Assembly (NCBI RefSeq): GCF_001194135.2
Contig: NC_068995.1
Span: 45,612,335 to 45,670,039, forward strand
DNA from: Octopus bimaculoides
Lineage: Eukaryota
Length of the DNA stretch: 57,705 nucleotides
Direction: 5' to 3'
Made by a program: the position numbers and the translations under genes. The notes beneath the pieces are model-generated. The model was not told where the DNA came from, searched no databases, and was given only the letters and a program-made list of their open reading frames with translations. Below are positions 1-57,705 of this stretch, in pieces; within the stretch, counting starts at the first letter, position 1; each line of letters begins with the position of its first letter.

Positions 1-266
1 CACACACACACACACACCTATTTAAAGCACAAACTACTTCACAACACTTTACAAGCTGAAGGTAGAGCTTTGAGCTGCTAGAAACAGACAGTAAATGCCC
101 TTCAAATCACATGACCACCTTAAGTAAGGAAAGGACACATTGGACAATTTGATATTAGACATAACCCTAAAAAAAAGAGGGAGTGGTCTTATCTGGATTG
201 TCTTTGATCAAATGTCTGCTCAATCAGCACTGACAACAATGGACACCATTAACCACTACACACACA

Positions 267-305
<39 letters not shown>

Positions 306-1099
306 CTGCTGCACAATCACACATAATATGCAATATATGCTAACTGTGGCACACACATACATACACACATGAACACATATATCAACCACTAAACACATAC
401 ACTACACATTGACCACTATATGCACACACACACACACAAACATCAACAATTATATACACATACCAACCACTATATATACATGCACACTAAGCACTGTGGA
501 CATGCATGTGTGTGCGTTTGCGGATCCGTAGCTCTTTAATCAACCCCAGTGTATGACAGGTATTTATTTTTTATCAGACCTGGAAGAGTGGAAGTCAAAA
601 AAGCAACCCAGACATGATTTGAACTCTGAACTAAAAGAAAATGTAGCAAAGTACAGTATCATTTTGTGGGATGCTCTGCTGGCCCTGACATGTAATACTA
701 GTCATAAGAAATTTCTAACACTGGCAATTTGAAGGGAAGGGTTAATCAGTTGGTTTTTACTTGGTACTTGACCAGTGGTACTTTATCCTATTGACTCTTG
801 GAAGAGTGAAAGGCAAAGTTGGCTGCTGCAAGATTTGAACTAAGAACATTCTTATTGTTATTGCCTCCCAAGTTCAAATCTCAGAGTTCAATTTTGCTTT
901 TCGTCCTTGATGGGCATAGGTCAATAAAATAAAGTACCAATCAAGTATTGGGAGTCCATTTAATCAACTACCCCTCCCAGTCCCACCAATGTTTTGGGTT
1001 TGTGAATTTATTTATTTTTTTTTTTTTGTAAACCTTTAGTCAGGAGGGAAAGCAATGCGCACGACATTAGAAACAATAATTATTTGATTATTATTAAAA

Positions 1100-1518
1100 T
1101 GGTGAGCTGGTAGAATCATTAGCATGTTCGACAAAATGCTTTGCTGAATTTTATCCAGCTTTTATGTTCCAAGTTCAAATTCTGCCAAGGTTGACTTTGC
1201 CTTTCATCTTTTCAGGGTCGATAAATTGAGTACCAGTGAAACACTNNNNNNNNNNNNNNNNNNNNNNNNNNNNNNNNNNNNNNNNNNNNNNNNNNNNNNN
1301 NNNNNNNNNNNNNNNNNNNNNNNNNNNNNNNNNNNNNNNNNNNNNNNNNNNNNNNNNNNNNNNNNNNNNNNNNNNNNNNNNNNNNNNNNNNNNNNNNNNN
1401 NNNNNNNNNNNNNNNNNNNNNNNNNNNNNNNNNNNNNNNNNNNNNNNNNNNNNNNNNATGTAATCAACTAGGCCCCTTTCTCCAAAAATTTCAGGCCTTG
1501 TGCCTTCAATAGAAAGGA
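1100..1518 (+). mobile_element. SINE family B (tRNA head + Meta-like domain), gap-interrupted
   Basis: Head GGTGAGCTGGTAGAATCATTAGC with B-box GTTCAAATTC, then GCCTTTCATCTTTTCAGGGTCGATAAATTGAGTACCAG; tail AGGCCTTGTGCCTTCAATAGAAAGGA after the N gap. Confidence 0.85.
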
Positions 1519-1651
1519 TGAAAAGTAAAGTCGACCTCGTTGGAATTTGAACTCAGAATGTGAAGATGAACTAAATACCACTAAGCATTTTGCACAGCAT
1601 CCTAACAATTCTGCCAACTCATCACCTTTGATGATGATGATGATAATAATG

Positions 1652-1868
1652 ATAATCCTTTCTACTATAGGCACAAGGTTTGAAATCTGTGGGGAGGGGA
1701 CTAGTTGATTACATCAATCCCACTGTTTCACTGGTACTTAATTTATCGACCCCGAAAGGATGAAAAGCAAAGTCAATATCAGCAGAATTTGAACTCAGAA
1801 CATAGCGACGGGCGAAATGCCGCTAAGCATTTCGTCCAGCCTGCTAACGATTCTGCCAGCTCGCCGCC
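1652..1868 (-). mobile_element. SINE family B, near full length
   Basis: Reverse complement reads GGCGGCGAGCTGGCAGAATCGTTAG...TTTCATCCTTTCGGGGTCGATAAATTAAGTACCAG...GTGCCTATAGTAGAAAAGGATTAT. Confidence 0.85.
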
Positions 1869-1918
1869 TTAATGACATTGATGATGATGATGATGATGAT
1901 AATAATAAAGATAACATA

Positions 1919-2081
1919 GGCGTAGGAGTGGCTGTGTGGTAAGTAGCTTGCTTACCAACCACATGGTTCCGGGTTCAGTCCCACTGCGTGGCACCTTGGG
2001 CTAGTGTCTTCTACTATAGCCTCGGGCCGACCAAAGCCTTGTGAATGAATTTGGTAGACAGAAACTGAAAGAAGCCCGTTG

Positions 2082-2121
<40 letters not shown>

Positions 2122-2531
2122 NNNNNNNNNNNNNNNNNNNNNNNNNNNNNNNNNNNNNNNNNNNNNNNNNNNNNNNNNNNNNNNNNNNNNNNNNNNNNNN
2201 NNNNNNNNNNNNNNNNNNNNNNNNNNNNNNNNNNNNNNNNNNNNNNNNNNNNNNNNNNNNNNNNNNNNNNNNNNNNNNNNNNNNNNNNNNNNNNNNNNNN
2301 NNNNNNNNNNNNNNNNNNNNNNNNNNNNNNNNNNNNNNNNNNNNNNNNNNNNNNNNNNNNNNNNNNNNNNNNGGTGTGTTTACGTCCCCCGCAACTTAGC
2401 GGTTCGGCAAAAGAGACCGATAGAATAAGTACTCGGCTTGCAAAGAATAAGTTCTGGGGTCGATTTGCTCGACTAAAGGCGGTGCTCCAGCATGGCTACA
2501 GTCAAATGACTGAAACAAGTAAAAGAGTAAG
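1919..2531 (+). mobile_element. SINE family A (tRNA head + CORE-like segment + internal TA/TG microsatellite), gap-interrupted
   Basis: GGCGTAGGAGTGGCTGTGTGGTAAG A-box, GGTTCAGTCC B-box, CORE-like GGCACCTTGGG..AGTGTCTT, tail GACTGAAACAAGTAAAAGAGTA; matches copies at 21617, 39801 and 53314. Confidence 0.9.
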
Positions 2532-4132
2532 AATATACCAGCAATTTTAAGGGGAAAATAAATATTAGTAGATTTCAAGAACCCCTGAGGGATGAAAACA
2601 AATTAAAAGCCGTAACTAAATGCCACAAAGCATTTCACCTGGTATTCTAACAGTGTTTTTTTTTAACTCTTACTGTTTTTTGGGTTTTTTTTTTTTTTAA
2701 TAAATTAACTAGAGTATGTGGGGTACTGCAGGGGGAGAGAGAGAGAGAGAATAGTTCTGTATCAGAATTAGGCTGGGTGTTCAGTGTATAGGCCATGATT
2801 GTAAACTTCAATGGTAGATGCAGTATGGGAGGGAAGAAGGTAAAAGAAAGGTAGTTGCATTGTGTGGAGAGGAAGTGATGGGGGGAGGCGGTGAGATTAT
2901 TTAGTGAGAATGTAGAGAAGAGACTGTTATAGTAGTGGTTGCAGGAAAGTTTAGGAGAAGGCACAGCTCATTGGTGGCCCTGTAGGCCTTGGATGGTGAT
3001 GTTGTATATGGGCAACGAGGAAGCTGAATGGGTCGTTTCTAATCAGATACTCTGAATAACTGTGCGTGTGTCTGACTTACAACTGGGTATACTACAAAAT
3101 CATTCACTCCCTCACACACATGTGCACACACTATGCATGCCTAGTGCACATCTCTTCCTCTGTGTATGTGTGTGTGTCTTTCCTTCTCTCTTCCTCTTTC
3201 TATCTCCCTCTCTCCAGCCCATGCTGGTTTTATTGCGGATGCATGGTAGTTTGTTTATGAATGTGAGTCTGTGTGGTGTGTGTGTAGCCTTGCACATGTA
3301 TGTGTATGTAAACACACACTAAATACAACCAACCATACTTCATTATACCTCTGCATTTCATTAACACTTTGTAGAAGTGGTGATGGAGTTGGGGATGGTG
3401 GGGGTGGGGTAGGATAAGAGGATTAACTGGAAGACAAGATTGTATATTTGATTTTGACACCAACTCTATTATTGTCTAGTTTCCATTATCTTGCTCCCCC
3501 CTCCTCCCTTTTTTTTGCACCGTCCCACCCCTCTCTCTGTCTGTGTGTCTGTTTGCCTGTGTCTCTGTGGTAATATCTGGTGAGTGGGCGGGAAGGTGGA
3601 GGGATGGATGGGTGGGCGGGTAGGTTTATGACTGCTGGAGGTGTGGTCAGTAGGGTGAGATATGGGGGTAGCAGATAAAATTTCACATAATCATGGTTTG
3701 CATTGAACTAGTGTGTACACATATTCATAGTATAGTCACCACCTGCATACATACATACATACATACATACATACACACATGGTTATATAGCACATATACA
3801 TGCCTAGACACATATATACATATTCATAGGCACACATACTCCACATACACATAGACACTCATGCACACATTCATATATATAGATACACACATTCATGCCC
3901 ACATACAAATACATGCATGCATTACACACATGTACATAGACACATTATTAAATACATGTATATATATGCATACACGCACACATACTAGTATATGTGCGTG
4001 GCTTAACATTTACACTTGTACACATAAATATTCATTCTTACATAGATAAAGCATGCACAGTATTATATATCAGCATCATTTAGTGTCTGTTTTGCCATGC
4101 TTTCATGGGTTGGACAAGCCTCCTCCAGCACA

Positions 4133-4658
4133 ATTCATGAGGCACCCGTTTTCCAAGTTGTTGAAGATGACAACGAACAGTTGTATGGTTTGAACTAAGT
4201 TTTATTGCCAATTCTTCAACTGATAATGTAGGATTTTCTTAAAGTAATGCCTCAAGGAGCTTAACAAACTCAATTGGACATCTTGTTCAATCTTCATCTT
4301 CAAGGTTGAAATTGCCACTTCTGAATTTTGTAGACCATCTTCTGCAAGTTCTTTCATTCGAGCATTCTTTCCCATAAACTGAGTGTATGTTTCGAGTCGC
4401 TTCGGCTGCAGAGTTTCCTTTTTTGTACTCATAAAGCATTATGTGCCTTGAATGCTCTTTGGATACTTCCTTGTTAGAAAGGGTTTTAATCAAAGAAATT
4501 TTACTTCTATTATTCTGTAAAATAATATTTAATTAGTTTAAATATGCACAAATGCATAAAAGTAATTTTCAATTCCATTAGACATTCTAAAATTCCATTA
4601 AATTTCATTCAATTTTAAAAGAGGTAAAATCGGACAGAACTTATGGGATGACTTGATA
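4133..4658 (-). mobile_element. Truncated mariner (Mos1-like) transposon, 5' portion
   Basis: Minus-strand ORF RHIMLYEYKKGNSAAEATRNIHSVYG..RTCRRWSTKFRSGNFNLEDE (Mos1-type HTH), continuing with stops to HTTVRCHLQQLGKRVPHEL (WVPHEL-like); terminal repeat at 4631-4658 followed by TA. Confidence 0.9.
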
Positions 4659-5118
4659 TATATGAAGCTGTTTGTTAATCTGTACTTGACTAATGTAGTT
4701 AATTCTGTGTAACCCATGCAAGTATGGAAAAATGAATGTTAAATGATGACGGATGATGCTTTTGTGTATATATCATTCTTTTCCACAGTCACCCTCCATG
4801 TCTTCAATGTTTTTTCCCCTCCCTCTCTCTCCTTCCCTTATTCAAACTCTCCTCCCCACCATCTGTTGATCCTTTACATTTATCAATCTTCACCATAACC
4901 TACTTTAAACAAAGTGTTATTTACACCAACTGACAGTGATTAAATTACAGTTAAGTTATCACCAATAAATAAGACCTTGCTGGTCATATCTTGACGGGGG
5001 GGGGGGTTATCTTGACTTCATTTCAGTCCGCTGGATTGTGGCCAGGCTGGGGCACTACTTTGAAGGGTTTAGTTAAACAAATCGACCTCAATACTCTCTT
5101 TTTTGTCTGTTTCTTTAA

Positions 5119-5338
5119 CCCTTTAGTGTTCAGATTATTCTGTTAAATATAATACTTTTTCACTCAAGTTGTTTTGAATTAATCATACATTATCTTACAG
5201 CTTTGAAGTTTCGATGGTGTGATTGTTTATTTTGAGAATGTCAATGTAGAGTAGGTGTGAGAGGCTAGATATGGACAGTTTGAATATAAAACATGTAGAA
5301 TATTTGGGCCGGATATGACCGGTTTAAACACTAAAGGG
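5119..5338. mobile_element. piggyBac-type MITE (220 bp)
   Basis: TTAA on both sides (5115-5118, 5339-5342); perfect 12-bp TIR CCCTTTAGTGTT/AACACTAAAGGG; four more copies in the window. Confidence 0.85.
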
Positions 5339-5765
5339 TTAAACCTTTTGCAAATGGTGGTAGTAGCATTGGTGGTGGTCTTAGGGATAGCAGTGCAGAT
5401 GGAGGTGGAAGGAAATACTCAGAATGAACTCCACTGATTCTACATCAAAGTAATCTTCATATTATTCCTTCTGTTCTTGTCAAAGAATTTCAACACACAC
5501 ACACACATATATATATATATTGAGTCATGATGCCAATATAATTGACACGCACACTGGTTCAGTTCCTCTCGTTTATCAAATATCTGATTGCAAAACAGCA
5601 ATGAAAGAGCTTTGACAAAAAAAATTGGATGTGTAATAAATGAGTGAAATTGAACCAGTGTGTGTGTTAATTATATTGGCATGTTGATTCTCTCTAGATA
5701 CAACAAAATTTGTTTCAACACACAAATTCACATAAAGAATATTGCAAACCAGATACAAAAACGAA

Positions 5766-5806
<41 letters not shown>

Positions 5807-5837
5807 NNNNNNNNNNNNNNNNNNNNNTATATATACC

Positions 5838-6000
5838 TACCTACACTCTCTGAGTGGTTGGCGTTAGGAAGGGCATCCAGCTGTAGAAACTCTGCCAAAT
5901 TAGATTGGAGCCTGGTGTTGCCATCTGGTTCGCCAGTCCTCAGTCAAATCGTCCAACCCATGCTAGCATGGAAAGCGGACGTTAAACGATGATGATGATG
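5838..6000 (+). mobile_element. SINE family C (V-domain-like), 3' part
   Basis: GGCGTTAGGAAGGGCATCCAGCTGTAGAAA (V-SINE-like core); tail CCAACCCATGCTAGCATGGAAAGCGGACGTTAAACGATGATGATG. Confidence 0.8.
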
Positions 6001-6752
6001 ACATACACTGCACACATACATTATCTGGCTCTTACACACACACACACACACACTCTGCACACATGCACTCTTTCACACACATATACACTGTCTCCCACTA
6101 TATACACACATGAAAATGCCATAAACATCAAGTTTTAAGTGAGAATATCCTCTCCAATTCAAATGCAATATATTTTTATGTCTTACTTGACAAAAGGTCT
6201 TAGTAAAATCTCTACTTAACATTAGGGATTAAATCAGCTTATCTGGCTTTGTCGCTACTACTCTCTCTCCATATGTGGTCTTAGTGTGTGTGTGTGTGTG
6301 TCTGTGCATATGAGTATTTTCCTCCTCCTCCTCCTCTCCAGATAATTTGCTCTACCTATTAATGAGGGCCAATATTAGGTAGTCACCTGTATGACTTGTT
6401 AGGTTGTAGATATGATGGACACGGAATGGAGACACACACACACACACACACACACACGTATGCATACCCCTACAGGACCTAGTTCATAAAGATGCTGCTA
6501 TCTGTGACATTTTCATATCAGTTGGTTGCTTTGCTTCTTTCATCACTGCCTCGTTCCCTTGCTACTGAAAATGTGTTGCTGGTTGGATGGATTTGCAAAT
6601 TTTCATACTTGGAGGAAGTAAGGTGGCAAGCAGACAGAATCATTTAGCATGCCAGCTATAGTAGAAGACTTGCTGAAGGTGCTGCACAATGGGACTGAGA
6701 CCACATGGTCAGAAAACAAACTTAACACAGTCACACTTATACCTATATTTAA

Positions 6753-7267
6753 CCCTTTATTCTGTCAAATGTGAAGACATATAGCTCAGGGGTTAGAGCG
6801 TCAAGCTCACAGTTATGAGGCAGTGAGTTCAATTCCTGGACCAGGCTGCGTGTTGTGTTCTTGAGTAAGAAACTTTATTTCACGTCGCTCCAGTTCACTC
6901 AGCTGTAGAAATGAGCTGCAATGTCACTGGTGGCATGGAGAGGGTAGGCTGGTATGCATGGGCGACTGATGGTCTTCCATAAGCAATCTTGCCCAGACTT
7001 GTGCCTAAGAGGGGAACTTTCTAGGTGCAAACCTATGGTTATCCATGACCAAAGGGGGACTTTACCCTTCTACCTTATTCTGTCAAATGTATTTACATTT
7101 TTTTGAATAAATCCTGCATTATCTTGTAACTTTGAGATTTTAATAATGTGACATTTTGTTTTTGAATGACATTGTAGGGTAGGTGTAAGAGGCTGGATCT
7201 GACCAATTTAAATCTAAAACATGTAGAATATTTTGGCTAGGTATGGCCAGTTTAAATACTAAAGGGG
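6753..7267. mobile_element. piggyBac-type MITE interrupted by a SINE
   Basis: TTAACCC left end at 6749; MITE body resumes at 7091; right end ACTAAAGGGG. Confidence 0.75.
6773..7074 (+). mobile_element. SINE family D (tRNA head), near full length, with 16-bp TSD
   Basis: TAGCTCAGGGGTTAGAGCG A-box, GAGTTCAATTCC B-box; TSD TTATTCTGTCAAATGT at 6757-6772 and 7075-7090; inverted homolog at 47777-48132. Confidence 0.85.
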
Positions 7268-8172
7268 TAAGTTTATATATATATATATATATAAATATAT
7301 CTTGTAAGCAAATAAAAGGATGACAATGACAAGAATACATTTTTTAATCTGTGAGCAAATCACTAATTAAAAACACTGTAACATCACCATCTTCATTCCT
7401 TGGTTTGTTTACATTTATACTGTAAAGTTGATGCTTTCTGTAGCTCATCAGGCGTACCCCCTCTTCAACCACTGGTTCAACCATTCAGATCAGTTGTAAT
7501 CATCATTCACTTGTTCCACCATTGGGGTCTTTGGAGGTTGGTCACGCTTACTTTGGGTCCTCATTTTCAACATTGCCACCCAAGGTGACCCTACCAAGAG
7601 TTTAGCACTCCCAGTAGCATCGCCTAAGGTTATAGTAGAAGACACTTGCCCAAGGTGCCACACAGTGGAACTGAACCCGGAACCATGTGGTTGGGAAGCA
7701 AGCTTCTTGCCACACAGCCACACCTGCACCTATGTGTCCAAGAGTAAGACAACTGGTGATGATTGGAGTTTAAGCTGATCAAAATGTTGTGTAGATTGTA
7801 AATATTGAAAAATGTTCACATCTTGAAAGGTGAGATTAATAGTTGGAAAAATTATGATCTTTGATCACCTGAACTAGCTATGATTAATGGTGTTTCTCAA
7901 TACCTTGTTAACGAGATTAATGAGACAACACATTTAGCTGGTCACTCTGACCTGCCAAACAGCAACAATAAAATATACATATGGCACAAAACTAACATGG
8001 AGCTACTTTGTGGACAATCTTCATGCTAGACATAGCACTCAAATCTCCTTGATGTCACATTTGACCTTGGTTAAAACAAAATGAGGGAAAGGCGCATTGG
8101 ATTCTGTAGTCCGAGATAGCTTGTGTCTGGTGAGTGGTGGAGAAGGGATGGGCATGGCTGGACCATCTTTAA

Positions 8173-8385
8173 CCTTTTGGTATTCAGATTACTGTCAAAT
8201 GTAATGCTTATTTATCCACACCGTTTTGAATTAACGATGCATTATCTCATAATGAAGATTTTGATGGTGTGATTGTTTATCTCTAGAATGACATTGTAGA
8301 GTAGATGTGAGAGGCCAGATCTGGTCAGTTTCAGCATAAAACATATAATATTTGGACCTGTTTTGTTTTTTTTAACCCTTAAGGG
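8173..8385. mobile_element. piggyBac-type MITE copy
   Basis: Internal similarity to 5119-5338 (GTCAAATGTAATGCTTATTTAT, GTGAGAGGCCAGATCTGG); TTAA-bounded. Confidence 0.75.
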
Positions 8386-8502
8386 TTAATTATAAGGAGC
8401 TTCATAGGACTGTTGGAACAGTCAGTACCTCTTTAACACATCATTGCCCTCTTTAAAATGGAAATCATCTGTTTTGAGTTTGACCCTTTTTATCCCTTAA
8501 AA

Positions 8503-9601
8503 CAGGGGTTTTCAAACCGTGGTCCGCGGACCACAGGGAGTCCGTGGACAGCAAATACTTTTTATGGGCAATTTGATTTTATATATGTCCTTTAATCGAA
8601 ATCTTTTAATTGACAATAAACCTATTTTGTTAAATACTGTTAAATAAATAAAATGTAAAAATATATGTTATTTCAAGCAAATATTTATGTATAAATTTCA
8701 TAAGCGTTTATAAGGGGGTCCCTAAGGTAAAGNNNNNNNNNNNNNNNNNNNNNNNNNNNNNNNNNNNNNNNNNNNNNNNNNNNNNNNNNNNNNNNNNNNN
8801 NNNNNNNNNNNNNNNNNNNNNNNNNNNNNNNNNNNNNNNNNNNNNNNNNNNNNNNNNNNNNNNNNNNNNNNNNNNNNNNNNNNNNNNNNNNNNNNNNNNN
8901 NNNNNNNNNNNNNNNNNNNNNNNNNNNNNNNNNNNNNNNNNNNNNNNNNNNNNNNNNNNNNNNNNNNNNNNNNNNNNNNNNNNNNNNNNNNNNNNNNNNN
9001 NNNNNNNNNNNNNNNNNNNNNNNNNNNNNNNNNNNNNNNNNNNNNNNNNNNNNNNNNNNNNNNNNNNNNNNNNNNNNNNNNNNNNNNNNNNNNNNNNNNN
9101 NNNNNNNNNNNNNNNNNTGTATGTCTATGTGTGGATGCGCATGTGCACTAAGGTAAAGCCTGAACTATAAAGGGGTCCACAAGCCAAAAAGTTTGAAAAC
9201 CCCTGGCCCAAGGTACCACACAGCAGGACTGAAACCATGTGGTTGGAAACCAAACTTCTTAACCACACAGCCACGCCCGGGTCTCCTTCAGGCACTCACA
9301 TACATGTGTGGGGTCTGTATGTCTATGTGTGGATGCGCATGTGCACTAAGGTAAAGCCTGAACTATAAAGGGGTCCACAAGTCAAAAAGTTTGAAAGCCC
9401 CTGGCCCAAGGTACCACACAGCAGGACTGAAACCATGTGGTTGGAAACCAAACTTCTTAACCACACAGCCACGCCCGGGTCTCCTTCAGGCACTCACATA
9501 CATGTGTGGGGTCTGTATGTCTATGTTTGGATGTGCATGTGCACTAAGGTAAAGCCTGAACTATAAAGGGGTCCACAAGCCAAAAAGTTTGAAAACCCCT
9601 G
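8503..9601. mobile_element. hAT (Charlie-like) non-autonomous element with internal tandem array
   Basis: 15-bp TIR CAGGGGTTTTCAAAC/GTTTGAAAACCCCTG; perfect 8-bp TSD CCTTAAAA (8495-8502, 9602-9609); unexpanded homolog at 49865-50154. Confidence 0.9.
9118..9601 (+). repeat. 198-bp tandem array (hAT right end + SINE head fragment)
   Basis: CTAAGGTAAAGCC recurs at 9148, 9346 and 9544 (period 198); units differ by a few substitutions. Confidence 0.9.
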
Positions 9602-10083
9602 CCTTAAAATATCACACAACACAAACAGTATCAGCAACAATGTCAGTAATGCTACGCAACAGTTTCTGTTGTTACATTAACTTCAGTAACTTGGACTTCA
9701 GGTGGTGGTGGTGGTGGTGGCTGGGGGATTTGCAGTGATGGTCATGATATTGTGTGTGTGTGAGAGAAGAGAGATGATAATTTATAGATTTGTGCATATG
9801 ATGTGTGCGAGGGGAAGGTAGTAGTTGTGGCAATAATAATAATGATGATGTGTGGGTTAATGGTGATGGCGATTATGGACGTGTTGTACAGATGTGTGTG
9901 TGTGTGTGTGCGTGTGTCTATTGATGCTTTGTAGATATATGGTTGGAGTAGGGGTAAATGCTTTGTTGGGGTTGGGTGGAAAGGAAGGAAGGAAGGAAGG
10001 AAAGAAAGAAGGAGCAGTGTGAATGTATAGTGTATTTTATATTTAGTATGTGGTGTGTCATACTTAGTGGTTGCATGGTTGTA

Positions 10084-10121
<38 letters not shown>

Positions 10122-10291
10122 TGTGTAATATCTGTATACATGTATTGTGTGGGTGGTGTATATACATGTAGTATATTTTCAGTGATGGAGTGAGTGTGTG
10201 TGTGTGTGTGATCATAAATATGGCTTCTTTTTTTTCACACGTGTCCAGACTTGCCCTGTAGGTGAGCAGCCCTAAGTTAGCAAGAAACAAA

Positions 10292-10373
<82 letters not shown>

Positions 10374-10396
10374 AGAAAATATACACATACAGATGC

Positions 10397-10431
<35 letters not shown>

Positions 10432-10538
10432 TCACTAGAGAGATAGTTGTTCTCTGTAAAGTTAGTCCTTCTGGAATAACACTGAGTGGAAAGCATTCAG
10501 ATATAGAAACCATTATGTTATTGCTCACATGGACACAC

Positions 10539-10583
<45 letters not shown>

Positions 10584-11856
10584 NNNNNNNNNNNNNNNNN
10601 NNNNNNNNNNNNNNNNNNNNNNNNNNNNNNNNNNNNNNNNNNNNNNNNNNNNNNNNNNNNNNNNNNNNNNNNNNNNNNNNNNNNNNNNNNNNNNNNNNNN
10701 NNNNNNNNNNNNNNNNNNNNNNNNNNNNNNNNNNNNNNNNNNNNNNNNNNNNNNNNNNNNNNNNNNNNNNNNNNNNNNNNNNNNNNNNNNNNNNNNNNNN
10801 NNNNNNNNNNNNNNNNNNNNNNNNNNNNNNNNNNNNNNNNGTGGTGGTGGTGGTGGTGGTGGTGGTGGTGGTGGTGATGATGATGGCTGGTTGTAACAGT
10901 GAAGTTGTTGTTCTTCTTCTTGATGGTGTTGGTGATGGTAATGATGATGATGACTGGTAGTGCCAGTGATGCTGCTGCTGATGGTGGTGACAGTGATGAC
11001 TGGTATTAACAATGATGTTGTTATTGATGGTGGTGGTGGTGGTGGTGGTAATGGTAGTGCCAGTGATAGTAAAGAGCATATTTGTGGTAGCGGGTGGTGC
11101 AGTTACATTGTTGTCACCACCACCACCACCACTGTTACTACCACCAATACTGCGGTCCCTTGATATGTTCTCCATAAATGCAATCTTTTGTGACCCAGTT
11201 CCAATTAATTCCCATTTGGGGTTAACTTCACTCACTTAGCTAATTAAAATCCCCCGAGAAACAATAGCACCATCAGAACCCTCCATTTTTTCCTCCTAAC
11301 CCATAATTCTCAAAATTTCTCAGCTGGTTTTAAAATAAACATGTCATTATTACTGATGATGATGTGGCAAGCATCCATGGTATAGTGAAAGGTTAGTTAG
11401 TTTAGAAATTGACTAGCTTCACTTCCCTGTTTGAATGATATGAACTTGCAGTGCTGACAATGTTGGTAAAGGATGACAGCCACAAATTCACATAAGTTTG
11501 TAACCCTTACCTGTTTTTTTTTTTTTCGAGTAAGGGATCGTTTATATCACATACCTAGGAAGGCATGAAGTGAGTGGACAAGTTGTTGACAGGGAAAGTG
11601 AGAACACCACCACTGCTCATAACGACCATCATAAAATGTAAACAAACACACAGGTGCACATATGCACACATGCGCACCCACACATAGACATACAGACCCC
11701 ACACATGTATGTGAGTGCCTGAGGGAGACCTGGGCGTGGCTGTGTGGTTAAGAAGTTTGGTTTCCAACCACATGTTAGTCTTGAATGAATGAACTGGTTG
11801 TCAGAAGCCTTCCATCCTTGACCTCCCTCTATTGTAGTGTCTAGAATCTCATTATC

Positions 11857-12084
11857 TTATTTCTTTATTGCCCGCAAGGGGCTAAGCATAGAGGGGACAA
11901 ACAAGGACAAATAAAGGAATTAAGTCGATTACATCGACCCAGTGCATAACTGGTACTTAATTTATCGACCCCGAAAGGATGAAATGCAAAGTCGACCTCG
12001 GCAGAATTTGAACTCAGAACGTAAAGACAGACAAAATACCGATAAGCATTTCGCCCGGCGTGCTACCGTTTCTGCCAGCTCACC
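11857..12084 (-). mobile_element. SINE family B, full length
   Basis: Closely matches 32597-32827; tail GCCCCTTGCGGGCAATAAAGAAATAA on the minus strand. Confidence 0.9.
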
Positions 12085-12299
12085 TTATTTTCCAAAGTCT
12101 CCTTGTGTATAATAAGATACAATGTAGAAGAGAAATGGCTGTTATATCTAATGCATCAAATGATCACATAGGTCATTCGTTGGTTTGTTGGGCTGTTAAG
12201 ACACATGGAGTGAACTGAAGCACTGTAGAATTATGGGTAGTGCCCTAAATGCAGGGTGAATTATATTTCAAGACATACAGGATGTTCATTCAATATCTG

Positions 12300-13877
12300 T
12301 TAAGGTGTTTGGAAAGTAATTGGTTTTTCACAACTATGAAATATGAATCAACCACTCACATCAGAGCCACGGTTGAATGGCAGAAAACTGTCTAGAAATA
12401 GTACATCATCTCTTCTCCCCCAGCAGTGTGTCGTTCATAGTTATTTTAGTAATTAACCTCATGGGATAAGAACTTTATGAAACAACATATTTGCCATTGC
12501 TTACCGTATGAGCTTCAAAAGAAAAGTACTGCTACAGAAGCAATGGAAAGCATTTGTGAAGTGTATCCGGATGCAATGAAAGCTCATGCATGTCAGTTGT
12601 GCTTTAAAGATGGTGATTGTGATATATCCGACAAGCCTCGCTCTGGAAGACAACCCACTCTGAATGACAACCTTTTGAATGAAACTATTGTATCAAGATC
12701 CATGTCAAAGCACCAGAGATTTAATGCAAAAATTTAATGTGTCATGTTCAACTATCCATTAATACCTCATACAAATTGGAAAAGACATGCAAAGAGAGAA
12801 TTTGGATTCCACATAAGCTTACGCTTGAGAAGCGATCACAATGTTCCACCAGCTTTAGCAGTCTTCTAACCAAGAATGGCAACCTGTCATTTCTGCAGTG
12901 CATTCTTACAGGTGATGGAAAATGGGTTTTGCACAACAATAGAAAACAAAAAGACAATCATTATTACGTTAAATTCAAATTACGATGAACGTAAACAAGC
13001 AAACGAAGTTTGCTTTTAGAAGCATTGAGATGTCTTAGAAAGTTACAGAAGTGATTTTAAATTCTCAAACGCAGGATAATGCTAATAAAAATATAGCCTG
13101 GACAGGATAGGCTATCCCTATTTTGCAGAAAAAAGTGTAGGTGGTCAGCTATGAGACTCGAATTCACACCTCCGTGATTACATGTCGCGGTGCTCTAGAC
13201 CGATTAGGCTAAACTACTCACCACAAATTCTTCTGCAAATTTAAGATGTATAGAAATCTCGCTTTATGAGACGCTATGAGAGGTCAGTGTCAATAACAAA
13301 ACCAGAACTCTATCCACAAAACTCTTTCTGTGTTTGGTGGAACATGAAAGATATCGTCCATTATGAACTGTTGGAACATGAAAGGACCATCAGTGCAGAT
13401 GTTTATTGCCAAGATGTCTATTGATTGTATGAATGAGAAATTATGCCGAAAGTGGCCAGCTTTTGGTAAAAAGAAAAGCTATTATTCTCCAACATGACAT
13501 GGCCATACACTTCAAAACAAACCCCCCCCCCCAAAAAAAATAAGATCATTAGGATGGGAAGTTCTTCCACATCCTTCATACTCACCCGACTTAGCACCTG
13601 CAGACTTCCATCTGTTCCAATCACTAGAACATTTTATAAGAGGCAAAACCTTCAGAAAGAGAGAGGAAGTTAAAAACAGTCTTTCAGACATTTTTTTTCA
13701 GGAAAAGAAATAGGTTTTTTTGAAAGTGGCATAAAAAAAAGTTACTTTCTCGTTAGATTGTAGTAATTAGAAACATTAGTGATTACATACTTGATTAAAA
13801 CTATTCAAATAAGCGTAGTTTACAATTGTTTTTTTTATCCTTTCTGGTAAAGCACAATTACTTTCCGAACACCCTAA
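12300..13877 (+). mobile_element. Decayed full-length mariner (DD34D) transposon with internal insertion
   Basis: Imperfect TIRs TTAAGGTGTTTGGAAAGTAATTG / CAATTACTTTCCGAACACCCTAA-TA; disrupted transposase with HTH (KQHICHCL..DKPRSGR), WIPHKL, TGDGKW, CVWWNMKDIVHYELL, LQHDMA and GWEVLPHPSYSPDLAPADFHLF. Confidence 0.95.
13142..13217 (-). pseudogene. Degenerate tRNA-like sequence (UGU at the apparent anticodon position) inside the mariner
   Basis: Cloverleaf-like fold: acceptor GT(C)AGTT/AGCTGAC, A-box TAGCCTAATCGG, anticodon stem CCGCG/CACGG, T-loop ATTCGAG; T6 run 8 nt downstream (13129-13134). Confidence 0.65.
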
Positions 13878-13918
13878 TATATTCATGTGGGTTATTGTAC
13901 TTCTATTGTTTAGTGTGG

Positions 13919-14245
13919 TGAAGGCATGTGGCTTTGTGGTTAGTGGTTAGGCTCATGGTCATGAGGTAATGAGTTCAATATCTGGTGGCATGTTGTGTCC
14001 TTGAGCAAGACACTTTATTTCATGCTGCTCCAGTCAACTCAGCTGGTAAAACTGAGCTGTACCTGTAATTCAGAGGTCCAAACTTGTCACATTCTGTGTC
14101 ACACAATTTCTCTTCGAGAACTATGTTAAGAGTATGCATATCTGTGGTGTGCTCAGCCACTTGCAAGTTAATTCCATGAGCAAGTTGTTCCATTGATCAG
14201 ATCAGCTGGAACCCTTGTTTTCATAACCAATGGAGTACCAGTTCA
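13919..14245 (+). mobile_element. SINE family E (D-like head, distinct 3' body)
   Basis: GTGTCCTTGAGCAAGACACTTTATTTCA shared with family D; body GTGCTCAGCCACTTGCAAGTTAATT; inverted homolog at 25628-25935. Confidence 0.8.
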
Positions 14246-15149
14246 CTGTAGAGTGTAGGGGCTAGGTATTTGTGGGTTACAGGGTAAGAGGAAGATATGA
14301 GGGTGTGTCAGGGAAAGGATTCTGTAATGTAGGTTAGGGTCTGTAAGGTAGGGCAGTACAATGTTGTGTGATGATGAAGGGCTGAAAGATTTAGTGTAGG
14401 TGCTGATTGGTGGTGGTGAGGGGTGGGGGTATATGGTAATGTGTGCTTATGGGTGGGGTTTCATGATGTGGCAGTGGTGGTGAGTAAGATGGGGGTTGTT
14501 AAATTGATCAAGAAACTAAGGAAGCAGTGTGTTGGTGGTGGTGGTGGGGGGCTATGTTTGTGTGTGTGTGTGGAAGGGGTAACTCTGTCTTGTTAGCCCA
14601 GCATGCATGCCATCAGACAGAAACATTGTAATGGCTAAAAATATCATTGATTGGTTGGTAGTTAGTTTCCTGCAGCCAGTTTGTGAACACATGCTATTGT
14701 ATGATTGGTCAGATGAAGCAGCGGTGGTGGGGGTTATACATGATGAGGTTGTCACAAGATAAATGCTGTTTNNNNNNNNNNNNNNNNNNNNNNNNNNNNN
14801 NNNNNNNNNNNNNNNNNNNNNNNNNNNNNNNNNNNNNNNNNNNNNNNNNNNNAGAAGTTGTAAATGGGAACTTTAAATGAAAGTGTACACACTCATCCAC
14901 ACGTGTGTGCGCATACATTTTAAGCCCATTCATTCTCATATCCTCATTTTCTTATCCACACATCATACTTTCACACACACACACACACACGTTTAAAAAC
15001 TAGTTTTGTAGAAACTTCTTTCAAAATTACTCCCCCCCCACACACACACACACACATTAACTTTGTGTTGGTTGAACGATATAAAATGTTAGAGAAAGAA
15101 ACCTAGCTTTTTTCTTGCAATAAATACCAATACATACATCTAAAGCAAA

Positions 15150-15570
15150 ATTTTTTCAGGATCCCCAATTTACTATTTTATCATGTGGACCCCAAAAATC
15201 TTATATGAACCTTCAGGGGTCATATGAATCCTGGTTGAGAATCACTGCTTTAGACTCACCACTCCCACCCCTTTTTCTTCAGAAGGGAGCATCCCAAACC
15301 AATAGAGACCATCTACATCAGTGGGTCTCAATCAGGGTCTGTATGACCCTTGTGGGTCCGTTAAATTTTGTTAAAAATTTATGTGCAATAAACTGATTAT
15401 ACTTCTACAATATGCAAAATATTTTAATGACCTTTTTTTATGCAATTCTTAATGATATTATTAAAAATGAAATAGGATTTTTTTTTAAATATTGAAAGGT
15501 TATGGGGGCAGAGGGCACCCAAGTAAAATAAGAAGCAAAGAGATCCCTAGGTGAGGACTGCTGATCAGTG
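15150..15570. mobile_element. Two adjacent hAT MITE remnants
   Basis: Right end GGTTGAGAATCACTG (~15248) and left end CAGTGGGTCTCAA (~15319), both Charlie-like termini. Confidence 0.55.
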
Positions 15571-16066
15571 TGAACTTTTGACCTGCTAGAAATTGCAACA
15601 AGGACACACACCTCCGATCACACTCCTCTTCTGCTTAAGAAAGAGGAAAGACTACTTGGCCAATTTGGTTCTAATATATATACATAAAAGATGAGATGCT
15701 TACAGTTGGAATGTTTTTAGTCATAAGTCTGCTCAATCAAGACTGACCTGGGANNNNNNNNNNCACTTGCCATACATATACCATCACCAACACCACCCCC
15801 ATCATCATCTTTACAGCTATCCCCCTTCTTCCGACCCACCCCACCCCCCAGCACACTCTGTCTCTTATCTGGCTGTTCTGCCATTCTTTCCACCCCCCTC
15901 TTCACACAGCGTTCCCCCTTCCCCGTTCTTCTTTTAATCATTCCTTGTTACCCTGTGTGTCTGTGTGTGTGCATGCATGTGTGTGTTCATGTTTAGATAG
16001 ACTCTGCATATATATATCTACAGGTATTATTTCTTTACACACATGCACACACACACACACACACAC

Positions 16067-16098
<32 letters not shown>

Positions 16099-16371
16099 TG
16101 CATGTACATGCATGCACACACACAAACACACATACATACATGTATATTGTGTGAGAATGTGTGTGTGTGTATACATGTAAGAAGAACGTGTGTATAAGAA
16201 GAATATGTATGTGTGTATGTATGTATGTATATTCATAAATACATACACGTGTAATTGTGATTGCAATGCATGTGTAGAAAGATTGGCTATATATGTATGT
16301 ATGTGTTTAATATACACATACACGCTATATGTATATATGTATGTATCTGTCTTTCAATGCGCTTCATTTAT

Positions 16372-16390
16372 TATCTCTCTCTCTCTCTCT

Positions 16391-16478
<88 letters not shown>
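16372..16478. repeat. (CT)n microsatellite, representative of dozens of CA/CT/TA/GAT/GGT/TAC tracts
   Basis: Direct sequence; such tracts generate most low-complexity ORFs in the track and often abut N gaps. Confidence 0.95.
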
Positions 16479-16483
<5 letters not shown>

Positions 16484-17322
16484 ACATACTCTTATCTCTA
16501 TCTTTCTTTCTCAATCTACACTGTTTCCACACCCCCACCGCCTTCATGATTTATTAAAGCCACCCTCCGACCACCATTGTTTCTCCCCTCTGGCTCCACC
16601 TCTTTCTCCTCATTATTTCTACCGTTCAGTTCGTTAGGATAATGTATTTTTATTTTTATCTGATGACAGTGTATACAGCATGGTGCCTTGGCACTCTGCC
16701 ACGCGCACGCACGCATCTGTGTGTGTGTGTGTTGGAGGGGTACTTGACCATGTGGTGTGTTTTATGTGGCCTCGTGTATGCGCTTTAAAAGTAAGTTAGT
16801 GCATGTGTATGTGTGTTTGTATGCATGTATAGCTATGCATTTGTGGCTGTGCATGTGAGTGCACGTATGGCTATACATCTCTATATGCGTTTATATATAT
16901 GGTTGTTTGTGTGTATGCGTATGCGTGTGTGTGTTTCAATCTATATTGTTTGTATAATGGTTGGAACAGTTGTTAACGGTGAAGCCCCCCCTGCCAACCA
17001 CCTTGCCACCACTTCTACTCTCCTGCCACATCAGTGTTTGCTGTAGAAGGCCCACCATGTGTCTTTGGTTATGAACTGTGAGCATCTGATAGTGGCGTTT
17101 TTTGTTTAGGGGCAGCTTGTGGTGGTTATAGTGGTGAATCTTAATTGTAAGATGGAAGATGTATGGACGGAACATGAGGTGGTAGTGGTGGTCTCCCCTT
17201 CATCATCTCCCTCCTCTTCCACCTCATCCTCCTTCCGTCTTCTCATTCTCCTCATTCTCCCCCTCTTTCTCATCCTCATTCTCCCTCTTATCCTCCTCAC
17301 CCCTTCAATCTTCTCATTCTCC

Positions 17323-17666
17323 TCTGCCTTTTATCCTTTCAGGGTTGATAAATTAAGTACCAGTTATGCACTGGAGTTGATGTAATCGATTTAATCCCTT
17401 TCTCCTTATTTGTCCCCTCTATGTTTAGCCCCTTGTGGGCAATAAAGAAATAAGAATCGTTAGCATGCCGGGCAAAATGCTTAGCGATATTTCGCCTGTT
17501 GCTACATTTCTGAGTTCAAATTCCTCCGAGATCAACTTTGCCTTTCATCCTTTCGGGGTTGATAAATTAAGTACCAGTGAAACACTGGGGTCAATGTAAT
17601 CAACTAGTCCTCCCCTTACAAAAAGAAATTTCAGGCCCTTGTGCCTATAGTAGAACGGATTATTAT

Positions 17667-17705
<39 letters not shown>
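17323..17705 (+). mobile_element. Two tandem family B SINEs with different tails
   Basis: First ends GCCCCTTGTGGGCAATAAAGAAATAA; second ends AGGCCCTTGTGCCTATAGTAGAACGGATTATTATT-(ACT)n. Confidence 0.85.
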
Positions 17706-17707
<2 letters not shown>

Positions 17708-19102
17708 GAAGCATGAAAAAGTGAACTTTCAAAATGATGATGGTGCTGATGATGATGATGATGATGAAACCAAACTGCTTTGTCTTCACCATCAAAATAA
17801 TTTGTTTGATATATTTTTGTTTGTTTTTGTGTATTTTTTTATGAAAAGATCCTTTTCAAAGAGAAGAAAGGGTAGCTTTTATATTGACGATTGAGTGATG
17901 TATGAAGTAGATGGCCACACATGTTAAAGCCCAGCGGCTGAGTGAAATGGATCAAAGTTAGAGTGGCTGTGGCTGTAATAAGCAAGCAGCGAGAAAGTTC
18001 TTCTTGCCAATCGGTCAGAGGAGAAATCAACTGGAAACTTCCTCTATCTCCATTACTAAAGCACTCAACTTCAACAGAAAATGGAAAAGAAAGAGATACT
18101 CTGACCATCTACCTGGTTAGTAGCATATCTTTTGAACTGCTGCGTTTGACCGCCAGGCTTCAATATGAATGGTAAAAGATGTCTGAATCTCCTTCTCCAT
18201 ATGCTACTGAGCTCTACTTCTCTTTGAAAAGGGGCTTTTGATTGAAAACTCAGTAAGAAAATAAATTGTTTTTATTACACATTATTTTGGTTTCCAAATT
18301 TGTTTAGATTTTTGTATATTTTATCAGTTTCAAATTTTNNNNNNNNNNNNNNNNNNNNNNNNNNNNNNNNNNNNNNNNNNNNNNNNNNNNNNNNNNNNNN
18401 NNNNNNNNNNNNNNNNNNNNNNNNNNNNNNNNNNNNNNNNNNNNNNNNTATTAAGCATTTTGCCCAGCATGCTACCAATTCTACCAACTCACTGCCTTGG
18501 ATTTTCATATATATTATTAACATCGGTCAACATTCATCTTCCATGTTGGCACGGATTGGACAGTTCAGTAGAATCTAACAAACGAGAGGATTGCACGGTG
18601 CTCAAAGTCTGCTGGGCAAAGTTTCTGTGGCTGGATGTCCTTCCAAACACCAGCCACTTTGCAGAATATACCAAGTGCTTTTTTTTTGCTTTTTTTTTTT
18701 CGTGACTCGAGTGTTAATAAGGTCACCATGTAAGTGGCCAGGCTAAGATCCTCCTCAACAGAGTCGGACTATACTAGAGAGCAAAATGACTGTGCAAAGT
18801 GTTGAGAGGTTAAACTATGAGAGAAAGAGTATAGGAACAGGTTTCTTGCTGTGGAGGAGAAACCTAGCTACTTCACATAATATGTTTCACCATGATGAGT
18901 GGGTCTTCTCAAGCTCTGCTTATCACCAGTCATCTCCATCTTCTGATGCCATCATTCTTTCACATGATATTTCTGAAAGATGGTGGCACAGAGTGAGAAA
19001 CTGAGGAATCATAAAGGGGATTATCAACTGTGTATGTGGACATGTGTGTGTGTATATATCTTTACATGTGTGTGTGTATGTATATATATATATATATATA
19101 TA

Positions 19103-19344
19103 CTAGCAATGTACCCCGGCATTGCCGGGGTGTTTTGACCTACAGCCACATTGTATTATTTGTTCCTGTCTTATGGGCAGAATCAGCACACAAAGAGTGA
19201 GAAGCAAGCAACTCTTCTTTATAAACATGGTTTTGGTCATTTTCTGATGAACAATGATGAACATGCTCTATCTAAGACATAAAAATTGTTCAGGCAGAGT
19301 TACTTCCTTTAGCTAAAGACCTCAAAATTGTGCAACCAGACCTC
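19103..19344 (-). mobile_element. Probable Helitron 3' terminus and adjacent body
   Basis: Minus strand: 8-bp GC-rich hairpin ACCCCGGC-AAT-GCCGGGGT, 6 nt, then CTAG followed by T; the left end of the body is lost in a gap. Confidence 0.6.
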
Positions 19345-21144
19345 NNNNNNNNNNNNNNNNNNNNNNNNNNNNNNNNNNNNNNNNNNNNNNNNNNNNNNNN
19401 NNNNNNNNNNNNNNNNNNNNNNNNNNNNNNNNNNNNNNNNNNNNNNNNNNNNNNNNNNNNNNNNNNNNNNNNNNNNNNNNNNNNNNNNNNNNNNNNNNNN
19501 NNNNNNNNNNNNNNNNNNNNNNNNNNNNNNNNNNNNNNNNNNNNNNNNNNNNNNNNNNNNNNNNNNNNNNNNNNNNNNNNNNNNNNNNNNNNNNNNNNNN
19601 NNNNNNNNNNNNNNNNNNNNNNNNNNNNNNNNNNNNNNNNNNNNNNNNNNNNNNNNNNNNNNNNNNNNNNNNNNNNNNNNNNNNNNNNNNNNNNNNNNNN
19701 NNNNNNNNNNNNNNNNNNNNNNNNNNNNNNNNNNNNNNNNNNNNNNNNNNNNNNNNNNNNNNNNNNNNNNNNNNNNNNNNNNNNNNNNNNNNNNNNNNNN
19801 NNNNNNNNNNNNNNNNNNNNNNNNNNNNNNNNNNNNNNNNNNNNNNNNNNNNNNNNNNNNNNNNNNNNNNNNNNNNNNNNNNNNNNNNNNNNNNNATATA
19901 TACATATATATATATATTTATGTATTTTTATGAAGAAATTGATATCCTGTTAAGTAAGTGCATGTGATAGTTTAAAAATGTCTTCACACATACACACATA
20001 TATATATATGTACAAATATACGTACTTCACATACATATATATATCTACTTATAGAACATAGTTCTCTTTCTCTCTTACCTGTATATTTTATACTTCACTT
20101 ACGTTGACAGGTAAATTTTGCCTTTCTTTCTCGCTCCCTTTATCTCTTTCTGTCATACACTCTCCCTTTTAACCTACCCCACCCAGCTTATCACATTAAT
20201 TTATTTGAGACTTGACAACCTATCAATCAGCCTTACCTATTATGATACAATATCTGTGACACTCACCTAACACTGTCCAAAGGTCTCTTGCTGCTGTTTG
20301 TATGTTACCTTCTTACCTGATACCTGTCTACACACACACACACACACACACAAGTGTGTTTGTATATGCGTTTCATCATTTTAACGTCCACTTTTTCATG
20401 CTTATATGTATTGGAGGGAACTTGTTGAGGCCGAATTCTCCAGCTGTGATACCCTTCATGTTACCAACTCTCACCCATTTCCAAACAAGGTAATATTTCC
20501 CCCGTGGCTGAACATGTTTACATGGAAGATTGGAACCAGAGGGTGCTGCTTGTATGAGATTTCCCTCTCTAAGCAACAAGACAATGCATGATTAATTTAA
20601 AACAATGCGAACGAGCTAGTACTACGTTTGATAGAATAATTTGAATGCTTGAGGGGTTAATATATTGTATTGTTCACGCCAACTTTAAGAATTTGTGACC
20701 TTGCATCTCTGTAAGGACTCACTGGAATTCTAGGAGTGATAGATGGTGAAACTAGTTGAATGGTGAGCACAATATAGTAATTTGTTATACCTCAATCTGA
20801 TTCAAGTTCAAATCACTTCAGAGCTGACTTGGCCTCTTGTTCCTCCACTGAAAAGGTTCGTCTATAAAAATGAAATTTCAATACATTTTCTTTCCTTGTG
20901 ACTTCTACCATCATCACCACCACCACCACCCTCTATTATGTTGTTGCTTAGCCCCCAGGCCAGTCCTGACCAAAAGCATTACAACCATCATCCTCCTGTC
21001 TTGTACAGAGAACTACATTATCTAATGCAGGAGTGTCCCACATACAGCATGTGATAATGTTTTGTCTGACAGACAGATGGGCAAATGGATGAATGGACAG
21101 ACTGCATTCACACACACACTTAGTATTCACATGACCATACACTT

Positions 21145-21184
<40 letters not shown>

Positions 21185-21616
21185 ATACATTATAAACCAC
21201 ATACATACACATCACTGTTTGTGCTTGATTTTCATAGCTGCCATCATCATCATCAGCATCTCTGTCACCGCCATTATTATCACAATCATTGTCACTATTA
21301 TTCCTTCTACCATCACCGTCATCATCGTCGTCATCGTCTCTGCTCTTGTTATTTGAACTTGTTATTGATTTCTTAATATAATAATAATAAGCCATTGTAA
21401 TAAAATATCATTTCCCTAATCTCAGCGTACATCCAATCAGCTCTGCTGTTGTCATCCTCATTAACCCTTCTACCACCACCACCACCACCATCTTTCTTGT
21501 CTTGCTTTTATATGACCACCACCTCATATCCTTTGCTTCTCTTTGAATTTTCATCCAGTTGCCTGCTTCTCCACTCTTCTTACCATCGTCATCGTCATCA
21601 GTAACCTTATCAAGAC

Positions 21617-22005
21617 TTACTCTTTACTCTTTTACTTGTTTCAGTCGTTTGACTGCGGCCATGCTGGGGCACCGCCTTTAGTCGAGTAAATCGACCCCAG
21701 GACTTATTCTTTGTAAGCCTAGTACTTATTCTATCGGTCTCTTTTGCCGAACCGCTAAGTTACGGGGGCATAAACACACCACCATTAGTTGTCAAGCGAT
21801 GCTGGGGGGACAAACATATACACACACATACATAAATATACATATATACGACAGGCTTCTTTCAGTTTCCGTCTACCAAATCTACTCACAAGTCTTCTAC
21901 TATTGCCCGAGGCTATAGTAGAAGACACTTGCCCAAGGTGCCACGCAGTGGGAATGAACCCGGTACCATGTGGTTGGTAAGCAAGTTACTTACCACACAG
22001 CCACT
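21617..22005 (-). mobile_element. SINE family A, full length
   Basis: Reverse complement of the 39801-40184 copy including the (TAAAGAG)-type tail. Confidence 0.9.
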
Positions 22006-22636
22006 ACTTCTTCACTAATTACGAAATCAATAGGGTGGTTAATGGTGGAATTGGTGGACTGTGGTCAAAAATGCCTTTGTCATATTTAGTTAACTTTCTC
22101 TACAGTCCAAGATCAAATCTTATTGGTGACAGTCTTTGCTTTTCTGCCTGTTAGGTGGGGGGGGAGTTCTCAATAGAATAAGGACCAGTGAAAGGACCTG
22201 GTTTAATCAACCATAATCTGTCCCCTCAAAGCATGTGACCTTCTGTTAATGTGATGGAGGAGGGAGCTTTCAGAGATGGTAGAGAACACAATTCAGGGTA
22301 TTGTGGCACAATGTGGACAGATTTCGGAAAACCGATGAACTTTTATGTAAATGTATCAACTTAAAGGATAAACATATTACAATGGATATTACAATGGATA
22401 ATACCAAGTGGACTCCCACTTTTTCTCTCTCCTGTTTCTCTGTCTTTTACTTTTTTTCTTGGTGACTTCTTCTTTGTGATATAATGCTTGGGAAAGAATA
22501 TATTTGCGGCTGAAGATAGCTTTATACCATCCTGTCTATCTATCATATACCCATATAATGATGCAACGACTATAAAGCTTGAAACACGTGTACCGCAGAA
22601 TCCTTTGTGTTCTGTTTTAATTTTACGTTTTTAATT

Positions 22637-22677
<41 letters not shown>

Positions 22678-23328
22678 CTGCTCAAGTGAAATATCTTAAA
22701 TGTCAAATTATTCAATTTGTTGTCATCACAGCTGAATGAATGGATTACTTCAGTCTTAGGTGACATATTTCAGTGTGTGCATACTCATGTGGTTGGCAGC
22801 CTGGATTGTAGGGTATCTGTTCCAAATGGCAGAATATAAATAAATACAATTTATCAGCTCCTTTATGCAGGGGGGAAAAATTGATTTGAAATAAAGTCAA
22901 AATCCTTTGCAGATGCTGCTGATATTAGTTTCAGATTTTAGTACAATGCCAGCAATTTGATAGGGTAGGGGTTAAGTCAATTACAATGATCCTTATTTTA
23001 TTGACCCATAAGGGATAAAAGGCCAGGTCAGCCTCAATGGAATTTGAGCTCAGAACATGAAGACAGTCGGAATGCCACTAAGTATTTTGCTCGGCATGCT
23101 AATGATTCTGCCAGCTCACTGTCTTATTGATAATGCTAATATTGATACCCTAAAGATGGAGTCTTTTTCGCAAAACAGAGAATGGTTAACGATGGTTTTT
23201 TCTTTTTTTTTTTTTTTTNNNNNNNNNNTTTTTTTTTTTTTTTTTTTTTAAATTTCTGGAAAATTATTTGTGTGTGTTGTATTTATTTCATTTACATTTG
23301 TCTTATTCTAATTTCCTTCTCCAAACAG

Positions 23329-23527
23329 GTTCTACGCCCGAGACTCTGGACTTCTGAAATTCAAGATCTATGCTGGACTCCAAGGCCGCAACCCGCCACC
23401 CACTGCCCGCCGTCTGGTTGCTTTCACCTTTCATCCTTATGAGCCATTTGCCATTAGTATCCAAAGAACAAATGCTGAATATGTGGTCAATTTTCACGTC
23501 CGGCATATAGCCTACGAAGCTGATTAG
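23329..23527 (+). CDS. DET1: DET1 homolog (CRL4-COP1/DET1 adaptor), terminal coding exon
   Basis: Acceptor TTTCCTTCTCCAAACAG; translation (R)[65 protein letters not shown], matching the recalled DET1 C-terminus ([42 protein letters not shown]). Confidence 0.97.
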
Positions 23528-23768
23528 GTTGCGACCCCTATCATGCCCCTCTGTCTCCCTCTATCCTGTCACCGTCTTCCATCTGTTACTCCCTCCTTGT
23601 CCTCCTCTTCTGCTCCTCACCATTTTTCATCCTTCTCTGTTTAATGACAATTTATATCTAGCTCTCTCCATACATGGTTTTATACAAACACATTTTGACA
23701 TTTTACTCAATACACATATACACATTGCATTACATGGACATAACACAACAGATACTTGTTATATTGAA

Positions 23769-23774
23769 AATAAA
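23769..23774 (+). terminator. Candidate DET1 polyadenylation signal
   Basis: AATAAA ~240 nt after the stop codon. Confidence 0.4.
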
Positions 23775-25315
23775 TAGCATACACTCATATTGTGTGTATA
23801 TTAAATGGTATGCACTTTACATGCATATTATGTCATGCACACATATTTATAATATTGTATAACTTAATTTCAAATAATTCATTAAAGGTCAGTATGTATC
23901 TTGCTATGAGCTTTTCAAATGTAGAAAAGCTCATGGTGAGTGGAATATGTGGCCACTTGTAATGAATCATTTTAACTTGATGTGATATATAATATTTTTC
24001 TCAACATCTAACCTTGTTCTAATACTTTAACTGAAACTAACTTTCAGTGCTAAACTACCCTTTCATCTGTGTGTGTGTGTGTGTGTGTGTGTGTGAGTAT
24101 GCCTTCAAATTTTTCCATGTTCTCTCTCTTTCTCCAAACACTTAGGATGTATGTATGTGTGTCACCAAAACCATGTTCCTCTTCCCTCTCCTTCTTTCCT
24201 CCTCCATTGGAAGCAGTAAATTTAATGCTTTTATTATTCCCTGTTATTACCCACCCATCCACACACAGAGTTTTCATGTTCTTTTACAACTGCAGCTAAA
24301 ACTTGAAATATCTTAACTCAGTATTACAGTTTTGTAATTCCAGTGTCCTATTAGCTGACTCCTATTCCAGCTCATTTGGTTTTGTTTTTATTTAGATCAT
24401 ATAAATGATACTGGTTAAAAATTATTTGTAACTATTTTTTTTTTTATGTAAAATCTTTTATCAAAGTACATTTGAGTAGACTATACTAATCTGAAGAGGA
24501 TTAATAAGGCCAATGTACCCATAGTTGTCCCCCTTGACTGAGAAAACGAAGCATTAGACTGTTTGTATCTCATTGGCACATAACTATCTCCCCTGCAGTT
24601 TCTGAGCTAAGAATTGTTGCTAGAATTTCTTTTATCTGCTTTTTTCATTTTTTAACTTTCCCAAAAACTTTTGGTCAGGAATATTTTGTATCTCACCCTT
24701 TAACGTATGTACCCAAATTCATACTTTTCATTTGTTTGAGTTATTTCTCTTAGCTCTTTCTTATATTCTTTTTACTATGGCACATAAACCAACATTAGAC
24801 CACTTGGCGAGAGTGTTAATGTGATGAATGATAAATCTCTCTTTCTCTCCCTCTCTCTCTATCTATCTATTTCCCCTGGGTTGGATGCTAGTCCACTGCC
24901 ATTTTAACTTCTCACTGTGCAGACCATTACCTATGTTGTAGTTGGGTGAAATAACTGAATCAGCAAATGTATTGATATGCAACACACCACCTTCCAACCT
25001 TCTAACGAGCTGAGTAATTAGCCATTATCTCAGCTCATCATATAAAAGCTATTAGTCATACAACCTACCAAAAATATCAGCCAAATCACCCTCAAATCAC
25101 ATATTTTGTTACATTAGATAATGCAATCTTAGCTCACTGTCTGAATAAAAGACTGGATGGTCACAAGTGGAATGTCGTTGATCTCATAGGTCTATCAGAC
25201 ATTGGCTAATCTGAGTTTAATTAATCACTTGCTCTAAGCCAGGTTACCTCTTAATCTAAATGCTTCATCCTCAATGACAGAACACTTGTCTACTTCTTTT
25301 AGACTTAATCCATCA

Positions 25316-25399
25316 TTACAATGCCATCACTTGGTCCTTGGCTTTACAATGCCATCACCTGGTCCTTGGCTTTACAATGCTATCACCTGGTCCTTGGGT
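25316..25399. repeat. 28-bp minisatellite, 3 copies
   Basis: TTACAATGCCATCAC(T/C)TGGTCCTTGGCT x3. Confidence 0.9.
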
Positions 25400-25627
25400 A
25401 CCTCTAGCAGAAACCCATTCTGGCACGAGTATTTCACATCAAGAATCTGTTCTGGTAACACATGCCTTCTTTCCTTCACTCCCTCATCCTAATCAATCAC
25501 AGAAGACTCTGAAAATATTATCCATGGAAAATACGAGACAGTACAAAATCGTGGTTGACTAATCACGGGGTGGAGGGTAAAAAAAAAAGGATCACAAACA
25601 GGTTTTTTTTTTTTTTTTGCACTTTGT

Positions 25628-25935
25628 CAGTCATGACAGTCAGTGTTCCAGTTAATCTGAACAAGGGAATAGCCTGCTCATGAAATTAACATGCAAGTGG
25701 CTGAGCACTCCACAGACACGTGTACCCTTAACATAGTTCTCAGGGATATTCAGTTGTGATACAGAATGTGACAAGGTTGGCCCTTTGAATTACAGGTACT
25801 ACTCGTTTTTGCCAGCTAGAGTGGACCAGAGCAATGTGGAATAAAGCATCTTAATCAAAGGCACAAGGCACTGCTAGGAATCAAACTCACAAGCTTGTGA
25901 TTGTGAGTTGAGTATTCTAACCACTGAGCCACCCA
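25628..25935 (-). mobile_element. SINE family E
   Basis: Inverted homolog of 13919-14245. Confidence 0.8.
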
Positions 25936-25999
25936 CTTTCATGGTCTCAAACCTAATATCAACAAGGCTTGAACTCCTAGTTGTAAGAGCACTCCTTAA

Positions 26000-26211
26000 T
26001 CTTTTAGCATGCAGATTACTCAGTCAAATGTAATGCTTATTTATTCACATTTGATATGAATTTGTCCTGCATTACCTTGTAGCTTTGAGATTTCAGCAAC
26101 ATGATTTTTAGAATGATATTGTAGGGTAAGTGTGAGAGGCCAGATCTGGCCTGTTTGGGGATAAAATATAGAATATTTTGATTGGATATGGCCAGTTTAA
26201 ATGCTAAGGGG
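26000..26211. mobile_element. piggyBac-type MITE copy
   Basis: TTAA-flanked; right end ATGCTAAGGGG-TTAA; internal match to 5119-5338. Confidence 0.75.
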
Positions 26212-26802
26212 TTAAATTACACCAAACTTGGCATCATATCGTCATGTGTTAGACGATTGAATGTGGAGTGTGTGTTTGTATGTGAATGTTCAGAGGGGTT
26301 AATAGAGAAAGAGAGAGGGTGTAAGAGAGAGATAGTGTGAGGAAGATCTTCATGGATGGAGTAAAAATTGTAGCGAGAGAGATAGAGGAGAGATGAGTGG
26401 GGGAGGGGAGCAGCCTGCTGACCAAATGTAAACAGTAGACAGACATATCACACATGTGAGTGAACACACACACACACATACACGTGAACACACACATACA
26501 CACATAGATGTGTGACCACCTACACAGCAGAACAAAAACATGTGACCATCAACCACAGACAGAAGGGAGAAAATCACAATGTTATATTGTTTGTTTGTTT
26601 GTTAGTTTGTCACTCATGTTTTTATGGTATGTCATCTGTAATCTCATTTTTGATATCTGTTACACATTAAACATTCTTAAAATATTTGGAGGGTTGAGGG
26701 GTAGGGAAGGTTAAAAATAGCATTGGTCCCTGCAACACCCTACACCTGCCCCTAACATACCCTAATCAACACTTTTTTTTTTTTTTTTTAAACCTTCTAA
26801 AT

Positions 26803-27024
26803 CAGTAGTTCTCAACGTTTTTAATATCCAGACCAGATCCCAACCTAGATTTGTTTTTAGGGGGCCACTCCAACAAAAGTAAAACACAACTAAATGGAAG
26901 AAAATTTAATTTTATTACATTTATAGAGAGAAGACTGTCGGGAGGCGTGGGGTGGGGGTGGGGGTTTGCGAAAGGATGGTCAAGGATCACATGCGGCCCT
27001 GTGAGCCACGGTTGAGAACCGCTG
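26803..27024. mobile_element. hAT MITE (222 bp)
   Basis: TIR CAGTAGTTCTCAAC/GTTGAGAACCGCTG; perfect 8-bp TSD TTCTAAAT (26795-26802, 27025-27032). Confidence 0.9.
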
Positions 27025-28991
27025 TTCTAAATTTTGCTTCAGAATTTTGGGTTNNNNNNNNNNNNNNNNNNNNNNNNNNNNNNNNNNNNNNNNNNNNNNN
27101 NNNNNNNNNNNNNNNNNNNNNNNNNNNNNNNNNNNNNNNNNNNNNNNNNNNNNNNNNNNNNNNNNNNNNNNNNNNNNNNNNNNNNNNNNNNNNNNNNNNN
27201 NNNNNNNNNNNNNNNNNNNNNNNNNNNNNNNNNNNNNNNNNNNNNNNNNNNNNNNNNNNNNNNNNNNNNNNNNNNNNNNNNNNNNNNNNNNNNNNNNNNN
27301 NNNNNNNNNNNNNNNNNNNNNNNNNNNNNNNNNNNNNNNNNNNNNNNNNNNNNNNNNNNNNNNNNNNNNNNNNNNNNNNNNNNNNNNNNNNNNNNNNNNN
27401 NNNNNNNNNNNNNNNNNNNNNNNNNNNNNNNNNNNNNNNNNNNNNNNNNNNNNNNNNNNNNNNNNNNNNNNNNNNNNNNNNNNNNNNNNNNNNNNNNNNN
27501 NNNNNNNNNNNNNNNNNNNNNNNNNNNNNNNNNNNNNNNNNNNNNNNNNNNNNNNNNNNNNNNNNNNNNNNNNNNNNNNNNNNNNNNNNNNNNNNNNNNN
27601 NNNNNNNNNNNNNNNNNNNNNNNNNNNNNNNNNNNNNNNNNNNNNNNNNNNNNNNNNNNNNNNNNNNNNNNNNNNNNNNNNNNNNNNNNNNNNNNNNNNN
27701 NNNNNNNNNNNNNNNNNNNNNNNNNNNNNNNNNNNNNNNNNNNNNNNNNNNNNNNNNNNNNNNNNNNNNNNNNNNNNNNNNNNNNNNNNNNNNNNNNNNN
27801 NNNNNNNNNNNNNNNNNNNNNNNNNNNNNNNNNNNNNNNNNNNCTCTGTTCCATCCTCAGAAATCTGTGCACTTGCGACATTGTGTCGTCCTTGGCTCAA
27901 TGCACAATGTGGCTCTGTGGTAAGAAGCTTGCTTCCCAACCACATGGTTCCAGGTTCAGTTCCATTGTGTGACACCTTGGGCAACTGTCTTCTACTATAG
28001 CCTCGGGTCTACTAAAGCATTGTGAATGGATTTGGTTGACGAAAACAGAAAGAAGCCCATCATGTGTGTGTGTGTGTGTTAGTCCCCCACTACCACTTGA
28101 CAACCGGTGTTGGTGTGTTTACATCCCTGTAACCTAGCAGTTTGGCAAACAAGACTAACAGTTGATTCATTCGACTAAAAATTCATCAAGGCAGTGCTCC
28201 AGCATGGCCATAGTGAAACTAATAAAGTTGAGTGAAACAGATAAAAGATAAAAGCTTACTATATATTCTGTGGATATTTTGCATCGTTTAGGTGGCACTC
28301 CTGTTATGAACTAACATTAAATTGTCAGAAATGGCCAGATTTTTATTATTATTCAATTACAAAGAGAATTGCTTTGAAAGCATTCGTTGTAGAACTGAAC
28401 ATAAAGCTACTTTTAGATGCTTAAGAAAAGTGTCCTGTCTTACTGTGATTTATAGCAAATTGCCTCTCATTTAGGGTAATTTTGATGATGTTTACAACTA
28501 CAGACGTAAAAGTTGAAGGTTTTTGGAATAATGATGAAGGACCCTACATGAATTATCATATCTCTCCTCTTCCTCACAGCAAAAAAAAAAAAAANNNNNN
28601 NNNNNNNNNNNNNNNNNNNNNNNNNNNNNNNNNNNNNNNNNNNNNNNNNNNNNNNNNNNNNNNNNNNNNNNNNNNNNNNNNNNNNNNNNNNNNNNNNNNN
28701 NNNNNNNNNNNNNNNNNNNNNNNNNNNNNNNNNNNNNNNNNNNNNNNNNNNNNNNNNNNNNNNNNNNNNNNNNNNNNNNNNNNNNNNNNNNNNNNNNNNN
28801 NNNNNNNNNNNNNNNNNNNNNNNNNNNNNNNNNNNNNNNNNNNNNNNNNNNNNNNNNNNNNNNNNNNNNNNNNNNNNNNNNNNNNNNNNNNNNNNNNNNN
28901 NNNNNNNNNNNNNNNNNNNNNNNNNNNNNNNNNNNNNNNNNNNNNNNNNNNNNNNNNNNNNNNNNNNNNNNNNNNNNNNNNNNNNNNNNNN

Positions 28992-29022
<31 letters not shown>

Positions 29023-32000
29023 ACATATGACAAGTTTCTTTCAGTTTCCAGCTACCAAATCCACTCACAAGACTTTGGACAGCCCAGAGCTGTAGTAGAA
29101 GACATTTGCCCAGTGTGCCATGCAATGGGCTGAACCCAGAACCATGTGATTGGGAAGTTGTTATCTTAAATAAAATTTTATTTAAAATCCTAACAATAAA
29201 AGATATTCTCCCATTAGACTGTCCTTGTTGTAGAGTCCTTGTTGTAGAGTGTATTCTGACCACAATCTTTTCTGTTTAGTGGAAAAGAGCCCATGCTGGA
29301 ATACTTACCCTGTCTACCATGTCCACTCACAAAGCTTTAGTCTACCCAGAGCCATAGAAGACACTAGCTCAATATTTCATGCGATGGGACTGAACCCAGG
29401 ACCATGTGGTTGGGAAGCAAACTTCTTACCACACAGCTACAAAAGTAAGAGTATGGTAGACTGCATGTTAGCCACAACAATAATAATGGAATTCAGAATG
29501 TAAATAAGCAAAAAAGCAAAGCTGAATGTGTATCCCCTGTGTTTATAGTATTGGATTATTGAAGGATATATTAGTATGTTTGAGGTAAATAGTCAACCAC
29601 ATCAAATGAGTACCTGGAACTAAATTATTCTGAGCTAGAATTCCATGTACTAACATTAAAAATGTGGGGTGGGGGTCTTGAAAAAAGTGTGAGTTAAAGA
29701 AAGAGGTGATTGTTAAAAAAAATGTCTGAGAAACACTGGTCTGGATGGTATTTATCAGTGGGCCGATCCATAAATCTTTGAAAATAGGCAACACCATGAG
29801 CAATACCAAACAGATGTGAACGGAATTACCAAAGTCCTCCGTGAACCTTAAAAACCAATATAAAGATATTCTATGGGTTTGATTATCAGATACCAAGTTA
29901 TTTTTCGGTCTAGGGTAGAAATGACACAGCATGTGGCTGGGTTGTTTATAATTTATCAATCCTTGGCTTTGGGTAGGCATCATGTGAAGTATACAGATTA
30001 ACAGTTTAGCTGTAATCCATTACCGATTACCTTTAACTACAGTGTGGGTGCCATGTAAAAAGCACCCAGTGTACTCTCTAAAGTTTTTGACATAAGGAAG
30101 GGCATTCAGCTGTAGAGACTATGCCAAAACAGATGATGGAGCCTGGTGCTGTTCCTGACCTTACCATCCAACCCATGGCAGCATAGAAAATGGACATTAA
30201 ATGATGGTGATGATGATGCACCAGTGAATGCCACGAGGAGGATTTATTTTGAATTCTTACAAAGAAATTATTTCTGTCTACAGAACCTTTGACTTTATGT
30301 ATCAGAAACTTTGGCATTGAAGCTAATGAATTCAGTAGCAGAAAGGCAGAATTTATGAACGTTGCAGTTCTTCATTTGAACAATTGGAATTCAGCAAAGA
30401 TGTGCCAAGTTATGAAATCCCAACTGATATTAACAGATTCTTCTTCACAGTTGGTGAACCATTCACTATATTTGTTCCTGAAGCAGTTGTCAAACCACAA
30501 CCTTCATCATCAGAATCTAGAATATCATTCAAGGCTTGAGGGACGGATCCTTCATTCTGTTCACAATCATCAATATTTGTGTCATTTATTTAATCTGTAT
30601 TAGTTGGTGTATCCTTGTTAAACATAAATATAGCTTTTTATGGTTCATCATTTCTTCTGTGTCAATACCAAACTGCTGTTGCTCAATGTTATTGGCTTCG
30701 TATTTGTTTGCCAATCGAAACAGATGGACAAAGAAATCTTCCAATATAAAGGAATGCCAGATAATTCAAAAGCACGAAACTCAAAGACTCAAATATGCAT
30801 TAAGAGAACTTGGTGAATATGCTTGAAACTGTCCTATGCAAGTCATTATCATAAAATTCACAGACATTATCAGATACCAATGTTTGTGAAACACCATTTC
30901 CAGAAAAGACAGTTCTTTATAATTACTTTACTGTTTCTACTTCTTATCCCTTCCACTGCATGTTACCATTTCAACAGTAAGTAGATTAGATGTCCAGATC
31001 TTGTCTTTTGTCTGACCATTTGAGTAGCAGATAAATTGGTGTTTATTAACTCACTCATTTGTATTAAAATTAGCCAAAATCAGGAACTTTGGTAATCTCA
31101 ATATAACTGTCTGCTATTGGATACAAGTACTGCTGCATCCTCCAACATGCAGAAATACTTTGTTTTGGCAGTAACATTTTCTGACCGTTTCTCATGAACT
31201 CTTATTCACATTGTCCTTGTACCTAACAGCTGTCATTCACAGTTTCCTATCTCTTTAATGAGAATATCTCTTTAGCTGACCTCTCATAATACATTTTAGC
31301 CTAACCATAACTTGCTGCTGTTGTCTGTGCCCTCATATAAACCAGTTCAACTGGAGATTACTGGCAAAGCAGTTGTGGTTCTTCTACTAAACTACAGGAA
31401 AAGGTATATGTTCCAACCAAGATATTTAGTCTAACGAGTCAAGATTTGGCCCATCTGCTTTAATTAGCAGTGATTTCAAAATTACAATAGCTTTCTCTGT
31501 CATACAGTTAGATTGTGGGTTTGTGGAGCTGGGAGTTCTGGACTCAAAATGCCAGAATTCAAGAATTCTTCAACCAAATAACTCCAAAATTATACTCTTA
31601 TTATCTGTCATCCATTTCTCATAAATTTACGTTCATATTGGTTTTAAACTTTGGGATCTTTTTGTGTCTGGTAGTTTATTATATTCACTAAATCCATTGT
31701 TGAAGTCAGCAGCCAGGAGTTATTGTACTACAATAAATCTATCCCAAATAGTTGACCTTGTTAACTGATAGTAATTCAATTGTCTTTCTTTTTCCCCTTT
31801 CTCCTTCCGTAGGAGGCTTGCCACTGTTTAAGATTTCCGCAAACAATGATGCATCCATTTTGTCTGTGGATAATTATATTGTTTGGTTTTTCTTTTTTTT
31901 TTTATATATATATATTTTTTTGTTGAAGTACTTCTTGTAGACTTCCATACTTTCTGAAAACAGTCTGTGTTGCTACATTTATAGCAAGACCAAACCAAAC

Positions 32001-32309
32001 CAAATCGCAAATTTATAACTGACATCAAACAACTTTATATAGTTATGGCTCTCTGCCAGTTTTGTTTAAAATGTTTGTGAGTGCCGACATAGGGAACAAT
32101 ATGTGGAGTGTTTGCCAGTACTTAAGTCTCACCTGACTTCCGCAACTCTTCAGACAATGGCAACATTTTAAGCAGGTCAAGAGGATTGGTTTACTCCAGT
32201 TTATATAGATTGATGTCATCTCGATCAGCAACCAGTGGATGCAAAACCAATCTGTCATCCAAATAGCAGAACTCCTAAATACATACTTGTTTTGTCAGTT
32301 CCATTAGAT

Positions 32310-32495
32310 CATTGTCATCATTTAAAGTCCGTTTTCCAAGCTGGTGTGGGTTGGACAGTTTGACAGGTGCCGGCAAGATCAGAGGCCTCACCAGGTTCCA
32401 TAGTTTGTTTTTGGTTTGGTTTCTATGGCAGGATTCTCTTCCTCATACCAACCACTTTACTGAATGCACTGGATATTTCTTGCATCACCATCACC
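32310..32495 (-). mobile_element. SINE family C (V-like) 3' part, inserted in the decayed coding block
   Basis: Reverse complement of tail CCAACCCACACCAGCTTGGAAAACGGACTTTAAATGATGAC. Confidence 0.75.
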
Positions 32496-32596
32496 AGTGC
32501 TTAAATATTTCTAACATTTTTTTGGTGGTGAAGAGTTTAATTCTAGGTACACCGTCCACCTATAGGTTTTAACTATGGACTTTCACCAATGTTTGT

Positions 32597-32827
32597 TATT
32601 TCTTTATTGCCCACAAGGGGCTACACACAGAGGGGACAAACGAGGACAGACAAACGGATTAAGTCGATTATATCGACCCGAGTGCGTAACTGGTACTTAT
32701 TTAATCGACTCCGAAAGGATGAAAGGCAAAGTCGACCTCGGCGGAATTTGAACTCAGAACGTAGCGGCAGACGAAATACCGCTAAGCATTTCGCCCGGCG
32801 TGCTAACGTTTCTGCCAGCTCACCGCC
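32597..32827 (-). mobile_element. SINE family B, full length, with 16-bp TSD
   Basis: TSD TTTCACCAATGTTTGT at 32581-32596 and 32828-32843; intact head GGCGGTGAGCTGGCAG and tail AATAAAGAAATA. Confidence 0.95.
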
Positions 32828-35055
32828 TTTCACCAATGTTTGTAATTGATAAACATAGCTATACATCATTCACCTGAGTAGTAGTAGTAATGAAGTTTTG
32901 ACTTCTTCAAGGGATTCTTTCTTTTCAGCAGGACCCCAGAAACTGTAAAAACTCCTTTGATCAGACACCACTCATCAGGTACGTTAAAAGCAAATATAAC
33001 CTTAAGATCTCAGAATTAATATTCAGCCATTTGATAAAAAGTTTTAAGACAATAAACTCACTCAGTTACTTATTAGAAACAACTCCCTATCAACTATTCT
33101 ACTAGCCAACAAAATAGGAACGGCAAAGCCCCACAAAGTACGTAACATACTTTTATATGGTTAATATTCCAGTCATCTGACCCCATGTTTACAACTCGGT
33201 ATTGCCATTCACAAACATTATCCAGCAACATACTTAGAAGTGTTCTCTAAAATGATGACAGCAAACAAATGGAGCAGAAGAACACAATTACTGAGTCAGG
33301 GCTGAGATTATGGGATGCAGTTTTGGTGTATGTTCTCAAGACATTAAACAAATTTTAGAATCTTCTAGTATAATAATACTCTTGTGTATTTCTCTGTCGC
33401 AACGTATGAACGAGAAAGGAAGGGATGATGGCAAACTTGGTTGTAGGGTGGTGAACATTCAATGCTGAAAAGAAAAATCAAACAGCGTTTCAACTCTATG
33501 TAAGTGTATGTGTGTGCATGTACAAAGGAATTATGTGAATGTATGTGTGAACCAGCGTTCTTTCAGTAACAAACGATGAACGATGTCACATCACAAGAGA
33601 CAACCACTAGATAACATTGACAAGTGTATTAATTTGATTTACCATCCATATTTATATATAAAATACTACAATTAGACGTCATTTTTGACAGTACAGGCCC
33701 AGCTAGTAACCATTATATTTTCTGTGGACAGGCACTGTTTCTCACTAGGCTACTATTGTCCATATTTTCAAATCTGCTGTACCTTTTGGATATCGTACAA
33801 CTTTTGGCCTATTATTAAGATGAACATAATTCTCGATATAACATTTTAATCAATTTGAAACGATGTATAATTTGTCGGCAGCCTTAAGATTCTGCGGTAC
33901 CAAAAGATGTAAGGGAGATGACTGCTTCTATTCCTTCACGTGTGACTTGGGTACATTTTAAGATTATTTTCATTGGTAAATTCATCTTTGGCTCATTAAA
34001 ACCCTAACACATCGTTTGTACCAACAATAACTTGAATAAATTTATAAAGATTGCACCTGCCTCCCAACAGTTTAGTAAACTGCATGTGGTCTTTTGCCAA
34101 TTTGATTAAATAATAGACCAATTTTGCTGTAGCATTCTATGTTTAAGGGATATTGGTATATCATGGACCAGATCATGTCTTTAACAAGGAATTGAGTAAA
34201 TGTGAAGCGCAATAAAACAGTTGAGTTTTTAAAGAAATCTACTCCATTTTGTTTCATCAGATCTCCAAGTAGCAACCAAAACATAAACTTGCCATGGTGA
34301 ATTAATTACCTGGGCTGATGCATACTTCTCTTAAAGGTTTTGAAATTTCAGGGTCTGTAAATTCTACACCTTCTTCCCTGTACTGATGAGGTTTATCAAA
34401 ACAGATTTGCTGCTGGAAATGGGAATTTGGAAAAGTTTGGCAGATTTCCTGGTCATTTGCTGTATAAAAGACCCGTTTGTAACCTCAGTATGAAATAATT
34501 TTTTCTCCATTGGTTTCTTCAAGTGCATTCAACATATCTCATCTCCAAAGATTTGGCTGCTCTTTCTAGCATGCCCTACTACCACATAACAGCTTTTTGC
34601 AATAAAGGACCCAAAATACCTGTTATGTGGTAGCATGGCGTGCAAGAAATAGCAGCTAAATCTTTCTTTTTCTGGGGAAAGGAGCCATTTACATGTGATG
34701 ACCCAGAGGGTCACGGGTAGTCTAGTATAATTCTAAACTTAAATATTTTAACATTAAATTCTTTTTTTATAAGGTTAGAAAAAAAACTAATCGACTACAA
34801 AGGAAAGAAAACAGCAAAATACAATGGAATATCAAATGTTTGTTTTGTCGTGATATGTCACGCTGTCACTAATGCTTGTGCTTACAAAGAATAAAATTCC
34901 CAACAGTCATTTTATTGTACTGTGCACCAATGTCCTTGTTCATCTCTATTGTCATGGTAACAAATTGTTTGAGGTCAGATGTATATTCTGTAGTCACTGG
35001 ACATTCTTTTTTTAGATATTAACTGTGGATACTCTCTCTCTACCTCTCTCACTCT

Positions 35056-35088
<33 letters not shown>

Positions 35089-35607
35089 AACAAAATTAAG
35101 GGATCAGCAACAGGTTGCTTCACCACATACCGAAGTTCAGAAATAGCAGCTAAAAATGCTGAAGCTCCAACAGATAGCAGTTACCCGTAACTCACATAGG
35201 CAAAACAAGAAGAAAAAATAACGAACTAAACTAGCCATAGTTAATCATAAACATGTTTCTGGTTTAGAAGGAAAAACTCTTCATTACCTCATCAGTATGA
35301 TATTCTTGTTGNNNNNNNNNNNNNNNNNNNNNNNNNNNNNNNNNNNNNNNNNNNNNNNNNNNNNNNNNNNNNNNNNNNNNNNNNNNNNNNNNNNNNNNNN
35401 NNNNNNNNNNNNNNNNNNNNNNNNNNNNNNNNNNNNNNNNNNNNNNNNNNNNNNNNNNNNNNNNNNNNNNNNNNNNNNNNNNNNNNNNNNNNTTTAAATA
35501 AGTTCCACACCGATAATGGTGCTTACATACCGAAGGGCTTGGTAAAAAATATTAATTATTAATTTATTAATAAATTGATAATCCTTTACCCTTTTAATTG
35601 TAATAAT

Positions 35608-35640
<33 letters not shown>

Positions 35641-35737
35641 ATTTTACAGGAAGGACAACAAAAGAAAGAAAGAGACCTCGATATTATGCAAATAGAAGAA
35701 ATTATCTGTAAAAATGTGACACTTATTCAGTAGCCAT

Positions 35738-35798
35738 GATAAAACTCCGAGTTTCGGATGCCAGGGTGGGAACCCACACCAACATCTCTTCAGTTATC
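35738..35798 (-). ncRNA. Minimal type I hammerhead ribozyme motif (Penelope-like element type)
   Basis: GATAA-CTGAAGA-GATG...CATCC-GAAA-CTC-G-GAG-T-T-TTATC: stem I 5 bp, core intact, palindromic stem III; stem II appears to lack one G. Confidence 0.75.
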
Positions 35799-35812
35799 CG
35801 GCCATTTGAAAA

Positions 35813-35855
35813 TTCCTGTGAAAACGGAAACTGAAAGAAGCCTGTCGTATATATG

Positions 35856-35892
<37 letters not shown>

Positions 35893-36085
35893 ATGTGTTT
35901 GTCCCCCCAACATCACTTGACAACCAATGCTGGTGTGTTTACATCCGCTTAACTTAGCGATTTGGCAAAATAGACCGATAAAATAAGCACTAGGCTTGCA
36001 AAGAATAAGTCCTGGGGTCGATTTGCTCGACTAAAGGTGGTGTTCCAGCATGGCCGCGGTCAAATGACTGAAACATGTAAAAGAG
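35813..36085 (+). mobile_element. SINE family A, 3' two-thirds
   Basis: GGAAACTGAAAGAAGCC...GACTGAAACATGTAAAAGAG. Confidence 0.85.
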
Positions 36086-36322
36086 AGAGATAGATAGATA
36101 TGTATGTATGTATATAAGTGGGAAGACAGAGAGATATACAGGCTAGATATTTCAGCTGCCAGAGTACTACAAGATAGAGAGCAATTTCGTTTCTACTTGT
36201 TGTAACTCACTTTTCTGTTCAATATCCTCCAGAGACAGCTTTACACTTCATATATTTTATTGCAAGACAATAAAATATTATCACTGCTTTAATTAGTTGA
36301 CAAAATTCTTTGTACATTATTA

Positions 36323-36406
36323 ACATTCGACGGATATTTGTCCTCATCTTGTTTGTTGTTAACACAATATTTCAGCTAATATATCCTCCAGCCTTCATCA
36401 GATGTC
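36323..36406 (-). ncRNA. Degenerate hammerhead ribozyme motif (second Penelope-type repeat)
   Basis: GACAT-CTGATGA-AGGCTGG...TTAGCT-GAAA-TA...CGTC-GAATGT; stem III CG appears mutated to TA. Confidence 0.5.
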
Positions 36407-37116
36407 TTGGGGAAAAGTTTGCCACATGACTGGTATCACACTAGTTTCCTACCAGCAAATGTGACTTATTCAAACAGAAAACCGCTTAGAAGAGAGCCAT
36501 GTATTGTTAAGAGTACAAAATTATAAATTAGTCAAGGTGACATAACTCTTTTTCAGGATCCATAACTCCTTACCAAGGGAGACAACTACAGCTGTCACCT
36601 ATATTTTGCCACACAAGCAGTTACAATGATGCGATGTTTAAAAATGTTGCTAAGTTGAGATTATTCAAGGAACTTGTCGACAAATATTCTTGCAAGGATA
36701 TTCAAAATCTAAAAGCAGCAATAATTCCCCCACCTCAGTAACATCACGGAGTCGAAATCTGAGCGCTTTTAATCATACATTTATCTCCTTGTTCGGGACT
36801 ACCCTGCAACTAAACAACAACAGTTGAAAATTTAAAACAATTAATAAATTTATTTGATTTGAAATATATATATTTTTTTACAATGTCCGAATATGTAGAG
36901 ACAGTCCAGGACAAAAATATAGAGTATTTAAGTTTCTTCAGCTTCCCTCGCCTCTCTTTGTTTCATCTTCATCACAACCATTTCTCTTAGATTCATTTCT
37001 TCGTCTTTCAAAGAATTCTCAAGATATGTCATTTTATCCTGCCGCAGATAAGGAGGAAAAAAAGAAAACAAAAAAGAAAACGTTTAGATCCGAAGGAAAA
37101 TTACATACACGCGCCC

Positions 37117-37147
<31 letters not shown>

Positions 37148-37434
37148 TATATACACACGAACTTATATTCTTGAGCCGAACACCCTAACCACTAAGCCAC
37201 GTGCTTTTTCTTTGTCTGCTAATTTTCTTATTAACAATAGAATTAAAGAGACACTGAAATACATCGTTGTTAATTCCAGGTCAGCTTCGATCCTGGATAT
37301 ATCTTTCTTAGTTCAAAGCGTTCCAGACTCGACCATCTTTTGCTATTTTCAAGCAATGTATCCACAACTACATCATCCAAAGTGCTCTTCCATTNNNNNN
37401 NNNNNNNNNNNNNNNNNNNNNNNNNNNNNNNNNN

Positions 37435-37480
<46 letters not shown>

Positions 37481-39800
37481 CCGGTCATGTCTTGCCCAAA
37501 GACTGAATTGGTGAGATCAATTAACTAAGCAAGAGTTTACAGGTTCGTACCTCCCCTCCAGCTCATGTTTGTGCTAGTGGCTATGGCCAAGCTTTATTGA
37601 ACTCTTCGCGGTCCAGTCCCTCTGGGTGCAAGTAGGTACCCCAAGCTATAAAAAAAGCCTATACTGAGTAACCGACTAATGACTCGTTCTTTTGTAGCGT
37701 GAAAATCACCATTTCCGACAGGGAAAATTACGGAAACCATACGAACAATTATATCTGCGAGTGAACATTGTTTATCTAGGGGAAATAGATCTATTTACCT
37801 AAAATTACGGAAGCCATACGAACAATTAAGTGACAAACATGTGTGGACGTGTGGTTAATAGGCTTGCTTACCAGCACAAACATAGTTCCGAGTTCAGTCC
37901 CATAGCATCGCACCGTGGGCAAATGTCTTCTACTATAGACCTGAGCCAACCAAAGATTTGTGAGTTTATTTAGTAGACGCGAGCTGAAAGAAAATCGCTG
38001 CGCAAACACGCACACGCATATATTTATTATTGTGCGTGTGTCTTCGTGACTGTCCCTGTAATATAGCAGTTCGGCAAACGAAACCGATACAATAAGTATT
38101 GGGGTTAAATTCTCCAAGCACTAAATAAAAACTAATCAAATTTTTTTTTAATTCTTTCAAGGGAAATAACTCATATATAAATTTGATTGAGTTACATCCT
38201 TTGATAATCTAAAATTTAAAGATAGATAGATACGTAAATGTTGTCTGGGGCTTGTCTTTAGGTAGCCCCTTAGTAATGACATACGGGATTTGTTCTGATT
38301 GTTTACGCTCTGAGTTCAAATCACACTGAAGTCAATTCAATTTTTCATTCTTTCAGGTTCAATAAAGTACCAGTCAAGTACTGGTATAGATTACTCATAG
38401 TTTCTCAGAACATGGCTCACTACATTGTGAGGGGTTGTAGAGCACCACTGACAGTGTCCCATTCCCTTAAGAAATGAAGGTGGTCTGGTGAAAGGAGCTA
38501 ACAATATTTTACATTGAGTACACCTCAAAAACTTGAAAAAAAACATACCTACAATGTATCCCCTCCAGACTTTGTTTCTTCATAACTTTCTTTTAATTTT
38601 CTTTACTTGTTTCAGTCATTAGAGCACAGCCATAATGGGGTACCACCTTGGAAATCTTTTTTTTTTTAGTTTAATGAATCAACCTCAGTACTTACTTGTT
38701 TTAAGCCTGGTCCTTATTCTATCAGTCTCTTTTGCCGAATCACTAAGTTATGAGGATATAAACACACCAACAGCAGCAGTTGTCAAGCAGTTGTGGGGAG
38801 CCACATACATATATTATATGTATATCGTTGCTATTATGTTAAACTGTCATATGTCCAAACTTGACCAAATGCATTTTTTTCAATATTTATTTTTGTTTGC
38901 AATAGCCAGTTCTTTTGGTCAAACTATTGTATTTCCAGCTGCTTCAGATGCCAAGATATCATAATATTGTCTAAGTATAGTACAATGGTTTTGCTATGGA
39001 ATGTAAAACTTTTTTTTTTTCTGAAAAAGCAACGTTTTGGACTTATGACACTTTTATATAATNNNNNNNNNNNNNNNNNNNNNNNNNNNNNNNNNNNNNN
39101 NNNNNNNNNNNNNNNNNNNNNNNNNNNNNNNNNNNNNNNNNNNNNNNNNNNNNNNNNNNNNNNNNNNNNNNNNNNNNNNNNNNNNNNNNNNNNNNNNNNN
39201 NNNNNNNNNNNNNNNNNNNNNNNNNNNNNNNNNNNNNNNNNNNNNNNNNNNNNNNNNNNNNNNNNNNNNNNNNNNNNNNNNNNNNNNNNNNNNNNNNNNN
39301 NNNNNNNNNNNNNNNNNNNNNNNNNNNNNNNNNNNNNNNNNNNNNNNNNNNNNNNNNNNNNNNNNNNNNNNNNNNNNNNNNNNNNNNNNNNNNNNNNNNN
39401 NNNNNNNNNNNNNNNNNNNNNNNNNNNNNNNNNNNNNNNNNNNNNNNNNNNNNNNNNNNNNNNNNNNNNNNNNNNNNNNNNNNNNNNNNNNNNNNNNNNN
39501 NNNNNNNNNNNNNNNNNNNNNNNNNNNNNNNNNNNNNNNNNNNNNNNNNNNNNNNNNNNNNNNNNNNNNNNNNNNNNNNNNNNNNNNNNNNNNNNNNNNN
39601 NNNNNNNNNNNNNNNNNNNNNNNNNNNNNNNNNNNNNNNNNNNNNNNNNNNNNNNNNNNNNNNNNNNNNNNNNNNNNNNNNNNNNNNNNNNNNNNNNNNN
39701 NNNNNNNNNNNNNNNNNNNNNNNNNNNNNNNNNNNNNNNNNNNNNNNNNNNNNNNNNNNNNNNNNNNNNNNNNNNNNNNNNNNNNNNNNNTATATACATG

Positions 39801-40184
39801 GGCGTAGGAGTGGCTGTGTGCTAAGTAGCTTGCTTACAAACCACATAGTTCCAGGTTCATTCCCACTGTGTGGCACCTGGGGCAAGTGTCTTCTACTATA
39901 GCCTCGGGCTGACCAAAGCCTCGTGAGTGGATTTGGTAGACGCAAACTGAAAGAAGCCCGTCGTATATATATATATATGTATGTGTGTGTATATGTTTGT
40001 CCCCCCAACATCGCTTGACAACCGATGCTGGTGTGTTTACGGTCCCGTAACTTAGCGGTTCGGCAAAAGAGACCCGATAGAATAAGTACTAGGCTTACAA
40101 AGAATAAGTTCTGGGGTCGATTTGCTCAACTAAAGGTGGTGCTCCAGCATGGCCAGTCAAATGACTGAAACAAGTAAAAGAGTA
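39801..40184 (+). mobile_element. SINE family A, full length
   Basis: Complete head-to-tail copy, GGCGTAGGAG...AAAAGAGTA. Confidence 0.9.
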
Positions 40185-40716
40185 TATACATATTGTATAC
40201 ATACGCAAGCACATATACAAATATATATAGTAGTAGTAGTAGTAGTGGTGGTGATGGTGGTAGTAATGGTAGTAGTTGTGGTTTAGCTTGTACAGGCAAA
40301 GATGGGAGTGCTCAATACTCAGCAGGTAAGAGTTGAAGAAATACTACGCATCTGAAGCCGCCATCACTCTCATGTTACTAGCAGCAGTCTTTAGTGTTCC
40401 ATTCACCTTCCCCATGCAGTGGGACTGAACCCGGAACTATATGGTTGGAAAACAAGCTTCTTACCACACAGCCACACCTAAAGATATTTTTTTATTTGAT
40501 CAGCCGAAGTTACAAAGTGACTCAAGTGCTGAAAGTTTTGTGCCTTGACACACGTGCCAAAGCACAAAAATCTCAGTTCTTGAGTGACTTTGTAACTTCT
40601 GCAGATGAAATAATAAAAAAAAAATAACACACACACACACGAAAAATTAAAACAAAAACAAAATGTTATTTGTGAGGGAAAAAAACTTGGGATCTCATCA
40701 ATGGTTAAAGTAAAAG

Positions 40717-40722
40717 TTTATT
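40717..40722 (-). terminator. Candidate PFDN1 polyadenylation signal
   Basis: AATAAA on the minus strand ~105 nt past the stop codon. Confidence 0.55.
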
Positions 40723-40827
40723 ACACAAATTAGTGTGAAATAGTTAAATAATGATAATGATAATAATAATAATCAGCTATCCTTTACACTGCTGCCAATG
40801 TTTGGTACCCCTATGAAGAGTGAACGG

Positions 40828-40914
40828 TCACTTGGTGGACTGCTTTGACATTATCATCTCTCGCAGGTTGTCTTCAGAATCTTTCAAACTTTTCTCCAAG
40901 ATGACTTGTTTATT
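40828..40914 (-). CDS. PFDN1: Prefoldin subunit 1, exon 4 (terminal)
   Basis: Acceptor TTATTTTCAG; NKQVILEKSLKDSEDNLREMIMSKQSTK*, phase 0; resembles the recalled PFDN1 C-terminus (..LERSVKEAEDNIREM..). Confidence 0.95.
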   Translation of the reverse strand, partial: NKQVILEKSLKDSEDNLREMIMSKQSTK

Positions 40915-41161
40915 CTGAAAATAATTTAAACATGAGAACAAACATTTGTACAGGACACAGGGATGGAAAAAAACAAAAAAAAACAATATTTGTACAAAGA
41001 GACATGATAGTGAAATGGTAAGGTGGTAGAAAAATGACTGTGATGATAACAGACAAATGGATGAGAAACCAGCATGATCAAGATTTCCAATCTTACTACA
41101 ACTGCTGAGTTCTTCCTCTCGTTAAAGTACCTAAATTTTGCATGCGCTTGTTAGCTGCTTG

Positions 41162-41220
<59 letters not shown>

Positions 41221-41855
41221 TGTAAAAAAAAAAAACGGGGCTACTTAAACTCTTATTTCTTGTCATGGGCCCTCAACTCCTCACTAGGGTTTTACGGACA
41301 CCATTGTTACATAAGGTGTGTCTTCAGCATGTTTAGACCTGGCAGAGTGTGACACTCCCCAGGTCCACCCAACGCTGATTTCTTCCAGCAAAAAGAGAGA
41401 CACACAGACAGACAGAAAGTAAAACTGACTCCAGTACAGAACTGGTACTTTATTTATTGATTCAAAAAAGAATAAAAAGCAAAGTTGCCCCTGGTGGGAC
41501 TTCAACTCAGGGAGCAGGGACTCAGAACAATTACCACAAAGCAATCTACCTGACGCTCTTACAATTGTACCAATATCCAACAGAGTGACAACCAGAACAG
41601 CATCCACCCAGGTTTGCGAAGCACAACCAATGTATTGGAATATGTAAAACCAATGACTAAGAAGAGACAACAAGGGAGACTCTAAATGGTGACTGATTCT
41701 ACCAACGAGACCCTTGTCAGCCATATAAATATGTCTGCTTTCGTCACAGTGTAAAAATATCAATGACCAACACTACAAGAAGTAACACATACTGTGCTAG
41801 AATAAATTATTTATTATGCATGCTAAGCAGTTCTGTGACCAAAACAAATTTTTTA

Positions 41856-42039
41856 CCCTCCTTGAAATTTCTGTCAAATGTAATGCTTATTTATTCACAT
41901 TCATTTGAATTAGTCATTCATTACTTTGATGTAATTGTTTGCTTTTAGGGTAAGTTTGAGAGGCCGGATCTGGCCAATTTGAAGATAAAACAGGTAGATT
42001 ATTTTGGCCATATTTGGCTAAAGTTGAAATGCAAAAGGG
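41856..42039. mobile_element. piggyBac-type MITE copy (degenerate), in PFDN1 intron 3
   Basis: CTGTCAAATGTAATGCTTATTTATTCACA; right end GCAAAAGGG-TTAA. Confidence 0.7.
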
Positions 42040-43342
42040 TTAAATCAGTTCACAGGGTTGTCTCTCTTGGTATTGATATGTGCAAATTAGCTAGAACTGC
42101 ATTTATCCGTCTACCAAAGAGCGCAACAAGATGACTGATAATGTTGTGACATCTATTGCCTTAAGTGAGAATTTTTCTCCATGGCAAACTTCAGAAAAAA
42201 TGGCCTTTTTATAGCTCAAATATGTCACAAGCATGTTTGAACGGATTTCAAAGTTTTTTTTTTTAATTAATACAGTTTTAACCCCTCCCCATAAAATTCC
42301 TGGTAAAATCTGCCACATGTTTTCAACATAGTAATGTGATGTAGTCACATGAGAAACAAAACACTAAATTACTTCCTTAATTTCTGAATAGACTGCTGAA
42401 ACAGAAGCAATAATTCCTGCAGACAAGAATGTGCTTTAATTTGTGTCATGCTTGTTCCAATATGCTGTTCTTGATCATGATTGGTGTAATTGGTTACCAT
42501 GGAAATGACAATGAGTCACATGACGATGGGTAAAAAATAATATAAGAATGGAGCCAATGAGGAGCACAACACAGTCACTCAGTTTGCTAGAAATAATAAC
42601 CAAATCACCTTCAAAGTTTTTCCTAAATCTTAAAAAAAAAAAAAGAAAAAGGTAGGGTGGATGAAAGAGACATTAGCTATTGTAATCTTGGATGGTCAAA
42701 GCTGGAACAGCTATGATCACAGTTTTACTCACTCAACACACATTTATTTAACAAAATATATGTGATTTATGTAATCTGAAACAGAAATTAAAGCTATGAG
42801 ATGTCTCTGTATTATAGACTTCAAGATCCAGTCAAGTATATTTGTGAAAGAAACATTCCCCTGGATAGGATGCAAGTCGATTGAAGATAACATTCCACAA
42901 GATTGGTATTTATTCTCCTCACAGCTGAGTAAAACCATAGAAAATATTAAACTCATGACCTAATAACCAGTGCCAATTGGTTCCGTGATCTCTCCTAATT
43001 CTGCTCAAGCAATCTCACCTCAACATGTATGAATGGTAACAATATGTAATAAACACTTGATTATGCTCACCAGAGAGGAAGAAAGAGAGATGGGTGGGTG
43101 GTGTCAGAAAGATCACCTCAAAAGATAGAGATTTGATATTCACAGATGAAGAGAGACTGTTGTAGAAATGAGAGAGAGAGAGAGATAGAGACAATGACAA
43201 TGACCAGACATTGTTAATTGAGGAGGATGCAACGATTTAATAATTTGCTAAAATAAACATTTAACATTCACGGAGATGTACTTGCATAGCAAGTGACTTG
43301 GTCTGAGATCGTGTGCCGAAACAAAAACATTTGCAGCGTGGA

Positions 43343-43599
43343 AGGTGTTTATAAGCCATTTAAAAAAACACACAAAAACTGTTAGGATTCACTTCGATAT
43401 TTAAATTTAATCTGTGTCAAAATATTTTCGCTGCTTTGAAACCGCAACCTGTTCACTGACAAAATTTCATGCAGCACAAAATTTTGTCAGTAAACAGGTC
43501 TCGGTTTCAAAGCAGCGAAAATATTTTGACACAAATTAAATTTAAATGTTGAAGTGAATCTAACGGTTTTTGTGCTTTTTAAATGGCTTATAAACACCT
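43343..43599. repeat. Long inverted repeat (fold-back/MITE-like), ~124-bp arms
   Basis: AGGTGTTTATAAGCCATTTAAA...CTGACAAAATTT, ~10-nt loop, AAATTTTGTCAG...TTTAAATGGCTTATAAACACCT. Confidence 0.9.
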
Positions 43600-45801
43600 G
43601 TCTAAAGTGGTCCAAGTTAGAAACCTTCTTTCAAGAATTTATGCTTATTTGCTCCAAACATCAGCTTAATAATGGCAAAATTACTTCCCTAAATTCTTAA
43701 TCATTTCCGAAGTTTTAACAGGAACAAAATCAGTGTATTTCAACAGAAATATATATTTGCAAAAGGGTTTATGTGGGCATTTTTGTTGCAAACACCAATC
43801 AGTAGAACTACAGTCAAGCTACAAGAAGAACCAAGGACTGATACAGTGGTTAAACAATTCTTAATCCAATAATATCTACAAATTTATGATAATCATTCTC
43901 AGCTGATAATCATAGCATGGCTCAAACACATAAAACCATTAATTGCATCTGTTGATTCGAGCATGACCCAAACGGATGTAAAAGCCATCTCTGTGGAAAT
44001 TCCCAGTAATGAAATGGATGTGAGACAGTTTTTATACAAAAGAATATAGAATAAACAAACAAAACAAAACAGGATATTACAGGGAAGAAATCCCAAAGAA
44101 AAGTGAACCGAGAGACAATAATAGAGAAGAAAAGAGGAAGAGGTAGAAGCATTAGTAGGAAGAGGGTGAAGATGTAGCAGATGCTACCAGATCTAACACA
44201 AGATGTGACACAGAAGAAACGTGAAGGAAAAAAAAACGAAACAAAAACACAAAACATAGGTGTTCACGATAAGAAATACTTACCTCGATCATATCACATC
44301 ACAGTTTCACTGTTCTGTGGTACAGTGGTCACTCTCACAGATGGTACCGTAAAGAAGAAATACATTCTTAAGTGGCCGACTTTTTTAGAAAGACCAAATT
44401 TAAGAGCCTTTGCAAAACAGAAACTTAAGCAGAGATAATTTGAAAATTGCACACTGTAAGAACCAGTTGCTGTCGGCTGAGGGTTTTTTTGTTTGTTCTC
44501 TTACATATTTATGATATTACACTAATATAAAAATTTATAATTATTATTACGATTATTAATTAATAAACTGACATGGCTATAAAAAAACTATTATTATTAT
44601 TATTATTATTCTGTCTTTAAAGACTTCAGTAAAATAATAACTTATCTGAGTTACAGTTTATATGAATAAATTTTTGTTATATAAATTTTTTAAAAGATTT
44701 TCTTTTGTAATTAAGTTCTGAAAGTGGATGACCAATGTTACAAAGATGGGGTGGAGTAAAACACTGGAAAGCAGAAGTAGTGGGTAGCATTAAAGATAAA
44801 GAACAAGGGAGGCAGTGTGTGGGGGGGGGGATTAAAAATAGTGACAAGAGGGTAACGTGCGCGTGTGTGTACTGTATTGATTTTGTGCAGAAAATTGCAT
44901 TCAGTAAACATTACATGCATCACTGTTGCACATAACTGCATCCACAGCTTTCAAACCCAAAGATGTTGAGAACCAATGTTGGATTGGGATGGGAGGTGCT
45001 GGATTACGGGGTTAACTGTGCAGGATTGCATATAATTTAGGTTAGAATTTAGTTTCTGGTCTTCATATTTTTCGNNNNNNNNNNNNNNNNNNNNNNNNNN
45101 NNNNNNNNNNNNNNNNNNNNNNNNNNNNNNNNNNNNNNNNNNNNNNNNNNNNNNNNNNNNNNNNNNNNNNNNNNNNNNNNNNNNNNNNNTGGAAAAAACG
45201 GTGAAATTTTAACAAATTAAATGTAAAGATTATCAGCATTTAACATTTGCTTTCTATGCTGGCATGGGTTAGATGGCTTAGCAGGAGCTAGTAAAGCCAG
45301 AAGCCACACCAAGTTTTACTGTCTGTTGTGGTATGCTTTCTACAGTTGGATGCCCTTCCTAATGCCAACCACTTTACAGAATGCATTCTTTTTTTTCTAT
45401 GTAGTACCAGCACATAAAGCTATCTATGTGGTAACAGTACAGGTGCTTTTCACATGGTGCCAGCACAACAAATGAATATTGTTTATGAGATGTTGACGAT
45501 TTTAACCAAATAACAATACACATATGAATATGTATGTTCCACTGTGTGGCACCTTGTCTGACAAAAGCCTTGTGACTGGATCTTGCTAAGTGGACGTTCC
45601 ATCATCTGTATATGCATATGTCAAAGTGCTTGTGCCTCCTTTGACAGCATAAAAATTTTTTGAACTTTCAAGATCAGCTATTCCAAAAAAAGTAATTGTT
45701 TCACATTCTCTCAAAAGCTTATAAAATTCTAATGACATCAAAAACATACAATACTCACAGGTAAGAAAAAAAACGTTTCTTAAATGTATAGAATAATTCA
45801 A

Positions 45802-45872
45802 GGGATTGCTTTGGTCAAAGGGTAGAATTCTTGCCATTACTACAGGAGATGTGGGTTCAAACCTCACAGGAC
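45802..45872 (+). pseudogene. Degenerate tRNA-Gly-like sequence
   Basis: TGGTCAAAGGGTAGAATTCTTGCC resembles tRNA-Gly TGGTTCAGTGGTAGAATTCTCGCC; B-box GGTTCAAACC; T6 at 45882-45887. Confidence 0.55.
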
Positions 45873-45978
45873 GCCTTCAACTTTTTTCTATCCAAAGTAT
45901 TTTCTAACCCAATATTTTTCATACTGTTGTTTCTAGCCTTATGTGTGCTTCATAATCCATGATTCTCAAAAAGATACA

Positions 45979-46039
<61 letters not shown>

Positions 46040-46278
46040 ACGTGTGTGTGTATAGCCTGAAAACTAAAACTTAATTGGCAATCAGTTACATAATCAGATG
46101 CAGTTATGTCCATAAAAGTTGTAGAAATAACTAAACTAAAGTGATTAGTAGTAATTAGCAACAAGCCATTAATGAATGTTTAATTATGCTCCTGGCCATG
46201 GAAATACCTTGAAAACATATTTCTAGTGTTGTAGTTCAAAGTAGTCATTATAGAGACAACAGTTTGTATGCTCTAGAG

Positions 46279-46514
46279 CAATGCTTCCCAAAGTGGGCGA
46301 TATTTTCCCCTGGGGCAGTGGAAAGTTCCAAGCGGGTGTTGAATGGGGCGATAATGAGGTAGCGATTCATGTAGAAACAACAAAATAATGGGTTCATTAA
46401 GTTAAGTTTTATTTGTTAAATACAGCTGCTTTGAATTTGCATCAGAAAGGGGTCTATGTTTGTGATTGCTAGTTGGGGTGGGGGCAGCAGCCTGAAAAAA
46501 TTTGGGAACCACTG
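46279..46514. mobile_element. hAT (Charlie-like) MITE (236 bp)
   Basis: Imperfect TIR CAATGCTTCCCAAA/TTTGGGAACCACTG; perfect 8-bp TSD CTCTAGAG (46271-46278, 46515-46522). Confidence 0.9.
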
Positions 46515-46704
46515 CTCTAGAGGGACAGCAAGCATGATTGTGTGGTTAAGCTGCTCATTGCCCAGCCATGTGATTTCAGGTTCAGTCCCACAGTGCAGCA
46601 CTTTGGGCAAGTGTCTTTTCCTATAGTTTGGGGCTGAGTGAATTTGAAAAATGGAAACTGTCAGAAACCTGTTTTGTGTGTACATATATATAGCTTTTCT
46701 GGGT

Positions 46705-47085
46705 TTTTTTTTATTTACTTGTTTCAGTCATTAGACTGTGGCCATGCTGGGGCACCACCTTGAAGAATCTTTAGTCAAATGATTCAACCTCAGTACTTAT
46801 CTTTGTAAGCCTGATAGTTATTCTACTGGTCTCCTTTCTGAAGCCACGAAGTTATGGGGACATAAACACACCAACACCAGTTGATAAGCAGTGGTGGGGG
46901 GACAAACATAGATGCAAACACACACATACACACACAACTGTCTTCTTTTCATTTTCTGTCTACCAAACTCACAAGGTTCTGGTCAGTCTGAGGCTGTAGT
47001 AGAAGAGACTTGCCCATGGTGCCATGCAGTGGGACTGAACCCGGAACTATGTGGCTGGGAAGTAAATTTCTTACCACACAACCAT
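46705..47085 (-). mobile_element. SINE family A, diverged near-full copy
   Basis: TTACTTGTTTCAGTC tail through CTTACCACACAACC head. Confidence 0.8.
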
Positions 47086-47776
47086 GCCTCTGTGTGTGTG
47101 TGTGTGTGTTTGCATGTGTGGTGTGTGTGTGTTTGTTTGGTGTGTGCAACTGTAGTGTCTCTCTCTCTCTCTCTCTCTTCACACCTCAGAGATTCTATGA
47201 AAGCAAAACTAAAATACATTCCAGAATATTTCCATCTGCCAAAGAGATAATAATTCAACAGTCATCAGGTACGCTGTGTTATCAGGGATTATCTTCAGTG
47301 ATTGAGTAGACTTCCGAGAGGCAAGCAGTTTAATTTAACTAACTACTACTACAACTGGAACATTATCAGAGTAAAACATAAACATGAACACATTCGATAT
47401 CCCATTGCCAAAAAAATAGATAGAAATTACAAAACTGATATCTTGGCAAAATAAATTTCCTTCACTTCTTTCATCATCATCATCAGCACCATCATTATCT
47501 ACTATTATCTACATCATCAGCAGCACCACTTTTATCAACATCACCACCACCACCGCATGCTGTACACATTAGCATCCATACATCACCGCCACAACTCCTG
47601 TCTTCTTTACCACCATCACCACCACCACCACACTAAGTATTACACTTCTATTCACCATCTGCCAAGACCCTTATATTGTTACCTTGACCTCAACATTAAA
47701 CATCCTTTTCTCTGCTTCTTACTCATAAATTCATCCCACAATTCACATCAACTCACACTATACACCTCGCTCTAAC

Positions 47777-48132
47777 CCCAGGGTAAAAGGGAAAAGATAT
47801 TGAGCCCCTTTGGTCATGAATGACCATGGGATTGCACCTAGAAAGTTTCCCTCTGAGACAAGTCCGGGCAAGGTTGTTTATGGAAAACCAGCAGTCACCT
47901 ATGCATACCGGTCTTCCCTCTCCACGCCACCGATGTTATCCAAGGAAAAGGCAAAGGCCGATACAGCTTGGCACTTGTGATGTCGCAACTCATTTCTACA
48001 GCTGAGCGAACTGGAGCAACATGAAATAAAGTGTCTTGCTCAAGAACACAACACGCAGCTTAGTGCAGGAATCGAACTCACTACCTCATGATTGTGAGCC
48101 TGATGCTCTAACCAATGAGCCATGCGTCTTCA
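47777..48132 (-). mobile_element. SINE family D, full length
   Basis: Inverted homolog of 6773-7074, with ~40 extra internal nt (GGCAAAGGCCGATACAGCTTGGCAC). Confidence 0.85.
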
Positions 48133-48344
48133 CGCTCTAAACTTACCTGCATTATGTATACCCACACCTCCAAAGAACTAGTACTACATAATCTTGCGGG
48201 ATCGTTTCGAGCTAGCAAGATTGCAAGGGCACAAAGAAAGCATGAACTACACATGTCCAGAGCCAACTCCTTGTCTTCAGTCCCAACAGGCCACCAGTAA
48301 CCAGTCTTCTTCACCCATGTCCTTGGTCTTTGTCGACAACAAAA

Positions 48345-48800
48345 TAATAATAATAATCCTTTCTACTAAAGGCACAAGGCCTGATATTTTGGGAGAGGAG
48401 ACTAGTCGATTACATCGACCCCAGTGTTTCACTGGTATTTAATTTATTCACCCTGAAAGGATGAAAGGCAAAGCCGACCTCAGCAGAATTTGAACTCAGA
48501 ACGTAGTGGTAGACAAAATACTGCTAAGCATTTCGCCCCGAGTGCTAATGATTCTGCCAGCTCGTCACCTTCTTAATAAAAATAATAATGATAATAATAA
48601 TAATAACAATGATTTCATGCTTTTGCCACAAGGGCAGTTGATTACATTGATCCCAGTGCGTAACTGGTACTTGTTTAATTGACCCTGAAAGGATTAAAGG
48701 CAAAGGTGACCTCGACAGTATTTGAAATCAGAACGTAACGGCAGATAAAATACTTCTAAGCATTTTGCCCTGTGTGCTAACAATTCTGCCACCTCACCAG
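48345..48800 (-). mobile_element. Two tandem family B SINEs
   Basis: Two GAAAGGAT.AAAGGCAAAG..GACCTC / TTTGAA.TCAGAACGTA units. Confidence 0.85.
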
Positions 48801-49106
48801 TTTCTTAATTAATAATAATAATAACAATAATAACTACACAATCCAACAAGGGATTGTCATTATGGTTATTTATCTTGCTAGAAATAGTAACCAAATCTCT
48901 CTCAAATCTTACCATACAGCTTATGAACAAAAACGAAGGACACATTGGACAACATAGTCCTAGGTAATCTATATTTGAACAGAAGATGGCTGGAACACTT
49001 GATTGCAGGTTCGATGGATCAGGACTGACCAAGCGCAAAATAACAGCCCTCACCACACCATGTCCAAACCTCCGGACAGTAAAACTTATACCAAACCATT
49101 ACTCAC

Positions 49107-49191
49107 AGTTAAAGTTTTGATTTTTTCCTCGGACGTCTCAATTTTTTTCATTAAGTTTTCTCTAACTTGAGGAATTTCTTGAAGAATAAAC
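49107..49191 (-). CDS. PFDN1: Prefoldin subunit 1, exon 3 (85 nt)
   Basis: Acceptor TTTTGTCTGTCCAACAG, donor GTGAGT; (M)FILQEIPQVRENLMKKIETSEEKIKTLT; phase fits exons 2 and 4. Confidence 0.96.
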
Positions 49192-49319
49192 CTGTTGGAC
49201 AGACAAAAGAGAAGAGACTGAGATTAAAAATAATAAAGGAATTGGAACAAAGCTATGAATATAAGCATCATAATCAACATTTTAATGTCAGATTTTCTAA
49301 ACTAGCATAAGATGGACAT

Positions 49320-49812
49320 CTATATTATTATATTATAATGATATGATAATATTCTTATAATTATTATTATATTATAATATGATAATATTATTATAATTAT
49401 TATTATATTATAATGATATGATAATATTATTATAATTATTATTATATTATAATGATATGATAATATTATTATAATTATTATTATATTATAATGATATGAT
49501 AATATTATTATAATTATTATTATATTATAATATGATAATATTATTATAATTATTATTATATTATAATGATATGATAATATTATTATAATTATTATTATAT
49601 TATAATGATAGAATNNNNNNNNNNNNNNNNNNNNNNNNNNNNNNNNNNNNNNNNCTTATAATTATTATTATATTATAATATGATAATATTATTATAATTA
49701 TTATTATATTATAATGATATGATAATATTATTATAATTATTATTATATTATAATGATAGAATAATATTATTATAATTATTATTATATTATAATGATATGA
49801 TAATATTATTAT
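49320..49812. repeat. AT-rich ~39-bp minisatellite (34-bp variants), gap-interrupted
   Basis: Unit ATAATATTATTATAATTATTATTATATTATAATGATATG repeated >10 times in PFDN1 intron 2. Confidence 0.9.
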
Positions 49813-49864
49813 AAAAGGTAGTGAGCTGGTAGATTCATTAGCATGTCAGATGAATTGTTTAGAG

Positions 49865-50154
49865 CAGGGGTTTTCAAACTGTGGTCTGCGAACCACAGGG
49901 AGTCCGCAAGGACAAAACAGGGGGTCCGTGGACAGCAAATACTTTTTATGGGCAATTTGATTTTATATATGTTTTTTAATCGAAATATTTTAATTGACAA
50001 TAAACCTATTTGTTAAATAAATAAATGTAAAAATACATGTTATTTTAAGCAAATATTTATGTATAAATTTCATAAGCGTTTATAAGGGGGTCGTCCCTAA
50101 GGTAAAGCCTGAAATATAAGGGGGTCCGCAAGTCAAAAAGTTTGAAAACCCCTG
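49865..50154. mobile_element. hAT MITE (290 bp), same family as 8503-9601
   Basis: Both 15-bp TIRs present; flanks GTTTAGAG / CCATACAG do not match. Confidence 0.9.
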
Positions 50155-50660
50155 CCATACAGGCATGGGCTGGCCAGTTCAATAGGAGCAGATGAGCTGA
50201 AGGGCTGAGTTGAACTCCAGTACTGGCTTTGGCATGGTTTCTAGGCTGGACACTCTTCCAAATGCCAACCACTTTATGGAGTGTACACTGTGTGCTTTTT
50301 TTTCATGTCACAAGTGATATCAGCAACTAACTTACAAGACAACCCCACTTGAATGAGTGAACGTGTGTATGTGTGTGTGTGGGGGGGGGGTAGTATACAA
50401 GGGGGTGGTTTTATACCAGGTGTCAAAATAGGATAAGCACAGGTATTTTGCTGTGGAGGAGATACATGGTTACCCTGCATCATATAAGGCTGGGTGGAAA
50501 TAGCTGGAAAGAGAGATAAAGAGGGTGGTGATGAAGTGTCAGGGGATACCTTTAAGGTAGAAGAGGGAGGATAATGTAAGAGAGAATAGAGACAGATGAT
50601 TGGAATGGTGGGTGGGTGGGTAAGTTAACAAGAATGTGAAAGGAGTCAGGATAAACTTAC

Positions 50661-50827
50661 ATCCTGCCAACTCCTTCATAAGTTCTGGTGTCACTGGGTA
50701 ATGTTGAGATTTCCTGATCTAAAACTTTGGCGTGAGTTTTCTGACGTTTCAACGTTTCAATCTGGGCATCCGACATCTTCAGCTGTTGACGAGTTGCAAT
50801 CATTTTTGACTGAAGATCCTGGAAAGC
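50661..50827 (-). CDS. PFDN1: Prefoldin subunit 1, exon 2 (167 nt)
   Basis: Acceptor TTTTTTTATAACTTCAG, donor GTAAGT; AFQDLQSKMIATRQQLKMSDAQIETLKRQKTHAKVLDQEISTLPSDTRTYEGVGR(M), containing the PFDN1 signature YEGVGRMF. Confidence 0.97.
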
Positions 50828-50871
50828 CTGAAGTTATAAAAAAAAGAGAGAAAGGAGACGCTGAATCCTAT

Positions 50872-51325
50872 TCATCATCATCATCATCATCATCATTATT
50901 TGTTTAACATCCGCTTTCCATGCTGACATGGGTTGGACGATTTGACTGAGGACTGGCAAACCAGATGGCTGTACCAGGCTCCAATCTGATCTGGAAGAGT
51001 TTCTACAGCTGGATGCCCTTCTTAACACCAACCACTCTGAGAGTGTAGTGAGTACTTTTTACGTGCCACCGGCACGAGGGGCAGTGCTGGCAACAACCAC
51101 GTTCAAATGGTGTTTTTTATGTGCTACCTGCACAAGAGTCAGTCCAGCGGCACTGGCAACGACCTCGCTCGAATGTCTTCTAACGTGCCAGTAAGGCGAC
51201 ACTGGTAACAATCACGTTCAAATGGTGCTATTTACGTGCCACTGGTACGGAAGCCAGACAGCTACTTTGACAACGATCACGCTTGGACGGTGCTGTTAGT
51301 GCTCCACTGGCACAGGTGCCAGTCA
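50872..51325 (-). mobile_element. SINE family C (V-like), long copy with internal degenerate tandem units
   Basis: Tail (GAT)n, core GGATGCCCTTC, then repeated CACGTTCAAATGGTG / GGCACTGGCAAC units. Confidence 0.8.
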
Positions 51326-51550
51326 TCGGACATGGTTCAATTACGATTTCGATTGTATTTCATTTTTCTGTTTTGTAGCTTAAAAAGGGTTCCAGGCAAT
51401 AGCCCTTGCAGGCATCATCACCATTTAATGTCCATTCTCCATGCTGGCATGGATTGGATGTTTTGACCAGAGCTGGCAAATTGGAGAGCTGTACCAGGCT
51501 CCAGTCTGATTTAGCATGGCTTCTACAGCTGGATGCCCTTCCTAACACCA

Positions 51551-51890
51551 GGCGGGCTTGGCTGTGTGTTAAGTTTGCTTCCTAACCGTGTGGTTCTGAG
51601 TTCAGTCCCACTGTGTGACACCTTGGGCAAGTGTCTTCTACTGTAGCCTCGAGTAGATTTGGTAGGCGGAAACAGAAAAAAGGCTTGTCGTATACATGTG
51701 TGTGCGTGACTTTGTTTACCCTCCACCCCACCACCACTGATAGCCGGTGTTCATGTGTTTACGACGCCGTAACTTAGAGGTTTGGCAAAAGAGAACGATA
51801 GAATAAGTATCAGGCTTGAAAATAAAATAAGAACTGCGATCGATTCATTCGACTAAAATTTCTTCAAGGCGGTACCCCAGCATGGCCGCA
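51551..51890 (+). mobile_element. SINE family A, diverged copy
   Basis: GGCTGTGTGTTAAG head through CCCCAGCATGGCCGCA. Confidence 0.8.
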
Positions 51891-52452
51891 TTCTAATATT
51901 CAACTTTAGCCTATTATTATACTGCATGCGCATAGATACAGATATTGGTTTGAGCGGTCAAGATGTTCACTTAGTAACCAGGAAGACACCGTTTCGAACT
52001 GCGTAACATCTTGAGCAAGTACAGCAGTCATTGAGAAGTAAGCGAGAAACAGTTGTTTAATACCTTAAAAGAAAAAGCATGAATGTAACAACCAGCATCA
52101 TATTCTCACTTATACCTGGATTTGTGCCAGAAAGCAAGGAACCAGTATATTACGGTTCAAGTTATGAAGTGAAATTGAAATAAATGAATATACACGTTTT
52201 GTTAAGAATACGTCAACACCGTTATTGTGCCCGCACATTAGGCTATAAGTTAATGCATCATATATATATATATATATATATATACGTATATATACACACA
52301 TATATACATATTTATATATATATAAATGTATATATATATATATATATACACACTCACACGAAACATATTCAAGACAATATAATGTATTTGACCTGCAACT
52401 TCTCTCACCTCGTAGAGGCTGACTCATGTATATACATATATACTCGTGTGTA

Positions 52453-52510
<58 letters not shown>

Positions 52511-52769
52511 CACAATGCTGTGATACTATTTCTAGCCTATCAATCGACGCCTACAAAGGTTTCCTTCCCCTCGTTTGTTTGTTCTCACGTTTTTGTCTTT
52601 TGATCATTACATTCTAACAAACCACCAAAGATCGACGTCTAAATTATTAATACAAATTACTTCCTAATCCGGAAATCTAATGATCTAAGGTTTACGTGGG
52701 GCACCTAGAGGAGATAAGTGAATGTATTATAAAAAGGAAAAAAGAATGGAAAGAAGAGAATAAACTAAC

Positions 52770-52811
52770 CTTTTTCAGCTCTTGGTCGACAGGAATGCCT
52801 GCCACAGCCAT
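52770..52811 (-). CDS. PFDN1: Prefoldin subunit 1, exon 1 (coding part)
   Basis: AAAATGGCT start context; MAVAGIPVDQELKK then GTTAGT donor; resembles the recalled PVDLELKK. Four exons total 381 nt = 126 aa + stop. Confidence 0.95.
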
Positions 52812-53313
52812 TTTGGTTCAGGAAGAGATAACTCGTCTCAGCTACTGTGTTAATGAACGGAACTAGTGGCTATCCGGCTAGAAATAGCAGCCGCATTAGA
52901 TAATGATATGCCCACACACGCACAGGCACATCTTTTTTGGAACTGAATCTCGAAGTTCATAAAAAGCACTATAAATAATAACATGTAAATATTGAGTAGA
53001 AAAACCAAAAGTCGAAGGCTATCCATGGGACTCGACTATACATTTCCTGTAGACATTGCAGCTGTTCTACCATTGAAGCAAAGTAATCCTTCGACTGCCA
53101 TAATTCATTTGAGAAACCTTCTTACCAGTGAGAATTCTTGCGACCTCAAGTTAGTGCTTCAGTATGCCTGCAGCCGCATGGCTGAAAGGAATAAAAGATA
53201 TAATATATAAAAATATATATATAAATTAAAACAATGGAGTAAACGCATATTAACCAATTTATTTTATCCAAGTTATTTATTACTAGGAGAAAATAAATAC
53301 ATATAATAAAATA

Positions 53314-53717
53314 TAGGAGTGGCTGTATGGTAAGTAGCTAGCTTACCAACCACATCGTCCCCTGTTCAGTCCCACTGCGCGGCATCTTGGGCAAGTGTCT
53401 TCTACTATAGCCTCGGGCCGACCAAAGCCTTGTGAGTGGATTTGGTAGACGGAAACTGAAAGAAGCCTGTCGTATATATGTATATATATGTATGTGTGTG
53501 TGTATGTTTGTATGTGTGTGTTCGTCCCCGCAACATCGCTTGACAACCGATGCTGGTGTGTTTATGTCCCCGTAACTTAGCGGTTCGGCAAAAGAGATCG
53601 ATAGAATAAGTACTAGGCTTCTAAAGAATAAGTCCTGGGGTCGATTTGCTCGACTAAAAGGCGGTGCTCCAGCATGGCCACAGTCAAAAGACTGAAACAA
53701 GTAAAAGAGTAAAGAGT
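53314..53717 (+). mobile_element. SINE family A, full length, close to consensus
   Basis: Complete head to (AAAGAGT) tail, ending at a gap. Confidence 0.9.
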
Positions 53718-54802
53718 NNNNNNNNNNNNNNNNNNNNNNNNNNNNNNNNNNNNNNNNNNNNNNNNNNNNNNNNNNNNNNNNNNNNNNNNNNNNNNNNNNN
53801 NNNNNNNNNNNNNNNNNNNNNNNNNNNNNNNNNNNNNNNNNNNNNNNNNNNNNNNNNNNNNNNNNNNNNNNNNNNNNNNNNNNNNNNNNNNNNNNNNNNN
53901 NNNNNNNNNNNNNNNNNNNNNNNNNNNNNNNNNNNNNNNNNNNNNNNNNNNNNNNNNNNNNNNNNNNNNNNNNNNNNNNNNNNNNNNNNNNNNNNNNNNN
54001 NNNNNNNNNNNNNNNNNNNNNNNNNNNNNNNNNNNNNNNNNNNNNNNNNNNNNNNNNNNNNNNNNNNNNNNNNNNNNNNNNNNNNNNNNNNNNNNNNNNN
54101 NNNNNNNNNNNNNNNNNNNNNNNNNNNNNNNNNNNNNNNNNNNNNNNNNNNNNNNNNNNNNNNNNNNNNNNNNNNNNNNNNNNNNNNNNNNNNNNNNNNN
54201 NNNNNNNNNNNNNNNNNNNNNNNNNNNNNNNNNNNNNNNNNNNNNNNNNNNNNNNNNNNNNNNNNNNNNNNNNNNNNNNNNNNNNNNNNNNNNNNNNNNN
54301 NNNNNNNNNNNNNNNNNNNNNNNNNNNNNNNNNNNNNNNNNNNNNNNNNNNNNNNNNNNNNNNACGTATGTAAAAAAATTAGATTCAAGATGAATATGGT
54401 ACTTAAGTTTACGCACCAGAATTAAGTATGGTATTATCCATACAATTCCAAAATAAGGTGATTAAAGTCAAAATAAGCAACAAGGATATCCAAAGTTAAT
54501 GCAATACAATCGTTTCATGCGACTCCATTTATTTAAGCAATGTGAACATTACATCAAAAGTAAAATGCAGAGCAATCCTCAGCAGCACAAAGATATAGAA
54601 ATTTACTGAAATTTCATTTCAACAGAAGGACATATTTTTATAACTACATTTAAACTCTCCAAGTAGAAAGGAAAAATACAAAAAAACATTTTGACTTACC
54701 CAGACCATACAGGCTAGTGAATAATTCTAAGCAGATTTTTAACTGTCACTGATTTTATTTGTTTCTTTGTTTCTGATTTATGGATCATCTTATCAGACCT
54801 AA

Positions 54803-54867
54803 TGATTCAAAGCTTAAGAGGGCACCAGCATTTTCCTTATGCTAGTGCCCTCTTAAGCTTTGAATCA
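54803..54867. other. 65-nt near-perfect hairpin (candidate pre-miRNA or mini-MITE)
   Basis: 29-nt arms, 28/29 Watson-Crick pairs, 7-nt loop TTTCCTT. Confidence 0.85.
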
Positions 54868-55689
54868 CTATCTTTTTGCTTGGCGGTTTATGCTTTTATA
54901 ACTATCCAAAAGGATAGACATATCATTGAGAACAATAGATTTAGTTGGTGGTCTTGTTATCTCTATTCTAGCTTTTGGTGAAGTAGAAGAGGTTATAAGG
55001 GTCAAGTAGTGAAGGCATTATTTCGGCCTAGCTAAAGGCTTCTGGAAAATATAAAACTGCTGTAACAGAAAAGTCATTGTTCCACCATGGATAAAGGTCT
55101 GTTGTAGTGTTAATTTAAATTTGGCTATGGTGGATGGAATCCACTTCATGCATGCAAGATCCACTACATATATATGATTTTTTTCCAGCCTGGTGCTTAT
55201 TATATTGGTCTCTTTTGTTGAACAGTTATATATATATATATATATATATATACAAAAGCGAATGATATAATTTTGAGTTCCCCGATTTTATGTTTGTTGC
55301 ATTTTCTACTGTCTTTATGCTTTATGATGTCCTATAAAAACTCTTTGTATAGCCGTTTTGAGGTATTAAAGAAATCGGCCTTGACACATTTCCTGTGTCC
55401 TTATGTTTACAAGGGGGAAGACAAGCACCTAGGAGACAGCTTCCTAGGTCTAAACAACAGTAGTATTATTCCCTTCATGGGACTGTCACATTAAGTTGCT
55501 AGCATACAACTACTTCAGTTTTAATGTTTTTCATTCTTTTCAAATTTTGATTTTGTTTTCAAGGAAAACATTAACTTATTTTCAATTTTGTGAACAAAGT
55601 CCATCAACATTTATATTGTCTAAATTTACTTAAAACTCCTCACCCAAAACAGATACGAACGTTCATTAAAAATTGTCAGTTTAGTAACC

Positions 55690-56090
55690 TTTAATTCTTT
55701 GAAAACAACGTCAACCTTTGCTGTTGTCGCACTCCAAACAATTAACTCGAACCTGGACTTCGCCTAAGTGAAGAAACTGCTAGGTGTCAAAAATAAAATA
55801 AAAAATAAAAAGCCGACAGTTTATGAATAGCAGAGCGAGCGATGCTTGAAATGGGCAATTCCAATATTTCTACGCGAACGTGCTGCCGTCGAATCGAATC
55901 TCTAGTAGCAAATAGTCATGAAATGAACTATTATGCCCAACGTGTTCTTCTTACCAGTAGACGCTACTAAAATTCCTTCAGTTGCAAAAGCTTTTGTATT
56001 TTTTTTTTAAAGTAACGTAGCGTCAAAAAAAGAAAGAAAGAAAGAAAGAACGAAAGAAAGAAAAAGGCTAAAAAGCCCTTCATTGCGTTT
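55690..56090 (+). promoter_or_regulatory. Probable promoter region of the Cys-rich ORF
   Basis: Locally CpG-rich, TE-free sequence directly upstream of the ORF; inferred from composition only. Confidence 0.35.
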
Positions 56091-56167
56091 GAATGTTGCA
56101 GTGTGAAAGTTTAAAACGGAATCTTCGTCTGAACATTGTAGGAGAAAGTCAGCGAAAACAAACAACT

Positions 56168-56455
56168 ATGAGTTACAACATTCCTCCTGGCATGAAGCGG
56201 CCTCAGATAAGTGTGCTAAATAAGAAAATTCGCATGTTAGGAAACCCTTGTATATGTGAACGGAGTCCCGGCGAAGTACAATGCTCTCTGTGTGGACACA
56301 CTGTCATTGGGCGAAGTCAGTTGAGCTGTGCTCAACATCCAAACGTAATTCATTTGATGGATTTAACGAACTGTCCTAACTGTAAAAGTGACCGACTCTG
56401 GGAACGTGAACTTTCATTGAAGTGGACGAACTCGAGGAATCTTGACCGGGAATAG
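56168..56455 (+). CDS. Intronless 95-aa Cys/His-rich protein, resembling the uncharacterized CG13380-like family
   Basis: MSYNIPPG..PCICERSPGEVQCSLCGHTVIGRSQLSCAQHPNVIHLMDLTNCPNCK..; pattern CxC-x8-CxxC-x4-GR-x4-CxxHP-x4-LMD-x3-CPxC; an in-frame upstream ATG at 56093 would give 120 aa. Family match from memory. Confidence 0.75.
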   Translation: MSYNIPPGMKRPQISVLNKKIRMLGNPCICERSPGEVQCSLCGHTVIGRSQLSCAQHPNVIHLMDLTNCPNCKSDRLWERELSLKWTNSRNLDRE

Positions 56456-57705
56456 GGCAAAACTATTTATTTATACTGCAATGACAGGTGAAGTATATGG
56501 AAATACTTGAAACAGATGAGAGCAGTATGTTTGCAGTCATCAGTTATATAGCTTTTACTATTTATATTTTTGTTAAAAAAACTTTTGATTTTGTTAAAAA
56601 AGTTTTGCTGTTGCTTATTAATACACAAATACAGTTGAATTTATTTATATCAAAAGCAGAGAAAACGTTTTACTTTTTTTAAAAGAGAATATAAAAAATA
56701 TTTTCCGATTAAATGAACCTATTTTTTCTTTTACCAAAACTTATGTGATACGATGGCAATTGTTATTGTTGTTATAAAAAATGCTATTTAAAAACCCATC
56801 AGTTCTTTTCTGTTTCATATTAACGAACTTTTGAAATGTTTTTTCAGGTGTTTTGAGGAGACAACAATTAATTGTTTCAAAACTTATTATTTATTTGTAA
56901 CATTTTAATAAGTAATACTTAAAAAAACCTGCTTCAATTCTTTATATTTTTGGTTAATTTGTTTATTCTAACTGGATCCACCTTTCACAACATCACAGCT
57001 GCGTTTTTTCTTCAAATTATCCACGTCAGGTCGTAAAACAACATACCAGACTGAATTCTTGGAATTAGTGAATTGAAAGGAATTCGCACTGCATACAGTC
57101 GCAGAACTAAAGAATTCTTCTCCCTCAAATAAAATACTGATTTAAACATTTGAAGTTTTTTTGCAATTAAAACAGACCAAAGACGAATTCCACTCGGAAG
57201 CAGCCTCCTCCACATTTGATTAGAATAAGAAAAAAAAAAAAAGCAAAGCAACTTCATAACTTCTGTTTTATTTTTCTCCCTGACTACTTATTTGAAGCTG
57301 TCTCATTCAGTTATAATTAGACATCAGTAAGAAGATACATGGTCTGTTCTTTTTTCTCTCCTAATATTCCGGTGTCGTCTAAGTATGACGAACGAAGAGA
57401 GGAAATCAGCTGCTTGGTGTCTCGAATTATATACACCCAGGGTGTATTAAGGGTCACACCCGAATCCTAGACAGACCAGTGTGTGTAATATATATATATA
57501 TATATATGCACACGTTTTAATCTATTTTCCTTGTCAGTGCAGTGTTTTATAACGAGGAAAGACATTTTAGGGGTGATAAAATTAAAACAATTAACTTTTT
57601 TTTTTTCTTTGCTCCGTTTTCTATTAAAAATGTTTGACTGCTGTCCATGAGGGGAAACCCGTTTTGGTTTCCCCACTTAAAGGTTAACCTACAGATTTGT
57701 CTCAT

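What the first reader, a model, noticed from the sequence alone, without database searches (positions are those of the whole stretch)
8495..9609. hAT element containing a 198-bp tandem array of its own right end plus captured DNA
The outer boundaries are a normal hAT insertion (15-bp TIRs, CCTTAAAA TSD). Inside, the last 58 bp of the element, including the right TIR, recur every 198 bp. Each internal copy is followed by 140 bp of foreign DNA (an inverted SINE A head plus unique flank) starting GCCCAAGG. The units carry private substitutions, which argues against assembly stutter. The 386-N gap could hold about two more units. This looks like a satellite forming from a transposon end, possibly by one-ended or local transposition followed by replication slippage or rolling amplification. 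It gives the element several usable right ends.
Basis: partly seen in the sequence, partly recalled or inferred. Interest (0 to 1): 0.7.

Follow-up and report, generated by a model that had tools for sequence, protein, structure and literature searches.

The report
Transposon carrying repeats of its end
A small non-coding hAT transposon carries, in tandem, at least three (probably four) copies of its own right end, each joined to 140 bases picked up from a site 2 kb away; this is a small natural example of how DNA transposons capture and multiply host DNA, but it is one locus in a gap-ridden draft assembly.

Summary
Bases 8503-9601 are bounded by perfect 15-nt inverted ends and a perfect 8-nt target duplication (CCTTAAAA). 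Inside, a 198-nt unit repeats: the element's last 58 nt (R58) plus 140 nt of foreign DNA (F140).

Gap test: the left contig stops 11 nt into R58 and the right contig starts 30 nt before an F140 end. The two sides are in register only if the gap is 157 + 198n nt. The value 355 is closest to the 385 N written, which gives 4 units and 5 right ends.

New result: F140 is 97% identical to window 11667-11774 on the opposite strand, 2.1 kb away. That homology stops within 2 nt of the F140|R58 junction, so this site is the source of the captured DNA.

Best reading: a MITE sat at that site, a duplication spanning its right end and flank arose there, and the composite hopped locally as a macrotransposon. 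The mechanism is inferred, the unit count depends on a draft assembly, and genome-wide frequency could not be tested.

Maize Ac composite insertions and macrotransposons, and MITE-borne tandem repeats, are close precedents. I rate it a new variant of a known kind, of moderate interest.

The parts
8495..8502 (+). Left copy of the 8-nt target site duplication, CCTTAAAA
   Evidence: Identical to 9602-9609. Fits the Buster-type hAT target pattern nnnTAnnn (PMC3517528).
8503..8517 (+). Left terminal inverted repeat, CAGGGGTTTTCAAAC
   Evidence: Perfect 15-nt complement of 9587-9601.
8503..8732 (+). Left arm and body of the MITE (230 nt). It includes the 16-nt palindrome GTGGTCCGCGGACCAC at 8519-8534. 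The last 11 nt (8722-8732) are the start of the first R58.
   Evidence: 82% identical to the simple copy at 49865-50107. The terminal ~45 nt are shared with 24 eukaryote-like metagenome contigs.
8733..9117 (.). Assembly gap (385 N). To keep register it must hold 47 nt of R58, 110 nt of F140, and 0, 1 or 2 further 198-nt units.
9118..9147 (+). Last 30 nt of an F140 copy whose start lies in the gap
   Evidence: Identical to 9316-9345.
9148..9205 (+). R58 copy 1: the right 58 nt of the MITE, with the inverted end at 9191-9205
9206..9345 (+). F140 copy 1: captured DNA. Inverted SINE head at 9206-9279, non-SINE flank at 9280-9345.
   Evidence: 97.2% identical over 108 nt to 11774..11667 on the minus strand.
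9346..9403 (+). R58 copy 2, with private changes 9382 C>T and 9397 A>G (the latter inside the inverted end, 9389-9403)
9404..9543 (+). F140 copy 2, with private changes 9527 G>T and 9534 C>T
9544..9601 (+). R58 copy 3: the outermost right end, with the inverted end at 9587-9601. This is the end used for the insertion seen here.
9602..9609 (+). Right copy of the target site duplication, CCTTAAAA
11667..11783 (-). Progenitor (source) locus of the captured DNA: the same SINE head variant plus the same 66-nt flank. No MITE is present. The SINE head is broken off 18-30 nt short of the GCCCAAGG junction.
49865..50154 (+). Simple 290-nt copy of the same MITE family, used as the reference for the canonical structure

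Best explanation
This is a real composite, non-autonomous hAT element of the Buster/Charlie-like type. It consists of a canonical ~277-nt MITE followed by repeats of [140 nt of captured host DNA + the MITE's last 58 nt].

Most likely history:
1. A SINE lay at the locus now at about 11.7 kb.
2. A MITE copy inserted into that SINE, with its right end abutting GCCCAAGG.
3. A 198-nt segment spanning the right end and its flank was duplicated in tandem. The new junction is ...GCATGTGCA|CTAAGG..., made by end joining or template switching. Unequal exchange or slippage between the 58-nt repeats then added units.
4. A transposase supplied in trans cut at the left end and at an outer right end. The whole composite moved as a miniature macrotransposon 2.1 kb away, in the opposite orientation, and created the CCTTAAAA duplication.
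5. The old site was repaired with loss of the SINE sequence next to the former junction.

Shown: the structure, both junction types, the target duplication, and the source locus.
Inferred: the order of steps 3 and 4, the enzyme and repair routes, and excision from the 11.7-kb site.
For: - Perfect 15-nt inverted ends and a perfect 8-nt duplication bound the whole composite. The site fits nnnTAnnn, as do 12 of 14 distinct flanks of related elements (PMC3517528).
- Related elements in unrelated contigs have 8-nt duplications and the same left/right end asymmetry. Each R58 therefore holds the conserved right-end features: inverted end, T5 run and a GGACCCC motif.
- The R58|GCCCAAGG junction falls exactly at the last base of the inverted end and, on the other side, at an internal position of the SINE consensus. 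That is the signature of a transposase-made junction.
- F140 matches 11774..11667 on the minus strand at 97.2% and 95.4% over 108 nt. Both share a private 6-nt deletion and a 66-nt non-SINE flank. Independent SINE copies in the window are only 72-93% alike.
- Homology to the 11.7-kb locus ends within 2 nt of the F140|R58 junction, after which that locus continues with unrelated sequence. This is expected if it is the parental flank, not a fragment of the array.
- No MITE remains at 11.7 kb, and the SINE head is broken 18-30 nt from where the MITE end would have been. This fits excision with a flanking deletion.
- Experimental precedent in another hAT: Ac macrotransposons and composite insertions that carry several copies of captured host DNA excise and reinsert with 8-bp duplications (PMC4270019, PMC9910405). 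That hAT elements tend to move to linked sites is established knowledge for Ac; I did not check it in a paper here.
Against: - This is one locus in a draft scaffold. The array abuts a 385-N gap, and continuity with the left arm is inferred from register and the duplication, not read.
- All four unit differences lie in one unit, so the unit number and the placement of variants could be products of gap filling.
- GCCCAAGG does not fit the family's TA-centred target preference, so the inner junction may not come from a standard insertion.
- No excision footprint is visible at 11.7 kb. The deletion there could be unrelated.
- No autonomous partner element was found.
- The genome could not be searched, so a multi-copy composite family is not excluded.
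Confidence: 0.45

Rival explanations
1. A maize-type composite insertion. Transposase paired a left end and a right end from two nearby MITE copies or from sister chromatids (alternative transposition). The ends inserted at CCTTAAAA ahead of a replication fork. The MITE and 140 nt of its flank were re-replicated, possibly by rolling circle. The broken ends were joined without homology, giving the F140|R58 junction. Extra units came from repeated rounds or from later unequal exchange.
For: The primary structure [whole MITE + its right flank] x [58 nt of a right end], bounded by an 8-nt duplication, is exactly what the composite-insertion model predicts. Internal junctions there carry 0-9 nt of microhomology (PMC4270019). 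The junction here has at most 1-3 nt. Rolling-circle re-replication has been proposed for a maize allele with three tandem duplications separated by Ds. The source lies only 2.1 kb away.
Against: It needs two ends in a suitable arrangement at the source, and no MITE is there now. No linked duplication or deletion is visible in the window. Re-replicated tracts in maize are kilobases long, not 58-140 nt.
Confidence: 0.2
2. Capture in place by faulty gap repair. A simple MITE at CCTTAAAA was cut or excised. The break was repaired by copying from another MITE copy then present at 11.7 kb. Synthesis ran through that copy's right end into its flank and then switched back into the MITE 58 nt from its end. 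Later slippage added units.
For: It gives the same primary structure and keeps the original duplication. The switch point has little or no homology. A nearby template is available. Template-switching repair is a classical explanation for rearranged Ds elements; this is from my own knowledge and was not checked in a paper here.
Against: It requires a MITE at 11.7 kb that was later lost by a separate event. It needs more steps than moving a ready-made composite.
Confidence: 0.1
3. Largely an assembly artefact. The true locus is a simple MITE or a one-unit composite, and gap filling looped through the 58-nt repeat or stacked the two haplotypes in tandem.
For: The window has 18 N gaps in 57.7 kb. 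The array sits at a contig edge. Three of the four partial or full copies are identical, and all variation is in one unit. Gaps in this scaffold sit in repeats.
Against: The F140|R58 junction cannot come from any single-copy locus in the window, and it is present three times. Four differences in 198 nt (2%) are many for two alleles of a recent insertion. One of them (T at 9382) is the state seen in the independent copy at 50133. The right contig begins inside an F140, so at least one more unit must lie to its left.
Confidence: 0.15
4. The composite is the ordinary consensus of an abundant repeat family or dispersed satellite, and nothing specific happened at this locus.
For: MITE families that carry internal tandem repeats are common in molluscs, frogs, fish and flies (PMC9659126, PMC12368964, PMC7492417). 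The genome itself could not be searched.
Against: The only other family member in the window is a simple 290-nt copy. F140 has a single other match, 2.1 kb away, which lacks any R58 and continues into unrelated DNA exactly at the junction. That match is 97% identical, against 82% between the two MITE copies. No match to either junction was found in any collection that could be scanned, though those collections hardly contain this genome.
Confidence: 0.07

Closest known systems
Maize Ac/Ds composite insertions and Ac macrotransposons (PMC4270019, PMC9910405)
   Same: Both belong to the hAT superfamily. Both have one left and one right terminus bounding TE sequence plus host DNA that used to flank a TE nearby. 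Both have an 8-bp target duplication and internal junctions with little or no homology. Both can hold several copies of the captured segment and extra internal termini, and both move locally.
   Different: The maize structures are 5-28 kb, arose in tracked pedigrees from defined Ac/fAc pairs, and were shown to excise and reinsert. Here the element is about 1 kb. The repeat unit is 198 nt and regular. The host is an invertebrate-like genome, no partner transposase is known, and nothing is shown experimentally.
MITEs and foldback elements that carry tandem repeats: Tetris TIR-220, Xmix/Xstir, miDNA4, pearl/CvA, and the cod gadMor-hAT-1784 MITE (PMC9659126, PMC12368964)
   Same: Each is a non-autonomous DNA transposon with an internal tandem array that can be carried around and could seed a satellite. 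In Tetris, Xstir and the cod hAT MITE the repeats derive from the terminal region.
   Different: In those families the monomers are TE sequence only, and the repeat-bearing form is the family consensus in many copies. Here each monomer joins a complete terminus to 140 nt of host DNA with an identifiable source, and only one copy is known.
Tandem arrays of hobo and P elements formed by double insertion and unequal exchange (PMC5932611)
   Same: hobo is a hAT element. Intact termini recur inside a tandem array at a euchromatic site, and the array expands from a first duplicate.
   Different: There whole elements are repeated head to tail and separated only by the 8-nt target duplication. Here only 58 nt of the element recur, separated by 140 nt of captured DNA, and the array lies inside one element's boundaries.

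Membership tests
hAT superfamily, non-autonomous element (MITE) | 8-bp target site duplication | tested here: met
   CCTTAAAA at 8495-8502 and 9602-9609. Related elements in metagenome contigs also have 8-nt duplications. Definition taken from PMC3517528.
hAT superfamily, non-autonomous element (MITE) | Short terminal inverted repeats (5-27 bp) | tested here: met
   15-nt perfect inverted ends. They start CAGGG, which fits the hAT YARNG start; that rule is from my own knowledge.
hAT superfamily, non-autonomous element (MITE) | Ends shared with an autonomous element that encodes a hAT transposase | not testable with these tools
   No hAT transposase reading frame is in the window. The ORFs of 130 aa or more in the 24 related contigs were listed but not scanned against protein families.
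hAT superfamily, Buster family | Target site consensus nnnTAnnn | tested here: met
   The outer duplication CCTTAAAA has TA at positions 4-5, as do 12 of 14 distinct flanks of relatives (PMC3517528). The inner GCCCAAGG does not fit.
Ac-type macrotransposon / composite insertion | One left and one right terminus with a target duplication, enclosing TE sequence plus DNA that flanked a TE at a nearby site | tested here: met
   F140 derives from the locus at 11667-11783.
Ac-type macrotransposon / composite insertion | Origin from two interacting termini, with reciprocal or linked rearrangements, or demonstrated excision and reinsertion | not testable with these tools
   This needs pedigrees, population data or an excision assay. 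No linked duplication was seen in the window.
Satellite DNA | Long arrays of many monomers, usually at several loci | tested here: not met
   Only 2.4 units are read, and 3-4 are implied, at one locus in the window. The genome-wide state is unknown.
Tandem-repeat-bearing MITE family (pearl / miDNA4 / Tetris kind) | The repeat-bearing structure is the family consensus, present in many dispersed copies | not testable with these tools
   The only other copy in the window is simple. Junction searches in the reachable collections were empty.

The most novel reading that the evidence does not exclude
Every 198-nt monomer carries a working right terminus. The element would then be an 'accordion' transposon: transposase can pair the left end with any of several right ends, so each hop can carry a different number of monomers. 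One-ended or nested events could add more. This would be a direct, still active route by which a DNA transposon both creates and scatters a proto-satellite made partly of host DNA (here a SINE promoter region) in an animal genome.
Probability: 0.12. Interest if true: 0.65.

Novelty: new variant of a known kind. Interest (0 to 1): 0.4.

Why it matters
If long reads confirm it, the locus captures an early stage that is usually erased. Three things are still visible side by side within 3 kb: the source of the captured DNA, the recombinant junction, and the transposed product. It links two bodies of work that are seldom connected: hAT macrotransposons and composite insertions, known mainly from maize genetics, and the origin of tandem repeats from MITEs in animals. 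It also shows how host sequence can be duplicated and moved by a 277-nt non-coding element. In practical terms, it is a cautionary case for repeat annotation, because such an element would be split into MITE, SINE and 'unknown' pieces. It is also a site where length polymorphism is likely.

Tried and rejected
1. Independent copies through proteins. A 56-aa reading frame spans both junctions. It found no relatives. Two other window ORFs are not on record.
2. Exact-pattern scans for the two junctions in metagenome, prokaryotic-genome and viral collections: nothing. These collections are poor proxies for the host genome.
3. Scan for the MITE's left 22 nt. It gave 24 eukaryote-like metagenome contigs that share only the terminal ~45 nt. 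They helped with end and target features, not with the composite.
4. Search for an autonomous hAT. No candidate reading frame was found in the window. The long ORFs in those contigs were listed but not scanned against protein families.
5. Rfam and tRNA scans of the window: nothing.
6. Remnants of SINE or MITE beyond the break at 11775-11860: local alignments score no better than shuffles.
7. A paralogous empty site for the joined flanks: none in the window.
8. Inversion model, with a breakpoint at the right end. Rejected because the target duplication is direct and perfect, and no inverted copy of it lies near 11.7 kb.
9. Idea that F140's distal 66 nt are a 5' extension of a SINE subfamily. 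No other SINE copy in the window shares it.
10. Literature search for the end sequence: no paper prints it.
11. Organism. The SINE consensus looks like the abundant octopus SINE, but only from my memory. I did not verify this and did not spend a large protein search on it.

Full report
**What is in the sequence**

The window is a draft scaffold: 57,705 nt, 37.7% G+C, and 18 runs of N. It has no Rfam or tRNA hits and no evident host gene. It holds many copies of a tRNA-type SINE.

At 8503-8517 lies CAGGGGTTTTCAAAC, and its exact reverse complement is at 9587-9601. CCTTAAAA lies directly outside both ends, at 8495-8502 and 9602-9609. That 8-mer occurs five times on both strands of the window, so a chance match at both boundaries is very unlikely.

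TRF finds a 198-nt period at 9118-9601, with 2.4 copies and 97% matches. It is the only long-period, high-identity array in the window.

**Anatomy of the unit**

I phased the unit on the element's structure, as R58 + F140.

- R58 is CTAAGGTAAAG...GTTTGAAAACCCCTG. It is the genuine right end of the family. In the simple copy at 49865-50154, the same 58 nt (93% identical) follow directly after the sequence at which the left contig stops. The canonical element here would therefore be 219 + 58 = 277 nt.
- F140 starts with GCCCAAGG. Its first ~74 nt align to the inverted head of the window's SINE family, starting at an internal SINE position. They carry a private 6-nt deletion and several private substitutions. 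The remaining 66 nt are not SINE.
- Copies lie as follows: the tail of one F140 at 9118-9147; R58 at 9148-9205; F140 at 9206-9345; R58 at 9346-9403; F140 at 9404-9543; R58 at 9544-9601.

There are only four differences among the units, and all are in the middle unit: 9382 C>T, 9397 A>G within the inverted end, 9527 G>T and 9534 C>T. The T at 9382 is also the state of the independent copy near 50133.

**The gap**

The left contig ends with the first 11 nt of R58. The right contig begins with the last 30 nt of an F140. The two sides cannot be joined by overlap. They are in register only if the true gap is 157 + 198n nt.

The written gap is 385 N, and the nearest in-register value is 355. That gives a composite of 277 + 4 x 198 = 1069 nt with five right ends. 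The minimum (157) gives three F140 copies and four right ends.

Continuity is thus consistent with one array but was not read. The matching target duplication on the two contigs is the best evidence that they flank a single insertion.

**Where the captured DNA came from (new)**

F140 nt 31-138 match window 11774..11667 on the minus strand, at 97.2% (unit 1) and 95.4% (unit 2). The match includes the same private SINE variant and the same 66-nt non-SINE flank. Independent SINE copies in the window are only 72-93% alike. The two sequences are therefore paralogues from one SINE insertion, 2.1 kb apart and inverted.

Homology ends within 2 nt of the F140|R58 junction. The array continues with CTAAGG (MITE sequence), while the 11.7-kb locus continues with TGCATATGTGCACC. 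That is what a parental flank should look like. It is not what a stray fragment of the array should look like.

On the other side, the 11.7-kb locus loses homology 18-30 nt short of GCCCAAGG. The next 86 nt resemble neither the SINE nor the MITE. No MITE end lies near it.

**What kind of element it is**

- The 8-nt duplication and short inverted ends are the defining hAT features (PMC3517528).
- A scan for the left 22 nt found 24 eukaryote-like metagenome contigs that share the terminal ~45 nt.
- Several of these are short elements with 8-nt duplications.
- Twelve of 14 distinct flanks have TA at positions 4-5. This is the Buster-family target pattern nnnTAnnn (PMC3517528).
- CCTTAAAA fits that pattern. 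GCCCAAGG does not.
- Those relatives show the same asymmetry of ends as the window element. The left type is inverted end + TGTGGTCCGCGGACC. The right type is inverted end + TTTTT ... GACCCC.
- Each R58 therefore keeps the conserved right-end features.
- No transposase gene could be linked to these ends. The window shows no hAT transposase frame; the long ORFs in the related contigs were listed but not scanned against protein families.

**How it most likely arose**

The R58|GCCCAAGG junction falls exactly at the last base of the inverted end, so a transposase made it. I infer that a MITE once sat in the SINE at the 11.7-kb locus.

The F140|R58 junction joins unrelated sequences with at most 1-3 nt of shared bases. 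It is therefore a recombinant junction from end joining, slippage or template switching.

Once two R58 copies flank an F140, unequal exchange or slippage can add units.

The perfect direct duplication around the whole structure shows that a left end and an outer right end were inserted together at CCTTAAAA.

The simplest history has five steps:
1. A MITE inserted at the 11.7-kb locus.
2. A 198-nt tandem duplication arose across its right boundary.
3. The array expanded.
4. The composite hopped 2.1 kb in inverted orientation, as a miniature macrotransposon.
5. The donor site was repaired with a deletion.

Confidence in this path is 0.45.

Two other histories give the same primary structure. One is a maize-type composite insertion through alternative transposition and re-replication (PMC4270019), at 0.2. 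The other is in-place gap repair that copied from a MITE then present at 11.7 kb, at 0.1. They differ in what they predict for the donor locus in other individuals or species, which I could not examine.

I rejected an inversion model because the duplication is direct and perfect.

**Artefact and 'ordinary family' rivals**

The array touches a gap in a scaffold whose gaps mostly sit in repeats, and all variation is in one unit. The unit count and the placement of variants may therefore owe something to gap filling.

Two points argue for a real array. The F140|R58 junction cannot be derived from any single-copy sequence in the window. The right contig also starts inside an F140, which forces at least one more unit to its left. 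I give 0.15 to a mostly artefactual array.

A widespread composite family (0.07) is disfavoured by three observations: the simple copy at 49865, the R58-less parental locus, and the 97% versus 82% identities. It could not be tested genome-wide. Junction searches by protein and by DNA in every reachable collection were empty, but those collections hardly contain this genome.

**Comparison with what is known**

- Tandem repeats carried by MITEs, some derived from the terminal region, are known. Examples are Tetris, Xmix/Xstir, miDNA4, pearl and a cod hAT MITE (PMC9659126; PMC12368964).
- hobo, a hAT element, forms tandem arrays from double insertions (PMC5932611).
- Ac composite insertions and macrotransposons carry several copies of captured host DNA between Ac termini. 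They excise and reinsert with 8-bp duplications (PMC4270019; PMC9910405).

The present element works like the last group, at one hundredth of the scale. It differs from the MITE-satellite cases because each monomer is a complete terminus fused to host DNA with a traceable origin. I rate it a new variant of a known kind.

**Verdict**

Interest is 0.4. It is a neat, informative locus if long reads confirm it, but the principles are already established in maize and in the literature on transposon-derived satellites. The evidence is one locus next to an assembly gap.

Noticed in passing
window 11667-11860: At the source locus the SINE head is cut off 18-30 nt from where the MITE end would have been, and it joins 86 nt of DNA with no similarity to the SINE or the MITE. 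Divergence from the array rises just before the break: 1 mismatch and 3 gap positions in 19 nt, against 3 mismatches in 108 nt. This may be a repair scar from excision.
   Followed up: partly
window 49857-50162: The simple MITE copy has no matching target duplication (GTTTAGAG on the left, CCATACAG on the right), yet both 8-mers fit nnnTAnnn. It could be a recombinant between two insertions, or simply old. It also carries a 22-nt insertion that duplicates a subterminal GGGGGTCCG-type motif.
   Followed up: no
window 8519-8534; loci L001-L024: A perfect 16-nt palindrome, GTGGTCCGCGGACCAC, lies right after the left inverted end. It and the end are conserved in 24 eukaryote-like contigs from JGI metagenomes. 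This suggests a widespread hAT (Buster-type) lineage with asymmetric ends. From memory only, those sample ids belong to marine worm symbiosis projects.
   Followed up: partly
window 12477-13700 (+): Decayed Mos1/mariner-type transposase remnant. The ORF at 12477-12737 matches the Pfam family HTH_48 (E = 1.5e-10). Frameshifted pieces follow it.
   Followed up: no
window 48404-48833 and 11857-12084: A second SINE-like family (not the one in the array) occurs as a head-to-tail dimer with a 232-nt period at 81% identity. Another copy of it lies next to the source locus of the captured DNA.
   Followed up: no
window 49323-49814: An AT-rich minisatellite (39/75-nt period, about 13 copies, 77% matches), interrupted by a 40-N gap, ends 50 nt upstream of the simple MITE copy.
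   Followed up: no
window 9206-9279 and 9404-9477 (minus strand): Each monomer holds a SINE head (the polymerase III promoter region) that points into the inverted end, and that end contains TTTT and TTTTT runs on that strand. Each unit could in principle give a short polymerase III transcript. This is pure speculation.
   Followed up: no
whole window: There are 18 N gaps in 57.7 kb, most of them at microsatellites or inside SINEs. Any repeat structure in this scaffold needs checking against reads.
   Followed up: partly
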